Origin: Candidatus Hydrothermales bacterium
GTDB taxonomy: Bacteria > Hydrothermota > Hydrothermia > Hydrothermales > JAJRUZ01
Length of the DNA stretch: 64,000 nt
Assembly (NCBI GenBank): GCA_039630235.1
Contig: JBCNVI010000007.1
Span: forward strand, 20,365 to 84,364
Direction of reading: 5' to 3'
The position numbers were made by a program, and so were the translations under genes. The notes under the pieces are model-generated. The model had not been told where the DNA came from. It ran no database searches and saw nothing but the letters and a program-made list of their open reading frames with translations. Below, piece after piece: positions 1-64,000 of this stretch (position 1 is its first letter; each line of letters begins with the position of its first letter).

Positions 1-2
1 CT

Positions 3-314
3 GAACCTGCTGAAGAAGGCGATCTTTCAAAAGTTAGGGTTGTTCCAAATCCTTTTGTAGGTTCAGCAAAATGGTCAGCGACAGAACTTTATAGTAAGAT
101 TGAATTTCAGAACCTTCCTCCAATATGCAAGATTTATATATTCACAGCAAGTGGAAAACTTGTAAAGCTATTAAACCATAACAATTTGACAGGAACAGAA
201 GTATGGGATCTTTTGAATGAGAATAATGTTAAAGTTTCATCAGGATTTTATTATTATAAGATCGAGACGCCTGAAGGTAAGACAAAGATAGGTAAATTTG
301 TAATTCTTGATTAA
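3..314 (+). CDS. 3' fragment of a secreted protein ending in a T9SS-type C-terminal sorting domain (..VVPNPFVGSAKW..KIGKFVILD*); the 5' end lies outside the window
   Basis: Open frame from the window edge to TAA at 312-314. The tail has beta-strand-rich Por_Secre_tail-like hallmarks (VxPNPF start, alternating hydrophobics, K-rich end). Confidence 0.5.
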   Translation, partial: EPAEEGDLSKVRVVPNPFVGSAKWSATELYSKIEFQNLPPICKIYIFTASGKLVKLLNHNNLTGTEVWDLLNENNVKVSSGFYYYKIETPEGKTKIGKFVILD

Positions 315-330
315 GGGGGAGGGGATAAAA

Positions 331-1320
331 ATGAAGAGGTTTTTAGTGCTTTTCTCTGTATTAGCTTCATTTGTTTATGCGCAGCAGAAGGTGGGAAATG
401 TAGGTGCAGACTTTCTATCTATACCTCTTCTTCCTGAGGCGATGGGTATGGGTGGTGCCTATACAGCCATTTCTAGTGGTGCTTCCAGTGTATTTTGGAA
501 TCCCTCTGGAACAGCTGATGTTAAGGGTTTAGAGCTATATACTGGTTATACAGTGTGGTTTGAGGACACAAGGGTTCCCTACTTTTCAATTGTTAAAAGT
601 CAAGGGCTCTATGGAAATTTTGGATTTTTCGTTTCGGGATTCTTCTCTGGTGATATGGAGGAGTGGACTGTAGAAGGCCCTACAGGTAAATACTTTAGTT
701 ACAATGCTTATCAAATTGGTTTGAATTATTCCAGATATTTTACGGATAGGTTTGCTTCTGGTGTTTCAATAAAATATGTAGGAGAAAGTTATGGTTCAAT
801 TTCAAAGACAAGGGGTATAGCCTTTGATGCTGGAACAGTTTTTAATACAGGTCTTTATACAATTAGATTAGGAATGGCTTTTGTTAATTTGGGTCCAGAC
901 TTAAAGCCTTCAGGAGAATATATACAATATTTATATGAAGGTGGTCAGATGAACGAATATAAAAGGTTTTACACAAGTTATCCCTTGCCTACCACTTTCA
1001 GGTTAGGTCTTGCTCTTGACCCTTATATCTCAAAGTTTTTGAAAATAACAAGTACACTTGAGCTTTTGCACCCAACAGATTACAATGAAAGTTTCCACTG
1101 TGGTTTAAAGTTTGATTTTAATACTTTTTATTTTTCAACTGGATATTTTGTTTTGATCGGTGAAAGAGTAATAGAAGAGAAGTTTAATGAAGGAGGGCTT
1201 TCCCTAGGTTTTGGTCTTAATACAAAAGTTAAGTTTGGAACTTTAAAGCTAAACTACTCATTCAATGATATGGGTATATTACCTTTTGTTCACAGATTTT
1301 CTATTAACTTTATATACTAA
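331..1320 (+). CDS. Outer-membrane beta-barrel protein of the PorV/PorQ (UPF0164-like) family; T9SS-associated
   Basis: Signal peptide MKRFLVLFSVLASFVYAQQ. N-terminal motif GADFLSIPLLPEAMGMGGAYTAISSGASSVFWNPSG matches the G..FL.I...A.GMGGA.TA...S..WNP.G signature of PorV/PorQ. Aromatic C-terminal residue (..FIY*). Start moved to ATG 331 with RBS AAGGGGGAGGGG upstream; the track start at 307 lacks an RBS. Confidence 0.55.
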   Translation: MKRFLVLFSVLASFVYAQQKVGNVGADFLSIPLLPEAMGMGGAYTAISSGASSVFWNPSGTADVKGLELYTGYTVWFEDTRVPYFSIVKSQGLYGNFGFFVSGFFSGDMEEWTVEGPTGKYFSYNAYQIGLNYSRYFTDRFASGVSIKYVGESYGSISKTRGIAFDAGTVFNTGLYTIRLGMAFVNLGPDLKPSGEYIQYLYEGGQMNEYKRFYTSYPLPTTFRLGLALDPYISKFLKITSTLELLHPTDYNESFHCGLKFDFNTFYFSTGYFVLIGERVIEEKFNEGGLSLGFGLNTKVKFGTLKLNYSFNDMGILPFVHRFSINFIY

Positions 1321-1332
1321 AGGAGGTGAAGT

Positions 1333-4300
1333 ATGAGGAGTAAATTTTTGTTTCTATTAGCAATACTTTTCTCTGGGCTATATTCTTCTTATACTCTTGG
1401 TGAGAGTAAAAGTCAGATCTTTTTGAGGTGGGGGATAACTCTTGCTTTCTATGCTGATACTATAATTTTAAGACATATCGATTCAGTAACTTATGAGGAG
1501 GGGGGATCTTTAAGGAAGCTGCGCTTTTATGTATGGACTCCCTATGATAAAATCCCGGTCAAAAAATTTATAATAAACAGAATTTCAGGTACTTTACCTC
1601 AGAGAAAGTACGGGTGGCTTATTGTAGATGGTCTTGGTGCTTACAGAACTGCAAGTTTAGATAATACAAATGTACTTGCCTTTTCAAGACCACTTGAAGG
1701 AGATATAGTTGATATTTCTTTATCTTACAGAAGAACAGGAGGTATATATATACCTTCTCCTGAATTGATATATGCTCTTACTTCAGATGGGAAAATTAAA
1801 ATTTTCAGTGTAACTTTAGATTCATTATTAAGGGAGAATTTTGTATTCAAGGATAATATTAACGATACTTTACCTTATAACACTCTTATTGATACACTTG
1901 TGAAAAATCCAATTAAGGCTCTTTCAGTTTCTTTAATTGTAGGTAAAGTTGACACTTTTGTTTATGTTGGAACAACTGAGGGAGTATATTTTAGCAAGCT
2001 CGATACCATAAACTTTATAAGGAGGGATACAGTAGTAGGAAGATTAGAGTATTACTTAAAATGGAATAAACTTGGGGATCTAACTGATTCGGTTAAGATG
2101 CTCTATGCAACAAGTTCATTTATTCTTGCAGTTACACCAGCTGGTCTTTTTAGATGGGATGGAACTAGTTGGACGCAGATCAATAATTACAAAGTCAATT
2201 CTGTTAAGGGGAACAGAGTGCCAGGTGCAAAAATTTATCTTGCTACAACTAGTGGTGCTTATTATTCAGTTGATAACGGTCTAACATTTACACCGATATC
2301 TGCATTTCAAGGTAAAAATGTTTTAGCTGTGACTGAAAAACCTACTGGTAGTTATCCTGGTTTGGGAACTTATTTTGCAGTAATAAAAGGTAAAGGTGTA
2401 TATGATGATCAAGGTAATCATCTTACAAAGGGTTTAGAGATATTTGAAGCGTATGGTTCACTAAATGGTTTTGATATTGAGCCTGACGTGTTTAATAGAT
2501 TATGGTATGCTTGTGAAGCAGGCTTATTTTATTTAAAAGATATTGGTGGTGGAAATTATGTATGGAATTTTAACCCTGGAATAGATGAAAAGTATGATCC
2601 ACAGAGTCCAGAAGCTTCAAAATTAATTGGTGTTAATGTAGCAGACGAAATTGTTAACGCTTTCGTAAATTCCTTTAAAGCTTTATTTAATGACACCCTT
2701 TATATCGATATAGAGGAAATTAAAAAAATGTTTAGAGACTATTTTGGCAGAGATTATCCAGAATCCTATATTCACTTTGTTATAAATCCCTATCTTGTTA
2801 CACCTCCTGATCCTAATGCTAGTCCTCCTTATAAACCCTCAGACATTATGCCTGTTACTTTATTTACTCTTCATGACAAGCACTCAGAGGCTCTTCAAGA
2901 ACTAAAGGACGCAATATACGTTAAGGTAGGTTTTGAGGTACTCGGAAAGGTTGGTGGATTTCTCTCACTTTCTACTATAGAGAAGAAGTTTGTATTTAAC
3001 TATCAGTTTGTTAATAGGGGACTTTTTGTTTTAAAGCCTAATGAAGATAAACTTGTAAGGAAGGGTTTAGCTGCACTTCTTGTTGCTAATTATAAGTCAA
3101 GGACAGATTCTATTCTTTACAATAATCCTCTTATAACAGGTGTTCCAGGACTTTTTGATCTTTCCGCATACTACGATTCAACTGGAACAAACGTAAACAT
3201 GTTTAATATTTCTAAGTACCATGGACTTGGTGAACCTGAAGCAAATGAGTTCAGTACAGCAAGAGTCTTTACACTTTTTGAATATATAAAGGAAAGATAT
3301 GGACTAGCGAAAATAAAAGAAATTTTTGAGGATACATCAAGTACATGGAAGAGATTCAATCCTTACATAACTTCTTGGGCCCTAGCGAATGCTATAGATA
3401 GAACCTTTGATAATAATAGGGATTACCACTTTAGACTTATAAATCCTTTCCCTCGCGAGGAGGCTACTGTTTCAGAAAGATACGGTTTTATAGAACAGGA
3501 GCCCTATTCTTATATAATCTATAGGCACAATCCAGATGCTAAAAAACATATACTTAAGCTAAGTGTATCCGATGAAGCTTCCTATTACGATAGACAAGGA
3601 AACTGGTTTACATATATGGAAGTTTACGATGTTAGATATAAATTTGTTAGAGATGTTCATGGAAATATCAGAGATACTACGATTGAAGTTGTAAGAGTTT
3701 TGCCTGTTGATTCTTCTAAAAATATCTACTCCATAGAGCTCTTAGATAATCAGACAGTTAAAAGACAAAAGATAGTTGTTGTAAATAAAAATCCAAGAAG
3801 GGTTTATAGTACTGCAAGAGGTAGAGATACTGAGGCTCCTCATCCTATTATGATTGTACTCCAGAACCCAATGGTTGATAACTTTGTAGATGTTTACGTA
3901 TGGAGTAGGAGAAAGATTTTTAAGGATGCAAAAGAAGAAGGTGTAATTCTTAAAATTACTGAGGGAGGGAAGTTAGTAGCGAAAGAAGAAAATCTTACTA
4001 ACTTAGCGGCTGCTGCTCCTATAGCTCTTTACACTACTTCAAAGGAGATCCCAAGAAAGTCAACGATTTATACCTTTACCGCTTACGTTGAAGATACAAC
4101 CGGAAATGGGACAGAGGTTGTTTTATCTGTTCCTACCTATTATGTTGAGGGAGGAGGCATATATGCAAGTTCGGATGGTTCAGTAAAGGTGAGCTTTCCA
4201 AATAACGTTAATAATTTATTCCTAACTCTCTCAAAGTTTGATAGGGAAGGTACAGAATTTATTGTACCAGGTTCTAATGAGGGGATATCTGACGTTTTTG

Positions 4301-4776
4301 TAATTGGAAATAGGGGAAGGAAATTGAGTCAAACTTTTATAGTAGAAATTAAAGATCCAGCTTTAACAAAAGAAGGTAGCGGTGTATTTAGATACGATGA
4401 AGAACTTGGATGGGTTCCTGTGGAAGGATTTGTTGATAGATCTGAGGGTAAATTTGTATTTGAAACAAATGCTTTCGGTATTTTCCAAGTAAGAGCAGGT
4501 GGAACTGTAAAGAATCAACCAGTGTTAAAGGTTGATGGACTTTGGAGAGAAAGTAAGGGCAAGATGTTACTTTATGTTCCAATTAAGACAGATGTGACGC
4601 TCTCTATTTACGACTTAGCTGGAAGAAAAGTTTTCGATGTATTTAACGGGGAGAAGGAATCTGGAATTTATGAGTTTGAGTTAAGATTTCCTTCAAATGG
4701 TATTTACTTTATAAAGGCTGATATTAAAGGATTCTCAATGATAAGGAAAAAATTAATAGTTCTTGGTTCAAACTAA
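1333..4776 (+). CDS. Large (1147 aa) secreted protein of unknown function with a T9SS-type C-terminal sorting domain
   Basis: RBS AAGGAGGTGA 6 nt upstream. Signal peptide MRSKFLFLLAILFSGLYSS. C-terminus ..SNGIYFIKADIKGFSMIRKKLIVLGSN resembles the Por_Secre_tail CTD. I recognise no catalytic motif. Confidence 0.6.
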   Translation: MRSKFLFLLAILFSGLYSSYTLGESKSQIFLRWGITLAFYADTIILRHIDSVTYEEGGSLRKLRFYVWTPYDKIPVKKFIINRISGTLPQRKYGWLIVDGLGAYRTASLDNTNVLAFSRPLEGDIVDISLSYRRTGGIYIPSPELIYALTSDGKIKIFSVTLDSLLRENFVFKDNINDTLPYNTLIDTLVKNPIKALSVSLIVGKVDTFVYVGTTEGVYFSKLDTINFIRRDTVVGRLEYYLKWNKLGDLTDSVKMLYATSSFILAVTPAGLFRWDGTSWTQINNYKVNSVKGNRVPGAKIYLATTSGAYYSVDNGLTFTPISAFQGKNVLAVTEKPTGSYPGLGTYFAVIKGKGVYDDQGNHLTKGLEIFEAYGSLNGFDIEPDVFNRLWYACEAGLFYLKDIGGGNYVWNFNPGIDEKYDPQSPEASKLIGVNVADEIVNAFVNSFKALFNDTLYIDIEEIKKMFRDYFGRDYPESYIHFVINPYLVTPPDPNASPPYKPSDIMPVTLFTLHDKHSEALQELKDAIYVKVGFEVLGKVGGFLSLSTIEKKFVFNYQFVNRGLFVLKPNEDKLVRKGLAALLVANYKSRTDSILYNNPLITGVPGLFDLSAYYDSTGTNVNMFNISKYHGLGEPEANEFSTARVFTLFEYIKERYGLAKIKEIFEDTSSTWKRFNPYITSWALANAIDRTFDNNRDYHFRLINPFPREEATVSERYGFIEQEPYSYIIYRHNPDAKKHILKLSVSDEASYYDRQGNWFTYMEVYDVRYKFVRDVHGNIRDTTIEVVRVLPVDSSKNIYSIELLDNQTVKRQKIVVVNKNPRRVYSTARGRDTEAPHPIMIVLQNPMVDNFVDVYVWSRRKIFKDAKEEGVILKITEGGKLVAKEENLTNLAAAAPIALYTTSKEIPRKSTIYTFTAYVEDTTGNGTEVVLSVPTYYVEGGGIYASSDGSVKVSFPNNVNNLFLTLSKFDREGTEFIVPGSNEGISDVFVIGNRGRKLSQTFIVEIKDPALTKEGSGVFRYDEELGWVPVEGFVDRSEGKFVFETNAFGIFQVRAGGTVKNQPVLKVDGLWRESKGKMLLYVPIKTDVTLSIYDLAGRKVFDVFNGEKESGIYEFELRFPSNGIYFIKADIKGFSMIRKKLIVLGSN

Positions 4777-4786
4777 GGGGGAGAAA

Positions 4787-5647
4787 ATGAGAAAAATAAA
4801 GTATGTTACTATTGTTTTAGTTATAGTATTTGCCTTAATTTCGTGTAAGAGGGCAGAGCCTGAATTTGGGGTAGAGCCTTCAAGGGATCTTCTGCTTCAA
4901 CAGGCTTGGGAGCACTATGATAGGGGAGAGTTTGATGTTGCTGAGTTTCTGTTTGATTCTCTTATAACCCTTAATTTACGTGATAGAGAGGCTCTTCTTG
5001 GTAAGGGTTATACCTTGGTTTCAAAAAAGAATTATGACTTGTCTTCTGCTCTTTCTTACTTTTCTCTAATTCTTGCGATTGATGGAATATCTCTTGTTGA
5101 AAAGAAGTTTAAGGAGGTTGCTACTATTATAACTTCAAGATCTTTGCCCTATGGAGCTACTTGGGCGATAAGGACGAAAAAGAGAAATATTGTATGGGTA
5201 TCGAATGTTATTGAGGCTCCAGCTGATGTTCACAGTCCCATATATTTTGATGATACTCTTGTGTATTTCAAAGGGACACCGCCTGACACTATAACTTATA
5301 TTGACTATACTTACTATAAACCACAAAGTTCTACTGATGATATATTCTCATGGGCATGGGCGGGGATTGGTTTAATTTACCTGGCTCAAGATAAAAGGTC
5401 TTTGTCTGCAGAGTATCTCTATTCACTTGTAAGAAGAAGTAGAGCCTTCTATTTTCCTCACTATCCCTTTATAAAGTTTACAAACATTATTGGATCTGCT
5501 GCCTATGTTTACTTTAAGGAAGGTTTATATGCAAATGCAGTTGATATATTAAAGTTATCAGGTTGGATTGATTATCCTGAAGATCCCTTTGATCCTACAA
5601 CACATTTGAAAATTCTTCTAAAAATTGAAGAATTGATGAATGATTAG
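4787..5647 (+). CDS. Lipoprotein, TPR-like helical repeats
   Basis: RBS AAGGGGGAGAAA before ATG 4787. Lipobox-like signal MRKIKYVTIVLVIVFALISC|KR. Helical repeat pattern (AWEHYDRGEFDVAEFLFDSLI..). The track start at 4763 sits inside the upstream gene's 3' end. Confidence 0.55.
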   Translation: MRKIKYVTIVLVIVFALISCKRAEPEFGVEPSRDLLLQQAWEHYDRGEFDVAEFLFDSLITLNLRDREALLGKGYTLVSKKNYDLSSALSYFSLILAIDGISLVEKKFKEVATIITSRSLPYGATWAIRTKKRNIVWVSNVIEAPADVHSPIYFDDTLVYFKGTPPDTITYIDYTYYKPQSSTDDIFSWAWAGIGLIYLAQDKRSLSAEYLYSLVRRSRAFYFPHYPFIKFTNIIGSAAYVYFKEGLYANAVDILKLSGWIDYPEDPFDPTTHLKILLKIEELMND

Positions 5648-5675
5648 ATATAATAGAGATTGCAAAAATTCAAAG

Positions 5676-5692
5676 AGGGGGTTCAAATCCCT
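5676..5692 (+). other. tRNA T-arm-like element AGGGGGTTCAAATCCCT, 19 nt upstream of the ATG of the BNR-repeat gene
   Basis: Contains the exact T-stem-loop consensus GGTTCAAATCC (identical to the tRNA-Glu T-arm in this window). No flanking cloverleaf. Confidence 0.3.
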
Positions 5693-5711
5693 AAAAAAAA
5701 GGAGGTTTTAA

Positions 5712-7433
5712 ATGAGTTATAATAAAAAGGGGGTGCTTAGTTTACTCTTTGTAGGATTCCTCCTTGCAGGAACAATAAGGCCTACTGTTATGGAACATGT
5801 TATAATTGATCGTGAGGACTTGAAAAATACCTCAGATATTTATCCTTCAGCTCCTCCAGTTTATACAACGATACCAATTAGTTATATAGATACGATGCCT
5901 AATCAGTACTCAACTTTATATACAGCTCCAAAACCAATAAATACATCACCTGATCAATCTTGTGTCTTTTTTACTTATAGAAGATTGTCTGATAACCCAG
6001 CTTATCCAGGAACTGGTCGTTTAGCTCTTGTTTTTTCAAAGGATGGTGGTGCTACTTGGACAAGAATATGGCCATACAACATTGATGGAGCCGGCAGATA
6101 TCCTAACGTAGGTCCCTGGATGGGTAATAGCGATACCTTTATTCTTACATACTCAACAGTGAGAACTCCATTTGAAGGTGCAATCTCTACTGTTCCATCT
6201 GATGGTTCTCTACCTCAAGGAAATATACTAACTTACTTCATTACAACACCTGGATTTGTCGGTTACAGGAGTTTTGGAAACGCTTCAAACGATATGGGAA
6301 ATTATGTTAATTTCCTTGTAGGACAGGATAATAACTATTTCACTCATTGGTGGTGGAGACTTGGATTTGTTGATCCTGATCCACCTGCTCAAATTTTCCC
6401 TGCACATACCCCTGGTGTATGGCTAATGGATTATTGGGATGGAGCACTTGCAGCTCTTGTAGATCCTGAAACTGTTAAAGTTTCTTATGATGATGGCGCT
6501 ACTTGGACTAATATTCCCCTTTACTTTGCTATTCCAATAGATACCTTTAGATTCCAAGGAGTAGATTACATTGTTAATACTCTCTGGTATGTAAATTACT
6601 GGGATTTTGCCCTCTTTAATGCAACAACACCTATGGCTCTTTTAACAACTACATGTAGGTTTACAAATCCTATAGTTTTTGGAGCAGCCGATACTTTTGA
6701 GGCTGGAAATGGTGCGTATATTGTGACACCTACAGCTACTTATACAGTAATAGATCCTGACGAGTTAATCTTCTTTACAAATATTGAGCTTACAATAGAC
6801 CATGTCAGAAATATACTTTTTGTTACATATGTTGCGTATCATACAATTGACCATGTTCCTAATAGGAGGTATGGATGGACTGATATTTATGTAAAATATT
6901 CAACTGATGGAGGAGCTACTTGGTCTGCACCTATTAATATCACTAGAGATGTAAGTAATCAACCAACCGATGATAAGATTGAGCATAAAGTTCATACAAT
7001 AAAACATGTAACTGCTCCTGGTAACTATAATTTATGGCTTTTATTTAATGTGCCAAGAGGATGGGATGGTACTAATGCTGGACTAGATCTTCATTATAAT
7101 GTTTATATAGTTGGTGGTACGGTTCCCACTTATATTTTAACAGGTTATGTTCCTGTGCTTAAGATTTTTGAGAAATCTATGGATAATTTTGCTTCAAGAA
7201 AGCTCACCCTTAATGGAAATGTATTTAACGGAACTATAAAGTTTGTATCCCCTGTGAACGGTAAGATGGCTTTCGATATTTTCGATCTCTCTGGAAGAAG
7301 AATTACATCTAAGACCATCTACGTTAAAGAGGGAAGCAATGAGATAAAGGTGGAAAGCCTCAAATCTGGAATATACTTCCTGAGATATAACGGAGATACA
7401 AAAGGTAATCTGAAACTTGTTGTTACTGAATAA
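5712..7433 (+). CDS. BNR/Asp-box repeat protein (sialidase/glycosidase-like beta-propeller) with a T9SS-type C-terminal sorting domain
   Basis: RBS GGAGG at 5701-5705. Signal peptide present. Three Asp-box repeats S-x-D-x-G-x-T-W (SKDGGATWTRI, SYDDGATWTNI, STDGGATWSAP). C-terminus ..SGIYFLRYNGDTKGNLKLVVTE is CTD-like. Confidence 0.7.
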   Translation: MSYNKKGVLSLLFVGFLLAGTIRPTVMEHVIIDREDLKNTSDIYPSAPPVYTTIPISYIDTMPNQYSTLYTAPKPINTSPDQSCVFFTYRRLSDNPAYPGTGRLALVFSKDGGATWTRIWPYNIDGAGRYPNVGPWMGNSDTFILTYSTVRTPFEGAISTVPSDGSLPQGNILTYFITTPGFVGYRSFGNASNDMGNYVNFLVGQDNNYFTHWWWRLGFVDPDPPAQIFPAHTPGVWLMDYWDGALAALVDPETVKVSYDDGATWTNIPLYFAIPIDTFRFQGVDYIVNTLWYVNYWDFALFNATTPMALLTTTCRFTNPIVFGAADTFEAGNGAYIVTPTATYTVIDPDELIFFTNIELTIDHVRNILFVTYVAYHTIDHVPNRRYGWTDIYVKYSTDGGATWSAPINITRDVSNQPTDDKIEHKVHTIKHVTAPGNYNLWLLFNVPRGWDGTNAGLDLHYNVYIVGGTVPTYILTGYVPVLKIFEKSMDNFASRKLTLNGNVFNGTIKFVSPVNGKMAFDIFDLSGRRITSKTIYVKEGSNEIKVESLKSGIYFLRYNGDTKGNLKLVVTE

Positions 7434-7471
7434 GGGGTAAAAGCGGTTCTGGTATATATAAAAGGGAAGGG

Positions 7472-7502
7472 CCCCTCCCAAAAATGGGAGGGGTCTTTTT
7501 TT
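7472..7502 (+). terminator. Rho-independent terminator downstream of the BNR-repeat gene
   Basis: Perfect 8-bp stem CCCCTCCC/GGGAGGGG with loop AAAAAT, followed by TCTTTTTTT. Confidence 0.65.
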
Positions 7503-7511
7503 AGATAATAT

Positions 7512-9140
7512 ATGAAGCTCTTGCTATTAGCATTTCTTTTAAGCCAAGGTGAAGTTAAAATAATCGAGCTGATAAAATCTAACAGGATAAAAGAAGCAGA
7601 GAGTGAAATAAGAAGTCTGCTTAAAAGGGGTGAAAGAGGAGAAAAAATCGATTATCTTTTTTTTTTTTTATATTCTTTTGAAAAACACGACTCTGTCATA
7701 ATTTATTCAAATATATTCTTGAGCACTTACCCTAAAAGTGAACATAGGGCAGAAGTTTTATACATGCTTGCAAAAAGTTATGAAAAAATTAATTTTTTAG
7801 TTAGAGCCCTCGAAAGCTATATTGCTATATTGAAATACAGAGACTCACCCTATTTTAAAGAGGCTGAAACAAAAGCTTTAGATCTTTCAAAAAAATTATC
7901 TTTAAAAGAATTATTGAGAAATATTAATAAGCTCAGAGATTTTGAAATTTATCCAGATGTTTTATTTATAGCTTACGAAAAGGCAAAACAAGAAGGAGAT
8001 TTAAGGGCTCAAGAGGAAATCATTGAAGTTTTAAAAAGAGAGTTTCCTGAACATAAAAAAACTAAGGAAATTGCAAAAATTTACACAAAAAAAGAAAAAG
8101 AAACAGAACCTATTTTTAGGTTAAAAAAATCAAAAGATATCTTTATTTACCTTCCACTTTCAGGACCAGATAGTTTGTTGGGACAAGAATTTTTAAAGGG
8201 TTTTGAACTTTCATTTAAACATCAGAATTATAAGGTTTTTGATACGAGGGATGATCCTTTATATACATATAAATTACTTGAAGATCATTTTAATTACGAT
8301 TATGACTTTAAAATCTTAATAGGACCTCTTTTGAGTAAAAGCCTTTACTTAGCTCTTCCTTATTTTGCAAAAAAAGGAGATAAAGTGTTTATAGTCCCTG
8401 CCCTATCTTACATTAGAGCCTGTGAATATGGAGAAAATATTATAACTCTTTCAAACTCACTTTATCTTGAAATTAAAGCACTTATAGAAAGATTTATTGT
8501 GCCAAATAATATTAATGAAATATGTGTTCTTTTACCAAAAACCGATGAGGGAGAAAGTATTACATCTTTGCTGATAGATTTACTCAGAAATAGAGGTAAG
8601 ACTTTTTACCAATTTTTTTCAGTTGATTCACTTGATTTTCAAAATAAAATAGATCAGATAATTAATTTTTTTCAAGATACAAGTGGTCCAGAAGTTATTG
8701 TTTTTCCTTCAGGAACAGAGGAGTCCCTTTTATCTTTCTCTTCTCAAATTGTCTTTAAGGGATTAAGATCCAAAATACTTACAACTGGAAAATTTACAAC
8801 AGAGGATTTTGCAATTAAGTCTAATAGGTACGTGGAAGAAAGAGTAATTTTTGCCAGTGCCGGTATATGGGATAACTCTGTCTCAGAAAAGTTTATTTCT
8901 GAGTTTAAATCTAAATACGGTTATTATCCAAGCAAAATAGCTTCAATTGGCTACGACATCGGGAGTATTCTAAATTTTGCCCTTGAAAAAAATATAACTG
9001 GCTCATTTTATTTATTAAATTTCTTAAAAGATTTAGCGTATTTTAAAGGCTCCTTTAAGTTTTATCTTTTTGGTAAAAACATAGAGAATGTAAAGTTTTA
9101 TAAAATCAAAGATAAAAAATTTGAGCTCCTTGAATTTTGA
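7512..9140 (+). CDS. LpoA-like periplasmic protein: N-terminal TPR-like helical domain plus C-terminal type-I periplasmic-binding-protein fold
   Basis: Signal peptide MKLLLLAFLLSQG. The N-terminal half is helical/TPR-like. The C-terminal half has the Leu/Ile/Val-binding-protein-like pattern (ILIGPLLSKS..; ASIGYDIGSIL). Contains a 13-T homopolymer at 7657-7669. Confidence 0.4.
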   Translation: MKLLLLAFLLSQGEVKIIELIKSNRIKEAESEIRSLLKRGERGEKIDYLFFFLYSFEKHDSVIIYSNIFLSTYPKSEHRAEVLYMLAKSYEKINFLVRALESYIAILKYRDSPYFKEAETKALDLSKKLSLKELLRNINKLRDFEIYPDVLFIAYEKAKQEGDLRAQEEIIEVLKREFPEHKKTKEIAKIYTKKEKETEPIFRLKKSKDIFIYLPLSGPDSLLGQEFLKGFELSFKHQNYKVFDTRDDPLYTYKLLEDHFNYDYDFKILIGPLLSKSLYLALPYFAKKGDKVFIVPALSYIRACEYGENIITLSNSLYLEIKALIERFIVPNNINEICVLLPKTDEGESITSLLIDLLRNRGKTFYQFFSVDSLDFQNKIDQIINFFQDTSGPEVIVFPSGTEESLLSFSSQIVFKGLRSKILTTGKFTTEDFAIKSNRYVEERVIFASAGIWDNSVSEKFISEFKSKYGYYPSKIASIGYDIGSILNFALEKNITGSFYLLNFLKDLAYFKGSFKFYLFGKNIENVKFYKIKDKKFELLEF

Positions 9141-9172
9141 TAAGTTAACTTTCTTTTTCTTAAAATAAAAAA

Positions 9173-9349
9173 ATGAAAAACACTTTACCCTATAAAAAAG
9201 AAAACTATATTTTAATCGTATTAGGTATAGTTTCTGCTCTAATAGGATTTGTATTTCTCTGGTTTGGAGATAAAACGTTTTCTGTTATATTTCTTGTGTT
9301 AGGTTATTTAGTACTAATTCCTTTTGGGCTTCTTTTTAAGTTTAAATAA
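9173..9349 (+). CDS. Small (58 aa) two-TM membrane protein, hypothetical
   Basis: ATG..TAA ORF MKNTLPYKKENYILIVLGIVSALIGFVFLWFGDKTFSVIFLVLGYLVLIPFGLLFKFK. Two hydrophobic helices. Sits in an otherwise empty 270-nt gap. Below the ORF-track length cutoff. Confidence 0.35.
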   Translation: MKNTLPYKKENYILIVLGIVSALIGFVFLWFGDKTFSVIFLVLGYLVLIPFGLLFKFK

Positions 9350-9408
9350 TTAAATTCAAGTTTACTTGCCGCTTCTTTCCTCTCCAGCCCTGCTCTTATA
9401 GATCTTAC

Positions 9409-10344
9409 TTATTTCAATTTAGCATCAATTTCTTCTTGCATTTTTTTAACGTGTTCGGCAGATTTTTTCAGGGCTTCAAGTTCCTCTGGTTCAAGTTTCA
9501 TTTCAATAATCTTTTCAACTCCCTTTTCCCCTAAAACTATGGGAACTCCAACGAAAATATCATTTATTCCATATTCTCCCTTTAAAAGAACTGAAGCTGA
9601 AACTACTCTTTTTTTATCTTTAATTATTGATTCAACCATTATAGCTGTTGCAGCTCCTGGTCCATAATAGGCACTACCAGTCTTTAAAAGGGATACTATC
9701 TCAGTACCAGCCTTTCTTGTTCTCTCAACGATTGAATCTAACTTATCCTTAGGAATTAAATGGGTTACGGGGATACCTCCCACTGTTGCATACTTTGGCA
9801 GAGGAACCATTAAATCACCGTGAGTTCCAAGAGTTATTGCTGAAACATCTTCATAGGCTACTCCAAGTTCCATAGCAATAAAGGCTCTGAATCTTGTTGA
9901 ATCTAAAACACCAGCCATCCCTATTACTCTTTCCCTTTCAAACCCAGAAATCTTATAGGCTGCATAGGTCATTGCATCAAGTGGATTTGTAACTACTATT
10001 AATATTGCATTTTTATTTCTCTTTTTTATTTCTTCTGTAACGCTTTTAATAATATTAAAATTGACATCAAGTAATTCTTCTCTTGTCATTCCAGGTTTTC
10101 TTGGAACACCTGCTGTAATAACAATAACTTTTGCTTCCTCTATTCCATCATAATTATTTTGTCCCCTAATGTTTGGAGAAGCATATCTTATTGGGTTTGC
10201 ATGACTCATATCAAGTGATTTACCCTGAGGAACTCCCTCAAGAATATCAATCATAACTATATCACAAAAATCTCTCATTGCTAAATAATTTGCAGTCTCG
10301 GCTCCTACATAACCAGCTCCCACTATAAATACCTTTTCCTTCAT
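9409..10344 (-). CDS. mdh: Malate dehydrogenase (LDH-like family)
   Basis: N-terminal Rossmann motif GAGYVGAE. Substrate-specificity loop GVPRKPGMTREEL has Arg (MDH-type) rather than Gln (LDH-type). Catalytic His in GTHGD. Confidence 0.85.
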   Translation of the reverse strand: MKEKVFIVGAGYVGAETANYLAMRDFCDIVMIDILEGVPQGKSLDMSHANPIRYASPNIRGQNNYDGIEEAKVIVITAGVPRKPGMTREELLDVNFNIIKSVTEEIKKRNKNAILIVVTNPLDAMTYAAYKISGFERERVIGMAGVLDSTRFRAFIAMELGVAYEDVSAITLGTHGDLMVPLPKYATVGGIPVTHLIPKDKLDSIVERTRKAGTEIVSLLKTGSAYYGPGAATAIMVESIIKDKKRVVSASVLLKGEYGINDIFVGVPIVLGEKGVEKIIEMKLEPEELEALKKSAEHVKKMQEEIDAKLK

Positions 10345-10368
10345 TGCGAACCCCCTTATTGATTATTT

Positions 10369-10884
10369 TTACGGATTTGAACCCTTTAAATTATAAATTA
10401 TGTCCTCTGGAAATTTAAATAGGTATTTATTTTTATCTTTTACTATTTTCTCAAAGATTTTTTTCCCACACTCAGTTTTTTCATTAAACATAAAATGAAA
10501 TGAAAATTTATTTATGAAATGAAATTTTTTTAGATAATTCATAATTTTTATAAGGGAAAAAATTTGGTTTTTTTCGATATCTTCGTTTTCAAAGTTGCCA
10601 ATTAAGGCAATTCCTATGAAATTATTAAACCTCTTTGTATGTGCCCCTTCCTCATTAATCTTTCTACCTTCAAATATGGTTCCATCAGGAGCAATTACAA
10701 AATGATAACCAATTAACGTAAATCCTCTTTCTCTATGTATCCTATCTAAATAGTTAATATCTCCCTTATATTCGCTTTTTGCTGTCGCCGTATGGTGTAG
10801 AATAATACAGGGCTTAATATTAACCTCCTTTATCCTCTCCGTAATACCTTTTTTCAACCATTCCTCTCTTTTTACGTAACTCAA
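10369..10884 (-). CDS. N-acetylmuramoyl-L-alanine amidase (Amidase_2/PGRP fold, AmpD-like, cytoplasmic)
   Basis: ILHHTAT.. and ..GYHFVI.. zinc-amidase motifs typical of Amidase_2. No signal peptide. Confidence 0.65.
   Translation of the reverse strand: MSYVKREEWLKKGITERIKEVNIKPCIILHHTATAKSEYKGDINYLDRIHRERGFTLIGYHFVIAPDGTIFEGRKINEEGAHTKRFNNFIGIALIGNFENEDIEKNQIFSLIKIMNYLKKFHFINKFSFHFMFNEKTECGKKIFEKIVKDKNKYLFKFPEDIIYNLKGSNP
10373..10388 (-). other. tRNA T-arm-like element (minus strand AAGGGTTCAAATCCGT) overlapping the last codons of the amidase gene, 26 nt upstream of the mdh ATG
   Basis: Exact 11-mer GGTTCAAATCC on the minus strand. Encodes the ..KGSNP* C-terminus of the amidase. Confidence 0.2.
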
Positions 10885-10887
10885 ATC

Positions 10888-11505
10888 TTAAAACCTGTAA
10901 ATTAATCTTAAATTAAATTTTTCCTGTGAAGGTAAAATTTCTCCCTTTAACTGTAATTTCATTTTTTTATTCCTTATATAGACAAAAGTGTAAATTGCTG
11001 AAGCCAAATGATAGGTAATCAAAAATCCCTGAAGTGCTTTCATTCGTGCTTCTATTTTTCTTTCTTTTTCTCTTTTGTGAAGAAACTCATCCCAAGAGGT
11101 TGTATCCTTCCAGGCCCACCTGTAAGGTACGGAATTCTCGTTAGCATAGCTTTCCCATCTTAAGGGGTCATCAGGATACAAAGCTCTTGCTTCCCTTAAA
11201 AGACGCTCATAATAAATTTCATAATTATAGTAATTTTCAACAGCACTCCAATACCTTTCATCATCAGTTTGAGGAAAAGCTGATGCATTTTCATAGGCAA
11301 ATCTCTTATAATCACTCCTTATTTCTCTTTTGCTCTTTAAATCATAAACGTAAAAAGAAAAAAGAGAAAGTTCCAAAGCTACCATCTTTAAAAACAATTT
11401 ATCTTCCCTTACTTGCTTAAGTCCAAGACCAGGAACAATTAAGGATAAAAATGCTCCCCTTATTGGACTTGTAGTTAAAAGAAGGAAACTTACTATGTTA
11501 AGCAT
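10888..11505 (-). CDS. Hypothetical membrane protein (N- and C-terminal TM helices, aromatic-rich central domain)
   Basis: ORF with hydrophobic N-terminus and C-terminal TM segment ([21 protein letters not shown]). No recognised catalytic motif. 3-nt gap to the downstream amidase. Confidence 0.5.
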
Positions 11506-13921
11506 CTATTTCCTCCTCATAGGGAATTCTCGTACAGCCAACAACACTCTCTTTTTCTTCTATTTTTATAAGCTTTGTTCCTTTTGTAGCCCTTGAAATT
11601 AGTGGCACTTCCTCAACCTTTTGTTTAAAGAGCTTTGATGAACTTGTTAAAAGTACAAGCTGATCTTTCTCGTTAAAGGCTTTTAACCATATTGTTTTAC
11701 CTGTTTTTTCACTTACTTTTTGAACAATCACACCTTTGGTAGCTCTTCCTCTTAGTGGAATTTCTCCTGGTTTAAATCTTTTTCCGTAACCTTTTTCTGT
11801 TACAATCAAAATAGTTGCATTTTCTGTTACTACTGCTCCTGAGACACAGCTTGCATCATCAGTTTTTATTCCCACTACACCGTAACTTGCTCTTCCCATA
11901 GGTCTTATAGCTTCTGATTTTATTTTTGAGGCAAGACCGTTTTCCTTTAATAAAATTACTTCATCTTTATCTGTTACAAGTAAACCCTTTATTGTTTCAT
12001 CTTTATCTTTTAGAGTTTGCCCTATAATACCCCTTTTTCCAGCATTTTCAAATAATTGGATATCTGTCTTTTTTACTATACCTTTTCTTGTGATTAAAAA
12101 AAGATAGGTGCCCTTTTTAAATTCTGATATAGGTAACATATCAACAATTTTTTCTCCTTCTGATAGATTAAGAATAGTATTTACTGGTTTTCCCTTTCCT
12201 CTTAAGCCACTCTCTGGAATTTCAAAGGCTTTTAAGGTATAAACTTTACCCTTATTAGATACAAAAAGTACATAATCATGTGAAAAGGAGTAAAAAACAT
12301 CTTCAGGAAAATCGTCCTCATCTAAAGGAATTTCCCTTTTTCCTAGGGCTCCTTTTGGTTGGGTTTTTAAGTATGAACCCGTTATTCTTTTTATATAACC
12401 ATTTTTTGAAAGTAAAATGAGAATTTTCTCTTTTTTGATAAGACTTTCTATATCTATCTCCTTCGGCTCTTCGTCTAAGATTTCAGTCCTCCTTTTATCA
12501 CCATACCTTTCTTTTAATTCGATCAATTCCTTCTTAATTTCCTCAAGAAGGGCTTTTCTTTCCTCTAAAATTCTTCTATAATTACTGATATCTCTATTTA
12601 ACTTTTCGTACTCTTCTTCAATTTTTGAAATTTCAAGTTTTGTCAAAGTTTGTAATTTCATCTCTAAGATTGCCTCAACCTGAGGTTCTGTAAGGTTATA
12701 TTTACTTTTTAACTTTTCTCCTGCTTCTTTTGGCTCTTTCGAATGCTTAATTATTTCAATAACTTCTTCAATGTTTTTTAAGGCAACCTTAAGCCCCTCT
12801 AAAATATGCACCCTCTGTTTAGCCTTTTTAAGTAAAAATTCAGTTTTCCTTCTTGTTACTTCTTCTCTATGTTTGAGATAATAATTTAGTATTTCCCGAA
12901 GAGATAAAACTCTGGGTTCGTTATCAACAAGAGTTAACATAATTACATTAAATTTTTCCTGTAGCTGTGTATATTTAAAAAGTTGGTTTAAGATTAACTT
13001 TTCCGATACATTTTTTTTAAGTTCAATTACAATTCTTAAGCCCTCCCTATCTGATTCGTCCCTTAGATCCTGTATCCCCTCAATCTTTTTATCTCTCACA
13101 AGATCAGCAATTCGTTCAAGCAAATTAGCCTTGTTTACTAAGTATGGAATCTCAGTAAAAACAATTCTCTTTCTCCCCTTTTCCTCAATATGATATTTAC
13201 CTCTAATAATTACTTGCCCCCTCCCAATTTTAAAGTAATCATAAATACCCTTTTTACCTAAGACTATGCCCCCGGTCGGAAAGTCTGGTCCCTTTATAAT
13301 TTCGAATAACTCCTCATCTTTACAATCTGGATTATCAATTAAATATATGAGTGCATCAACAGTTTCAGTTAAATTATGAGGTGGTACATTTGTTGACATT
13401 CCTACAGCTATCCCAGTGGAACCATTTACAAGTAAGTTCGGTAAAAGTGAGGGTAAAACAACGGGTTCTTTTAGTCTTCCATCAAAATTTGGCACAAAGT
13501 CCACGGTATCCTTGTCTAAATCTCTAAGCATTTCTAAGGCTATTTTGGAAAGTCTTGCCTCAGTGTACCTATAGGCTGCTGGAGGATCTCCGTCAATAGA
13601 GCCAAAGTTTCCCTGCCCCTCAATAAGGGGGTATCTTAGTGAAAAGTCCTGGGCCATTCTTACAAGAGCATCGTATACCGCCATATCTCCATGTGGATGA
13701 TATTTACCTAAAACATCACCAACAACAGTGGCACTCTTTTTAAAAGGTTTTGTCGGCAAAAGTCCTGTTTCGTACATTGAATATAAAATTCTTCTGTGAA
13801 CAGGTTTTAATCCATCTCTAACATCAGGAAGTGCTCTCCCCACTATTACACTCATAGCATAATCTATGTAACTTGTAGACATCTCATCCTCTATCGGTGT
13901 ATTTATTACTCTCTCAGTCAT
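11498..13921 (-). CDS. gyrA: DNA gyrase subunit A family (type IIA topoisomerase A subunit)
   Basis: Active-site region ..[26 protein letters not shown].., YHPHGD motif, 807 aa with C-terminal beta-pinwheel repeats. The GyrA-box looks degenerate ([13 protein letters not shown] rather than QRRGGKG) and no gyrB is adjacent, so topo IV ParC cannot be fully excluded. Confidence 0.75.
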
Positions 13922-13942
13922 CTTTATCCCCTCCTTTAACTT

Positions 13943-14908
13943 TTAAAATAAAACTTTTCTTTTTCCCTTTGTAATTTCACCAATTACATAGAATTTCTCT
14001 CCCTTTTTACTCAAAAAGCTTTTTATCTTCTCTTGATCTTTTTTGTCTATAACTGCGATCATTCCTATTCCTAAGTTGAATACTTTTAGCATTTCGTCGT
14101 TTGGGACGTTTCCCTCTTTTTGAATTATGTCAAAGATAATCGGTCTTTCTATATCTCTTACATCTATTTCGTATCCTAAGTTTTCTGGTAATATTCGTTT
14201 CAGATTTCCTTCTATACCGCCTCCTGTCACATGAACCAGACCCTTTATAAGTTTTTTTTCTATGAGAGGATAAAGTGCTTTAAAATAACTTCTATGTGGT
14301 TTAAGTAAAAGACTTTTAAGGGTTTTTCCTCCAAATTTTTTATTTAAATCATACTTTCCTAAAAGAACTTTACGTGCAAGTGAATAGCCGTTTGTATGAA
14401 GACCTGTTGATGGAAAGCCTAAAAGCAAGTCTCCCTTTTTTATTTTTTTTGGTAGTAGGTTTTCTTTTTTTAGAATTCCTACACAGAATCCGACTATATC
14501 CCATTCATCCTTATTATATATATCAGGCATTTCTGCAGTTTCACCTCCTAAAAAGGCTATGTTTCCGTTTTCCCTTAGAGCTTTTAATATACCCTTAGCA
14601 ATCCTTTTAACGACTTTTAAATCAAGACTGGATGAAGCAATGTAATCTAAGAAAAAAATAGGTTTTGCCCCTTGACACAAAAGGTCATTAACAGAGTGGT
14701 TTACTATGTCTTCTCCCAGAACTTCAAATTTACCGGCAAGTCTTGCCACTTGGGTTTTTGTACCAACTCCATCACAGGTGGCAGCAATAAAATACTTCCC
14801 CAACTCATAAATACCTGAAAATCTCTCCTTTTGCCCTGTAATTACTTTAAATAACTTTGAGACCCCCTCGGCCTTCTTTAGGTCCACACCAGCCTCTTTA
14901 TACCTCAT
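13943..14908 (-). CDS. purM: Phosphoribosylformylglycinamidine cyclo-ligase (AIR synthetase)
   Basis: GGETAEMPD motif. N-terminal YKEAGVDL. AIRS N/C domain architecture. Confidence 0.85.
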   Translation of the reverse strand: MRYKEAGVDLKKAEGVSKLFKVITGQKERFSGIYELGKYFIAATCDGVGTKTQVARLAGKFEVLGEDIVNHSVNDLLCQGAKPIFFLDYIASSSLDLKVVKRIAKGILKALRENGNIAFLGGETAEMPDIYNKDEWDIVGFCVGILKKENLLPKKIKKGDLLLGFPSTGLHTNGYSLARKVLLGKYDLNKKFGGKTLKSLLLKPHRSYFKALYPLIEKKLIKGLVHVTGGGIEGNLKRILPENLGYEIDVRDIERPIIFDIIQKEGNVPNDEMLKVFNLGIGMIAVIDKKDQEKIKSFLSKKGEKFYVIGEITKGKRKVLF

Positions 14909-15990
14909 GAATATCTATATTCTAACTCCTTTATAATTCTCTTTATATTTTTTTCGATCAATTTTGATATGAAAAGATAAAATTTATAATCTTTACCTAA
15001 TGGATCTGGAATCTCTTTTGATTTGTCAACAAGGTTTAATAGTCTTACTTTTTCATAAAATCCCATTTTTTGAATTTCTCTTAAATGTCTTTTTTCCATA
15101 ACGTAGACAAAATCTGCCCATTCAAGGTCTTCTCTACTAAGTCTTCTTGTTTTATAATGGCTAAGATCTAGGTTATATCTCTCCTTAAGAATTCTGATTG
15201 TATTTTCAGAGATTGGAAGTCCACTGGTTGCCTCAGTACCGGCTGATCTTATGTCTATTAACTCCTTTAGGTCTGGCTTTAAAAGTGAGTGCATTATACC
15301 CATAGCCATAGGTGATCTACAGCTATTCCCGGTGCAGACAAACAGTATATTTGTTTTAATTGATTTAGAAATTTTTATTTTTCTTAAAAGTATATTCTCG
15401 ATTTGAGCTATTCCTATGGGTCCTTTTCTTACTAAAATAAAAGGATATTTACTTAAATCAATAATTGTTGAGGCAAGAGTTCCAGGGGAGTTTTGAGGGT
15501 ATACAAAATCGATGTATTTACCGAATTCTTTTTCAATTTGTGTATAGTCGTTAATTTCTTTTTGACCAGAAATGTTAACTGAAGTTTGGACAAGGGGACC
15601 TGCCTCTTTGCAAAGGGAAATTGGTACAGAGTGATTTGGGATTCTTACAGATACTGTTTTTTTCTCTTTATGGACTATATAATCTGGTAATCTTTCTTTT
15701 GCCTTAAATAAAAAAGATATAGGACCTGGCCATAGGTTATAAACAAGTCTCTTTCTTGTTTCTGTTAAGTTTTTTGTAAAAATGTTAAGTTCTTTTGGAT
15801 CAGAAATAAAAAGACCAAATTTTTTTTCAGTTTCTCTTTCTTTAATAGAAAATATTCTTTTAACGCCTTCGCTTGACCAATAGGGTGTTACAAAGCCTGA
15901 GACTGTATCGGTTGGTATAGCTATAACTCCTCCCTTTTTGAGTATTTCAATAGCTTTTCTAAGTTCTTTTCTTTTATCTTTTGATTCCAA
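14905..15990 (-). CDS. Fusion protein: L-threonylcarbamoyladenylate synthase (YrdC/Sua5 domain) plus C-terminal low-molecular-weight protein phosphatase (LMW-PTP/arginine-phosphatase-like)
   Basis: N-terminal YrdC signature ..GGVIAIPTDTVSGF... C-terminal P-loop VCTGNSCRSPMA (C-x5-R-S) and general-acid DP (EIPDPLG) of LMW-PTPs. 4-nt overlap with purM. Confidence 0.75.
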   Translation of the reverse strand: MESKDKRKELRKAIEILKKGGVIAIPTDTVSGFVTPYWSSEGVKRIFSIKERETEKKFGLFISDPKELNIFTKNLTETRKRLVYNLWPGPISFLFKAKERLPDYIVHKEKKTVSVRIPNHSVPISLCKEAGPLVQTSVNISGQKEINDYTQIEKEFGKYIDFVYPQNSPGTLASTIIDLSKYPFILVRKGPIGIAQIENILLRKIKISKSIKTNILFVCTGNSCRSPMAMGIMHSLLKPDLKELIDIRSAGTEATSGLPISENTIRILKERYNLDLSHYKTRRLSREDLEWADFVYVMEKRHLREIQKMGFYEKVRLLNLVDKSKEIPDPLGKDYKFYLFISKLIEKNIKRIIKELEYRYS

Positions 15991-16007
15991 TCTTTTAAAT
16001 TAAAAGA

Positions 16008-16080
<73 letters not shown>

Positions 16081-16088
16081 AGTTCTTT

Positions 16089-16117
16089 ATTATAAAAAAA
16101 AATCAAAAGTTTTTCAA
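16089..16117 (-). promoter_or_regulatory. Sigma70-type promoter for tRNA-Thr (TTGAAA-17-TATAAT on the minus strand)
   Basis: On the minus strand TTGAAA (16112-16117) and TATAAT (16089-16094) are separated by 17 nt. The -10 ends 8 nt before the tRNA 5' end. Confidence 0.45.
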
Positions 16118-16218
16118 TTACCTTTAATAATTTATTCCTCATAAAATAAACCCTCCAAAGAACCCCACCAGGAATAAATCTCAAAACTCCACTTAGTAAT
16201 TAAAACCCTAGACTTTAT

Positions 16219-16247
16219 TTGAATTTTTTCTTCTGCAGGATTATAAT
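16219..16247 (+). promoter_or_regulatory. Sigma70-type promoter of the rpsL (str/S10) ribosomal cluster (TTGAAT-17-TATAAT)
   Basis: TTGAAT at 16219-16224, 17-nt spacer, TATAAT at 16242-16247, ~55 nt upstream of the rpsL ATG. Divergent from the tRNA-Thr promoter. Confidence 0.5.
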
Positions 16248-16303
16248 TTATATTGTAAATTTTTGGTTCAATTCCAATTGAGAAGGGAAATTTTTTAGTA
16301 TTA

Positions 16304-16684
16304 ATGCCCACCATAAACCAATTAGTAAGGCATAAGAGAAAAAAGAAAAATAGAAAATCAAAAAGCGTTGCACTTGAAGGTTGTCCACAAAAAAGAGGCG
16401 TCTGTATCCGCGTATACACAACAAGCCCTAAAAAACCTAACTCAGCCCTAAGAAAAGTAGCTAAGGTGAGACTTTCAAACGGTAGAGAAGTTATAGCCTA
16501 TATACCAGGAGAAGGCCACAATCTTCAAGAACACTCAGTCGTTCTTGTAAGAGGTGGTAGAGTAAAAGATTTACCTGGAGTGAAATATCATATTGTAAGA
16601 GGAGTTTACGACTGTGCAGGTGTAGCAAATAGAGCAAGTTCAAGAAGTCTTTATGGAACAAAAAGAAAAAAGAAGGAGGGATAA
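16304..16684 (+). CDS. rpsL: 30S ribosomal protein S12
   Basis: [65 protein letters not shown]: canonical S12. Confidence 0.95.
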
Positions 16685-17155
<471 letters not shown>

Positions 17156-17229
17156 GATTTATGAAATTTTAGAAAAGGAAAAAGCAAGGGAGGCAAACTT
17201 TTTAAATTTAAAATTTCGGGGTCCTTCAA

Positions 17230-19278
17230 ATGGATATAAGTAAAATACGTAATATCGGTTTTGCTGCCCATATAGATGCAGGAAAAACTACTACTACTGA
17301 GAGAATTCTTTTTTATACTCACAGAATACACAGAATGGGTGAGGTAGATGAGGGAACAGCTACAATGGACTATATGATTCAAGAAAAAGAAAGAGGAATT
17401 ACAATTCAAGCAGCTGCAACTTTCTGTGAGTGGAAAAATTACTTAATACATATAGTAGATACACCAGGCCACGTTGATTTTACAGTAGAGGTCGAAAGAT
17501 CTTTAAGGGTTCTCGATGGACTTGTAATAATATTCTCAGCAGTTGAAGGTGTAGAACCACAGTCTGAAACTATATGGAGACAGGCTGATAAGTTCAAAGT
17601 TCCAAGAATAGCCTTTATTAACAAAATGGATAGACAGGGAGCTGACCATTTGAGAGTCTTAGGCCAAATCGAAAAAAAATTTAATATTAAACCACTTTTA
17701 CTTGAATGGCCAATCGGCATAGAGAACGATTTTATAGGCGTCATTCACTTCGTTGAAAACAAAAAAATGATCTGGGATAAAGATGAACTGGGAGTCGAAT
17801 ACTCTGTTCTGCCAATAGATAATATTGCCGGAGAAGCAAAAAGCTATTACGAAGATATGATCTTAACTTTGTCAGAAATAGACGAAGGTATTGCAGATGA
17901 ATATTACGAAAAGGGTTTTGTAAGCCCAGATAAAATTAATAGCGCTATAAGAAAAGGAGTCTTAGAGAAAAGATTTTTACCAGTTCTTATTGGTTCAGCA
18001 TTAAAAAATAAAGGTATTCAACCTCTTTTAGATGCAATCTGTGAATATTTACCATCTCCAATAGATAGAGGAAAAATAAAAGGCATAGATCCCTTAACAA
18101 GAAGTGAAATTTATAGAAGTCCTGATCCGAGTGACCATTTCAGTGGAGTTGTTTTTAAAGTTCAAATTTTCGAAGATATGGGTAAGTTATGTTATTTGAG
18201 AATATATTCGGGAAAGATTACACAAGGGGAGAAAGTATACAATCCAAGAACAAATGAAGTTATAAGGGTGCAGCGTCTTTATAGGCTCCATGCAAATAAA
18301 AAGAATGCAATAAGAGAAGCTGTATGTGGTGAAATAGTTGGAATAGTTGGACCTAAAGAGGTAAGAACCGGAGACACTATTTGTCCTCTCGAACACTCAA
18401 TCTTATACGAAGAGATGCTTTTTCCAGAACCTGTTGTTTCACAGGCTATTGAACCGATTTCCTCAAAAGATTTCAAGAAAATAGAGGAAAGACTCAAGTG
18501 GATGGTAGAAGAAGATCCAACCTTCAATTTAAAAATAGATGAGGAAACTGGTCAAATTATAATATCCGGTATGGGAGAACTTCATCTTGAAATTATACTG
18601 GATAGACTAAAAAGAGACCATAAACTTGAATTTAGAGCCTTAAAGCCTCAAGTTCACTATAGAGAAAGTATAAGTTTAAGCGGAGAATTAGTAAAAGAAT
18701 TTAAGAAAAATATTGGTGGGGAGGAGCAGTTTGGTAAAGTAATGTTACAAGTTGAGCCAATTAAAGGAGCAATGAGAAACGAAATATTGATAGATGATAG
18801 TCTCAACCTGAGGGAGGATTTAAAAGAGGTTGCTTATAGCTCTATGAGGGAAATCCTCGATTTCGGTGTAATAGCAGGATATCCCCTAATAGATGTGAGA
18901 ATGGCTCTTAAAAAAGTTTATAACTTGGAGAAAACGACACCGATAGGTCTTAAGTTAGCTATACATGAAGCAGGAAAGGAGCTTATAAAAATGGCAGAGC
19001 CTGTGTTACTTGAGCCGTATTCTTACGTAGAAATAACAGTGCCTGTTGAATTTATCGGAAATGTGATTCAAGATCTCATGCAGCGGGAAGCCGAGATAAT
19101 AGAGAAAGTATCCTTAGAAGGCTCTGATCTTGTAAAAATAGTTGCTGAAATGCCACTGAAAAATACTTTCGGATACGTTACTGTTTTAAGATCACACACA
19201 AAAGGAAAGGCAAATATCTGGATGAAAGTTAGTTCATTTAAGGCAGCTAAACTTGAAAAAAGTGATTTTTTATTATAA
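17230..19278 (+). CDS. fusA: Elongation factor G
   Basis: G1 AHIDAGKTTTTERIL, DTPGHVDF, NKMDR. 682 aa five-domain EF-G in str-operon position. Confidence 0.9.
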   Translation: MDISKIRNIGFAAHIDAGKTTTTERILFYTHRIHRMGEVDEGTATMDYMIQEKERGITIQAAATFCEWKNYLIHIVDTPGHVDFTVEVERSLRVLDGLVIIFSAVEGVEPQSETIWRQADKFKVPRIAFINKMDRQGADHLRVLGQIEKKFNIKPLLLEWPIGIENDFIGVIHFVENKKMIWDKDELGVEYSVLPIDNIAGEAKSYYEDMILTLSEIDEGIADEYYEKGFVSPDKINSAIRKGVLEKRFLPVLIGSALKNKGIQPLLDAICEYLPSPIDRGKIKGIDPLTRSEIYRSPDPSDHFSGVVFKVQIFEDMGKLCYLRIYSGKITQGEKVYNPRTNEVIRVQRLYRLHANKKNAIREAVCGEIVGIVGPKEVRTGDTICPLEHSILYEEMLFPEPVVSQAIEPISSKDFKKIEERLKWMVEEDPTFNLKIDEETGQIIISGMGELHLEIILDRLKRDHKLEFRALKPQVHYRESISLSGELVKEFKKNIGGEEQFGKVMLQVEPIKGAMRNEILIDDSLNLREDLKEVAYSSMREILDFGVIAGYPLIDVRMALKKVYNLEKTTPIGLKLAIHEAGKELIKMAEPVLLEPYSYVEITVPVEFIGNVIQDLMQREAEIIEKVSLEGSDLVKIVAEMPLKNTFGYVTVLRSHTKGKANIWMKVSSFKAAKLEKSDFLL

Positions 19279-19318
19279 AATTAATTTAATTAATTTTTAG
19301 ACAAAAAATTTTAAATAA

Positions 19319-19332
19319 AGGTTCGAATCCCC
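19319..19332 (+). other. tRNA T-arm-like element AGGTTCGAATCCCC, 19 nt upstream of the tuf ATG
   Basis: Canonical GGTTCGAATCC T-arm sequence in the fusA-tuf spacer. No flanking cloverleaf. No SD sequence between it and the ATG. Confidence 0.3.
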
Positions 19333-19351
19333 AAAATTTTTTTATTTAGAA

Positions 19352-20566
19352 ATGAGTAAGCCTAAATTTGAGAGAAAGAAGGTACATGTTAATGTTGGTA
19401 CAATAGGTCATATTGACCATGGTAAAACTACTTTAACTTCTGCTATCACAAAGGTGCTATCTAAGTATGGTCTTGCCGTAGAGCAGGAGTATGAGCAAGT
19501 AGCAAAGGCTGATGTTAAGCTCTTTAGGAGGGATGAAACTAAGATTTTGACTGTTAACCTTGCCCATGTTGAGTATGAATCAGAAAAAAGACACTATGCT
19601 CACATTGATTGTCCAGGTCATCATGACTACATAAAGAACATGATAACAGGTGCTGCTCAAATGGACGGTGCAATTTTGGTAGTTTCAGCCGTTGATTCAG
19701 TGATGCCCCAAACAAGGGAACATGTTCTTTTGGCAAGACAAGTGAATGTACCGTATATAATTGTATTCATCAATAAAGTAGACGCAATAGATGACCCTGC
19801 AATAGTGGATCTTGTTGAAGAAGAGGTTAGAGATCTTCTGAAAAAATACGAGTTTCCTGGAGACGCAGTTCCAGTTATAAGAGGAAGTGCTTTAAATGCA
19901 ATGAGATGTGGCTGTGGCAAAAGGGAATGTGAACATTGTGGTAAGATCTGGGAGCTAATAGATGCAATGGATAATTATATTCCGGATCCTATAAGAGAGA
20001 TAGATAAACCCTTCCTGATGGCTATAGAAGATGTTTTTTCAATTACGGGTAGAGGAACAGTTGTAACAGGAAGAGTCGAAAGAGGAATTTTAAGACCCGG
20101 AGATGAGGTAGAAATTGTTGGGTTTGGTCCGACTAGAAAGACTGTAGCTACATCTTTGGAAATGTTTAGAAAAGTTCTTGATGAGGCAAGGGCTGGAGAT
20201 AACGTTGGAGTTCTCTTAAGAGGAATTGGTAAAGATGAGGTAGAAAGAGGAATGGTACTTGCAAAGCCTAATACTATAAATCCTCATACCAGATTTAGGG
20301 CTCAAGTATATGTTCTCACAAAGGAGGAGGGAGGAAGGCACACCCCATTCTTTTCTGGTTATAAACCTCAATTTTACTTCAGGACAACAGATGTAACCGG
20401 TTCAATTAAATTGCCCGAAGGTGTAGAAATGGTAATGCCTGGAGATCATGTTAACCTTGAGGTAGAACTAATGTATCCTGTGGCTATGGAAAAAGAGCTT
20501 AGGTTTGCTATAAGAGAGGGTGGAAAAACAGTTGGTGCAGGAATTATAACTGAAATAATAGAGTAG
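19352..20566 (+). CDS. tuf: Elongation factor Tu (with a Cys4 insertion in the domain-I loop)
   Basis: [41 protein letters not shown]. Thermophile-type loop ..[14 protein letters not shown] preceded by [13 protein letters not shown]. Confidence 0.95.
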
Positions 20567-20571
20567 AAAAT

Positions 20572-20895
20572 ATGCCAATAACAGAAAAGATAAGGATAAA
20601 GTTGAAAAGTTACGATGCAAGACTTATTGAAAAATCGGCAAAAAGAATAGCTTTAACAGCTCGTGGAACAGGAGCTGATGTAAGGGGCCCTATTCCATTA
20701 CCAACGAAAAAAACATTAATAAGCGTAATAAGAAGTCCTTTTGTTCATAAAACTTCAAGAGAACAGTTTTTTTATTGTGTTCATAAGAGATTAATAGAGA
20801 TAATAAATCCGACCCAAGAGACAGTTGAAAAGCTCTCAAAGCTTGATCTTCCAGCAGGTGTCGATGTGAAGATTGAAGTGAGTGTGGAAAGATGA
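20572..20895 (+). CDS. rpsJ: 30S ribosomal protein S10
   Basis: IRIKLKSYDARLIEKSAKRIA..RGPIPLPTKK..SPFVHKTSREQFE-like: canonical S10. Confidence 0.95.
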   Translation: MPITEKIRIKLKSYDARLIEKSAKRIALTARGTGADVRGPIPLPTKKTLISVIRSPFVHKTSREQFFYCVHKRLIEIINPTQETVEKLSKLDLPAGVDVKIEVSVER

Positions 20896-21539
20896 AAGCA
20901 CTCCTGGCAAAAAAGATTGGCATGACAAGAATACCCTTTGAAGAAAGTATTGTTCCCTGTACACTACTACATGTAGATAATGTATATGTAATGGGAATAA
21001 GAACTAAAGAAAAAGACGGTTATTCGGCAGTAAAGCTCTGTATTGGAAGAAAAAAGGCAAAAAAGATGAAAAGGCCCCTTTTAGGGGAGTTTAAAAAGGT
21101 TTTTGGAGATAGAGAAGAGTATCCTGCTGAGTTAATTAAAGAAGTAAGGGGGGAATTTGATCCGCAAATTTATAGCGTTGGAGCAGAACTTTCACCTTCA
21201 ATTTTTGAGCCTGGAGAGGTTGTAGATGTTATTGGGTATACAAAGGGAAGAGGTTTTGCTGGGGTTGTTAAAAGATGGGATTTTGCTGGAGGACCCGCTT
21301 CCCACGGTTCAATGTCTCATAGAAGACCTGGTTCAATAGGTCAAACAACAGATCCGGGAAGAGTTTGGAAAGGAAAAAGGATGGCTGGACACTATGGAAA
21401 TGAAAGAGAGGCCGTTCATAACCTGAAAGTTGTATACGTTGATGTGGATAATAAGATTATAGGTCTAAAAGGATCTGTTCCTGGTCCAAATGGGTCGGTT
21501 GTAATTATAAGGAGTCCTAAAAGGGTAAAAAAGAAATGA
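20892..21539 (+). CDS. rplC: 50S ribosomal protein L3
   Basis: MKALLAKKIGMTRIP..GYTKGRGFAGVVKRW.. L3 signature. 4-nt overlap with rpsJ. Confidence 0.95.
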   Translation: MKALLAKKIGMTRIPFEESIVPCTLLHVDNVYVMGIRTKEKDGYSAVKLCIGRKKAKKMKRPLLGEFKKVFGDREEYPAELIKEVRGEFDPQIYSVGAELSPSIFEPGEVVDVIGYTKGRGFAGVVKRWDFAGGPASHGSMSHRRPGSIGQTTDPGRVWKGKRMAGHYGNEREAVHNLKVVYVDVDNKIIGLKGSVPGPNGSVVIIRSPKRVKKK

Positions 21540-22183
21540 AAGCTAAAGTCTTTGATATAACAGGAAAAGAAGTTGGCGAAAGAGAATTGCCCCACTATAT
21601 TTTTGATCTGAAACCTAACATACATTTACTTTGGCTAGTGACAAAATATTACTTATCAAGATGGAGAGTGGGGTCGGCAAATACAAAAACAAGGGGAGAG
21701 GTAAGAGGTGGTGGAAGAAAACCCTGGCCTCAAAAACATACTGGTTGGGCAAGACACGGATCTATTAGATCTCCAATATGGAGAAAGGGGGGAGTTGTTT
21801 TCGGCCCAAAACCAAGAGATTTTTCAATAAGTGTTCCCTATAAGGCCAGGCTAAAAGCTCTATATATAGCATTAAGCGATAGAGCAAGAGATAAAAGGAT
21901 CAAGGTGTTAACAGGTCTAAATGATTTAGCGCTAAAAACAAAAGAGGGGGAGAGGGTTATAAGTAATCTCGGTTTAAATGATACAAAGGTTATTCTTCTA
22001 TTCGCAGACAATGAAAGAAAGCACTTTTTAGCCTTTAGAAATATTGAAAAGGTCACCTGTAAAAGAGCTATAGATGTTAATGCCTACGATATTTTAAATT
22101 CTAAATTTGTAGTTTTTTCGGATGAGGGCCTTAGTGAGTTTTTGAAAGTAAGGGGAGGGTTAAAAAGTGAAGAGTCCCTATGA
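21536..22183 (+). CDS. rplD: 50S ribosomal protein L4
   Basis: Position and size (215 aa). KPWPQKHTGWARHGSIRSPIWRKGGVVFGPKPR L4 signature. Confidence 0.93.
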   Translation: MKAKVFDITGKEVGERELPHYIFDLKPNIHLLWLVTKYYLSRWRVGSANTKTRGEVRGGGRKPWPQKHTGWARHGSIRSPIWRKGGVVFGPKPRDFSISVPYKARLKALYIALSDRARDKRIKVLTGLNDLALKTKEGERVISNLGLNDTKVILLFADNERKHFLAFRNIEKVTCKRAIDVNAYDILNSKFVVFSDEGLSEFLKVRGGLKSEESL

Positions 22184-22460
22184 TATTATAATTTCGCCCA
22201 TTATTACTGAGAAGGGAACCTTTTTAAGGGGGAGGTCAAATTACTACGTATTTAAAGTTAGAAAAGACGCCAATAAAAAGGAGATAAAGTGGGCAATTGA
22301 AAATCTTTACAAGGTAAAAGTTGAAAAGGTCAGAACTGTTAATGTTAAGCCAAAGCCAAAAAGGTTAAGACATAGACTATACGGCAGAACGTCTGCTTGG
22401 AAAAAGGCATATGTTAAATTAAAAGAGGGGGAAACAATACCTTTATATGAAGGAGTTTAA
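22167..22460 (+). CDS. rplW: 50S ribosomal protein L23
   Basis: YDIIISPIITEKGT..YVFKVRKDANKKEIKWAIENLYKVKVEKVRTVN: L23. Confidence 0.93.
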   Translation: MKSPYDIIISPIITEKGTFLRGRSNYYVFKVRKDANKKEIKWAIENLYKVKVEKVRTVNVKPKPKRLRHRLYGRTSAWKKAYVKLKEGETIPLYEGV

Positions 22461-22472
22461 AAAGGAGATAAC

Positions 22473-23294
22473 ATGGGTATAAAAAGATATAAGCCCTATA
22501 CGCCATCAAGAAGGTTTATGACAGGATATACCTTTGAAGAGATTACAAAGACAGAACCTGAGAAAAGCTTAGTTGTACCGCTAAAAAAGAAGGCTGGTAG
22601 AAACAACCAAGGTAGGATAACTATAAGGTTTAGGGGCGGGGGTCACAAAAGACTATATAGGATCATTGATTTTAAAAGAGATAAGTTTGGTATACCTGCA
22701 GAGGTTTTAAGTATTGAGTACGATCCAAACAGAACAGCAAGAATAGCCCTTTTGTGTTATAAAGATGGCGAAAAAAGATATATACTTGCTCCAGAGGGTT
22801 TAAAGGTAGGTGATGAGGTTGTTTCTGGTCCTGGCTCTCCCTTAAAAGTTGGAAATGCCTTACCACTTTCAGAAATCCCTGAAGGAATGGAAATTCATAA
22901 TATAGAACTTGTTCCTGGTAGAGGTGGTAAATTAGTAAAAGCTGCAGGATCTGCTGCTGTTATTTTGGCAAAAGAGGGAAATTATGCTCATGTTCAGCTT
23001 CCATCGGGTGAAATAAGACTTATAAACCAGAAGTGCTTGGCAACCTTAGGAAGAGTTTCAAATGTTGACCACGAGAACATAGTTATAGGAAAGGCAGGAA
23101 GAAAAAGATGGATGGGTAGAAGGCCTCATGTAAGAGGTACAGCAATGAACCCATGTGATCATCCTCATGGGGGTGGAGAAGGGAGAACAAAAGGTAAAAT
23201 TCCTAAAACTCCATGGGGGAAAATAACAAAGGGTAAAAAAACAAGAAATCCCAGAAAAGTTTCAAGTAGATTTATAATTAAAAGGAGAAAATAA
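22473..23294 (+). CDS. rplB: 50S ribosomal protein L2
   Basis: [15 protein letters not shown]2 signature. 273 aa. Confidence 0.95.
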
Positions 23295-23297
23295 ACT

Positions 23298-23597
23298 ATG
23301 GCAAGGTCAAGTAAAAAAGGAGTTTATGTAGATCTTAAGCTTTTAAAAAAAGTTTTAAAGGCAAAACAAAGTGGAGACACAACGCCCATAAAGACTTATT
23401 CACGAAGGAGCACCATTATCCCTGAAATGGTGGGACTAACGATACAGGTACACAACGGTAGAAAGTTTATTCCGGTTTATATAACAGAGCTTATGGTAGG
23501 GCATAAGCTTGGTGAGTTTTCACCAACAAGAACCTTTAGAGGACACAAGAGTAAAAGAGAAAAGGAAGCAGCAAAAGAAACAAAAAAAGAGGGGTAA
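23298..23597 (+). CDS. rpsS: 30S ribosomal protein S19 (with a Lys/Glu-rich C-terminal tail)
   Basis: [49 protein letters not shown]: S19. Confidence 0.95.
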
Positions 23598-23598
23598 A

Positions 23599-23952
23599 AT
23601 GGTTGAGGGAGTTGCAAGGATAAAGTATTTAAGAACTTCTTTTAAAAAGTCTAAGAGAGTTTGTGAGGCAATAAGAGGTAAAACTGTAAAAGAAGCCTTA
23701 GATATTTTATATTTCCTTACGAAAAAACCTGCTAAATTGTTATATAAGGCTGTAAAATCTGCATGTAATTCTTATGCTGTAAAAAAGGGAATTAAGTTTG
23801 ATGAAGTTGATTTAAAAAATTTAAGGGTTAAGATTTGTAAAGTAGATAAGGGTCCAACTTGGAGAATTTTAAGACCTGGATTTAGAGGGGTACCGCGTAT
23901 TGCAAGAAGACACACAGCTCATTTTACAGTTGTGGTAGAGGAGGTAAAGTAA
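23599..23952 (+). CDS. rplV: 50S ribosomal protein L22
   Basis: MVEGVARIKYLRTSFKKSKRVCEAIRGKTVKEALDIL.. L22. The track ORF start at 23509 overlaps rpsS out of frame; true start is ATG 23599, 2 nt after the rpsS stop. Confidence 0.92.
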   Translation: MVEGVARIKYLRTSFKKSKRVCEAIRGKTVKEALDILYFLTKKPAKLLYKAVKSACNSYAVKKGIKFDEVDLKNLRVKICKVDKGPTWRILRPGFRGVPRIARRHTAHFTVVVEEVK

Positions 23953-23953
23953 T

Positions 23954-24610
23954 ATGGGACAAAAAGTTCATCCTTATGGTTTTAGACTCGGTATACATAA
24001 GGATTGGAAGGCTCATTGGTTTGCTGATAGGAAGTCTGAATATGTAAAGTATTTCGAGGAAGATAATAAAATTAGATCTTATCTGAGGGAAAGATATAAA
24101 GATGCAAGGGTATCTGATATTGTTATTGATAGAGCTGGAGAGCAGATAACTGTGACGATTCATACTGCTTCTCCTGGTATGGTTATAGGTCAAAAGGGGA
24201 AAGAAATAGAACTTGTTAAAAAAGAACTTTCTACGTTTATAAAAAATGAGAACATTACTATACATGTTCAAGAGATAAGAGTTCCAGAACTTGATGCTCA
24301 GCTTGTTGCTGATGGTATTGCAAGAAGGATAGAACAGCAGGTATCTCATAGGAGGGCAATGAAAAGAGCAGTTTCCCAAGCTCTAAGGATGGGAGCAAAG
24401 GGTATAAAAGTTCAATGCAAGGGAAGACTTCAAGGAGCTGAGCTTGCAAGGAAAGAAGGGTATATGCAAGGTAGAGTTCCTTTACAGACTATAAGGGCAG
24501 ATATTGATTACGGTTTTTCGACTGCCTTTACAAGGTATGGAACAATAGGAGTTAAGGTTTGGATATATAAAGGTGATATTCTTGAAAAACCAGAAATCGA
24601 GGAGGTCTAA
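23954..24610 (+). CDS. rpsC: 30S ribosomal protein S3
   Basis: [30 protein letters not shown].. KH-domain plus S3 C-terminal domain. Confidence 0.95.
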
Positions 24611-24612
24611 AT

Positions 24613-25032
24613 ATGCTTCAGCCAAAAAGAATGAAATATAGAAAACAACATAGGGGAAGAAGGAAAGGAAAAGCTATTGATGGGTGTTATCTTGCTTTTG
24701 GTGAGTATGGTTTAAAGGCACTTGAGTCAGCCTGGATTAAGGCAAATCAGATAGAGGCTTGCAGGTTAGCTATTGGAAGATATTTAAAAAAGGGTGGTAA
24801 GTTATGGATAAGGATTTTCCCTGATAAACCTGTTACTAAAAAGCCTGCAGAAACGAGAATGGGAAAGGGTAAGGGAAATGTTGATCATTATGTGGCTGTT
24901 GTTAAAAGAGGTAGAATTCTTTTTGAACTTGCTGGTGTTTCAGAAGATGTTGCAAGGAGAGCTCTTGAGTTAGCCTCTCACAAGTTACCAATAAAAACAA
25001 GATTTGTGACTCAAAAGGAGGGAGGATGGTGA
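24613..25032 (+). CDS. rplP: 50S ribosomal protein L16
   Basis: [44 protein letters not shown]: L16. Confidence 0.95.
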
Positions 25033-25226
25033 AGGCATCTGAACTAAGAGAACTTGATCAGGATGAACTTTTAAGAATTCTAAAAGAATTAAATGAAAAA
25101 TTATTTGAGCTAAGAACTAAGAAAGTTTTAGGTAGTCTTGAGAAACCTACTGATATTAGAAAAGTTAAGAGGGATATTGCGAGAGTCAAAACAGTTCTAA
25201 GAGAAAAATTTGGAAAGAATTATTAG
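25026..25226 (+). CDS. rpmC: 50S ribosomal protein L29
   Basis: [30 protein letters not shown].. L29. The ribosomal cluster ends here; rpsQ/rplN etc. are absent downstream. Confidence 0.93.
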
Positions 25227-25241
25227 AAATTATTTATAAAT

Positions 25242-26294
25242 GTGAAAAAAATTTTAAAATTTTTTGAATTCTTTCTTGGTAATGAGATTGCGATAGATTT
25301 AGGAACGGCGACGACTTTGATTTATCTAAAAGAAAAGGGAATTGTACTTGATGAACCCTCAGTAGTTGCTGTAGAAAGAGAGTCTGGAAAGGTTATAGCA
25401 GTGGGAAACGAGGCTAAGAAAATGTTAGGTAAAACTCCAGGTGAGATTGTGGCAAAGAGGCCAATGAAAGACGGTGTTATAGCTGATTTTGCTCTAGTTC
25501 AAGAAATGCTTCACTATTTCATTACAAAAGTAACTAAAAAGTCCTTATTTGTACATCCAAAAATTTTAATATGTGTTCCCTCAGGAATAACAGATGTAGA
25601 AATTAGAGCCGTAAGGGATTCAGCAATTCAGGCAGGAGCAAGAGAAGTCTATCTTGTTTCAGAGCCTATAGCTGCAGCAGTTGGAATAGGTCTTCCTATT
25701 TCAGAACCCGTTGGAAACATGGTAATAGATATCGGCGGTGGAACTACTGAAATTGCAGTGATTGCACTAAACGGAATTGTTTCAAGTGTCTCTATACGTG
25801 TTGCTGGTGATGAGTTAGATGAAGCAATTATAGAGTATATTAAAAGGAAGTATAACGTTTTAATAGGGGATCAGACTGCTGAAAGGATTAAGATTGAAAT
25901 TGGGAACTGTTTGCCAATTGGGGATGAAAGGGAGATGGAAGTTAGAGGAAGGGATTTAGTAAGGGGTGTTCCCAGAACAATTAAGATAACTTCACAGGAA
26001 GTGAGGGAAGCTCTAAGAGAACCTCTTGCTCAGATAATAGACTCTACAAAGAAGGCTCTTGATAAGACACCTCCAGAACTTTCCTCAGATATTATAGATA
26101 GAGGTATCTATTTGACAGGAGGTGGAGCTTTACTTAGAAATTTGGATGTTTTGATTCAGGAAGCTACAGGTCTTCCTGTGAGAGTTGCTGATGATCCAAG
26201 GACTTGTGTAGTAAGAGGAGCTGGAAAAATACTTGATAACTTTGAAATGTATGAGAAGGTTCTTTTAAAAGAAAGAAAAAAAATATTTGAGTAA
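25242..26294 (+). CDS. mreB: Rod shape-determining protein MreB
   Basis: Actin-fold motifs IAIDLGTATTLIY, DEPSVVAV, VDIGGGTTEIAV, YLTGGGALLRNLD. GTG start only 15 nt after the rpmC stop. Confidence 0.9.
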   Translation: MKKILKFFEFFLGNEIAIDLGTATTLIYLKEKGIVLDEPSVVAVERESGKVIAVGNEAKKMLGKTPGEIVAKRPMKDGVIADFALVQEMLHYFITKVTKKSLFVHPKILICVPSGITDVEIRAVRDSAIQAGAREVYLVSEPIAAAVGIGLPISEPVGNMVIDIGGGTTEIAVIALNGIVSSVSIRVAGDELDEAIIEYIKRKYNVLIGDQTAERIKIEIGNCLPIGDEREMEVRGRDLVRGVPRTIKITSQEVREALREPLAQIIDSTKKALDKTPPELSSDIIDRGIYLTGGGALLRNLDVLIQEATGLPVRVADDPRTCVVRGAGKILDNFEMYEKVLLKERKKIFE

Positions 26295-26946
26295 ATTACT
26301 TTATTTTTTTCTTTTAATTTTTTTTTCGCTTTTAACATTCAGTAAGAAGGTTAGAGGATTTATTGATGAGAAAATTGAAAGTTATGTTTATTATCCTTAT
26401 TTTTTTGCTTATAATGAAATACATTCTTTTTTTTATATAAGGAGTAAAAAGCTTGAAGGTTTAAAGTTTAAACTGAAAAAGGAGGAGGTTCCTCTCTTTG
26501 TTAGTTTTCCTGTATATTATGATGAATTTCCTTATCCAAAAATTCTAATTTTAAAAGGAGAAGGAAAAAAGGGAGATGTAGTTGTAACTGAAAATGCACT
26601 GGTTGGTAAAGTTATAGAGGTTAAAAAGAACTTTTTAAAGGTTAAAACTGTTTTTAATGAGGAATTTAAGTGTTCTTTAATTTCAAAGTATAATCTTTTA
26701 TCTATTTATCAAGGAACCGGTGGAAGATTTGGAATTGTTAATTTTTATCCCACTTGGGGTGAAATAAAAAAGGGTGATACTTTATATACAAGTGGCATAA
26801 CTGAAAATTTTCCTAAGGGTATCCCTGCCTTTATAGTAGACAGTATAATAAAAAAAAGAAGCGATATCTTTTTTGAGTTATACGTTTCTCCTTTGTGGAA
26901 ACCAGAGAAGTATTGTTTATATTATGTTGTCCCACCTTCACGATGA
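26287..26946 (+). CDS. mreC: Rod shape-determining protein MreC (short form)
   Basis: N-terminal TM. Beta-domain with GDVVVTE..GKV.. and YTSGITENFPKGIPAFIV (MreC GD-VVTSG..FP.GIPVG pattern). Position after mreB. Confidence 0.7.
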   Translation: MSKLLYFFLLIFFSLLTFSKKVRGFIDEKIESYVYYPYFFAYNEIHSFFYIRSKKLEGLKFKLKKEEVPLFVSFPVYYDEFPYPKILILKGEGKKGDVVVTENALVGKVIEVKKNFLKVKTVFNEEFKCSLISKYNLLSIYQGTGGRFGIVNFYPTWGEIKKGDTLYTSGITENFPKGIPAFIVDSIIKKRSDIFFELYVSPLWKPEKYCLYYVVPPSR

Positions 26947-27347
26947 ACAATTTTTTAATTTTTGTTTTTAATCTATCTTTTATACTCCCAGTATCAAAAA
27001 TTTTTTTTCCAGACCTACCCATTGATATATCTTTGATTTTTATGTTTCTTATAGTTGTAAATAATCTAAAACCCTTAAGTTTTTTGTATCTCTTTATTTT
27101 TGGAATTTTCTACGATTATTTTTCAAAGGTTCCTATCACTTTCTTTTTGATAGTAACTTTCATGGTTTATTATTACCTTAAGAATAAACTTAACTTTTCA
27201 CTTTTTGTTTTGAAGATTTTTAGGAATGCCTTTATATTTATCCCTCTCACTCTTGTAAAGGGTTTTTCTTTCTTTTTTCTAACTTTTGTTTTTTTCTCTT
27301 TGATTGAAATTATACCATGGAGGAGAATTTTGGAATTAAAATTTTAA
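26943..27347 (+). CDS. mreD: Rod shape-determining protein MreD-like polytopic membrane protein
   Basis: ATGA overlap with the mreC stop. Very hydrophobic 134-aa protein in canonical mreD position. The track ORF start at 26895 is internal to mreC. Confidence 0.6.
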   Translation: MNNFLIFVFNLSFILPVSKIFFPDLPIDISLIFMFLIVVNNLKPLSFLYLFIFGIFYDYFSKVPITFFLIVTFMVYYYLKNKLNFSLFVLKIFRNAFIFIPLTLVKGFSFFFLTFVFFSLIEIIPWRRILELKF

Positions 27348-28924
27348 AATCCTTTTTAATTCTTTCAGTTCTTTTGTTCTTTCTAAAAATTTTTGATTAT
27401 CAAGTTATAAAAGGAGAATTTTTTGAAAAAAAGGCTATTGAGTTTAAGTCTAAAAAGATAAGGATACCTTCTAAGAGAGGAAAAATTTTAGATAGAAATG
27501 GATTAGAAGTAGCGTATTGGCGCACAGGTTTCAGATTATTAAAAGGCGACTCCTTATATAAAGAGGATGTTCAAATGGAGGAAGTCGTTAAGTATTTAGA
27601 AGATCCAGACTCTTCAAAGATTTTTAATGTCTACGCTTTATTATATAGGTATTATCCCCACGAGAATATTTTTGCTCAAACTATTGGCTACACAGGTCTC
27701 CCTGATAAGATAGAGGTTAAAAGAGGGATTGATCCACTTTTAAGAATAGGGAAAACTGGTTTAGAAAAATTTTATGATGATATTTTAAGAGGTACTGATG
27801 GTTTTAAATTTCTTTTGATGGATGTAAAGGGGAAAATTTATAACAGAGAAACAAGACCCCCACTTGAGCCAATTGACGGTAAAGATATAACTGTTAACCT
27901 TGATATGGAACTTGGAAAATATATAGATTCTATTTTTAAACCTTACGGTAGAGGTGCTTGTGTTGTAATGGAGTCTCAGACAGGTGAAGTTTTAGCGTTA
28001 TATTCAAAACCCTCTTATAATCTAAATTATCTTACGGGAAAAACTGAAAAAGAAGAGCTAGCTAAGGTGGTGAATGATTCTTCTAATCCACTTTTAAATA
28101 GATGTATTCAAGGTTTATACCCACCCGGTAGTATCTTTAAAGTTATCACGGCTTTAATAGCTTTAGAAGAGAATTTAATAGATACAAATAAGGTTATATA
28201 CTGTGAGGGATTCTATAAGTTTGGAAACAGAGTTTTTAAAGATTGGAAAGAGGAGGGTCATGGTTATGTAAATTTTTATAAAGCTATAGAAGTTTCCTGT
28301 GATGTTTATTTTTATGAACTTTCAAAAAGGATTGGCTTAAAGAGATTTTTAGATTACCTGGAGAAGTTAAGTATTTTTGAAAAAACGGGAATTGATCTAT
28401 ATGAGGAAAAAAGGGGATTTAGACCAAATCTTGAGTTTTACACAAGGAAATATGGAAAGTATGGGTTTGGTGAGGGAAATGTTTTAAATCTTGGAATTGG
28501 TCAAGGAGAGATTCTTATGACTCCCTTGCAGTTAGCACTCTTATTTTCTTTGATTGCATGTGAGGGTAAAACAAAAACTCCTCATCTTTTGAAGGATTTA
28601 AAGGTGCAGGAGATCGAATTGCCCTTTAAAAAGGAAAATATAAGAACTTTAAAAAGGGCTCTTTTAAGAGTAGTTCATGGAGAAAATGGGACAGGTAGGT
28701 TAAGTTATGTTGCAGGTTTAAAAATCGGTGGAAAAACAGGAACAGCTCAAAATCCATTTGGTGAGGATCATGCTCAGTTTGCCTGTTTTTTCCCTTTTGA
28801 TAATCCCAGGTTTACAGTTTATGTAATTGTGGAGAATGCAGGTAAAGGTGGTGAGATAGCCGCTCCGATAGCTGGAAGGCTTGTTAGTTGGCTCAATGAA
28901 AGATATATTAAGGGTTCAAAATAG
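27317..28924 (+). CDS. mrdA: Penicillin-binding protein 2 (elongasome transpeptidase)
   Basis: N-terminal TM, PBP dimerisation domain, transpeptidase motifs SIFK (SxxK), SCD (SxN-like), KTGTA. Canonical position between mreD and rodA. Confidence 0.85.
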   Translation: MEENFGIKILKSFLILSVLLFFLKIFDYQVIKGEFFEKKAIEFKSKKIRIPSKRGKILDRNGLEVAYWRTGFRLLKGDSLYKEDVQMEEVVKYLEDPDSSKIFNVYALLYRYYPHENIFAQTIGYTGLPDKIEVKRGIDPLLRIGKTGLEKFYDDILRGTDGFKFLLMDVKGKIYNRETRPPLEPIDGKDITVNLDMELGKYIDSIFKPYGRGACVVMESQTGEVLALYSKPSYNLNYLTGKTEKEELAKVVNDSSNPLLNRCIQGLYPPGSIFKVITALIALEENLIDTNKVIYCEGFYKFGNRVFKDWKEEGHGYVNFYKAIEVSCDVYFYELSKRIGLKRFLDYLEKLSIFEKTGIDLYEEKRGFRPNLEFYTRKYGKYGFGEGNVLNLGIGQGEILMTPLQLALLFSLIACEGKTKTPHLLKDLKVQEIELPFKKENIRTLKRALLRVVHGENGTGRLSYVAGLKIGGKTGTAQNPFGEDHAQFACFFPFDNPRFTVYVIVENAGKGGEIAAPIAGRLVSWLNERYIKGSK

Positions 28925-30083
28925 AATCTTAATAATTTATTTACTTATTTCTTTTTTAGGTATATTAAATATTTTTTCAGTCTCACGTTCTTTTGGAAGT
29001 TATCTTTTTATAAGGCATCTAATTTATTTTGGAATTGGATTTTTTTTATTGATTATTTTTAGCAGAATAAGTATACCGAGGTGGAGAGAGTTTTATTATC
29101 TATTTTTTTTAGCTGGTACTTTTTTACTTCTTCTTGTTCTTATTAAGGAGGAAGGTATTAAAAGGTGGCTTTACATAGGAAATTTTTCCTTTCAGGTTTC
29201 TGATGCAGTTAAGCCCCTTTTTATTTATTTTTATTCTATGAACTGTTCATTTATAAAAAATGGTAATTATTTTAAGTCGTTTAAAACTTTTACTCTTTAC
29301 TTAATTCCCTTTTTTCTGATTTTATTTGAGCCTGATCTTGGTTCTGCCCTTTTTTATCTTTTTCTTTTTGGAGTATATGTTCTTGTTTTGAATTTTACTC
29401 TTGGAGTTAAACTCTTTTTTATATTTTCTTTTCTATCAATGATTTTTTCTTTTAATTTTATTAGTTTCTTTGTTTTTTCTGTTGTGTCGTTTTTATTAGT
29501 TTTTTTAATTAAAAGTTTTAAAGCTTCTGATAGGATTTTACTTTCTCTTGCAATTTTGATGCCGGGTTTAACTGTTCCATTTATATACAACAATGTTTTA
29601 AAGGAGTATCAGAGAAAGAGGCTCAAGTATTTTTTAAATCCGGCGGACGATCCAAAGGGTGCAGGTTGGCAGGTTTTGCAGGGTCAACTTGCTATTGGTT
29701 CAGGTGGTGTTTTTGGTAAAGGTTTTTTAAAGGGTTCTCATAAGTCCCTTGCTTTTTTACCGCAGGCTTATTCTGATTTTGCCTTTGCTTCCTTTGCTGA
29801 GGAGTTTGGTTTCTTGGGTTCCCTCTTTTTGATTTTACTTTACTTTTTTTTACTTATTTCACTTTTAAATTTGAGTAAAGAGAAAGAGGGTTTTGAAACT
29901 TTCTTTATTCTTGGGACTTTTTCCTCTATTTTTTACGCCTTTTTTGTAAATATTGGAGGTGTGTTAGGTCTTTTACCAATAACAGGTATCCCTCTTACAT
30001 TTTTCTCTTATGGTGGAACTAATTTTATCATAAACAGTATTCTTCTTGGAGTTTCGCTTTCTTTTACAAGGAAGTCTTATTAA
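28896..30083 (+). CDS. rodA: Rod shape-determining protein RodA (SEDS family glycosyltransferase)
   Basis: SEDS motifs: DPKGAGWQVLQGQLAIGSGGVFGKGF.., SDFAFASFAEEFGF, C-terminal ..PLTFFSYGGTNFI. Start chosen at ATG 28896 (MKDILRVQNRI..), overlapping the end of mrdA. Confidence 0.85.
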   Translation: MKDILRVQNRILIIYLLISFLGILNIFSVSRSFGSYLFIRHLIYFGIGFFLLIIFSRISIPRWREFYYLFFLAGTFLLLLVLIKEEGIKRWLYIGNFSFQVSDAVKPLFIYFYSMNCSFIKNGNYFKSFKTFTLYLIPFFLILFEPDLGSALFYLFLFGVYVLVLNFTLGVKLFFIFSFLSMIFSFNFISFFVFSVVSFLLVFLIKSFKASDRILLSLAILMPGLTVPFIYNNVLKEYQRKRLKYFLNPADDPKGAGWQVLQGQLAIGSGGVFGKGFLKGSHKSLAFLPQAYSDFAFASFAEEFGFLGSLFLILLYFFLLISLLNLSKEKEGFETFFILGTFSSIFYAFFVNIGGVLGLLPITGIPLTFFSYGGTNFIINSILLGVSLSFTRKSY

Positions 30084-30648
30084 TCTTTTGTAATAAGAAA
30101 GTAGCTAGCTTTTTATCTATGGTAAGTATATGATTTGTAAACCAATTTTTCATAAAATTCATAGTTTCAATGCTAATTCCAAGAAGCCCCTTTTCATGTT
30201 TGTCTAATAATTCTTTAACTTTAGTTTTGAAAAATTCATGAGCATTTTATGTTCCTGAAATTCCTGATATTTATATCTAGTCATTAAATCTTCTTCAGTA
30301 TTAAAATGATATTCTGAGTAGCTTTTAAGTTCATTTAGAATCTCATTAATATAATTTCTTTTCCTTGTTTCATTGCACTATGTAGTTCATTCATAATTTC
30401 AAAAAATCTTTTGTGTTGTTCATCAATTATCTTAACACCTAAGGCATATTTTTCATCCCAATTTATGAAACTCAGTAATGATTATAACTAAAATTTTAAC
30501 TATTTTCAAAACAGATCCTTTTTAAAGCGAGGGTGATAGAGATAATAAATCGTGCTTTGTTCCTAGAATAGTCAAATATTTTCCTTTCTTGTAGTTTTTT
30601 ATGGTTTTAAACTTGGAATTTTTCTTGAATTCTTAAAAGCTTTTTGGG
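30043..30648. repeat. Copy 1 of a diverged tandem duplication (rodA 3' tail + hemerythrin gene + 5' part of dedA). Here rodA's tail is intact but the hemerythrin and dedA segments are degenerate.
   Basis: By eye, 30043-30480 aligns with 30650-31097 at roughly 80% identity, and 30484-30648 aligns with 31120-31432 with two deletions. The rodA stop TAA is at 30081-30083. The junction dedA'|rodA' lies at ~30648/30649. Boundaries are approximate (+/-10 nt). Confidence 0.7.
30078..30474 (-). pseudogene. Hemerythrin-like pseudogene (degenerate paralogue of the gene at 30693..31097)
   Basis: Nucleotide-level alignment to the intact hemerythrin gene shows a 1-nt deletion near 30236 (frameshift), further indels, and the start codon ATG replaced by CTG (plus-strand ..aaactcag.. 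versus ..aagctcat..). No >=60-aa ORF remains on either strand. Confidence 0.65.
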
Positions 30649-31432
30649 ATCCTTTATTCTTTTGGTATTTTGCCTTCTTTTACAAGAGAGTCTTATTGAT
30701 CCGATTTTTGTAACAAAGTAGATAGCTTTTTATCTGTGTTAAGTATATGATTTGTTAGCCAATTTTTCATAAAGTACAAAACCTCAATGCTAATTCCAAG
30801 AAGCCTTTTTTCATGTTTATCTAATACTTCTTTAATTTTAGTTTTGAAAAATTCGTGTTCATCTTTATGTTTCTGAAATTCTTGATAGTTATATCTATTC
30901 ATGAAATTTTCTTCGGTGTTAAAATGATATTCCGAGTAGTTTTTAAGTTCATTTAAAACCTTATCAATGATTTCTTTGCCTTTTCCTTGCCACATTGCGC
31001 TATGTAGTTCATTGAGAATCTCAAAAAATTTCTTATGCTGTTCATCAATTTCCCTTATGCCTATAGCGAATTTTTCATCCCACTTTATAAAGCTCATTTT
31101 GTATATTTTGGAGTATAATAATTATAACAAAAATTTTAGCTTTTTTTTTCAAAGATGTTAAAAAAAATTTTTACTTTTTTTATAGTTATACTATTTATAA
31201 TTTTTGTAGTTTCACTTTTAATTTTGTTATATCCTTACAATAAGGCGAGGGTAATAGAGATAGTAAATCGAGTTGGGGTTTGGGGTCCCCTGCTACTGGT
31301 TTTTTTTCATTCTTTTCAAGTAATAGTTGCACCTTTACCTGGCCACGTATTTCCCTTTCTTATAGGTTTTTTTTATGGTTTTATACCTGGAATTTTTCTT
31401 GCAATTCTTGGGAACTTTTTAGGATCATCCTT
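30649..31432. repeat. Copy 2 of the tandem duplication: a non-coding rodA-tail-like remnant, then the intact hemerythrin gene and the intact 5' part of dedA
   Basis: 30655-30699 (..ttcttttacaagagagtcttattga) mimics the last ~40 nt of rodA (..ttcttttacaaggaagtcttattaa). Boundaries are approximate. Confidence 0.7.
30693..31097 (-). CDS. Hemerythrin-like (bacteriohemerythrin) diiron/O2-binding protein
   Basis: MSFIKWDEKFAIGIREIDEQHKKFFEILNEL..YSEYHFNTEENFM..KHKDEHEFF..: HHE cation-binding motifs (H..E..H / H..D..H pattern) of bacteriohemerythrin. 134 aa. Confidence 0.85.
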   Translation of the reverse strand: MSFIKWDEKFAIGIREIDEQHKKFFEILNELHSAMWQGKGKEIIDKVLNELKNYSEYHFNTEENFMNRYNYQEFQKHKDEHEFFKTKIKEVLDKHEKRLLGISIEVLYFMKNWLTNHILNTDKKLSTLLQKSDQ

Positions 31433-31724
31433 AGGATTTCTTCTCGGTAGAATGGGAGGAAAAAAATTTTTAAAATTAAAAAAATTTGAAAAATTAGAGA
31501 AGTATAAAGAAAAAATAAAATCAAAGAGTTTTCTTTGGCTTTCAATACTTTTTCTACTTCCTTTACCTGGTATACCAAAAGACCTTTTATGTTATTTCGC
31601 CGGATTTATTGGAGTAAGGATAAAAGATTTTATTTTGGCTTTACTTCTTGGTAGACTTCCAGCTGAGATTTTTTGGGTTTTAACAGGAGCTGGGGTTTAT
31701 AGTTTTCTTACTCCCCCCTCCTGA
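31155..31724 (+). CDS. DedA/TVP38/TMEM64-family membrane protein
   Basis: Multi-TM protein with DedA core ..VAPLPGHVFPFLIGFFYGFIPGIFLAILGNFLGSSLGFLLGR.. (G-x3-G-x3-G, re-entrant loop signature). Confidence 0.7.
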   Translation: MLKKIFTFFIVILFIIFVVSLLILLYPYNKARVIEIVNRVGVWGPLLLVFFHSFQVIVAPLPGHVFPFLIGFFYGFIPGIFLAILGNFLGSSLGFLLGRMGGKKFLKLKKFEKLEKYKEKIKSKSFLWLSILFLLPLPGIPKDLLCYFAGFIGVRIKDFILALLLGRLPAEIFWVLTGAGVYSFLTPPS

Positions 31725-31740
31725 TTTTTAAAAATTAAAA

Positions 31741-31860
<120 letters not shown>

Positions 31861-31867
31861 TTATAGT

Positions 31868-31896
31868 ATTATAACTTAACTTTTTGAAAATTTCAA
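31868..31896 (-). promoter_or_regulatory. Consensus sigma70 promoter driving the orphan 5S rRNA (TTGAAA-17-TATAAT)
   Basis: On the minus strand TTGAAA (31891-31896), a 17-nt spacer, then TATAAT (31868-31873). The -10 ends 7 nt upstream of the mature 5S 5' end at 31860. Confidence 0.55.
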
Positions 31897-31901
31897 GTCA
31901 T

Positions 31902-32798
31902 TTAGTCTTTTGAGACGAATTTACCTTGATAACTGTCTCTCCTTTCAAGTTCTTTTTCTATATCATTAATTAACTTTAGTTTATTTTTACACCATAAAGG
32001 TGCAATAAGTAAATCCTCAGGAGCTTCGCCTGTTAGTCTTGCAATTAAAATATTTTTATCTAATCTTTCTATAAAATCACATACGATATTCACATATTCT
32101 TCCAACTCAAGAGGCCTGTATCTACCCTCTATAAACTCTCTCTCAAGTTCTGTGTATTTAACAACATGGAGTGGGTGAATTTTAACTCCATTGATTTTTA
32201 ACTTATTTAAGAAATGGGCTGTATTAATATAGTCTTTGTATGTATCACCGGGAAGGCCAATTATAACATGAGCCATTATTCTTATTTTTCTTTCCTTTAG
32301 TTTTAAGACCGATTCTTCAAAACACTTTAGGTCATGACCTCTTTTTGTTAATATCATACTCTTTTCATTTGCAGATTGAAGTCCAAGCTCTACCCATAGG
32401 TAGGTAATTTCATTTAGCTCAGAGAGAAGATCTAAAACATCATCAGGAAGACAATCACAGCGGGTTCCTATTGATATTCCTACTATATCAGGGTGAGTAT
32501 TCAAAGCTTCATAGTATACTTTTCGCATATAATTAACATCTCCATAAGTGTTTGTATAAGCTTGAAAATAAACGATAAATTTGTTTACTTTTTTTCTTTC
32601 TCTTAATATTTCTATCCCTTTAATTATCTGATCTTTTAAAGGAATGAATCTTCTTGCAGTTTCAGGAACAAAGGAAGGATTATAGCAATATATACATTTA
32701 GCTTGGGGTGGACACTTAAATCCTGCGTCTACCGAAATTTTCCAAACTTTTTCTTTAAAGATTTCCTTAAGGTGCTGAGAAAATTTATTATACCTCAT
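31902..32798 (-). CDS. Radical SAM protein, TIGR01212 (YhcC-like) family
   Basis: N-terminal Cys cluster FKCPPQAKCIYC, then a TIM-barrel-like region with HVIIGLPGDT, typical of the YhcC-type radical-SAM family. 11-nt overlap with the upstream dehydratase gene. Confidence 0.55.
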   Translation of the reverse strand: MRYNKFSQHLKEIFKEKVWKISVDAGFKCPPQAKCIYCYNPSFVPETARRFIPLKDQIIKGIEILRERKKVNKFIVYFQAYTNTYGDVNYMRKVYYEALNTHPDIVGISIGTRCDCLPDDVLDLLSELNEITYLWVELGLQSANEKSMILTKRGHDLKCFEESVLKLKERKIRIMAHVIIGLPGDTYKDYINTAHFLNKLKINGVKIHPLHVVKYTELEREFIEGRYRPLELEEYVNIVCDFIERLDKNILIARLTGEAPEDLLIAPLWCKNKLKLINDIEKELERRDSYQGKFVSKD

Positions 32799-33948
32799 CT
32801 ACCCCCTTTAATTTACTGTACCAAACATCCATAAATTTTTTAACCTTTTTTTCTTTTAGAAGTTTTTTGTAAAATCTAAAATTTTGCTTATAAAATTCAA
32901 AGGTTTTTTTGATTGCGTCATTAAAGTTCCAGCTATATTTAAAACCTAAGGAGAACAGTTTAGTTCCATCGAGTGAGTATCTTCTGTCGTGAGCAGGTCT
33001 ATCCTTTAAAAATTCAATAAATTTTTCTTTTTCGACTCCAGCAAGATCACATATAATTTCTGCAACTTTTATGTTTTCTAACTCAGTATTTCCTGGCAAG
33101 TTGTATTCCTCTCCTATTTTTCCTTTTTTAAAGATTAAATAAATTCCTCTCACAGCATCCTCTTGATAAATCCAGCTTCTTATTTGTTTTCCGTCGCCGT
33201 ATATAGGAATCTTTTCTTTCATCAAAACTTTCATAATAGAAAGGGGAATAAATTTTTCGGGAAATTGTCTTTCTCCAAAGACGTTTGAAGGTCTTACAAT
33301 TATCACTGGGAGACCGTAAGTTTTATAAAATGAGTAGACTAACCTGTCAGCGCCAGCCTTTGAAGCGGAATAGGGACTTGATGGATAAAGGGGTGAATCT
33401 TCCTTAGCTTTTCCCTCTATGATTTCACCGTATATCTCGTCAGTTGAAATATGTATAAATTTTCCTCTTTGTCCATTTATTTCTTTAAAGGCATAAAGCA
33501 AAAAGTATGTACCTACTACATCTGTGAACACAAATCTATGAGGGTACATGATTGACCTATCTACGTGGGTTTCGGCGGCAAAATGAAATAAATTGTCTAT
33601 GAAAGTCATAACCACTTTTAGTGGTTCTAAGTTAGTAATTGATGCTACAATCAAAAGTAATCTATCTTCTTTTGATATAAACTTTTTTATTAGATCTTCT
33701 AGTTCTTTTTTACTATAAATCTTTTTATAACTTTTTATTTTAGATCTTTCAAATTTAAAATAGTCTTTTCCGAACAACACCACAACAATGTTATCCTCTT
33801 TTAGAAAAGGAGATAAGTTAAAGGGTAAGCCTGAGTATGTGAGGGAGTCGTATACGATGAATTTTGAGTTTTTTTCTTCATTTATAAGATATCTTATAAA
33901 GTTTGAACCGATAAATCCAGCTCCACCTGTTACAAGGTATAGTCCCAT
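32788..33948 (-). CDS. NAD-dependent sugar-nucleotide dehydratase/epimerase (dTDP-glucose 4,6-dehydratase-like, extended SDR) with a ~50-aa insertion in the N-terminal Rossmann domain
   Basis: TGGAGFIGSNF NAD motif. Catalytic YSASK (Y-x3-K). ..FAAETHVDRSI.. RmlB-type motif. Insert ..FGKDYFKFERSKIKSYKKIYSKKELEDLIKKFISKEDRLLLIV.. lies between beta2 and the HVDRS region. Confidence 0.7.
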   Translation of the reverse strand: MGLYLVTGGAGFIGSNFIRYLINEEKNSKFIVYDSLTYSGLPFNLSPFLKEDNIVVVLFGKDYFKFERSKIKSYKKIYSKKELEDLIKKFISKEDRLLLIVASITNLEPLKVVMTFIDNLFHFAAETHVDRSIMYPHRFVFTDVVGTYFLLYAFKEINGQRGKFIHISTDEIYGEIIEGKAKEDSPLYPSSPYSASKAGADRLVYSFYKTYGLPVIIVRPSNVFGERQFPEKFIPLSIMKVLMKEKIPIYGDGKQIRSWIYQEDAVRGIYLIFKKGKIGEEYNLPGNTELENIKVAEIICDLAGVEKEKFIEFLKDRPAHDRRYSLDGTKLFSLGFKYSWNFNDAIKKTFEFYKQNFRFYKKLLKEKKVKKFMDVWYSKLKGVDEV

Positions 33949-33952
33949 CTAA

Positions 33953-34678
33953 TTATTTTATAAAAAAATAATTTCTTCCTTTAAAGTTAAGAAGCTCAAA
34001 ATCTACATCTATGAAATCTTTTAGGAGTTCAGGCGTTTCAAAAATTTTATGCTTTTCTATGAAAAGAGAATTGCTACCTTCTTTCATTAAAAGGAGGTAG
34101 TCACAAAACCTTAATATGATATTTAAATCGTGAAGAACAAAGATTAAAATTTTGTTTTCCCTTTTAACTTTATTTACGATTGTTTCAAAAATATATAGGG
34201 TATTTTCAAAATCAAGGTGTAAATTAGGCTCATCAAGAATAAAAACCTCTGGATCCTTAATTAAGGAGCGTGCCAATAAAACCTTTTGTTTTTGACCCCC
34301 TGAAATTTCAGTAAATTTTTTATTCCTAATTTTATAAAGATCAAATAGATTTAAAACTGAATTTATCCTATCTTCTTTAACGTTTCTATAGGGGTATAAA
34401 CCAAGTTCAACCATCTCGTAGACTGTAAAGGGAACCTCAGATTCGTAAAATTGTGGAAGATAGGAAATTTTTTTTGATCTTGACAATGCATCCATTTTAA
34501 ATATATTTTCACCGTCAATAAGCACCTCACCACTTAGAGGTTTGAGTATTCCCGAAATAGTTCTAAGAAGAGTTGTTTTACCAGAACCGTTTTTCCCAAA
34601 TATAGCTAAGATTGATCTTTCATTTAGAGAAAAAGAGAGCCCCCTTATTATAGGGGACCCTCTATAACCGCCAAACAA
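33953..34678 (-). CDS. ABC transporter ATP-binding protein (orphan; no permease partner in the operon)
   Basis: Walker A GKNGSGKTT, signature LSGGQKQK, Walker B ILDEPNLHLD, H-loop VLHD. The N-terminus is ~15 aa shorter than usual for the annotated ATG, so the true start may be an upstream non-ATG codon. Confidence 0.75.
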   Translation of the reverse strand: MFGGYRGSPIIRGLSFSLNERSILAIFGKNGSGKTTLLRTISGILKPLSGEVLIDGENIFKMDALSRSKKISYLPQFYESEVPFTVYEMVELGLYPYRNVKEDRINSVLNLFDLYKIRNKKFTEISGGQKQKVLLARSLIKDPEVFILDEPNLHLDFENTLYIFETIVNKVKRENKILIFVLHDLNIILRFCDYLLLMKEGSNSLFIEKHKIFETPELLKDFIDVDFELLNFKGRNYFFIK

Positions 34679-34683
34679 ATTTC

Positions 34684-34965
34684 TTACTTGTAGTTTAATC
34701 TTAAACCCTTCTCAGGAATTTTAATTTGCCTTTTGTCTTTAAGAGAGGTACCCTGTTTTCTTTCGTTTTCTCTCATTTTCTTTAGGAAGTTATCAACTAT
34801 TCCATCGCCATCTCTATCCAAAGTATCTCCTTTAATTTTATAGATTCTTTCACTTTTTATCCTCTTCTCATGATATTTTTCATAAGATTTTTCACTACCT
34901 GGTTTTACCCTTACTTCTATGGAGAATAAATAAACCGGTATAAAAAGAAAAAGGAGTTTTTTCAT
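34684..34965 (-). CDS. Small secreted protein (93 aa), hypothetical
   Basis: Signal peptide MKKLLFLFIPVYLFS. K/E/R-rich mature part with a DRDGDGIVDN (Ca-binding-like D-x-D-x-D-G) motif. 4-nt overlap with the upstream gene. Confidence 0.5.
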   Translation of the reverse strand: MKKLLFLFIPVYLFSIEVRVKPGSEKSYEKYHEKRIKSERIYKIKGDTLDRDGDGIVDNFLKKMRENERKQGTSLKDKRQIKIPEKGLRLNYK

Positions 34966-36212
34966 TTTCTTGACCTTCTATTTTCAATTCTATTTTCTGG
35001 TATTACTCCCCTGCCTTTCAAATTAATCTTCTCTATAGAGCCAGGAATTTTAATGGGTCTCTGCTTTTCAATTTTCCTTTGCCTTTCATATTCAGAATTT
35101 TCTCTATAAGATCTATTCAGTTCTCTTTTTTCCTCAAAAGTTCTTTCTTCAAATTTTAACCTTTCCTCTTCCATTATGGGGACTCTTCTTTTTTCAGAGG
35201 ATTCTCTTTCAAAATCCCTTATTTTTTCTGTATCCTCAAAAGTTTTTTCCTGAGGCCTTTCTTTTTCAAATTTTAACCTTTCTCTTTTCACCTCAGAGAT
35301 TCTTCTTTTTTCGGAAGGTTCAGTTTCTATTTTTCGTATGGTTTTAACTTCTCTTTCAAAGTTTCTCACTTCTTTTATATCTTCTATTTCCGGAAGTTGT
35401 AATTTTTCTCTGATCTTAATTATTTCTCTAACTTCTTTACCTTCAACAAGTCCTGCTTCTTTTACTCTTAATCTCACATTCTTTTCAATTTCTTGCAAGC
35501 GAATTTTTCTTTCACGTGTAATTTCTTTAGAAAATTCCCATCTTGTCCTTACTCTGTATCTTTCTGGAATAGATTTTACATAACGAGGAATATAAACATA
35601 CCTATATTCATAGACTCTAATTTCGTATATAGGACAGAAGTCAAAGTAAAAGTAGAAGAAGATGCGCGGGTAGTGGCAGTCATAACAAAACCAGGGTGCT
35701 GGATGATAGATGTAATACCTGGGAATAACGTAGTAGCACGTCCAAGCACCAAAATAAATTTTGGGAAACCAAAAAGGTGGCCTGAATTTGAAAACTAAGA
35801 CAAAATCTACATCATCGTAGTCGTAATAAATAAAGGAATGGGGAGGTAAAGGTTCAAAGCATTCATCTGGAATATCATATATAGGATAAGGTACAACTAC
35901 TGCGTAAATGTATTCGATACCTTGTTCGTAAGAAGGGAACCACTCTACATCATCGTAAAAATCGTCAGGCAAAACGTAGTGAACTCCAGCTTTTATATAT
36001 ACTGGTTTTCCTACAGGGAAGATCAATTTTGACTTTCCTGAGGGATCAATGTTAAATAAGTAAAGGTAGCCATCGACCTTAGAAATAAGATTAACTTTTA
36101 TCTTTTCACCTGCTGTATAGACTGACTTATGACCCCCTTCAACCCAGAGTTCCACCATTCTTGCCTGAAGTAAGGCAAAGGATACTATGGTTAAAAAGAT
36201 TAATTTTTTCAT
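34962..36212 (-). CDS. Secreted protein: DUF4384-like N-terminal beta domain, an extremely aromatic/Pro/Cys-rich segment, and a C-terminal E/K/R-rich repeat region
   Basis: Start set at MKKLIFLTIVSFALLQA (signal peptide); the track's longer start would overlap the upstream gene by 62 nt. Central segment ..CYYVIPRYYIYHPAPWFCYDCHYPRIFFYFYFDFCPIYEIRVYEYRYVYIPRY... C-terminal tandem ~30-aa repeats (SEKRRISEVKRERLKFEKERPQEKTFEDTEKI / SEKRRVPIMEEERLKFEERTFEEKRELNRS). Confidence 0.6.
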   Translation of the reverse strand: MKKLIFLTIVSFALLQARMVELWVEGGHKSVYTAGEKIKVNLISKVDGYLYLFNIDPSGKSKLIFPVGKPVYIKAGVHYVLPDDFYDDVEWFPSYEQGIEYIYAVVVPYPIYDIPDECFEPLPPHSFIYYDYDDVDFVLVFKFRPPFWFPKIYFGAWTCYYVIPRYYIYHPAPWFCYDCHYPRIFFYFYFDFCPIYEIRVYEYRYVYIPRYVKSIPERYRVRTRWEFSKEITRERKIRLQEIEKNVRLRVKEAGLVEGKEVREIIKIREKLQLPEIEDIKEVRNFEREVKTIRKIETEPSEKRRISEVKRERLKFEKERPQEKTFEDTEKIRDFERESSEKRRVPIMEEERLKFEERTFEEKRELNRSYRENSEYERQRKIEKQRPIKIPGSIEKINLKGRGVIPENRIENRRSRK

Positions 36213-36222
36213 ATTAACCTCC

Positions 36223-37029
36223 TTATTCTGTTTTAGGGGATTTAAACCCCTTTGAAGGTTTAGAAAGTTCAGGGTTTCCCTCATCTAATTGATAGGCCCA
36301 TTCAAAGTACATACTATTATTTAAAATTTTTAAAATTCTTATTTTTGCAAAATGATTATGTTTAGTCCAAAAAACATAGATGTGTCCTTCAATTGCCTCT
36401 AAAATGCCGAGTTTAGACCAACCCTCTAAAGGTGCATAACTTATCTCATCAAAATTTTCAGCATAACCCATATCTTGAACAAATGTAAGTGTATCAGGCA
36501 CTATTATATATCCTATGTGAGTAGAGGTATCGTATTTAAAGTAAAAATCACAGTTTGGTGAAATATAGGGACATACTATTTGATGTTCAAAATCGAAACC
36601 TGAGAAATTTGGATTTATAAGATAGCTAAAAACAACATCTTCACCGTCAGGTCTTGGTGTATCAAATACTTTTTCAGGTGAAAGATCAGATTCGTTACCT
36701 GCTGTATCATAGGCTGATACAGCGTAGTAATATGTTATTCCGTTTTGGACGTTATAATCTATAAAATTTGTTATATTTGGTGGTAAGATTTCAATTTTAT
36801 TATAAGGTCCTTCATAGGAGAAACCTCTCCAGACAATATACCCGGCAAGATCTCTTTCAGTATTTGGGAGCCAATAAAGGTACACTCTTTTGTTGCCTGT
36901 TACAGAGTATACTCCTCTTGGTGGAGCTGGAGGTATGTTATCCTTATATGGAGTATGATATTCGTTGATTATACATCCTAAGGATAGAGAGAGTATTATC
37001 ATTATTGCTATTTTTTTAGTCCTTCCCAT
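36223..37029 (-). CDS. Lipoprotein with a fibronectin type III-like domain
   Basis: Lipobox MGRTKKIAIMIILSLSLGC. FN3-like segment PPAPPRGVYSVTGNKRVYLYWLPNTERDLAGYIVWRG..YYYAVSAYDTAGNES. Confidence 0.55.
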   Translation of the reverse strand: MGRTKKIAIMIILSLSLGCIINEYHTPYKDNIPPAPPRGVYSVTGNKRVYLYWLPNTERDLAGYIVWRGFSYEGPYNKIEILPPNITNFIDYNVQNGITYYYAVSAYDTAGNESDLSPEKVFDTPRPDGEDVVFSYLINPNFSGFDFEHQIVCPYISPNCDFYFKYDTSTHIGYIIVPDTLTFVQDMGYAENFDEISYAPLEGWSKLGILEAIEGHIYVFWTKHNHFAKIRILKILNNSMYFEWAYQLDEGNPELSKPSKGFKSPKTE

Positions 37030-37091
37030 TTTTAAACTCCTTTTCTATTAAAAATTAATACAATATCTGTTCCATGAAAAATTAGATAAAA

Positions 37092-37121
37092 TTGCACAAA
37101 GTTTGTTCAAAAAGTTATAAT
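37092..37121 (+). promoter_or_regulatory. Sigma70-type promoter for tRNA-Leu / ferredoxin (TTGCAC-18-TATAAT)
   Basis: TTGCAC at 37092-37097 and TATAAT at 37116-37121. tRNA-Leu begins 17 nt downstream of the -10. Confidence 0.4.
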
Positions 37122-37138
37122 TTTTATTCAAAGCTTAG

Positions 37139-37224
37139 GCCGGAGTGGCGGAATGGAAGACGCGGCGGACTCAAAATCCGCTCTCCTTCAAAGGGAGGTG
37201 AGGGTTCAAGTCCCTCCTCCGGCA
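37139..37224 (+). tRNA. tRNA-Leu (anticodon CAA), class II with a long variable arm
   Basis: Acceptor GCCGGAG/CTCCGGC. Anticodon arm GCGGA-CTCAAAA-TCCGC (CAA). Long variable arm. T-arm GAGGG TTCAAGT CCCTC. Discriminator A. CCA not encoded. Confidence 0.85.
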
Positions 37225-37241
37225 CAAATAAGGAGGAAAAA

Positions 37242-37511
37242 ATGGCCTATATCATCTGTGAACCCTGTATTGGTGTAAAAGATACAGCCTGTGTAGAAGT
37301 TTGCCCAGTTGATGCTATTCACCCAAGAAAAGATGAGCCTGAGTACGAAACTTCAGATCAACTGTATATAAATCCTCAGGTCTGTATTGACTGCGGTGCC
37401 TGCGAGTCAGTCTGCCCAGTTCAAGCAATTTACGCAGAAGATGCTGTTCCTGATAAATGGAAAGATTTCATCAAAAAGAACTACGAGCACTACGGTCTCA
37501 CACCTCCTTAA
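37242..37511 (+). CDS. fdxA: 7Fe-type ferredoxin ([3Fe-4S][4Fe-4S], Azotobacter/Thermus FdI-like)
   Basis: RBS AAGGAGG 7 nt upstream. MAYIICEPCIGVKDTACVEVCPVDAIH.. and ..CIDCGACESVCPVQAI cluster motifs. The track ORF start at 37092 runs across tRNA-Leu and is rejected. Confidence 0.85.
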   Translation: MAYIICEPCIGVKDTACVEVCPVDAIHPRKDEPEYETSDQLYINPQVCIDCGACESVCPVQAIYAEDAVPDKWKDFIKKNYEHYGLTPP

Positions 37512-37535
37512 AAAAGTCTATCTTAAGATCTTTTA

Positions 37536-37567
37536 GGGGGGAAGGATTTCCCCCTTTTTTATTTTTT
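37536..37567 (+). terminator. Rho-independent terminator after the ferredoxin gene
   Basis: GGGGGA/TCCCCC stem (37536-37555) followed by a T-run (TTTTTTATTTTTT). Overlaps the 3' end of the convergent korB-like gene. Confidence 0.55.
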
Positions 37568-38449
37568 ATCAAATATTAACTCTAAAATCTCTTCTTTTTT
37601 TAGTTCTCTTTGCTTTTTAAATTCTTCGACGATTGAATAATCTTCGCTTCCGAAAAGACTAAGTTCGTAATGGTTGCTTTCTTCTATATAAAAAATACCA
37701 ACTGGAATTTTTCCTTTTTTCCATGTGTTAATTATGGACGATATTGCTTCTTCTCTGGAAGAGTAAGGACCATCAAGTAGTTCTATGTTTTCTCTGAAGT
37801 AATCATAGGAATACTCCTCGTTATAAGTCACACAGGGAGAAAGGACATCAATATGTGAAAAACCCTTGTGTTTTAGGGCGGCTTTTATGTATTCCTTAAG
37901 GCTCTTTATATCACCCGAAAAACCTCTTGCTACAAAGGTTGCACCAGCAGAAAGAGATAGTAAACAGGGTTCAATGGGACGATCTTTAGAGCCGTAAGGT
38001 GTGGTTCCCCTTACAAATCCATAAGGTGAGGTAGGCGACACTTGTCCTTTTGTTAGGGCATAAATTTCGTTATTCATTACAATGTATTTAATGTTTATAT
38101 TCCTTCTTGCTGCATGTATAAGATGGTTACCGCCAATACCGTACCCATCGCCATCACCACCAGTTACTATAACATTTAATTTTTGATTTGCTAACTTAAC
38201 TCCTGTAGCAACAGCTAAAAGCCTACCATGAATAGTATGAAAAGCATTAGCATTAATATAATCCGGCAATTTAGATGAACATCCTATTCCACTTACAATA
38301 ACAGTATCAAAGGGGGAAATTCCAAGTTCAAAGAGTGCCTGTTTTAATGCTGTAAGTACTCCAAAATCTCCACAACCCGGACACCATGTACTCTTTTTCC
38401 CTTCATAAATTTTAATATTTTTAATTTCAAAATCTAAGATTTTTTCCAT
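37559..38449 (-). CDS. 2-oxoacid:ferredoxin oxidoreductase beta subunit (TPP-binding) of a two-subunit OFOR
   Basis: WCPGCGDFG Cys motif. GGDGDGYGIGGNH TPP-binding motif. Confidence 0.8.
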   Translation of the reverse strand: MEKILDFEIKNIKIYEGKKSTWCPGCGDFGVLTALKQALFELGISPFDTVIVSGIGCSSKLPDYINANAFHTIHGRLLAVATGVKLANQKLNVIVTGGDGDGYGIGGNHLIHAARRNINIKYIVMNNEIYALTKGQVSPTSPYGFVRGTTPYGSKDRPIEPCLLSLSAGATFVARGFSGDIKSLKEYIKAALKHKGFSHIDVLSPCVTYNEEYSYDYFRENIELLDGPYSSREEAISSIINTWKKGKIPVGIFYIEESNHYELSLFGSEDYSIVEEFKKQRELKKEEILELIFDKK

Positions 38450-38450
38450 T

Positions 38451-40202
38451 TCAACCTTCTCCCTTTATAATTTTTTTTATTTCCCTTACTATTTCAGAGG
38501 GTTTAAAGGGTAAGCCGATGTATTTTCTTAGAGAAAAAACGTTCTCTTTTTTTCCCCATATTCTTGAAAGGTAATTTCTAAGCTGAGAAAATGAATTAAG
38601 TTCGCAAACAAAAACGTTTTTATTAAAGGTCAGTGAATAAATATAATCTTCGTGAAGAGGAAACAAGCTTCTAATCCTAAGATAGGAAAAGTCAAGCTTT
38701 TCTTCATTTAATCTATCTACAGCTTCCCTCATGGGACCTAAAGAGGAACCTATTCCAATCAGAACGTTTTTAGCTTCTTCCCTTCCATAAAGTTCAGGAA
38801 ATGGTAACTCATTAATAATATTTTCAAACTTTCTAATCCTTTTTTCTACCATTTCATTTCTATACTCACATTCCTCATCAATAAAGCCTTCTGGAGTTTT
38901 TTCATTTGAGTTATATCTCACGATTATGCCTTTCTGTCCGGGAAAACCTCTCAATGAAATACCATCCTCAGTTATCTCATATCTCTCATAGGGTTTTCCG
39001 TTTGTCATATAGCTAAGAACCATTTCGTCAGTTAAGATCTTTCCTCTTTCCCAAGTGTAATTTTCGTCATAGGGTATATCATCTATTGTTTGTTGATTTT
39101 GAGAGATTGCCTGCTCTGAGAGAACTATTACAGGAATCTGATATTTCTCAGCGAGATTGAAAGCTTTAAATGTAAATTCAAAACTTTCTTCAGGAGTTGA
39201 GGGTACAAGCACAATACGTGAAACATCGCCATGTCCTGCAAAGAGTATATGGTTTATATCTTCCTGTGAAGTTTTAGTTGGTATTCCAGTGGATGGTCCT
39301 GCTCTTTGGGCATGGTATATCACTAAGGGGACTTCTGCCATAGAGGCAAGAGAGAGTGCTTCAACTTTAAGAGCCATACCAGGACCGCTTGTGGCAGTCA
39401 TAGATCTTATACCGGCAAAGGAGGCACCAATAGCCATATTTATTGAAGCAATTTCATCTTCACCCTGGACTGTTACTCCTCCATACTTAGGTAGATGCTT
39501 TGAAAGGAATTCAAAGACTTCAGTTGATGGAGTTATTGGGTAAGCTGCAAAAAATCGACAACCAGCCGCTATTGCGCCTAAGGCTACTGCTTCGTTCCCC
39601 GAGAGAAAATACCTACCAGAATCAGTTCCCCTTTCAATTTGAAATCTCTCTTTAACTATCTTCTCAGCTAACACATAGCCCTCGGTTAATGCTCTTATGT
39701 TACTCTCAACTATCTTTTCGTCTTTTGCTTTCAAATAAAAAACTATCGTATTTTTGAATTCATCGGGATCAATACTGTATATGTATCCTAAAAAACCAAG
39801 AGCTATAACGTTTTTAAATATTTCTCTTTTAAAAAGCTCTCTTGCTCTTTTTTTAAGTGGGACTGAGTAAATATAAATGTCATTAAGATGAATATCTTTT
39901 AAATCGATTTCTTCATCGACAATAATAACTCCTCCTTTTTTCAAATCACGTGGGTGGATTTTTATCGCTTTCGGTTCGAAGGCAACTAAAGAGTCTATAT
40001 GGTCACCCCAAGAGTAAATTCTTTTTAAATTTGCTCTAATTGTGAGATTTGTAGGCAGACCTCTTATGTTTGAGGGAAAATCTTTTACTGACACAACATA
40101 AAGTCCTCTTCTTTTTAAAGTAAAGGCTAAAATTTCCCCGGCTAAAAGAGAACCATCTCCGGCAAGACCTGCAATTCTAACAGAAAAGTCCGAAAGTTTC
40201 AT
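38451..40202 (-). CDS. 2-oxoacid:ferredoxin oxidoreductase alpha subunit with an N-terminal gamma-like domain (gamma-alpha fusion)
   Basis: N-terminal POR gamma-type domain (IAGLAGDGSLLAGEILA), then the alpha N-domain GNEAVALGAIAAGCRFFAAYPITPSTE. 583 aa. Confidence 0.8.
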   Translation of the reverse strand: MKLSDFSVRIAGLAGDGSLLAGEILAFTLKRRGLYVVSVKDFPSNIRGLPTNLTIRANLKRIYSWGDHIDSLVAFEPKAIKIHPRDLKKGGVIIVDEEIDLKDIHLNDIYIYSVPLKKRARELFKREIFKNVIALGFLGYIYSIDPDEFKNTIVFYLKAKDEKIVESNIRALTEGYVLAEKIVKERFQIERGTDSGRYFLSGNEAVALGAIAAGCRFFAAYPITPSTEVFEFLSKHLPKYGGVTVQGEDEIASINMAIGASFAGIRSMTATSGPGMALKVEALSLASMAEVPLVIYHAQRAGPSTGIPTKTSQEDINHILFAGHGDVSRIVLVPSTPEESFEFTFKAFNLAEKYQIPVIVLSEQAISQNQQTIDDIPYDENYTWERGKILTDEMVLSYMTNGKPYERYEITEDGISLRGFPGQKGIIVRYNSNEKTPEGFIDEECEYRNEMVEKRIRKFENIINELPFPELYGREEAKNVLIGIGSSLGPMREAVDRLNEEKLDFSYLRIRSLFPLHEDYIYSLTFNKNVFVCELNSFSQLRNYLSRIWGKKENVFSLRKYIGLPFKPSEIVREIKKIIKGEG

Positions 40203-40284
40203 ACATACCTCCTTATTTTAAAAATTAATATACAGGATCTTTTTTAAAAATTCAAGTGATTATTAAATTTTATTAATTTTAAAA

Positions 40285-41223
40285 TTAGAAGACTTTTAAA
40301 CCATCAAGCCTTAAGAGTTTCTCCCATTTTTCGTCCACTTTTTTTTGAATTTCTTCGATAAGATCGTCTCTTCCGATTAAATGGCTGAATCTTTCTTGTT
40401 TTAAAAGAAAAGTTTTTACAGGTAATTTTTCTTTAGGCTTATAGTTTACTCTATAGACTCCTTCCTCTATTTCATAGAGTGGCCAAAAACATGTCTCAAC
40501 GGCTAATCTTGCTATTTCAACTGTCTCATCTTCTTTATATCCCCACCCGATAACGCATGGGGCTATTATGCTTATAAACTTGGGCCCCTCAATCTCATAG
40601 GCTTTCCTAAGTTTTCTTATAAGATCTCCCCAATGAGATATAGAAGCTTGAGCTACATAAGGAATCTTATGTGCCGCCACAATTTCTATAATTTCTTTTC
40701 TATCCTGAATTTTTCCAAAAGAAGATTTTCCAGCAGGTGAGGTGGTAGTGCTTGCACCAAATGGTGTTGCAGAGGATCTCTGAATACCTGTGTTCATATA
40801 AGCTTGGTTATCATACAAAACGTAAAGAAAATTATGCCCCCGCTCCAATGCTCCAGAGAGGGCTTGTAAGCCAATATCGTAGGTTCCTCCATCACCTCCT
40901 ATAGCAATAAAAACAATTTTTTTATCTTCTTTAATTTCTCCTCTTCTTTTTAAAGCTTTATATGCCGCTTCAACACCTGATATAACAGCTGCAGCATTTT
41001 CAAAGGCAACATGAATCCAACTGCAGGGCCATGCAGAATAAGGGTAAATAGTAGAGACAACCTCTAAGCAACCTGTGGCATTAGAAACAACTACCGGATA
41101 ATCAGATGATCCTAAGACCATCCTTATAATAGATGGAAAAGAACAGCCCGCACAAGCCCTATGGCCTGATGCAAGCCCTACTGTTCTTTCTGCCAGCTCC
41201 TTTAACGAAAGTATCCTCTTCAT
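40285..41223 (-). CDS. porB: Pyruvate:ferredoxin oxidoreductase beta subunit
   Basis: ACAGCS..; TPP motif IGGDGGTYDIG. Last gene of the porGDAB order. Confidence 0.8.
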   Translation of the reverse strand: MKRILSLKELAERTVGLASGHRACAGCSFPSIIRMVLGSSDYPVVVSNATGCLEVVSTIYPYSAWPCSWIHVAFENAAAVISGVEAAYKALKRRGEIKEDKKIVFIAIGGDGGTYDIGLQALSGALERGHNFLYVLYDNQAYMNTGIQRSSATPFGASTTTSPAGKSSFGKIQDRKEIIEIVAAHKIPYVAQASISHWGDLIRKLRKAYEIEGPKFISIIAPCVIGWGYKEDETVEIARLAVETCFWPLYEIEEGVYRVNYKPKEKLPVKTFLLKQERFSHLIGRDDLIEEIQKKVDEKWEKLLRLDGLKVF

Positions 41224-41228
41224 CTTTT

Positions 41229-42419
41229 TTACTCCCTTAACCCAATATAAATATACTCCTCAGTTATTTTATTTTTCATTCCTATATCTTTTAAAATATC
41301 AAAAACTTTCATAGCATCCTCTATTCCAAACTCTCTGCCACCCAGACCAAAAACAAAACTCTGCACTAAGGGTCTTTTTGATAAGGGATAAAGAGCTGCC
41401 CTTAACTCTATAGACAAAGGTCCTCCCATAGTGCTGAAAGTTTCAGCTCTATCCATAACTCCAACAACTTTCACATTAGTTAGCTTTTCTCTTAAAATTT
41501 CATACGGAAAGGGTCTCATCACCTTTAATCTCAAAACTCCAACCTTCTCCCCCTTATTTCTTAATTCATCCACTACTTCCTTAAACGTACCAGCAGCCGA
41601 AGACATAACCACAACTACTATCTCGGCATCCTCTATATTATATTCTTCAACAAAGGAAGGTACGTTAATACCGAACCTTGCCCTATACTCTTCAAAAACA
41701 TCATTTATTATCTTTTTTGCCTTTATGACTCCTTCAAGTTGATTTCTTTTATATTCAAGATAATAATCAAATAGAGTGAGAGAACCAAGTGTAATAGGTT
41801 TTTCTACGTCAAGGAGCGAGTAGAGGGGTTTTCTTTTTCCAATAAAGCTTTTTACCTCCTCGTCTTCAAGAACAAAAACCTTTTCCATCCCATGGGTAAC
41901 TATGAATCCGTCCATCATAACCATACAGGGCAGGTTTGCTTCTTCTGATATCCTTACGGCATTTATTATAGTATGATAAACTTCGTTTGCATTTTCGCAG
42001 TACATCTGAATCCAACCACAGTCTCTCGAACCCATAGTGTCTGAGTGGTCACAATGAATGTTTAGTGGTCCTGAAAGAGCTCTGTTACCTACTATCATCA
42101 CGATGGGTAACCTCATAGAGGAAGCTATGTAGAGAATTTCATGCATAAGAGCAAGTCCCTGAGAACTTGTTGCAGTTATAACTCTTGCTCCTGAAGCTGA
42201 AGCCCCGATGCAAACAGAAATAGCTGAATGTTCTGATTCTACAGGGATAAATTCTGTGTCTACCTCTCCATCTGCAACATATTTAGAAAAAATCATAACT
42301 ATTTCTGAGGAGGGGGTAATAGGATAGGCAGCTACAACGTCTGGATTTATCTGTTTCATTGCAAAAGCTGCTGCTTCATTACCTGTTTTAGCAACGAATT
42401 TTCTCGTCTCTACTTTCAT
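41229..42419 (-). CDS. porA: Pyruvate:ferredoxin oxidoreductase alpha subunit
   Basis: Start set at MKVETRK.. (AGGAGG RBS; ATGA overlap with the porD stop). ..GNEAAAFAMKQINPDVVAAYPITPSSE alpha-domain signature. Confidence 0.8.
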   Translation of the reverse strand: MKVETRKFVAKTGNEAAAFAMKQINPDVVAAYPITPSSEIVMIFSKYVADGEVDTEFIPVESEHSAISVCIGASASGARVITATSSQGLALMHEILYIASSMRLPIVMIVGNRALSGPLNIHCDHSDTMGSRDCGWIQMYCENANEVYHTIINAVRISEEANLPCMVMMDGFIVTHGMEKVFVLEDEEVKSFIGKRKPLYSLLDVEKPITLGSLTLFDYYLEYKRNQLEGVIKAKKIINDVFEEYRARFGINVPSFVEEYNIEDAEIVVVVMSSAAGTFKEVVDELRNKGEKVGVLRLKVMRPFPYEILREKLTNVKVVGVMDRAETFSTMGGPLSIELRAALYPLSKRPLVQSFVFGLGGREFGIEDAMKVFDILKDIGMKNKITEEYIYIGLRE

Positions 42420-42697
42420 ATCTCTTCCTCCTTCATGCTTATTGCACCTTTTGGACATACGTTGGCACAGATACCGCAACCTTTACAATAATCTAGATCA
42501 ATGCCAATTACCTTTCCTAATTTGACTTTTATAGCAGAATCGGGACAATAAAGAAAACAAATTAAACAATGGGTACAGTCACTTTCTGAAAATAAAGGTG
42601 TTTTTATTCTCCAGTCACCAGTTTTATATTGTGGAGAGGTGGGAGTATTTCTTACAACTCCTCCCTCTTCAAGCTCTTTCCAAGTTTTTAACTTCAT
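42416..42697 (-). CDS. porD: Pyruvate:ferredoxin oxidoreductase delta subunit (2x[4Fe-4S])
   Basis: CTHCLICFLYCPD and CKGCGICANVCPK ferredoxin-like motifs. 93 aa. Confidence 0.8.
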   Translation of the reverse strand: MKLKTWKELEEGGVVRNTPTSPQYKTGDWRIKTPLFSESDCTHCLICFLYCPDSAIKVKLGKVIGIDLDYCKGCGICANVCPKGAISMKEEEI

Positions 42698-43260
42698 TCT
42701 TTAACCTCCTTATAGGCTCTTTTTATAGCTTCAATATTTTTTTCAACAGTTTCTTTGTCGTATTTACTCATTAATCTATCTTTTAAAACCCCAATGAATT
42801 CTTCAAGGGAGTGCGATTTTAAAATTTTTAGAAGAGCGCCAAGCATTGGGGTATTGGGAAGGTTTCTTCCAAAAATCTCTTTTGAAATAGATGTAGCATC
42901 AACAGTCTTTATCTCTCCCTTTAACTCAAACTTTTCTCTTAGTTCTTCCCGTCCCATACTTGTGTTTACTATTATAATTGTGTCATTTTTTACAAAATTC
43001 CTTAAAACTTTAGATTTTAAAAGTGTTTTATCTATGACTACTATAATGTCAGGATCTTTAACTCCATAGTGGCCTTTTATAGGGTCATCGCTAATTCTGG
43101 TAAAGGCTACAACTGGAGCTCCTCTTCTTTCTGGACCGTACTCTGGGAAAGCCTTTATGTATTTTCCGATATACGCGAAAGCTTCTCCTAAAAGTAGAGC
43201 AGCTGTTTTTACTCCCATACCTCCTCTACCCAGCCACATAATATCAATTTTCTTGTTCAT
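42694..43260 (-). CDS. porG: Pyruvate:ferredoxin oxidoreductase gamma subunit
   Basis: MWLGRGGMGVKTAALLLGEA.. POR gamma domain. 4-nt overlap with porD. Confidence 0.8.
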   Translation of the reverse strand: MNKKIDIMWLGRGGMGVKTAALLLGEAFAYIGKYIKAFPEYGPERRGAPVVAFTRISDDPIKGHYGVKDPDIIVVIDKTLLKSKVLRNFVKNDTIIIVNTSMGREELREKFELKGEIKTVDATSISKEIFGRNLPNTPMLGALLKILKSHSLEEFIGVLKDRLMSKYDKETVEKNIEAIKRAYKEVKE

Positions 43261-43389
43261 TTTTCCTCCTCAAATTTTAGAAATAAGTATAATTTACTTA
43301 AATGTTTAAATTCAAATAAATTCAAATTTTATTAACCTTTTTGAAATTACTTATGTTTAAAAGATAAAATTTACCAAAGGAGGTGAAAA

Positions 43390-43764
43390 ATGGAGAAAAA
43401 AAGAATACTTATAGTTGATGATGAGGAGGATATTCTTACTCTGGTAGAGGAAATTTTAAAAGATGATTATCTTGTTGAAAGGGCGAACTCTCCGTCTAGA
43501 GCAATTGAAATTTTAAAAAGGGATTCTAATTTCGATTTAATCTTACTTGATATTATATTACCTGAAAAAGATGGGTGGGAGCTTTTAAGAGATTTTAAAA
43601 ACCTTTTAAAAGATAAGGAAATTCCTGTTGCTATTTTTTCAATTCTTAAAGAACCGCAGGATATGTTAAAGGCAATTAAAGAGGGAGCAATTGCTTATAT
43701 TGTTAAACCATTTGACCCTGAGGGGTTAAAAAATAGAATAAGAGAAATCTTTGAAAAATTATGA
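43390..43764 (+). CDS. Stand-alone response-regulator receiver (CheY-like) protein
   Basis: RBS AAAGGAGGTGAAAA. ILIVDDEEDIL, phospho-acceptor D in ..LILLDIILP.., K in ..AYIVKPF. 124 aa, no output domain. Confidence 0.8.
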   Translation: MEKKRILIVDDEEDILTLVEEILKDDYLVERANSPSRAIEILKRDSNFDLILLDIILPEKDGWELLRDFKNLLKDKEIPVAIFSILKEPQDMLKAIKEGAIAYIVKPFDPEGLKNRIREIFEKL

Positions 43765-44954
43765 AGGATGAAATTTCCGGACTACCTTTATTAATTGAAA
43801 TCATTAATCAACTTAAAGATCGTATTGAAAAAGAAAAAGAGGTTTATCTCTTAATAATTCAAATTCTCGAATCATCAATTTATGAAGATGAATTTGGATT
43901 TGATGTTTTTGATTCTTGGATAAAAAACCTTGCAGAGTTTACAAGAATTTCTGTTACAAAAGAATTTACGTCTTATGAAAATCCAATCGTGTTTACAACA
44001 GAGCCTTTTTCAAGCTTAATTTGTATTCTTTTTCCTAAAACTCATGATCCAAAAAAATTTATGAATAAATTAAAAAGTGAAATTGAAAAACTCATTCCTG
44101 CTCCCACTGCAATTACACTAAGAGAAATAAAATTTGATCCATTAAGGAGAACAGAAAGGATTATCTATCAGACGATAAATGAAGTGAAAATTGAACATAT
44201 GAAAACTGAAAGTAAAATGAAATCCAATATAAAATCTCTGTTTAAAAAAATAATTAGAACAGCAGAGATAAAGATGGTTTTCCAGCCAATTTTTGAAATT
44301 TCTGAGGAAAAAACAACTTATGGATTTGAGGCTCTTGCGAGAGGACCGAAAGGAACAGAACTTGAAATGCCTTCAGCTCTTTTTTCTGTAGCTGATGAGT
44401 TAAATGAATTAGAAAGTTTAGAAAAATTATGTAGATGGAAGGCTCTTTTAACATTAAAAAAATTACCAAATGAAAAATATAAGATTTTCTTAAATGTTTC
44501 CTCTAAAATTTTGCAACAAAAAAGTAACTATATAGAAGAACTGATCGAAAATTTAGAAGAACTTAAGATAAAAAAGAATAGAATTGTATTAGAACTAACA
44601 GAGAGGTATGCTATTTATGATTTTGACACTTTAAAGAAAAATGTAAATTATCTTAAAGAGAACAATATTGAACTTTCGATAGATGATGTAGGAGTAGGGT
44701 ATTCCTCACTTCAAACATTAGCTGAATTAAATCCGGATTATCTAAAATATGATATGGTTCTTGTTAGAGATATTCATAAGGATATAGTCAAGCAAAACCT
44801 TCTTGAAATGGTGTTAAATTTTGGGGAAAAAATAAAGGCAAAAGTAATCGCTGAAGGAATAGAAAAAGAGGAAGAGCTTATTACTTTAAAAAAGATCGGT
44901 ATAAAGTACGGACAAGGTTTTTATCTTTCCTATCCTTTTGAAGTTGAAATATAA
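43761..44954 (+). CDS. EAL-domain c-di-GMP phosphodiesterase with an uncharacterised (possibly degenerate GGDEF-like) N-terminal domain
   Basis: EAL motifs: ..QPIFEI..YGFEALARGP.., ELTERY, IDDVGVGYSSL, ..KVIAEGIE..GIKYGQGFYLSYP. 4-nt overlap with the receiver gene. Confidence 0.75.
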   Translation: MKDEISGLPLLIEIINQLKDRIEKEKEVYLLIIQILESSIYEDEFGFDVFDSWIKNLAEFTRISVTKEFTSYENPIVFTTEPFSSLICILFPKTHDPKKFMNKLKSEIEKLIPAPTAITLREIKFDPLRRTERIIYQTINEVKIEHMKTESKMKSNIKSLFKKIIRTAEIKMVFQPIFEISEEKTTYGFEALARGPKGTELEMPSALFSVADELNELESLEKLCRWKALLTLKKLPNEKYKIFLNVSSKILQQKSNYIEELIENLEELKIKKNRIVLELTERYAIYDFDTLKKNVNYLKENNIELSIDDVGVGYSSLQTLAELNPDYLKYDMVLVRDIHKDIVKQNLLEMVLNFGEKIKAKVIAEGIEKEEELITLKKIGIKYGQGFYLSYPFEVEI

Positions 44955-44959
44955 AAGAT

Positions 44960-46882
44960 TTATTCAGAAACACTAATAACCTTAAATTCTACCCTCCTAT
45001 TCATCGCTCTTCCTTCTCGGGTCAAATTATCCGCTATGGGCATAGTTTCACCATACCCCTTTGCAATAAGTTTCGATGGATCAATATTATGGAAATTAAT
45101 TAGGTAATTCCTTACTGCTTCTGCTCTTGCCTGAGAGAGTGTGAGATTATAACTATCTGAACCCACAGAGTCTGTATGACCCTGAATTTCTATTACAGCG
45201 TTTGGATTTGCCTTTAAAAATTCAGCAACTCTATCAAGAATTGGATAAGACTCAGGTTTTATAGTAGCTTTTCCTGTGTCAAAGTAAATATTTTGTAACC
45301 TTATTGTAACCCCTTTTTGAGCTTTCTTTTTTAACTTTATGTTCTTTTCAACTAAGGGTTCACCTTCTTTAAGAACCACAGGTATACTTTCCGAAATGTA
45401 ACCTTCTGCCTCAATTTTCAAAATATATGTTCCTGGTGGTAATTTTAATTTAAATGAACCAGTTTCAGGATCGCTTAGAGTCCCCTCAAATCCTGTCTCT
45501 GGAATTGAAACTTTCGCTATGATAGGCTCTTCTGTTACGTTATCTACTATCTTTCCTGTAAGTAGTATCAATTCTTTTTTCTTTAGAGGAAAATCTATAA
45601 CCAGTTCAGCACCCTCCTTTAAGACAAAACTCTTTCTCATCCATGCATAACCTTCCTTTTCAACATAGAAACTATAGGTACCAGGTTCAAGCTCTACTGA
45701 ATAAAAGCCATTCATGTCTGAGGAAATAGGGGGCTTATCTGTACCTTCTATCAAAATTTGAGCCATAAGGGGTTCACCACTTATTGCATCATATATTTTG
45801 CCACTAACTTTTGCAATTTTAGGTGCAGGCGGAGGAGGGGGTGGTGGAGAAGCTGGTGGAGGAGGTGGTGGAGTAACTGTAACTTTCTTAGGTAAAAGAT
45901 TGTAAACGTTTGACATTAGAAAAATAAATCTCCAATCTGGTATATAAGTAAATAAGTTTCTATCATGTGAATAGATAAAAATTAACGAGTCAGCTATATT
46001 CCTTATCTTTGCATCTACAGCAAAATCAAAGATAACTCCACCTGGGGTTTTAAATCTTACTCCAGGAGTTAAAGCTAAGAGATTCGTTCTTAACTCAATA
46101 AAGTATACTCCGTGAAAGTCTAATATAAAGTCAACATAGGGACCTGCAGATAAAGTTAGATTAACTCCAAAGGGTAGCCTTGTAAAATCTTTGAATTCAT
46201 CTTTATTTTTAAAAACCGTGTCTCTGCGAGGAACACCACTTTCATCGAAATTATACCACAAAATCGGGAAGATATTTTCTTTTGCAGGTCTTCCGGTTTG
46301 GTGAAATCCTATCATACCATTTAAGCTCAATATTTGAAGTTTGACTCCTAAAAGTAGATGTGACCAAAATTGGCCGCTTTGAGGTATATACATAGGAAAA
46401 CCATAGGCTACAAATTTTGGATCCTTTCTTTCAATACCAAGATTAGGAAGATAATATCCAAAGGAAATTCCTCCAGAAAGTTCTATGCCAGTTAATGTAT
46501 CTGAGAAAAAACTATGTCCAAGTTTTGTAAGAATATCTAAGCCTCTGTATGCGAAATAACCATCATCATCTCTTTGTCGTGGAATATCAGCCCTTTCTAA
46601 CATTCTACCTTCAAAATCAGTTCTAAATCCAAACTCTAAGAAGTTAAAGGGAGTATAAGAAAATAAAATTGAGGAAAGCAGATAATGTCTTCTATCGTTG
46701 AGAGGGTTATTAACAGAATCAACTGTGTTATCCCAATATCTAAAATCTTGGAAGGAGTATCCACCGTAGAGAGAAAAAGAAAAGTCTCCCTGTTGGTGTG
46801 TTTTCGGATGAATAACTCTAAATGATCCACTTAAGCCATTTATTGATGGAACTGAAATTACAATTAACAGAAATAAGTTCAT
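44960..46882 (-). CDS. OmpA-family outer-membrane protein: N-terminal beta-barrel, poly-Pro linker, two carboxypeptidase-regulatory-like domains, C-terminal OmpA peptidoglycan-binding domain
   Basis: Signal peptide. PPPPPPASPPPPPPPAP linker. C-terminal ..IEIQGHTDSVGSDSYNLTLSQARAEAVRNYL..AKGYGETMPIADN..GRAMNRRVEF OmpA_C signature. Confidence 0.8.
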   Translation of the reverse strand: MNLFLLIVISVPSINGLSGSFRVIHPKTHQQGDFSFSLYGGYSFQDFRYWDNTVDSVNNPLNDRRHYLLSSILFSYTPFNFLEFGFRTDFEGRMLERADIPRQRDDDGYFAYRGLDILTKLGHSFFSDTLTGIELSGGISFGYYLPNLGIERKDPKFVAYGFPMYIPQSGQFWSHLLLGVKLQILSLNGMIGFHQTGRPAKENIFPILWYNFDESGVPRRDTVFKNKDEFKDFTRLPFGVNLTLSAGPYVDFILDFHGVYFIELRTNLLALTPGVRFKTPGGVIFDFAVDAKIRNIADSLIFIYSHDRNLFTYIPDWRFIFLMSNVYNLLPKKVTVTPPPPPPASPPPPPPPAPKIAKVSGKIYDAISGEPLMAQILIEGTDKPPISSDMNGFYSVELEPGTYSFYVEKEGYAWMRKSFVLKEGAELVIDFPLKKKELILLTGKIVDNVTEEPIIAKVSIPETGFEGTLSDPETGSFKLKLPPGTYILKIEAEGYISESIPVVLKEGEPLVEKNIKLKKKAQKGVTIRLQNIYFDTGKATIKPESYPILDRVAEFLKANPNAVIEIQGHTDSVGSDSYNLTLSQARAEAVRNYLINFHNIDPSKLIAKGYGETMPIADNLTREGRAMNRRVEFKVISVSE

Positions 46883-46903
46883 TTTCTTTTAAATTAATTT
46901 TAA

Positions 46904-46978
46904 TGGCCCCAGGGGGATTTGAACCCCCGTCTCCACCTTGAAAGAGTGATGTCCTGGGCCTGGCTAGACGATGGGGCC
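46904..46978 (-). tRNA. tRNA-Glu (anticodon UUC)
   Basis: Reverse complement: acceptor GGCCCCA/TGGGGCC. Anticodon arm TCACT-CTTTCAA-GGTGG (UUC). T-arm GGGGG TTCAAAT CCCCC. Discriminator A. Confidence 0.8.
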
Positions 46979-47028
46979 ATTAAAATATAATAGAATAATT
47001 TTAACACACGTTTCTTAAAAAATTCAAA

Positions 47029-47541
47029 TTAAATAGACCTACCCTTTGCTGCAATATAAAGTTTTCTAAATTGTTCATTATCAATTATAGCCTGATTTAT
47101 TAAAAAGTACGTTTCAAGGTTCTTATTAGTCTCTCTTATTCTCTCTGCAAGTTCAATAGCTAGATTTTTCAAAACTAAAACTCCTATTTTTGGATCTCTT
47201 TCAACGATTTTCCAGAAGTCTTCCCTTTTTAATACATATAGCGATGATTCCTTAACAGCTATGCAAGTAGCACTTCTGGGCACATCAGAAATAAGGGAAA
47301 GTTCCCCAAAAAAAGAGCCATTTTCAAGCTCAGCGAGAACAAGAACAAGATCACCTCTTTTTAACCTCACTTCAACTTTACCCTTTTCTATAATATAAAG
47401 AGTATCACCAGGGGAGCCCTCTTCAAAAATTGTTTCACCTTTTTCATAATTTCTTGGTTCAAGATTTTCTAAAATCTTAGAGAGTTGGTCTTCTTTTAGA
47501 CCCTTAAAAAGCAACACGTTTTTAAGGATATTAATCATCAA
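47029..47541 (-). CDS. Stand-alone cyclic-nucleotide-binding (cNMP/CAP-effector) domain protein, no DNA-binding domain
   Basis: ..GETIFEEGSPGDTLYIIEKGKVEV..FGELSLI.. cNMP-binding beta-roll signature. 170 aa. Lies between tRNA-Val and tRNA-Glu on the same strand. Confidence 0.7.
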   Translation of the reverse strand: MMINILKNVLLFKGLKEDQLSKILENLEPRNYEKGETIFEEGSPGDTLYIIEKGKVEVRLKRGDLVLVLAELENGSFFGELSLISDVPRSATCIAVKESSLYVLKREDFWKIVERDPKIGVLVLKNLAIELAERIRETNKNLETYFLINQAIIDNEQFRKLYIAAKGRSI

Positions 47542-47553
47542 ATAGTTTTAAAG

Positions 47554-47629
47554 TGGGCGATGGAGGATTCGAACCTCCGACCTTCACGTTGTCAACGTGA
47601 TGCTCTCACCAACGCTGAGCTAATCGCCC
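47554..47629 (-). tRNA. tRNA-Val (anticodon GAC)
   Basis: Reverse complement: acceptor GGGCGAT/ATCGCCC. Anticodon arm TCACG-TTGACAA-CGTGA (GAC). T-arm GGAGG TTCGAAT CCTCC. Discriminator A. Confidence 0.85.
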
Positions 47630-47655
47630 ACTTATTTATTATAACTAAAAAAATT

Positions 47656-47910
47656 TTAAACTTCAAGAAGTTTACTAATCCTTGATTTTATTCTTGCTCC
47701 CTTGTTTTCGTGTATAACACCTCTTTTTACAGCCTTATCAACTATACTCTGTAACTCCTTAAACAGAAGTTTCTTTTCCTCTGTATTGCTTGCCTTTCTT
47801 ATTTTTTTAATTACATTTTTAATCTTTAACTTGTATATCCTATTTCTTATTCTCCTTTTTTCGTTCTGTCTTTCCCTTTTTAAAACTGATAGAGACTTTT
47901 TTCTTGCCAT
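47656..47910 (-). CDS. rpsT: 30S ribosomal protein S20
   Basis: MARKKSLSVLKRERQNEKRRIRNR.. and C-terminal ..KAVKRGVIHENKGARIKSRISKL: S20. Confidence 0.9.
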   Translation of the reverse strand: MARKKSLSVLKRERQNEKRRIRNRIYKLKIKNVIKKIRKASNTEEKKLLFKELQSIVDKAVKRGVIHENKGARIKSRISKLLEV

Positions 47911-47992
47911 TTAATTCTCTTTAGTTTATATTTTTTAGGAGTAGAACCCTACTTGGATTTAATTATACCAAATTTAAACCTTAAAATAAAAA

Positions 47993-48865
47993 ATGCAGTT
48001 AATATTTTTTATAATTTCATTTCAGCTTGTAATTTATGGAAATGAGAGGTGGGGCTTTTCTAGAAACGCTAGAATAGCTTCACTAGGAGAGGCCTCTTCA
48101 TCCATTATAGATCCTGGATCTTTTTTATTTAATCCAGCTACATCCTCCCTTTTTCAAAATAAAGTAATACAGGCTACTTTTTCAAATTACTTTTCAGGTT
48201 TTTTCAAATTTGGCACATTTAATTTCATAGCAGGTGACTCAATAAGAAAATTCTTTACTTCTCTTAATTATATTTTTTCTGATAATATATATTACACAAT
48301 TTATGAAGACACTGTTGAAGCATCTAATATAGATGAAATCGTAAAAAAGGGAGTAATTAAAATAAATTCCATCCAAATTTTAGGTGGTTTTTCAAATAAG
48401 TTAAAGAATTTTAATTTTGGTCTTTTACTTAAATTTATGAGAGAGAATTTATATGTAGGAAAGGGTTACGGTATTGGCATGGATGTTGGTTTTTTATTTT
48501 CAGATGAATTCAACTTTTCCTTTTCTCTTAGAAATTTTTTGGGGAGTATAAACCTATGGGACTCAGGAAGAAAAGAATATATTCCAACTTCCCTAAGAGT
48601 TGGATTTTCAAAAAACTTTTTAGAAAGAATTCTTTTCTCTTTTGACACAGAATCTTATTTTGAAAGTAGGTTTAGGATTTCATATTACGCTGGACTTGAA
48701 GCAAAAATTTTAAAGAGTTACTTTATAAGAGCGGGTTGGAGAGAAAATATTCCGACAATAGGTTTTGGTTTTAGGATAAAAAATTTAGATATAGATTATG
48801 CTATAGGAGGTAATTTTGAACTATCAGCCTTTCATATAGTTTCCCTATCTTGCATTCTGAGGTGA
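47993..48865 (+). CDS. Second PorV/PorQ-like outer-membrane beta-barrel family member
   Basis: N-terminal signal-like segment. ARIASLGEASSSIIDPGSFLFNPAT resembles the PorV/PorQ A..G.A....S..FNPA motif of the gene at 331..1320. Alternating beta-strand pattern to an aromatic-rich C-terminus. Confidence 0.4.
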   Translation: MQLIFFIISFQLVIYGNERWGFSRNARIASLGEASSSIIDPGSFLFNPATSSLFQNKVIQATFSNYFSGFFKFGTFNFIAGDSIRKFFTSLNYIFSDNIYYTIYEDTVEASNIDEIVKKGVIKINSIQILGGFSNKLKNFNFGLLLKFMRENLYVGKGYGIGMDVGFLFSDEFNFSFSLRNFLGSINLWDSGRKEYIPTSLRVGFSKNFLERILFSFDTESYFESRFRISYYAGLEAKILKSYFIRAGWRENIPTIGFGFRIKNLDIDYAIGGNFELSAFHIVSLSCILR

Positions 48866-49425
48866 AGAGTTTTTTGTGGAGAAAAATTATTCACTTTTCA
48901 TCAATAATTTTCCCTCTTTTAATTTTAACTTTAGAAAAAAAGTACTATTTACCGATATTTTCATTTATTTTGGGTGGATTTTTAACTGCTGATTACCTGC
49001 GCCTTGAAATAAGATCATTTAAAATTCTTTTTAGAAAATTTTTTGGAAAAATGATAAAAACTGAAGAGGAAGATTTTTTTACAGGAGCAACTTGGGTCTC
49101 TGTATCTAGTTTCCTTGTATCTCTTTTATTTCCTAAAAATATTTCGCTTATTTCTCTTTTGTTCTTAACAGTTTCTGACAACTTTGCAAGTATTATAGGA
49201 AAATTTTTGGGCAAAAGAAAAATTTTCAAGGGAAAAACACTTGAGGGCTCTATAACATTCTTTTTAATTTCGTTTTCTCTAACACTATTTTTTAATGAAC
49301 TTTCAATTGCTAAAAAATTATTAATCTCTCTTTTTGCAACCTTGATTGAGTTACTTTCGTTTAATATAGATGATAACTTAACAGTTCCTCTCTTAACTGC
49401 AATTTTATTGTACTTTATAATTTAA
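48850..49425 (+). CDS. CTP-transferase-1 family membrane protein (CdsA-like short form / dolichol-kinase-like)
   Basis: Multi-TM protein. SDNFASIIGKFLGKRK..KGKTLEGSITFF matches the D-x2-A-x3-G-x3-G-x-K ... K-T-x-E-G motif of PF01148. Lies in the conserved cdsA-dxr-rseP neighbourhood. Confidence 0.5.
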   Translation: MHSEVKSFLWRKIIHFSSIIFPLLILTLEKKYYLPIFSFILGGFLTADYLRLEIRSFKILFRKFFGKMIKTEEEDFFTGATWVSVSSFLVSLLFPKNISLISLLFLTVSDNFASIIGKFLGKRKIFKGKTLEGSITFFLISFSLTLFFNELSIAKKLLISLFATLIELLSFNIDDNLTVPLLTAILLYFII

Positions 49426-49441
49426 TTTAAAATTATAACAA

Positions 49442-49455
49442 GAGGTTCAATCCCT
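49442..49455 (+). other. tRNA T-arm-like element GAGGTTCAATCCCT, 21 nt upstream of the ATG of the SurA-like gene
   Basis: Same motif class as the elements at 5676 and 19319. Confidence 0.25.
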
Positions 49456-49476
49456 AAGTTTAATTATAGGTCATAA

Positions 49477-50634
49477 ATGAAATTTTTAGTTTTTTTTATT
49501 TTGTTACAATTTCTAAAGGTTGAAGAGGCGAAAAAGTTGATTGAGTCTGGTAGAGTAAATGATGGAATAGCTTTATATAAAGAGGCTCTCTTAGAACTTT
49601 CAGGAGCAAAAAAAATAGAAAGGGCTCTTGATTTAATAGATGTTTGTATAAGATATGAAAAATTTAGAGAGGGACTCAGTATAATAAGTGAATTAGAGGA
49701 AAAAGTTTCAAAATACAGCACCCTTTATCCAGAAGTTTTGTATAGAAAAGCGATAATCCATGAAAACTTAGGGAACTACCTAGAAGCTCAAAAGATTTAT
49801 GAAAAAATTGTTTTAAAGTATAAAAAAAGTAAAATTTATGAGGATGCAAGTAAAAAGATGGATAGAATATTTGAGATATTAAGTCAAAGCTTTATAGCAA
49901 GTGTTGGGCCAATAAACATTACTTATCAGGAGTTCGAAAAATATCTTGAAGCACTGCCTATCTATTTAAAACCTTCACCTTCTGATACAATAGCAGTAAG
50001 GAAAACACTAGAAAACTTAATTATATCAAAAATTTTATATCTTGAGGCACTCAATCAAAAACTTGACTTAAGTGAAGATTTCAGAGTGAACATAGAAAGA
50101 GAGAAAGAAAGAATTTTAGCTAACTTATATCTTAAAAAAATTAATGAGGAAATAAAAGTAAATGAAAAGGAAATAAAGGAATATTATATAAGAAACAGGG
50201 AAGATTTTAAAATACCAACAAGGTGGGACATAAGAAGAATTGAAGTTAAAACTGAAAGTGAGGCAGTGGAGATTATAAGAAAAATAAAAGGGGGAGAAAA
50301 ATTTGAAGATTTAGCAAGGAAATTTTCTATAGCCCCTGATGCTCAAGACGGGGGTTTTATTCCAAACTTTACTGAAAAAAGTTTGCCGGAGGAATTTGTA
50401 AAGTACCTTAAAACCATGAGAGAGGGGGAAACAAAGGGTCCGATAAAACTTAAAAATGGAAATTACGCAATAGTAAAACTTGAAAAGATAAAAAGAGGTG
50501 AATACAGAAAATTAGAAGAGATTAAAAATCAGATTGAAAATATAATTTTAAGGGAGAAAAGAGAAAAATTTTGGGAGAAGTGGAAAAAGGGAATGTTTGA
50601 AAAATACTCAGTCAAATTTTATTTTAAAAAATGA
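49477..50634 (+). CDS. SurA/PrsA-like periplasmic chaperone with a parvulin-type PPIase domain
   Basis: Signal peptide MKFLVFFILLQFL. N-terminal helical/TPR-like region. Parvulin domain ..RWDIRRIEV..GGEKFEDLARKFSIAPDAQDGGFIPNFTEKSLPEEF... Confidence 0.7.
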   Translation: MKFLVFFILLQFLKVEEAKKLIESGRVNDGIALYKEALLELSGAKKIERALDLIDVCIRYEKFREGLSIISELEEKVSKYSTLYPEVLYRKAIIHENLGNYLEAQKIYEKIVLKYKKSKIYEDASKKMDRIFEILSQSFIASVGPINITYQEFEKYLEALPIYLKPSPSDTIAVRKTLENLIISKILYLEALNQKLDLSEDFRVNIEREKERILANLYLKKINEEIKVNEKEIKEYYIRNREDFKIPTRWDIRRIEVKTESEAVEIIRKIKGGEKFEDLARKFSIAPDAQDGGFIPNFTEKSLPEEFVKYLKTMREGETKGPIKLKNGNYAIVKLEKIKRGEYRKLEEIKNQIENIILREKREKFWEKWKKGMFEKYSVKFYFKK

Positions 50635-51794
50635 AAAGAAAAGATATAGAGATTCTAACACGGGGGATAGAAAACATATTTACAAAGGAAGAGCTTAAAG
50701 AGAAAATTGAGAGAAAGAAAGTTTTAACAGTTAAATACGGAGCAGATCCATCAAAGCCCGATTTACATCTTGGACACTACGTATGTCTCAGAAAGCTCAG
50801 GGAATTTCAAGAATTAGGACATAGAGTGGTTTTTATCATTGGTGACTTTACAGCAATGATAGGAGATCCCTCTGAAAGATCTAAAACAAGACCTATGTTA
50901 ACAAAAGAGGAAGTGGAGAAAAACTCAAAGACTTACTTTGAACAGGCCTATAAGATTTTAGATAAGGACAAAACAGAAATTAGATTTAACAGTGAATGGC
51001 TTTCTAAGCTAAAACCAGAGGACATAGTAAAACTTTCAGCTACAACTACGGTGGCAAAAATGCTCGATAGAGATGACTTTTCCAAAAGATTTAAAGAGGG
51101 CATTCCAATTTCTCTTCATGAGTTTCTATATCCAATATTTCAGGCGTATGACTCAATATTTATTAGGGCTGACGTAGAAATTGGAGGTACGGACCAACAC
51201 TTTAACTTTGCACTTACAAGGGAAATAATGAGGCAGCTTGGATTAGAACCCCAAGTTTTTATAACACTTCCACTTATAGAAGGTATTGATGGAAAGTTGA
51301 AGATGAGTAAATCATATGGAAATAGTATTAACTTTTTCGATGATCCTAAAGATGTTTTCGGAAAAGTTATGTCAATACCTGATAGCTTGATTTTCAAATA
51401 CTATAAGGTAGTTCTTTTAAAAGATTCAGAGGAAGTAAAAGAGTATATTGAGAAAAGTCCACTTGAGGCAAAGGAGGACTTAGCTTTTGAAATAACTAAA
51501 ATCTTTCATGGAGAGAAAGAGGCAATAAAGGCTAGAGAGTATTTCATTAAAACTTTCAGGAAAAGAGAAGTCCCACAAGAAGTTCCAGAGTTTAAAGTAA
51601 AAAGTAAAAAATTGTTTGAAATTCTCTTTGAGGCTAAAATAGTTCAAAGCAAAAGTGAGGCAAGACGTTTGATAAGACAAAGTGGGGTAGACCTGGACGG
51701 CAAAGCTATAGAAGATGAGAATTATGTACCGGAAAAGGGCGAACACATTTTAAAAGTCGGTAAAAGAAAGTTCTTTAAAGTAATTGTTGAATAA
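50631..51794 (+). CDS. tyrS: Tyrosine--tRNA ligase (short form with C-terminal S4 domain)
   Basis: HIGH-motif GADPSKPDLHLGHYV. KMSKS present. C-terminal S4-like ..RRLIRQSGVDLDGKAI. Confidence 0.85.
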   Translation: MKRKDIEILTRGIENIFTKEELKEKIERKKVLTVKYGADPSKPDLHLGHYVCLRKLREFQELGHRVVFIIGDFTAMIGDPSERSKTRPMLTKEEVEKNSKTYFEQAYKILDKDKTEIRFNSEWLSKLKPEDIVKLSATTTVAKMLDRDDFSKRFKEGIPISLHEFLYPIFQAYDSIFIRADVEIGGTDQHFNFALTREIMRQLGLEPQVFITLPLIEGIDGKLKMSKSYGNSINFFDDPKDVFGKVMSIPDSLIFKYYKVVLLKDSEEVKEYIEKSPLEAKEDLAFEITKIFHGEKEAIKAREYFIKTFRKREVPQEVPEFKVKSKKLFEILFEAKIVQSKSEARRLIRQSGVDLDGKAIEDENYVPEKGEHILKVGKRKFFKVIVE

Positions 51795-52891
51795 TGAGGG
51801 TTTTTGTATTTGGGGCTACAGGATCTATAGGTAAGAGTTTTTTTTCTCTTGTTAAGAACTTTCCTGAAATTGAAGTAGTAGGTATTCAGGCTCATAAGAA
51901 TGAGAAGAAGCTTGTTAAGTTGAAGGAAAAGTTCAAAGTAAACTATGCCTTTTTAACCGGTAGACAGAGTAACTCTAAAGATGTAATAGATGATAGAGAA
52001 AAGTTAAAAGAGTTTGTTACATCTAAAAAGATAGACAGGGTTCTTTTTGGGGCAGCAGGGGTAGACCTCTTTGATGTGTTTTTTGAACTTCTTGAAAAAA
52101 ACAAAGTTATATGTATGGCAAATAAGGAAATTATTGTTGCCTTTGGAGAAATAATAAAACAGAAAAATTTAAACAATATAATTCCTGTAGACTCAGAGCA
52201 CTCTTCAATTTTTAGGATAATTAAATATTTAAATTTTAATGATATTGAGAAGATAATTTTAACGGCTTCGGGAGGGCCTTTTTATAACATAGAAAACAGC
52301 AAACTGGCTAAGGTTAAAGTTAAAGAGGCACTTAAACACCCTAGGTGGAAGATGGGTAAAAAAATTACTATAGATTCGGCAACACTAATTAATAAGGGAT
52401 TTGAGATAATAGAGGCACACTACCTTTTTGGTATAGAACCTGAAAGAATCGAAGTTCTATATCACCCTCAAAGTAAAATCCACGGGCTTGTTTTACTTAG
52501 AGACGGCACATATATAGCTCACATCAGTGAACCTGATATGAGAATTCCTATTTTAAATGCTCTTTTTTATCCAGAAATAAAAAACTATAATAGGAGAGTA
52601 GATAAGTTTTATGGAACATTAAATTTTGAAAAAATTAAAAAAAGTAAAAGGAAACTAATTGATCTTTGTTTAAAGGCTTTAAAAGAAAAAAAAGGAAAAC
52701 CAGCGTATATAGTGGGTGCCGACGAGGAGCTTGTAAGGCTATTTTTAATGGGAAAAATAAAATTTAATGAAATTGAGAAAATTCTCTATAAGGTTTATAA
52801 AAAATCTATAGCTGTAGACGATAGAGATCCTAATGAGATTCTAAAGTCTATTGAAGTTTCTAAAAAAATGGTACACAAGGAGTTAGGATGA
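51794..52891 (+). CDS. dxr: 1-deoxy-D-xylulose 5-phosphate reductoisomerase
   Basis: VFGATGSIGKS NADPH motif. ..PVDSEHSSIF.. and ..LIDLC.. Dxr core. Classical dxr-rseP adjacency. Confidence 0.8.
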   Translation: MRVFVFGATGSIGKSFFSLVKNFPEIEVVGIQAHKNEKKLVKLKEKFKVNYAFLTGRQSNSKDVIDDREKLKEFVTSKKIDRVLFGAAGVDLFDVFFELLEKNKVICMANKEIIVAFGEIIKQKNLNNIIPVDSEHSSIFRIIKYLNFNDIEKIILTASGGPFYNIENSKLAKVKVKEALKHPRWKMGKKITIDSATLINKGFEIIEAHYLFGIEPERIEVLYHPQSKIHGLVLLRDGTYIAHISEPDMRIPILNALFYPEIKNYNRRVDKFYGTLNFEKIKKSKRKLIDLCLKALKEKKGKPAYIVGADEELVRLFLMGKIKFNEIEKILYKVYKKSIAVDDRDPNEILKSIEVSKKMVHKELG

Positions 52892-54147
52892 TTTCTACAG
52901 TAGTAGTTACCCTTTTACTACTTTCTGTGCTTATTTTTATTCACGAATTAGGACACTTCTTAGCAAGTAAACTCTTAAAGGTACCGGTTGAGGAATTTTC
53001 CATTGGTTTTGGTCCCAAAGTTTTTTCTTTTAAAAGTAAAGAGACAACCTTTAAGATTTCACTTATACCCTTTGGTGGTTATGTAAAAGTTTTTGGAGAG
53101 GATATAGAAGGAGAAAATTCTTTTTGGTATAGACCTTTTTATGTAAAATTTTTGATTTTAATTTCTGGTGTCCTTTTTAACTTCCTCTTTGGTTTCATTA
53201 TAATTTTTCTCCTATTCTTTCTCTTTGGTATTGTTGAATCAGGTCCTTATATTGATGAACCTAAAGAAGAAACACCAGCCTATATAGCCGGATTTAAATT
53301 TGGAGACAAGATATTGAAAGTAGACGGAAAAAATTTTGTAAGGTGGAAAGAGTTTTACGCAGTTTTTCAGGATGGTGATACTCATGTAGTTAGCATTTTA
53401 AGAAATAATAGGGATACATTAAAGCTAAAACTATGGGGTGTATGGAATGATACTGTATCGAAGTTTGAGACAGGTATTTTACCGGTTCTTTTTCCTGTTA
53501 TAGGAGAGGTTGTTCCGGGATTACCGGCGGAAAAAGTTGGATTTAAAGAGAAAGATACGATAATAAAGATAAATGATACGAACATAAAAAAATGGGAGGA
53601 AATACAGAGTCTCATTGAGAAATCAGGGGGTAAAAAAGTAGTAGTAAAAGTAAAGAGGGGAGGAGATACTTTGACATTTGAGGTTAACCCAATTAAGATA
53701 AATGACTCTTATAAAATAGGTATAAGAGCGGATATAAATGTCCTAAAACTTCCTTTTTTAAAGGCTCTGCAGCATGCCTGGGAGGAAAGTTACTTTATAA
53801 TTTATCAAACCTTTAGATTTATCTTTCTTTTTTTAAGGGGTAAGGCTCCAATTGAGTCATTTGGTGGTCCAGTTATGATAGGTAAAGTTGTTGGAGAAAC
53901 AAAAAGTAAGGGTTTATCATCCCTACTTTTTATACTTGCCTTTATTTCTATTAATTTAGCTCTTATAAATCTATTACCTATTCCAGCTCTTGACGGTGGT
54001 CATTTACTTACTATCACTGTTGAGGCTATCTTGAGAAAAAGGCTCTCCTTCAGGATTAGATCACTAATCCAGCTAATTGGATTTGCCCTTCTTATTTCAA
54101 TATCGATCTTAATCACTATACTTGACATTCATCGTATTCTTAAGTAA
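52888..54147 (+). CDS. rseP: RIP (site-2) zinc metalloprotease RseP
   Basis: HELGHFLASK (HExxH), PDZ segment, LPIPALDGGH second zinc-ligand motif. 4 TM. Confidence 0.85.
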   Translation: MISTVVVTLLLLSVLIFIHELGHFLASKLLKVPVEEFSIGFGPKVFSFKSKETTFKISLIPFGGYVKVFGEDIEGENSFWYRPFYVKFLILISGVLFNFLFGFIIIFLLFFLFGIVESGPYIDEPKEETPAYIAGFKFGDKILKVDGKNFVRWKEFYAVFQDGDTHVVSILRNNRDTLKLKLWGVWNDTVSKFETGILPVLFPVIGEVVPGLPAEKVGFKEKDTIIKINDTNIKKWEEIQSLIEKSGGKKVVVKVKRGGDTLTFEVNPIKINDSYKIGIRADINVLKLPFLKALQHAWEESYFIIYQTFRFIFLFLRGKAPIESFGGPVMIGKVVGETKSKGLSSLLFILAFISINLALINLLPIPALDGGHLLTITVEAILRKRLSFRIRSLIQLIGFALLISISILITILDIHRILK

Positions 54148-54148
54148 T

Positions 54149-57100
54149 TTATTCTCTTTTTAAGATTTTCTTCTGGATAAAAACATATATAGTTGGTATA
54201 AAGACAAGGCTTACTAAAAGTGAAAATAAAAGACCCCCTATGACAGATAGCGCAAGTGGTTTCCAGGTTTCTGATCCTTCACCCCCTAATATTACAAGGG
54301 GTGTTAAACCCATGATTGTTGTAAAGCTTGTTATTAGAATAGGTCTTAGTCTCCTTAACGCCCCTTCTTTAGTAGCCTCAATAACTTTCTTACCTTCATT
54401 TTTTAACCTTTCCACATAATCCAGCATAACGATCGCATTGTTAACTACTATTCCTATCATCATAATTAAACCAACGAAGGATGGTACTGAGAAAGAAGTG
54501 TTAGTAAGTATATGGATTAGAGCAACTCCTGTTATTCCTGAGGGTACAGTGAACATTATTATAAAAGGTAAAATAAAAGATTCAAACTGAGCTGCCATCA
54601 CTAGATATACAATAACTATTCCAATAAAGAAAGCATAAAGCAAAATTTTGAAAGATTCTGCTTGTTCCTCGGTTAATCCACCGAATTCAACTCTGTATCC
54701 GCCCTTTTCACCTAAGATATTCTCAAGTTTTGTTTCTAGTTCCTTTCTTATCTCACCCAGCGGTCTTCCAGAGGTTTCAGCTAAAACCCTAACAACTCTT
54801 TCCTTATTTTCCCTTTCTATAGACAAAGGAGAAAAGCTTTTCACCAGTCTAAATACGTTTCCTATATAAAGTTTTTTATCGAGGAGGGGATAAGAGATAA
54901 ATGGTAAAATTTCTCTATTTTTTCTATATTTCTCTTCGATCGTAATTTTTATATCAAGTTCTTTATCGCCAACTTCTATTGCTCCAACCTTTTCTCCGAG
55001 ATTTAGGCTTCTTAGATACGTTCCTAGTAAAGACGAATATAAACCCAACTTTGAGTTTTTTTCTCTATCAGGAATTAATAAATATTCAGGTAAATTTTTC
55101 TCTCTTGAAATTCTTACGCTTCTTACTCCTTTTGTATTTTCAAGAATCCCCTTTACATATTCAGCAATAGAGTCAGTGATAATAAAGTTTTCTCCGTATA
55201 TTAGAATTTGAATGGGTGCACCAAATCCCTGAATTAAGTGTTGTAAATTTCCGGTAGATAAAACCTGAAAAGATTTTATTCCCGGTATATCTTTTATCCT
55301 TCTTTCTAGAAAATCTGCTATTTCAAAGATACTTCTCTCTCTTTGATCTTTGCTACCAATATTTATAAAGAAAAAACCGGTATTTTCACCTTCCACTACT
55401 CCCATAACACTTAAAAATCCAGACTCTGACCTTCCAACCCTTAAAGTAAAATACTTGACTTCTTCAATTTCAGATATAATATCTTCTATATGTCTTGAGA
55501 GTGAGTCAGTTACTTTAAATTTAGTGCCCGGAGCTAAAACAAAACTTCCCCTTAGTTCTCCCGAGTCAGACTCAGGAAAAAACTCGGTTTTTACTATACC
55601 GGTCAAAAATAGTAGAACTCCAAAGACAAATAGTAAAAAACCAATAAGTAGGGTTAAGAAGCTTTTGCCTATCGCTAAGTCAAGAGTTCTTCTATAAAAA
55701 TCTTTTAATTTTTCAAATAGATAAAAGAGAAGCCCTTCTTCCTTTGGTGTCTTTTTTATAACAATTCTTGAAAGTGTTGGAGTTATAGTTAAACTGACAA
55801 TTAAAGAAGTTAAAAGTACTGTAGTAACCATTAGGGCAAGCTGTCTAAAGATTATTCCAACAAATCCAGTTCCAATTACAAGTGGACCAAAAATAGCGAT
55901 AGTTGTAAGAGTTGAGGCAAGAATTGGACTAAAGACCTCTAACGCGCCCTTATAGGCAGCATCTAAGGAATTTTCACCTTTTTCTCTTCTATAAAATATA
56001 TTTTCGAGTACAACTACGGCATTATCAACAACCATTCCGGCAGCTAAAGCTAATGCTGAAAGAGAAATTATATTAATTGATCCTCCTGTTAGTTTTAAAA
56101 CTATAAATCCTACTATTAATGAGAAGGGTATAGTTAAGGCTATTACAAAACTTGAAGATAGGTGTCTGAGAAAAACTAAAGTGACAAGAAAAATAAATAA
56201 GACAGCCCAATATACGGTACTTGTCAAATTTTGGATAGATGCCCTTATAAATCTTGAAATATCGTTTACAACCTTTAACTCTATTCCAGGGTAATCTCTT
56301 AAAATTTTATCTATTTCTTTCTTTACTCTTTCAGAAACTAAAACAGTATTTGCTCCAGACTGCTTTAGTATTCCAAATAAAAGTGAAGGCATCTTTTGGC
56401 TTCTAACTTTTGTTATGACGTCATCGTAACCTATTTTTACATCAGCAACCTCACCTAACCTATAAATGCCCTTGCCTTTCACATATATCGGAATGCTTCT
56501 AATTTCTTCAAGAGAGGAAAATTTTGAGTTCACCTTAGCACTGATTGAAAAGTTATGATCCTCTATGTTTCCTATAGGGATATTCAGATTTTCTCTTAGA
56601 AGTGTTTCCTTTATTAAAAATGGGGTGATGCCGTACTCTTCTAAGTATTTTTTCTTAATCTCTATTTTAACTATTTCTCTTTTGCCACCTCCCCAGTACT
56701 GAACATCACCTACTCCTGGAATTCTTCTGAGCTTTTCAACAATTTCCTCCTCAAAAAAAGACCGTAAGTCAAAAAGTGTGTCCTTGACTGTAAAGGTTCC
56801 TATTAGTATTGGAATTTGGGTAGGATCAAATTTAAAAACTTTAGGAGTCTCTATGTCTTCTGGAAGAAAAAATTTTGCAAATTCAATTCTTGTTCTTATA
56901 TCATCGGCAGCCTTATCAATGTCTGTTCCCCAGTCAAACTCAACCATAACAGCTGAAATATCTTGAACAGATAACGATCTTATCTTTGTAACGTTTGGAA
57001 CAGTAGAGACAGCATTCTCTATAGGCTTTGTAACCTCCCTTTCAATTTCCTCAGGAGAAGCGCCTGGTCTTATTGTTACTATACTTACCATAGGTATTGA

Positions 57101-57214
57101 TATTTCAGGGAAAAAGTCAATAGATAAAACTCTTATGGAAAATAGACCTATTAAAAATAAAACAGAATAAAAAGAAAAGGTAAAAATGGGCCTTTTTACA
57201 AAAAATTTTGTCAT
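54149..57214 (-). CDS. RND-family efflux pump inner-membrane transporter (AcrB/HAE1-like)
   Basis: 1021 aa, 12-TM two-large-loop architecture. Conserved RND TM4 region ..ALALAAGMVVDNAVVVLENI... Confidence 0.85.
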   Translation of the reverse strand: MTKFFVKRPIFTFSFYSVLFLIGLFSIRVLSIDFFPEISIPMVSIVTIRPGASPEEIEREVTKPIENAVSTVPNVTKIRSLSVQDISAVMVEFDWGTDIDKAADDIRTRIEFAKFFLPEDIETPKVFKFDPTQIPILIGTFTVKDTLFDLRSFFEEEIVEKLRRIPGVGDVQYWGGGKREIVKIEIKKKYLEEYGITPFLIKETLLRENLNIPIGNIEDHNFSISAKVNSKFSSLEEIRSIPIYVKGKGIYRLGEVADVKIGYDDVITKVRSQKMPSLLFGILKQSGANTVLVSERVKKEIDKILRDYPGIELKVVNDISRFIRASIQNLTSTVYWAVLFIFLVTLVFLRHLSSSFVIALTIPFSLIVGFIVLKLTGGSINIISLSALALAAGMVVDNAVVVLENIFYRREKGENSLDAAYKGALEVFSPILASTLTTIAIFGPLVIGTGFVGIIFRQLALMVTTVLLTSLIVSLTITPTLSRIVIKKTPKEEGLLFYLFEKLKDFYRRTLDLAIGKSFLTLLIGFLLFVFGVLLFLTGIVKTEFFPESDSGELRGSFVLAPGTKFKVTDSLSRHIEDIISEIEEVKYFTLRVGRSESGFLSVMGVVEGENTGFFFINIGSKDQRERSIFEIADFLERRIKDIPGIKSFQVLSTGNLQHLIQGFGAPIQILIYGENFIITDSIAEYVKGILENTKGVRSVRISREKNLPEYLLIPDREKNSKLGLYSSLLGTYLRSLNLGEKVGAIEVGDKELDIKITIEEKYRKNREILPFISYPLLDKKLYIGNVFRLVKSFSPLSIERENKERVVRVLAETSGRPLGEIRKELETKLENILGEKGGYRVEFGGLTEEQAESFKILLYAFFIGIVIVYLVMAAQFESFILPFIIMFTVPSGITGVALIHILTNTSFSVPSFVGLIMMIGIVVNNAIVMLDYVERLKNEGKKVIEATKEGALRRLRPILITSFTTIMGLTPLVILGGEGSETWKPLALSVIGGLLFSLLVSLVFIPTIYVFIQKKILKRE

Positions 57215-57215
57215 T

Positions 57216-58076
57216 TTAACTTCCTCCTATTATTTTAACTTTCACTCCTTCTCTTAGAAGTTCTGCTCCATCCAAAACAACAAGATCCTTTTCTGAGATA
57301 CCTTCAACAATCTCTATGTAACCGCCACCTTCAATCCCTGTAATTACGGGCACTCTCTTTGCCACTTCATTTTCAATAACAAATACGGTTTTCTTTACAG
57401 CTCCAAGCACACACTTTGAGGGAACTTTTAATACTCTCTCCTTTTTTAACAGAGTTATCTCAACTTCACAGGGAGAACCTGGTAAGATTTTTTTATCAGA
57501 TTTAAAAAATATTGTAAGTTCAAAATTTCCTGTTAGAGGATCTGAAGTGTTACTTATTTCTCCAATAACTCCCTCAAAATCTTGAGAGTCCACAAAAATT
57601 CTCACCTTTTTGTCCTTAAACATATTTTTATGATATTCATAGGGAAGCGATAGTCTAACCTTGAATTCTTTATCGCCATAGATTCGTGCAAGAGGTTTTT
57701 GAGGAGGTATAAATTCTCCTGGGTCATATTTAAAGTATGAAATTCTTCCAGAGACAGGAGCTTCAATTTTAAAGGGTTCAAACTCAAGCCCAAGATCCCT
57801 TCTTTCAAGTAGTAGTATAATTTCGCCCTTTTTGACATAATCGCCGTCATCTTTTAATTTTCTATAGTAATAACCTGGAATAGGTGTATAAACTAGGATA
57901 TCAGGGTTACCTTCAATACTTGATGAAAATCTTACATTCAAATGGATGTCTCCATAAAAGGGCCTGGTTACGGTAACTGGAACTAAATGCTCCTCCCTTT
58001 CTTTTATATTGTTTTTTTCTTTTTTGCAGGAGACAAAAATTAACATACAAAAGGATATTATAAATAACCTTTTCAT
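57216..58076 (-). CDS. RND efflux periplasmic adaptor (membrane-fusion protein), lipoprotein
   Basis: Lipobox ..CMLIFVSC|KK. Beta-barrel/lipoyl hairpin architecture. Sits between the OMF and RND genes with a 1-nt gap. Confidence 0.75.
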   Translation of the reverse strand: MKRLFIISFCMLIFVSCKKEKNNIKEREEHLVPVTVTRPFYGDIHLNVRFSSSIEGNPDILVYTPIPGYYYRKLKDDGDYVKKGEIILLLERRDLGLEFEPFKIEAPVSGRISYFKYDPGEFIPPQKPLARIYGDKEFKVRLSLPYEYHKNMFKDKKVRIFVDSQDFEGVIGEISNTSDPLTGNFELTIFFKSDKKILPGSPCEVEITLLKKERVLKVPSKCVLGAVKKTVFVIENEVAKRVPVITGIEGGGYIEIVEGISEKDLVVLDGAELLREGVKVKIIGGS

Positions 58077-58089
58077 TAAGTCCCCCTTT

Positions 58090-59370
58090 TTAAAAAGTTA
58101 AGCTTACTCCATAAAGGATGGATTCATATTTAATTTTACTCTCTTTTAATTTAAATAAAGATGCAAAGTAGAGGATATGTGCTTCTAATGATTTTCTTAA
58201 TGTATCAAGGAAATCGCTATTTGAGATGTAGCCTTTTTCGTATTGGCTTTTTGATATCTTAATTGATTTTTCAGCAAGTTCTACTGTTTTCTGAGCAGAT
58301 TCATAGGCTCTAATTGCAGCTCTAAACTCTCTTTTTGCAGAACTTATTTCTTCCTCACTTTTTTTTCTTAAAAACTCAAGAATATATTCAACTGCCTTTT
58401 TTTCAGAATCTTTTTTTCTTATTTCGTCCATTTTTTTTCCAAAGTCAAATAGGTCTAAGGATAAACCGATGTAATATTGAAAATAGGAGCCCCATTCATC
58501 TTTAAAAAATCCATAGGGTTTTCCATAAACATAATTTATACTTCCAAAAACTTTTGGTAGGAAATTTGAATAAGCTGATTTTTTACTATATTCTAAATAT
58601 TCCACGTTTTTGCTTAGCATCTCTAAATCAATTCTTTTTATACTTTTTTCGCTAAGCATCGTGTCAACCTCCAGGGAATCCACTAAAACAACTTCTTCTT
58701 CATGACTGATATTACAAAAAGTTTTTATAAGAGAAAGGACTTTATTATAGTTTTTTTCAAAGTCAGAGAGGGTGGTCTCTAAATTCTTTTTTTCAACTTC
58801 GCTTCTTAATACATCAAGTTCCACGGTAAAGCCAGCTTCATATCTTTTTTTTGCAATTTTAACATGTTCATCAAGTATTCCAATAATTTCTTTATATTTT
58901 TCAATGGCAGCTTTTAAAAATAAACCTTGATTATATAAGATTCTTACTGTAAACTCAATTTCTTTTTCTTTTAACTCTTTTTCTTTAGTCTTAGAATCCC
59001 TGAGAGTATTAACCATTTTCAAAAGGTAAAATCTCTGCAAACTAGAAAATAAGAGCCACTCTAAAGAGATATTTAAAATTCTTCTTTCTGGTCTTCCAAA
59101 TTCAACTTCAACTGGTTTAAAAATGGGCTCAAAAGTAACAGGATCGATGCCAACTAAAACATACTGTGTAATTTTATCAACAAAGGTGGAATAGGAGTAT
59201 GTAAAGTTAGATTTTATCTCTGGTAAAAAAGACTTAATAACTTGGTTTCTACTGAAATTTAGAGCCCTTACTTCCTCAATTTTAGATTTTATAATTGGAT
59301 TTGATAGAGAAAGTTCAACTGCCTTTTCCTCGCTAAGATGTATTACTGAAATTAAGAGGAGTTCTATCAT
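58090..59370 (-). CDS. TolC-like outer-membrane efflux protein
   Basis: 426 aa with two repeated coiled-coil/beta halves typical of OEP. First gene of the OMF-MFP-RND operon. Confidence 0.65.
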   Translation of the reverse strand: MIELLLISVIHLSEEKAVELSLSNPIIKSKIEEVRALNFSRNQVIKSFLPEIKSNFTYSYSTFVDKITQYVLVGIDPVTFEPIFKPVEVEFGRPERRILNISLEWLLFSSLQRFYLLKMVNTLRDSKTKEKELKEKEIEFTVRILYNQGLFLKAAIEKYKEIIGILDEHVKIAKKRYEAGFTVELDVLRSEVEKKNLETTLSDFEKNYNKVLSLIKTFCNISHEEEVVLVDSLEVDTMLSEKSIKRIDLEMLSKNVEYLEYSKKSAYSNFLPKVFGSINYVYGKPYGFFKDEWGSYFQYYIGLSLDLFDFGKKMDEIRKKDSEKKAVEYILEFLRKKSEEEISSAKREFRAAIRAYESAQKTVELAEKSIKISKSQYEKGYISNSDFLDTLRKSLEAHILYFASLFKLKESKIKYESILYGVSLTF

Positions 59371-59399
59371 TTTTACCTCCTTGATTTATTTTAAAAAGT

Positions 59400-60044
59400 T
59401 CAAGATAAAATTTTGGAGCAAAATTCTTCAACTGGGCAAATTTCACAGCGGGGTTTTATGGACTTACATATCCCTTGGCCAAAGGCAACTAAAGCTTTAT
59501 TTATTCTTTTCCAATACTTCTTTTTAAATAGAGCTTTAAGTTCTTTCTCCGTTTCTTCAGGTTTTTTTGTTTTTACCCATCCAAGTCTATTAGATATCCT
59601 ATGAACATGTGTATCAACACATATTTCATCCCTTTTAAAAACTTCCTGAAGGACAAGATTAGCTACTTTTCTTCCCACTCCTGGTAACTTAACAAGCTCA
59701 TCAAATTTATCCGGTATTTTACCCGAGTGTTCGTTCAGAATGACCTCAGCTAACTTTTTCAGTGATTTTGCCTTGTTTCTATAAAAACCAACAGGATATA
59801 TAATTTTTTCTAATTCATCTAATTTAATTTCTCTTAAATCGTTAAAATTTTTTATCCTTTTTAAAAAATTTTCTAAGACCCTTGCTGTTACTTCATCTTT
59901 AGTTCTTGCAGATAATATTGCGGAGATTAAAATTGAAAATTCTGAATTGCCTTTGATTTTTTTAAGAGAATTTATAGGAACCTCTAAGTTCTTTGAATGT
60001 TCTTCAATTTTTTCAAAGACAAGTTCTGGCAATGACTTTTTCAT
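59400..60044 (-). CDS. nth: Endonuclease III (DNA-(apurinic/apyrimidinic site) lyase)
   Basis: HhH-GPD motif LPGVGRKVANLVL. Catalytic K/D. C-terminal [4Fe-4S] C-x6-C-x2-C-x5-C (CKSIKPRCEICPVEEFC). Confidence 0.8.
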   Translation of the reverse strand: MKKSLPELVFEKIEEHSKNLEVPINSLKKIKGNSEFSILISAILSARTKDEVTARVLENFLKRIKNFNDLREIKLDELEKIIYPVGFYRNKAKSLKKLAEVILNEHSGKIPDKFDELVKLPGVGRKVANLVLQEVFKRDEICVDTHVHRISNRLGWVKTKKPEETEKELKALFKKKYWKRINKALVAFGQGICKSIKPRCEICPVEEFCSKILS

Positions 60045-60553
60045 ATAGAAATACCCTCAAGTTCTAGTAATCTCTTTTTCCATTGGGTGCCGTGTGAGAA
60101 TCCAGAAATACCATTCTTTCCAACTACTCTATGACAGGGAATTACTATAGGAAAGGGATTTTTATTTAAGCACCTTCCCACTGCCCTTTTAAAGTTTTCA
60201 CCCCCAATCCTTTTGGCAAGTTCAGAATAGGTAATCTTAGTTCCCCATTTTACTTTTAATAACTCCTCAAACACCCTTTTTTGGAAATCACTTAATATCC
60301 TATAATCAATCAATTTTTTAGAATTTTCAAAATCTTCACTTTTTCCTGAAAGATAATTTTCAAATTCTTTAATAATTTTAAAAAACTTTTTGCTTATTTT
60401 GCCCTCAACTTCAAATTTACTGAAACTTTGTAAACTTGAAAGTTCAATTTTTTTTATTTTTTTGTTTTCAAATTTTATTAAAATTTTTCCTATTTTAGAT
60501 TTTAAGCTAACTGTGAAGTCTTTCATAAATAATTTCAGCAAGTTTTTTTCCAA
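60041..60553 (-). CDS. ogt: Methylated-DNA--protein-cysteine methyltransferase
   Basis: Active site IPCHRVV (PCHR). HTH ..TYSELAKRIG... 170 aa. Confidence 0.8.
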   Translation of the reverse strand: MEKNLLKLFMKDFTVSLKSKIGKILIKFENKKIKKIELSSLQSFSKFEVEGKISKKFFKIIKEFENYLSGKSEDFENSKKLIDYRILSDFQKRVFEELLKVKWGTKITYSELAKRIGGENFKRAVGRCLNKNPFPIVIPCHRVVGKNGISGFSHGTQWKKRLLELEGISI

Positions 60554-62312
60554 TACCCTTTACTTTAGAAATTTCATCAACACTTGCGCCCTTTAATCTT
60601 TCAATTGATCCAAAGTATTTAAGAATTTCGATCTTTTTTTTCTCACCTATTCCTGGAATTCCGTCAAGTTCAGAAATTCTAATTTTTTTTACCATTTTAT
60701 CTCTGTGATAAGTTAGCGCAAATCTATGAGCTTCATTTCTTATACTTCTTAAAAGTTTAATTGCATCAGATTTTTTGGGAATCATGACTAATTTATTATC
60801 GGGAAAATAAAGTTGATCAAAGGTTTTAGCGAAGGCGCAAACTTTAACGTCAGTTATATTAAGCTCATTTAATGCTTTCAGGGCGGCAGAAAGTTGTGCC
60901 TTTCCTCCATCAACTATAAAAAGATCCGGAAACTTTTCATTCTCCTCTTTTAACCTCTTAAATCTTCTCTTAACAACTTCATAAACCATATGTGGATCTG
61001 ACTTTATATCCTCTGTCTTTATTTTAAACTTTCTATAAAGCTTTTTTTCTTTTTTACCATTTTTAAATACAACGATAGCAGCAACCCTTTCATCACCAAA
61101 TGAATGCGATACATCTAAACATTCAATATGTAACGGATAAAAAGTTAAATTTAAATTTTCTTTAAGTTCAACAACTGATTTTGATATGATTGTTTTACCC
61201 TTTTTCTCACTGTAGTATTCTTCTAATTTATACTCAGCATTCTCCTTTGCCATCTTAATAAGTTTTTCCTCTTTTTCATCTTTTGGCTCCCTAAAGCTTA
61301 TATTAATATTTCTTTTAATCTTAAGAGCTCCCTCTATTTCATAGTAATCTTCTCTTAATTTTTCAACTATAACCTCCTCAGATCCAATAATTCCAGAGAG
61401 GTAATATTGAGAGATGAAAGAAAAAAGTATATCCTTTTCATCAGAAGAGATAGGATTGTCAAGGATAAAGCTTTCCATGTCAATTAATTTTCCATTTCTT
61501 ACGCGTAATATACAGACTGAGGCGTATGGATAGTATGAGCAAGCTGCAAGGACATCTATAGATTTTCTTTCGTCTAGTACAGCACTTTGACTTCTTGATA
61601 TTTCTCTTATCGAATATAAAATATCTTTCAATCTTGCAGCTTTTTCAAACTCTAAATTTTCTTTAAGCTTTTCGATTTCGTCTAAAAGATAATCTTCTAC
61701 ACTTTTTGTATTTCCGGTAAAGAAAAAAACTAATTTTTTTACGATTTCCCTATATTCTTCAGGGTTTACAAGACCACTAACGCAGGGACCTAAACATCTT
61801 TTTAAGTCATAATCAAGGCAGGGGTTTATTTTTCTTTTTGATGGTAGGGTGTATTTGCACGTTCTAATTGGGAAGATCTTTAGGGCAACTCTTAACGCCT
61901 TTCTTAGAGATTTAGCTGAGTGAAAGGGTCCTATAAGAAGTGAACCATCATCTCTAAGATCTCGTGTTGTAAAAATTCTTGGAAAAATTTCATTTACAGT
62001 TATTTTAATATAGGGATATTTTTTATCATCTCTTAATCTTATATTAAATTTAGGTTTTTTACTTTTTATCAGGTTATTTTCTAAAAGGAGAGCTTCAGGT
62101 TCGGAGGCGGTTGTTATAAATTGGAACGTGTGTATCTTATTTAGCATAAGTCTTAATCTTGGGTTTTCATATTCCATAGTCATGTGGGTTTTTATTCTTT
62201 CTCTTAAATTTCTCGCTTTACCTACGTATAGTAAATTCCCCTTTTTATCGAAAAAAAGGTAGACTCCAGGTTTTTCTGGGATATTATTTAGATTTTCTTT
62301 TCTAAACTCCAT
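60507..62312 (-). CDS. uvrC: Excinuclease ABC subunit C
   Basis: N-terminal GIY-YIG GVYLFFDKKGNLLYVGKARNLRERI. UvrBC-interaction region. RNaseH-like endonuclease domain. C-terminal (HhH)2 ..IPGIGEKKKIEIL..VKGIGKKLAEII. Confidence 0.85.
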   Translation of the reverse strand: MEFRKENLNNIPEKPGVYLFFDKKGNLLYVGKARNLRERIKTHMTMEYENPRLRLMLNKIHTFQFITTASEPEALLLENNLIKSKKPKFNIRLRDDKKYPYIKITVNEIFPRIFTTRDLRDDGSLLIGPFHSAKSLRKALRVALKIFPIRTCKYTLPSKRKINPCLDYDLKRCLGPCVSGLVNPEEYREIVKKLVFFFTGNTKSVEDYLLDEIEKLKENLEFEKAARLKDILYSIREISRSQSAVLDERKSIDVLAACSYYPYASVCILRVRNGKLIDMESFILDNPISSDEKDILFSFISQYYLSGIIGSEEVIVEKLREDYYEIEGALKIKRNINISFREPKDEKEEKLIKMAKENAEYKLEEYYSEKKGKTIISKSVVELKENLNLTFYPLHIECLDVSHSFGDERVAAIVVFKNGKKEKKLYRKFKIKTEDIKSDPHMVYEVVKRRFKRLKEENEKFPDLFIVDGGKAQLSAALKALNELNITDVKVCAFAKTFDQLYFPDNKLVMIPKKSDAIKLLRSIRNEAHRFALTYHRDKMVKKIRISELDGIPGIGEKKKIEILKYFGSIERLKGASVDEISKVKGIGKKLAEIIYERLHS

Positions 62313-62359
62313 AGGTTAAATTTTATCAGTCTAAGTGTTTATTTTCAAATTATGAGATT

Positions 62360-62806
62360 CTATTCTTCTCCCTTAAGTTTTCTTCTTTTTTCTTTTCTAT
62401 ATTCTTTCAAAATTTTTCTTATTTCCTTAAATTTTTCACTTCCCAATTTTTCATAGACTTTTTTAAAACTTCTAATTTGCTTTAATCTTAGTTCTTCATT
62501 GAGGTTTGATATTTCTTTTATGATTTTTTCAATTTTATCAAAGTCAATTTTTTCAGAGTTTATTATTTCTTGTATCTCAATTTCTTTGATTTTTATATTT
62601 GATTTAATTTTTTCGGTTTCTTTTTCTAGTTCAAAATAAGCAGATTTCAAGAATTCTACTTCTTCTTTTGAAAGATTTGCTTCTTTTTGGATATCTTCGT
62701 TAAGAGCTATAGATCTTAAAATTATTTCAGGGCTTTTTTTTATTAAAAATCTACGAACAGCTTCTTCATGGAATAAAAGAATTAAAGGTATTATTAAGGC
62801 ACTCAT
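62360..62806 (-). CDS. Hypothetical K/E-rich coiled-coil protein (possibly Spy/CpxP-like periplasmic)
   Basis: 148 aa. Hydrophobic N-terminus, heptad-like charged repeats. No catalytic motif. Confidence 0.4.
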   Translation of the reverse strand: MSALIIPLILLFHEEAVRRFLIKKSPEIILRSIALNEDIQKEANLSKEEVEFLKSAYFELEKETEKIKSNIKIKEIEIQEIINSEKIDFDKIEKIIKEISNLNEELRLKQIRSFKKVYEKLGSEKFKEIRKILKEYRKEKRRKLKGEE

Positions 62807-62825
62807 AGCGCTAATTTAATCTGAT

Positions 62826-62839
62826 AGGGTTTGAACCCT
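62826..62839 (-). other. tRNA T-arm-like palindromic element (minus strand AGGGTTCAAACCCT), 19 nt upstream of the start of the 62360..62806 gene
   Basis: Plus strand AGGGTTTGAACCCT. Same spacing to the start codon as the plus-strand copies. Confidence 0.25.
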
Positions 62840-62894
62840 TTAATATATTGACGGAATTTAAATTAAATTTGTTCATTTTTTATAATTATTTAGA

Positions 62895-63920
62895 GTGAAA
62901 AAGGCGAAAAAAGAAAGAAAAAGATGTAAAAGGCATCCTGAAAAATTTTTAGTAAGAAAGTGTTTCAGATGTAAAAGGGAAATTTGCTCTTCTTGTGCCA
63001 AAAAAAAGTTTAAACACTTTTTTTGTTCAAATAAGTGTAGCTATTTATATTTGCTTGATAATTTCAAAAAAAGTCTAAGGAAGAAAAAGATCTATAAAGA
63101 TCCCCTTTCGTATCCACTTTTAAGAGTTTTGTTTTTTATGTTTTTCTTTTTATTTGTAATATCTATTTATCTTTTATACAAAAAACCGACTATTGAGATG
63201 AAGGAATATTTTATAAAGAAGATTCTGGTAAAAGAAAAAGAAGTTAGACACTTTTATGATGGCTCAATAAAAAGGTTTAATACTGACAAAAAAGAGATAT
63301 ATTTAACCTTTGATGGTGGAAATTATGCTCAGAGGGCAGAGGTTATACTTGATGTATTGAAAGAAAATAATATAAAAGCATCCTTTTTTCTAACAGGGGA
63401 GTTTATTAAAAAATTTCCAGAGATAGTAAAAAGAATAATTAGAGATTCTCACGAAGTTTTAAATCATACTTACTCGCATCCACATCTTACCACTTATGAA
63501 ATAAACGGAAGAAATTTTACAAGAAAGGATATTACACCAGAAAAAGTCTTTGGGGAGCTTTTTAGGACTGAAGAGATATATGAAAAGCTTACGGGAAGAA
63601 AGATGGATTATATTTGGAGAGCCCCCTATGGAGAGGAAAATAAGGAAATAATAAGGTGGGCAAGTAGAATGGGTTATATTCATATAAGATGGTCCTTCGA
63701 CTTTCTTGATTGGAGAAGTGTTGAAGATTATAAAAAAAGATTAAAAGAATTTTTCAAAATAAGGGATAAAAGAGGATATATTTTGCTTTTACATCTTGGT
63801 TCACCTGAAAATGATACCGCAGATTATAGGGTTTTTCTTTCGCATTTAATAAAGGAGCTAAAAAATCAAAAATACGAATTTAAAAAGATTTCAGAAGGGT
63901 TAAGAAAAGTTTACTATTAA
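62895..63920 (+). CDS. Polysaccharide deacetylase (CE4/NodB domain) with an N-terminal Cys-rich zinc-ribbon-like segment and one TM helix
   Basis: GTG start. N-terminal CKRHP..CFRCKREICSSC..CSNKC. TM ..LLRVLFFMFFFLFVISIYLLY. NodB motifs TFDGG (TFDDG-like), ..HEVLNHTYSHPHL.., ..ILLLHLG... Confidence 0.7.
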   Translation: MKKAKKERKRCKRHPEKFLVRKCFRCKREICSSCAKKKFKHFFCSNKCSYLYLLDNFKKSLRKKKIYKDPLSYPLLRVLFFMFFFLFVISIYLLYKKPTIEMKEYFIKKILVKEKEVRHFYDGSIKRFNTDKKEIYLTFDGGNYAQRAEVILDVLKENNIKASFFLTGEFIKKFPEIVKRIIRDSHEVLNHTYSHPHLTTYEINGRNFTRKDITPEKVFGELFRTEEIYEKLTGRKMDYIWRAPYGEENKEIIRWASRMGYIHIRWSFDFLDWRSVEDYKKRLKEFFKIRDKRGYILLLHLGSPENDTADYRVFLSHLIKELKNQKYEFKKISEGLRKVYY

Positions 63921-64000
63921 TTGACCAACAACTAACTTTATTTTATAGTTTAGTAATATCAAAAAAGGGGGGAATGATGAAAAATTATGTGAATGTTTTA

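Follow-up and report, generated by a model that had tools for sequence, protein, structure and literature searches.

Several described families come close to parts of a six-gene, minus-strand run in a metagenome-assembled genome (33% GC) of WOR-3 ('Candidatus Hydrothermales'), which we analysed within a 64,000-nucleotide stretch of one contig (hereafter, the window). DUF4384 proteins (PF14326) are a family without known function or solved structure; gene 2 of the run holds a bona fide domain above the gathering score, but differs in carrying an aromatic CxxCH core and a polycationic tail outside it. The HmuY haemophore lipoproteins of Bacteroidota (PF14064; PDB 3h8t) resemble the gene 1 product in being lipoproteins with an all-beta domain and a similar terminal hairpin ('…Y.v.t.dg.yAKi.v…F.Y.Y'). 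Gene 1, however, has an extra N-terminal FN3 domain, no TonB-dependent receptor lies in its neighbourhood, and the likeness is limited to 36 C-terminal columns (72% probability), with the haem-ligand histidines unaligned. The c-type cytochromes attach haem at CXXCH, and the gene 2 protein is likewise exported and carries an invariant CxxCH; in contrast to cytochromes, it has no cytochrome fold or family match, its motif sits in a beta-rich, Tyr/Trp-rich setting with a conserved third Cys, and many orthologous partners lack the motif. TonB and domain II of TolA, as well as ER/K single alpha-helices, are charged low-complexity spacers that span the periplasm. By analogy, the long, hydrophilic E/K/R-rich segment of gene 2, borne on a folded envelope domain, may be comparable, but it is C-terminal and ends in a K/R cluster, the protein has neither an N-terminal membrane anchor nor a TonB/TolA C-terminal domain, and neither ExbBD nor TolQR genes neighbour it. 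Gene 4 shares the full set of ABC motifs with HmuV/FecE-type ATPases, with sub-cut-off scores and no adjacent permease; gene 5 is like RmlB (TIGR01181) in structure alignment and motifs, differing in a 45-aa insertion and a sub-cut-off score; and gene 6 scores above the cut-off for the MnmL/YtqA and YhcC family (TIGR01212).

A sequence-only reading had suggested a single cell-surface system of assembly or modification, made up of all six genes and without a match among described pathways. The last point was borne out for genes 1-3 (the trio), which fit none. Of the system itself, the trio stands as a co-localised envelope module, but genes 4-6 do not belong with it, being linked to it in one clade only and members of housekeeping families. 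Judged from sequence comparison, genes 1-3 are a widely conserved, uncharacterised, predicted cell-envelope module, and genes 4-6 are, on the same grounds, not part of it. The reading that we consider reasonably likely is one of juxtaposition: in a very compact genome, (i) a three-gene envelope operon has come to lie next to (ii) the independent genes 4-6.

Layout of the locus

All six open reading frames proposed from the sequence are present on the minus strand at their proposed positions. The features of the locus, from its upstream boundary, are:

37139..37225, plus strand: tRNA-Leu(CAA), divergent, upstream boundary of the run
36223..37029, minus strand: gene 1, lipoprotein, 268 aa, with signal peptide, lipobox LSLGC and FN3 domain
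34962..36212, minus strand: gene 2, exported protein, 416 aa, with signal peptide, DUF4384 beta-sandwich, aromatic/Cys core and polycationic low-complexity tail
35895..36122, minus strand: DUF4384 domain of gene 2 (PF14326, 46.9 bits), residues 31-106
35538..35894, minus strand: aromatic/Cys core of gene 2, residues 107-225, 34% Y/F/W and 12% Pro
35673..35687, minus strand: invariant CxxCH motif of gene 2, C176-Y-D-C179-H180
34965..35537, minus strand: tail of gene 2, residues 226-416, 54% E/K/R/D, net charge +11, basic C-terminus RRSRK
34684..34965, minus strand: gene 3, small exported protein, 93 aa, with signal peptide, DxDxDG-type loop and Lys-rich tail
34792..34818, minus strand: DxDxDG calcium-loop-like motif of gene 3, D50-R-D-G-D-G-I-V-D58
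34634..34663, minus strand: GC-rich hairpin of 12 pairs, then a U-rich run, 15-45 nt inside the gene 4 ORF
33953..34678, minus strand: gene 4, ABC ATPase, 241 aa from TTG, with Walker A/B, Q-loop, signature and H-loop all intact
32788..33948, minus strand: gene 5, dTDP-glucose 4,6-dehydratase (RmlB/RfbB type), 386 aa
33670..33804, minus strand: 45-aa insertion in the Rossmann domain of gene 5 (the 2hun alignment is broken between query residues 48 and 94)
31902..32798, minus strand: gene 6, MnmL/YtqA/YhcC-family radical SAM enzyme, 298 aa
31868-31896: promoter-like TTGAAA-17-TATAAT of the 5S rRNA gene
31742..31858, minus strand: stand-alone 5S rRNA gene with its own promoter-like site, downstream boundary of the run

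The start of gene 2 was taken at 36212, which homologue alignment supports, and a longer ORF to 36284 was not used. Successive genes are spaced by +10, -4, +5, +4 and -11 nt. Such tight packing, remarked on in the sequence-only reading, is the norm in this genome: of 50 neighbour pairs on the same strand in the window, 37 lie no more than 15 nt apart, and the coding fraction of the window is ~95%. The profile searches that had been suggested as a check gave family matches for genes 2 (DUF4384), 4, 5 and 6; no Pfam family was assigned to the gene 1 protein.

Products of the six genes

In the gene 1 lipoprotein, the FN3 domain spans residues ~35-125 and is followed by a second domain, all-beta, at residues ~128-250, in which His216 and Tyr218 are invariant; His226 is nearly invariant in the family. 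The protein database contains at least 750 homologues, and the family is encoded in no fewer than 359 species genomes.

In gene 2, the predicted DUF4384-like N-terminus proved to be a PF14326 match well above the cut-off of 27 bits, and a low-confidence model of this region resembles macroglobulin/Ig-like sandwiches. The following stretch had been described as ~50% Y/F/W/P with five cysteines; we measured 52.8% over the 53 aa quoted and counted four cysteines there, the fifth lying upstream. Three cysteines of gene 2 are conserved, the third being C193, 12 residues past His180. This CxxCH is the sole one among plausible ORFs of the window, and His follows CxxC in 21 of 22 cases. As a whole domain, the core is detectable in WOR-3/Hydrothermales only, with matches in four representative clusters out of 1.84 billion proteins; the CxxCH motif is also present in other phyla, and it occurs in Stahlbacteria and TA06. 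The tandem ~30-aa repeats reported for the tail came down to one weak, genome-specific two-copy duplication (score 84 versus a shuffled mean of 54±8, maximum 81), and no DNA tandem repeat was detected. Parts of the tail are predicted helical.

The aromatic stretch and the charged tail of gene 2 might also be dismissed as an artefact, either an over-called ORF or, given the high AT content of the genome, compositional noise. The tail has low complexity, no Pfam match was found in gene 2 past residue 106, and structure prediction, proposed as a check of the aromatic segment, yielded a poor AF2 model of gene 2 (pLDDT 44), with low confidence over both regions. Conservation nevertheless effectively rules out an artefact, whose probability we put as negligible: 47 residues between positions 108 and 222 are invariant among 11 homologues (34-75% identical overall to the window protein), the motif recurs in other phyla, and the frame is kept open in every relative.

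The start of gene 3 overlaps the gene 2 stop by 4 nt, and the gene 3 motif was found downstream of the partner gene in 27/82 loci versus 0/1174 background small ORFs. The hairpin behind gene 3 is kept in all six genomes aligned, with compensatory changes at two pairs; it sits within coding sequence, and conserved Pro-Pro…Arg-Gly codons largely account for it. With its U-run, the hairpin may act at the end of the three-gene unit as a terminator, an attenuator or a 3' stabiliser.

The frame of gene 4 probably overlaps the end of gene 3. Its product is nearest to the haem/Fe-citrate/B12 (HmuV/FecE/BtuD) type and falls under every equivalog cut-off. As the sequence-only reading had noted, it has no permease or binding-protein partner, none being encoded within ~6 kb on either side; its membrane partner must be encoded elsewhere. 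The dehydratase call for gene 5 was sound, the protein being a standard RmlB that aligns to RmlB structures (E 5e-76) with STDE and YxxxK intact. Its ~50-aa Rossmann-domain insertion is likewise real, measuring 45 aa (residues 49-93) relative to PDB 2hun; relatives are 380-386 aa long, and the insertion accounts for a TIGR01181 score (343 bits) below the cut-off of 365. Gene 6 matches TIGR01212 at 329 bits against a cut-off of 180, in agreement with its earlier assignment. Both experimentally studied branches of the MnmL/YtqA/YhcC family act on tRNA cmnm5s2U, and a 2023 paper cautions against blind annotation transfer between subgroups; we place gene 6, at the family level, among putative tRNA cmnm5s2U-processing enzymes.

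Conservation of the gene neighbourhood

Neighbourhood conservation, which had been put forward as a check on the six genes, held for the trio across phyla and for genes 4-6 in close Hydrothermales only. Distant WOR-3, Zixibacteria and Gemmatimonadota keep genes 1-3 side by side on one strand, often with overlaps. Among the 79 lipoprotein loci with enough flank, a tail-bearing partner lies directly downstream of the lipoprotein in about 45-50, and a clustered one at +1 to +3 in 45; eight loci were left unclassified, several of which also have DUF4384/CxxCH proteins. Partner tails are net positive in all cases and end in K/R in most, and the DUF4384 domain is present in 23 of 72 partner genes of other genomes. 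In about 9-10 WOR-3/TA06/Stahlbacteria genomes gene 2 is split, an aromatic CxxCH-and-tail protein standing beside a separate 205-aa DUF4384 protein, and this adjacency points to a fusion/fission link between the parts of gene 2. A Hydrothermia genome has a FecR/DUF6600 protein in place of the DUF4384 partner, and in other phyla DUF4783 or DUF5683 proteins follow the lipoprotein instead, so partnership with the gene 2 type is not universal. The FecR/DUF6600 class and the partners in Zixibacteria/Ignavibacteria have no CxxCH motif, or no Cys at all, while the lipoprotein histidines are still conserved.

By tblastn and locus comparison, seven close Hydrothermales genomes are the only ones in which genes 4-6 adjoin the trio; tblastn placed them beside the lipoprotein in none of ~78 other lipoprotein loci. 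A divergent ferredoxin gene is equally syntenic in 7/7 Hydrothermales genomes, as are the POR genes where the contig extends, and in one of these genomes a TPR gene lies between genes 5 and 6. Gene 4 orthologues (at least 49% identity) are restricted to the clade and always directly follow gene 3; a clade-specific functional link between gene 4 and the trio is therefore possible.

Alternative explanations and a proposed role

We regard as very unlikely that all six genes make up one surface system, in which a lipoprotein and surface protein would be energised by the ABC ATPase and modified by an RmlB-derived sugar and radical-SAM chemistry. The order kept in seven Hydrothermales genomes, the abutting or overlapping genes, an ABC orthologue known solely from this context and the product of RmlB, whose pathway supplies precursors for surface polysaccharide, would all suit it. 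Yet clade synteny extends to unrelated flanking genes, linkage outside the clade was seen in 0 of ~78 loci, the TPR gene intervenes in one genome, close packing is usual, a conserved hairpin and U-run follow gene 3, and gene 6 is a tRNA-acting MnmL/YhcC equivalog.

It is also quite unlikely that the trio handles haem or metal, with covalent haem c or a Cys3His metal site at the gene 2 CxxCH, a distant HmuY-like haem binder in the second lipoprotein domain and, in the clade, the HmuV-like ABC protein serving the same process. Here the exported, invariant, cross-phylum motif with its following His is joined by the invariant His216 and nearly invariant His226, by weak Pfam HmuY matches in 18 of 90 lipoprotein homologues (best E 6e-4), and by hhalign against five HmuY-family structures (72% probability, P 3.5e-5). 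That alignment, however, leaves both haem-ligand histidines outside its 36 columns, direct profile-to-PDB searches with the lipoprotein did not find HmuY, and profile searches returned no cytochrome family for gene 2. A haem ABC ATPase does top the NCBIfam matches of gene 4 (148 bits), but far short of the equivalog cut-off of 261. Cytochrome-c-dependent respiration is reported for one WOR-3 subgroup only, yet the motif occurs in Stahlbacteria and TA06, and some partners lack it where the lipoprotein histidines are retained. We also think it unlikely that lipoprotein and partner belong to a sigma54-type two-component pathway, as its periplasmic accessory or sensor parts or as a target that it regulates, with the regulatory genes unlinked in the window organism. 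Nineteen loci have a response-regulator gene upstream in the same orientation (sigma54/NtrC-type in the scanned representative), 14 have a gene for a 1270-aa HAMP-HisKA-HATPase kinase downstream, and the alternative partner carries a FecR-type domain, a periplasmic signalling module. Against this, neither the window nor any WOR-3 locus has such a regulator next to the trio, the regulator cluster was partly joined via a generic receiver domain, and the linkage could be mere lineage synteny, since Ignavibacteria conserve pyrimidine genes upstream just as well.

Under the favoured juxtaposition, gene 5 would serve dTDP-sugar synthesis and gene 6 MnmL/YhcC-type tRNA modification, both independently of the trio. 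For the trio, composition, export signals, conservation and gene linkage were observed directly; its interactions and function we infer, and the mechanism that follows, taken on its own, is tentative and rather doubtful. A cultured WOR-3 isolate has both inner and outer membranes. The gene 1 lipoprotein would be lipid-anchored to a membrane, facing the periplasm, and would dock the folded core of its gene 2 partner, in which the CxxCH…C site may hold a metal or cofactor, or form a disulfide, that stabilises the core. The polycationic tail could span the periplasm or bind anionic envelope polymers, and the gene 3 protein may bind Ca2+. Our best guess is an envelope-anchored scaffold or tether: an assembly of the three proteins that would be structural or serve tethering, and possibly sensing too.

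Arrangement and borders of the six-gene run

The six genes (genes 1-6, of which genes 1-3 form the trio) run head to tail on the minus strand between a tRNA gene and a 5S rRNA gene.

Features of the six-gene run and its borders
37139-37225, divergent: tRNA-Leu(CAA), upstream border
36223-37029, minus: gene 1, FN3 lipoprotein
34962-36212, minus: gene 2, DUF4384 protein with aromatic core and cationic tail
34684-34965, minus: gene 3, small exported protein
33953-34678, minus: gene 4, ABC ATPase
34634-34663, minus: hairpin and U-rich run, 15-45 nt into the gene 4 ORF
32788-33948, minus: gene 5, predicted dTDP-glucose 4,6-dehydratase
31902-32798, minus: gene 6, radical-SAM protein
31742-31858, minus: stand-alone 5S rRNA gene (Rfam, 110.5 bits), downstream border

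The coordinates of all six ORFs agree with those of the sequence-only reading, with gaps of +10, -4, +5, +4 and -11 nt, and what that reading observed is real, apart from minor corrections to a cysteine count and to a set of repeats. This tight spacing is not distinctive, because 37 of the 50 same-strand neighbor pairs in the window (33% GC, approximately 95% coding) lie no more than 15 nt apart. Proteins encoded in the window are identical to their counterparts in a 'Candidatus Hydrothermales bacterium' MAG, which belongs to the WOR-3 lineage. Sigma-70 promoter-like sites showed no excess in the window (24, vs. 23.9±5.0 in shuffled sequence) and are therefore uninformative on operon structure; terminator-like sites were mildly enriched (10 vs. 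4.2±2.2).

The 5S rRNA gene begins 43 nt past the gene 6 stop codon, has its own near-consensus promoter-like site (TTGAAA-17-TATAAT, 31868-31896), and is linked to no 16S or 23S gene in the window. At the other border, the longest ORF (37092-37511, plus strand) crosses the tRNA-Leu gene; the real gene there encodes an 89-aa 2x[4Fe-4S] ferredoxin that starts at 37242, divergent from the trio. Elsewhere on the plus strand, ORF lengths and N-termini at 16304-25032 resemble those of a ribosomal protein/elongation factor operon, and further along, to 30083, Pfam confirmed MreB, MreC, a PBP2-type transpeptidase and RodA/FtsW, whose genes lie about 2 kb from the trio.

Just inside gene 4, a GC-rich hairpin of 12 pairs is followed by a U-rich run. 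All six Hydrothermales genomes that we aligned have the hairpin at this position, and two of its pairs are changed on both sides, as expected of compensatory substitution.

Counterparts of the hairpin in close relatives
L090 9018-9043
L001 9445-9462

It largely overlaps conserved Pro-Pro…Arg-Gly codons and, because of this coincidence, suggests, without proving, that a terminator or attenuator separates genes 3 and 4; it may instead be a by-product of those codons. The gene 4 frame also extends upstream of the annotated TTG as 'IKLQVRNL' (34679-34699, minus strand), matching the N-termini of its relatives. Since the frame continues there without an ATG, GTG or TTG, gene 4 likely starts at a non-canonical ATT codon, overlapping gene 3 at its end. 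Gene callers assign its orthologues lengths of 180-250 aa.

Conservation of the run and families of genes 4-6

The sequence-only reading had suggested that genes 1-6 could constitute a single cell-surface assembly or modification system. All six genes do occur in the same order in the closest relatives (L001, L002, L005, L006, L090 and L091, the L numbers denoting loci from other genomes that hold the gene 1 lipoprotein with its flanks), and the lipoproteins of L001 and L006 are 67-83% identical to that of the window. This shared order is plain synteny, because the flanking genes are conserved equally: the divergent ferredoxin gene is kept in every one of these loci, and pyruvate:ferredoxin oxidoreductase genes are syntenic wherever the contig reaches them (L001, L002 and L090). 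In one close relative, a TPR gene is inserted between genes 5 and 6. Among more distant WOR-3 genomes (L003, L004, L012 and L013), only genes 1-3 remain together, followed in L003, L004 and L013 by genes for an M23 peptidase, an alanine racemase and a LysM protein.

The six window proteins were compared by local tblastn with 89 loci, and separately with L090 and L091. Genes 4-6 adjoin the lipoprotein in close Hydrothermales loci only, L090 and L091 included, and in none of the approximately 78 others. Co-occurrence of all six genes was thus not found past the range of plain synteny, and the proposal of one functional system is not supported; the neighborhoods show just genes 1-3 co-localizing beyond close Hydrothermales. 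Genes 1-3, we conclude, do form an envelope module that is widely conserved and undescribed; its start-stop overlaps at genes 1/2 and 2/3 recur across phyla. Judged by sequence, cell-wall genes also recur in the vicinity of the trio, both in the window and, as the M23 peptidase, alanine racemase and LysM genes, in distant WOR-3.

Searches with Pfam and TIGRFAM models, the check that had been recommended for all six proteins, placed genes 2, 4 and 6 in families, left gene 5 below its equivalog cut-off, and returned no Pfam family for genes 1 and 3. Gene 4 is an ABC ATPase (PF00005, 113.5 bits; motifs GKNGSGKT, LPQ, ISGGQ, ILDEP and HD), and its description as an orphan holds, with no permease or binding protein within approximately 6 kb; a FecCD-type permease is absent from that interval and from every syntenic relative. 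Its sequence is closest to the haem/Fe-citrate/B12 type, far under every equivalog cut-off (148, 145 and 135 bits for HmuV, FecE and BtuD vs. 261, 375 and 537). Orthologues of at least 49% identity were found only in the Hydrothermales clade, always in this slot, and the next matches are generic iron-complex ATPases at about 40%. Gene 5 retains its NAD site (GGAGFIG), catalytic T-D-E (STDEIYG) and YxxxK (YSASK) motifs and matches PDB 2hun (E 5.4e-76), identifying it by sequence as a dTDP-glucose 4,6-dehydratase. The insertion noticed in its Rossmann domain spans 45 aa (residues 49-93) and splits the TIGR01181 match in two, at 343 bits vs. a cut-off of 365.1. The YhcC/TIGR01212 assignment of gene 6 was likewise correct (329 bits vs. 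a cut-off of 180), with Radical_SAM (PF04055) and Radical_SAM_C (PF16199) domains and the cysteine motif C-PPQAK-C-IY-C. This family is named 'tRNA modification radical SAM protein MnmL/YtqA', so that a housekeeping function in tRNA modification is predicted for gene 6. YtqA/MnmL is required for mnm5s2U synthesis in Bacillus subtilis and Streptococcus mutans (10.1101/2023.12.21.572861), and Escherichia coli YhcC turns cmnm5s2U-tRNA into nm5s2U under anaerobic conditions, both in vivo and in vitro (10.64898/2026.05.18.725915). By analogy with these family members gene 6 may catalyze the latter conversion; transfer of annotation between TIGR01212 subgroups has been cautioned against (10.1101/2023.12.21.572861).

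The trio proteins and their counterparts

The gene 1 protein begins with MGRTKKIAIMIILSLSLG-C, a signal peptide and lipobox whose Cys19 is invariant in 90 homologues. Its AF2 model is confident (pLDDT 90.8) and consists of a seven-stranded FN3 beta-sandwich and a second all-beta domain. Many polar residues of this second domain, between residues 185 and 255 (window approximately 36265-36477), are invariant or nearly so (Q185, D186, E211, H216, Y218, D224, H226, K229, R231, Q247, N252 and E254), which suggests a putative binding or catalytic site. The family comprises at least 750 database clusters, with about 45% full-length identity across phyla, and was found in at least 359 loci in a scan of one genome per species. 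Its hosts are WOR-3/Hydrothermota, TA06, Stahlbacteria, Zixibacteria, Ignavibacteria/Melioribacter, Eisenbacteria, Poribacteria, some Bacteroidota and one Gemmatimonadota genome.

Gene 2 belongs to DUF4384 (PF14326, residues 31-106; 46.9 bits vs. a gathering threshold of 27) and to no other known family in Pfam or NCBIfam; literature searches on DUF4384 and DUF6600 returned incidental mentions or nothing. Homologues fall in just 11 clusters among 5.8 billion proteins, and we rejected a spurious ORF on the basis of their conservation. The aromatic stretch quoted in the sequence-only reading holds four cysteines and not five. All 11 homologues keep C176-Y-D-C179-H180, a CxxCH motif, and C193 unchanged. 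Together with the signal peptide, the CxxCH motif gives the exported CXXCH arrangement of c-type cytochromes. A 'YPRY.CxDCH.P…C' or 'CHWCHH' motif appears again in TA06, Eisenbacteria, Bacteroidota and Gemmatimonadota, and in a count made without preselection His follows CxxC 21 times out of 22. As a whole domain, the aromatic core recovered four representative clusters among 1.84 billion proteins in a profile search, all from the same lineage, so that the short motif is what links it across phyla. The tandem repeats of about 30 aa described in the tail proved to be one weak, genome-specific duplication of approximately 31-47 aa at residues ~276-358 (34965-35537, minus strand; '…EKRRISEVKRERLKFEKE…' and '…EKRRVPIMEEERLKFEER…'), with no tandem repeats at the DNA level. 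Because this duplication is missing from the closest relative (69% identical), the tail appears to evolve by local duplication.

Other genomes place various proteins in the position of gene 2. The gene immediately downstream of the lipoprotein encodes a DUF4384 protein in 23 of 72 scanned; PEGA is matched by seven of the 72, which are probably a subset of the DUF4384 class. Further classes are FecR+DUF6600 (seven), a Pfam-less, extremely Trp/Tyr-rich protein (approximately ten), DUF4783 (16, mostly Ignavibacteria; it is the adjacent gene in Ignavibacteria and Melioribacter) and DUF5683 (ten, Poribacteria, followed by DUF3108). A clustered partner of the DUF4384, FecR+DUF6600 or Pfam-less Trp/Tyr-rich class is present in 45 of 79 loci with enough flank, and several of eight unclassified loci also carry DUF4384/CxxCH proteins. 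Common to these partners are a signal peptide, an aromatic stretch with up to 56% Y/F/W in 50 aa and a long low-complexity tail, and some have a beta-sandwich domain as well. The tail carries a net positive charge without exception (+2 to +38, calculated for the last 150 aa), and K/R is its usual ending. About nine or ten WOR-3/TA06/Stahlbacteria genomes (L016, L017, L022-L026, L028 and L031) have gene 2 split into an aromatic-plus-tail gene and an adjacent 205-aa DUF4384 gene (e.g., L028 6716-7786 and 7789-8400), the Pfam-less product carrying 'WYPWWWDWYWARCHWCHHF', as much as 56% Y/F/W in 50 aa and a cationic tail; this pattern of fusion and fission ties the two halves of gene 2 functionally. 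Three Eisenbacteria loci (L035, L060 and L084) have an additional lipoprotein directly after the FN3 lipoprotein; it is about 175 aa long, contains 'FCYDCHGYRYFDPYYDYC' and has a charged tail. The next gene in L084 encodes a DUF4384 protein with its own CxxCH, so that the motif is duplicated at least there; no DUF4384 partner was found in L035 or L060.

Gene 3 encodes a signal peptide, a loop of the form 'F.D.[DN].[DN]G[IVF].D' and a Lys-rich tail. The loop (D50-R-D-G-D-G-I-V-D58) has the D-x-[DN]-x-[DN]-G pattern with an acidic ligand and is predicted to be a calcium loop of the DxDxDG, EF-hand-like type. The protein is too short for BLAST, which matched close relatives only. Downstream of the partner, 27 of 82 loci have an ORF with its signature, and these loci include all three partner classes; the signature is absent from the 1174 other small plus-strand ORFs of the same loci.

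Candidate functions of the trio

A cultured WOR-3 isolate is diderm (PMC12285271), which makes the periplasm or the outer membrane the probable site of action of the trio proteins. From their composition, export signals, conservation, linkage and fusion, we infer, as a best guess that we hold tentatively, that they form a scaffold or tether in the envelope. In this model, gene 2 would be docked through its folded DUF4384/aromatic core by the lipid-anchored FN3 lipoprotein, and its polycationic tail, parts of which are predicted with low confidence to be helical, would work as a spacer or attach to anionic polymers of the envelope; the CxxCH…C site could hold a metal or cofactor, or form a disulfide, and gene 3 would bind Ca2+.

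The invariant CxxCH of gene 2 could alternatively point to haem, as could the best NCBIfam match of gene 4, a haem ABC ATPase, and a likeness of the lipoprotein to HmuY (PF14064), which 18 of 90 homologues match weakly, below threshold, and which hhalign against five HmuY-family structures reported at 72% probability. The window lipoprotein itself does not match PF14064, and a profile search of the PDB with gene 1 did not find HmuY. We pursued this lead by hhalign with one and then five HmuY-family sequences; the likeness is real and is confined to a C-terminal hairpin of 36 columns, for which reason we rejected it as evidence of haem binding. Both haem-ligand histidines of HmuY, His134 and His166, fall outside the aligned region, and in a longer single-sequence alignment the second is opposite Glu, the invariant His of the lipoprotein lying four residues later. 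Moreover, the motif is wholly missing from many partners, gene 2 matches no cytochrome family in Pfam or NCBIfam, and cytochrome-c respiration has been reported in just one WOR-3 subgroup (PMC12542636). The window holds no CxxCH protein besides gene 2. The evidence against a haem function is stronger than that for it, and we consider such a function improbable.

We give similarly little credence to a broader proposal, that the FN3 lipoprotein, aromatic CxxCH protein and small DxDxDG protein form a new envelope assembly that bears a cofactor and occurs widely in WOR-3, Eisenbacteria, Gemmatimonadota and some Bacteroidota. The exceptionally Tyr/Trp-rich core would then bury haem c or a Cys3His metal center, and the assembly would support redox reactions, radical chemistry, electron hopping or the handling of haem in the periplasm, with the distantly HmuY-like lipoprotein domain as cofactor donor. 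Loci in other phyla point to a possible role in regulation or sensing: 19 have a response-regulator gene directly upstream of the lipoprotein (of sigma54 type in the one representative that was scanned), and 14 have a 1270-aa HAMP-HisKA kinase downstream; no such regulator is linked to the trio in WOR-3. The regulator and kinase loci belong to Zixibacteria, Ignavibacteria and Eisenbacteria (L007, L019, L020, L030, L034, L038-L040 and others).

With the six-gene "system" dissolved, a pathway joining lipoprotein, ABC ATPase, sugar and radical-SAM functions is not worth pursuing here. What is left standing is a conserved three-gene envelope module of diderm lineages, most of them uncultured (WOR-3, Zixibacteria, Ignavibacteria, Eisenbacteria, Poribacteria and Gemmatimonadota). 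The module has neither name nor literature, and its lipoprotein belongs to no Pfam family. The fusion/fission pattern, invariant CxxCH…C site and universally cationic tails offer experimental handles, and tests could be possible in relatives from Ignavibacteria and Melioribacter, groups with cultured members, and perhaps in the WOR-3 isolate sy37, if these are carriers. The module is thus a well-defined target in poorly known phyla and, should it turn out to be a structural tether or an assembly that bears a cofactor, would partly close the large gap in knowledge of their envelopes.
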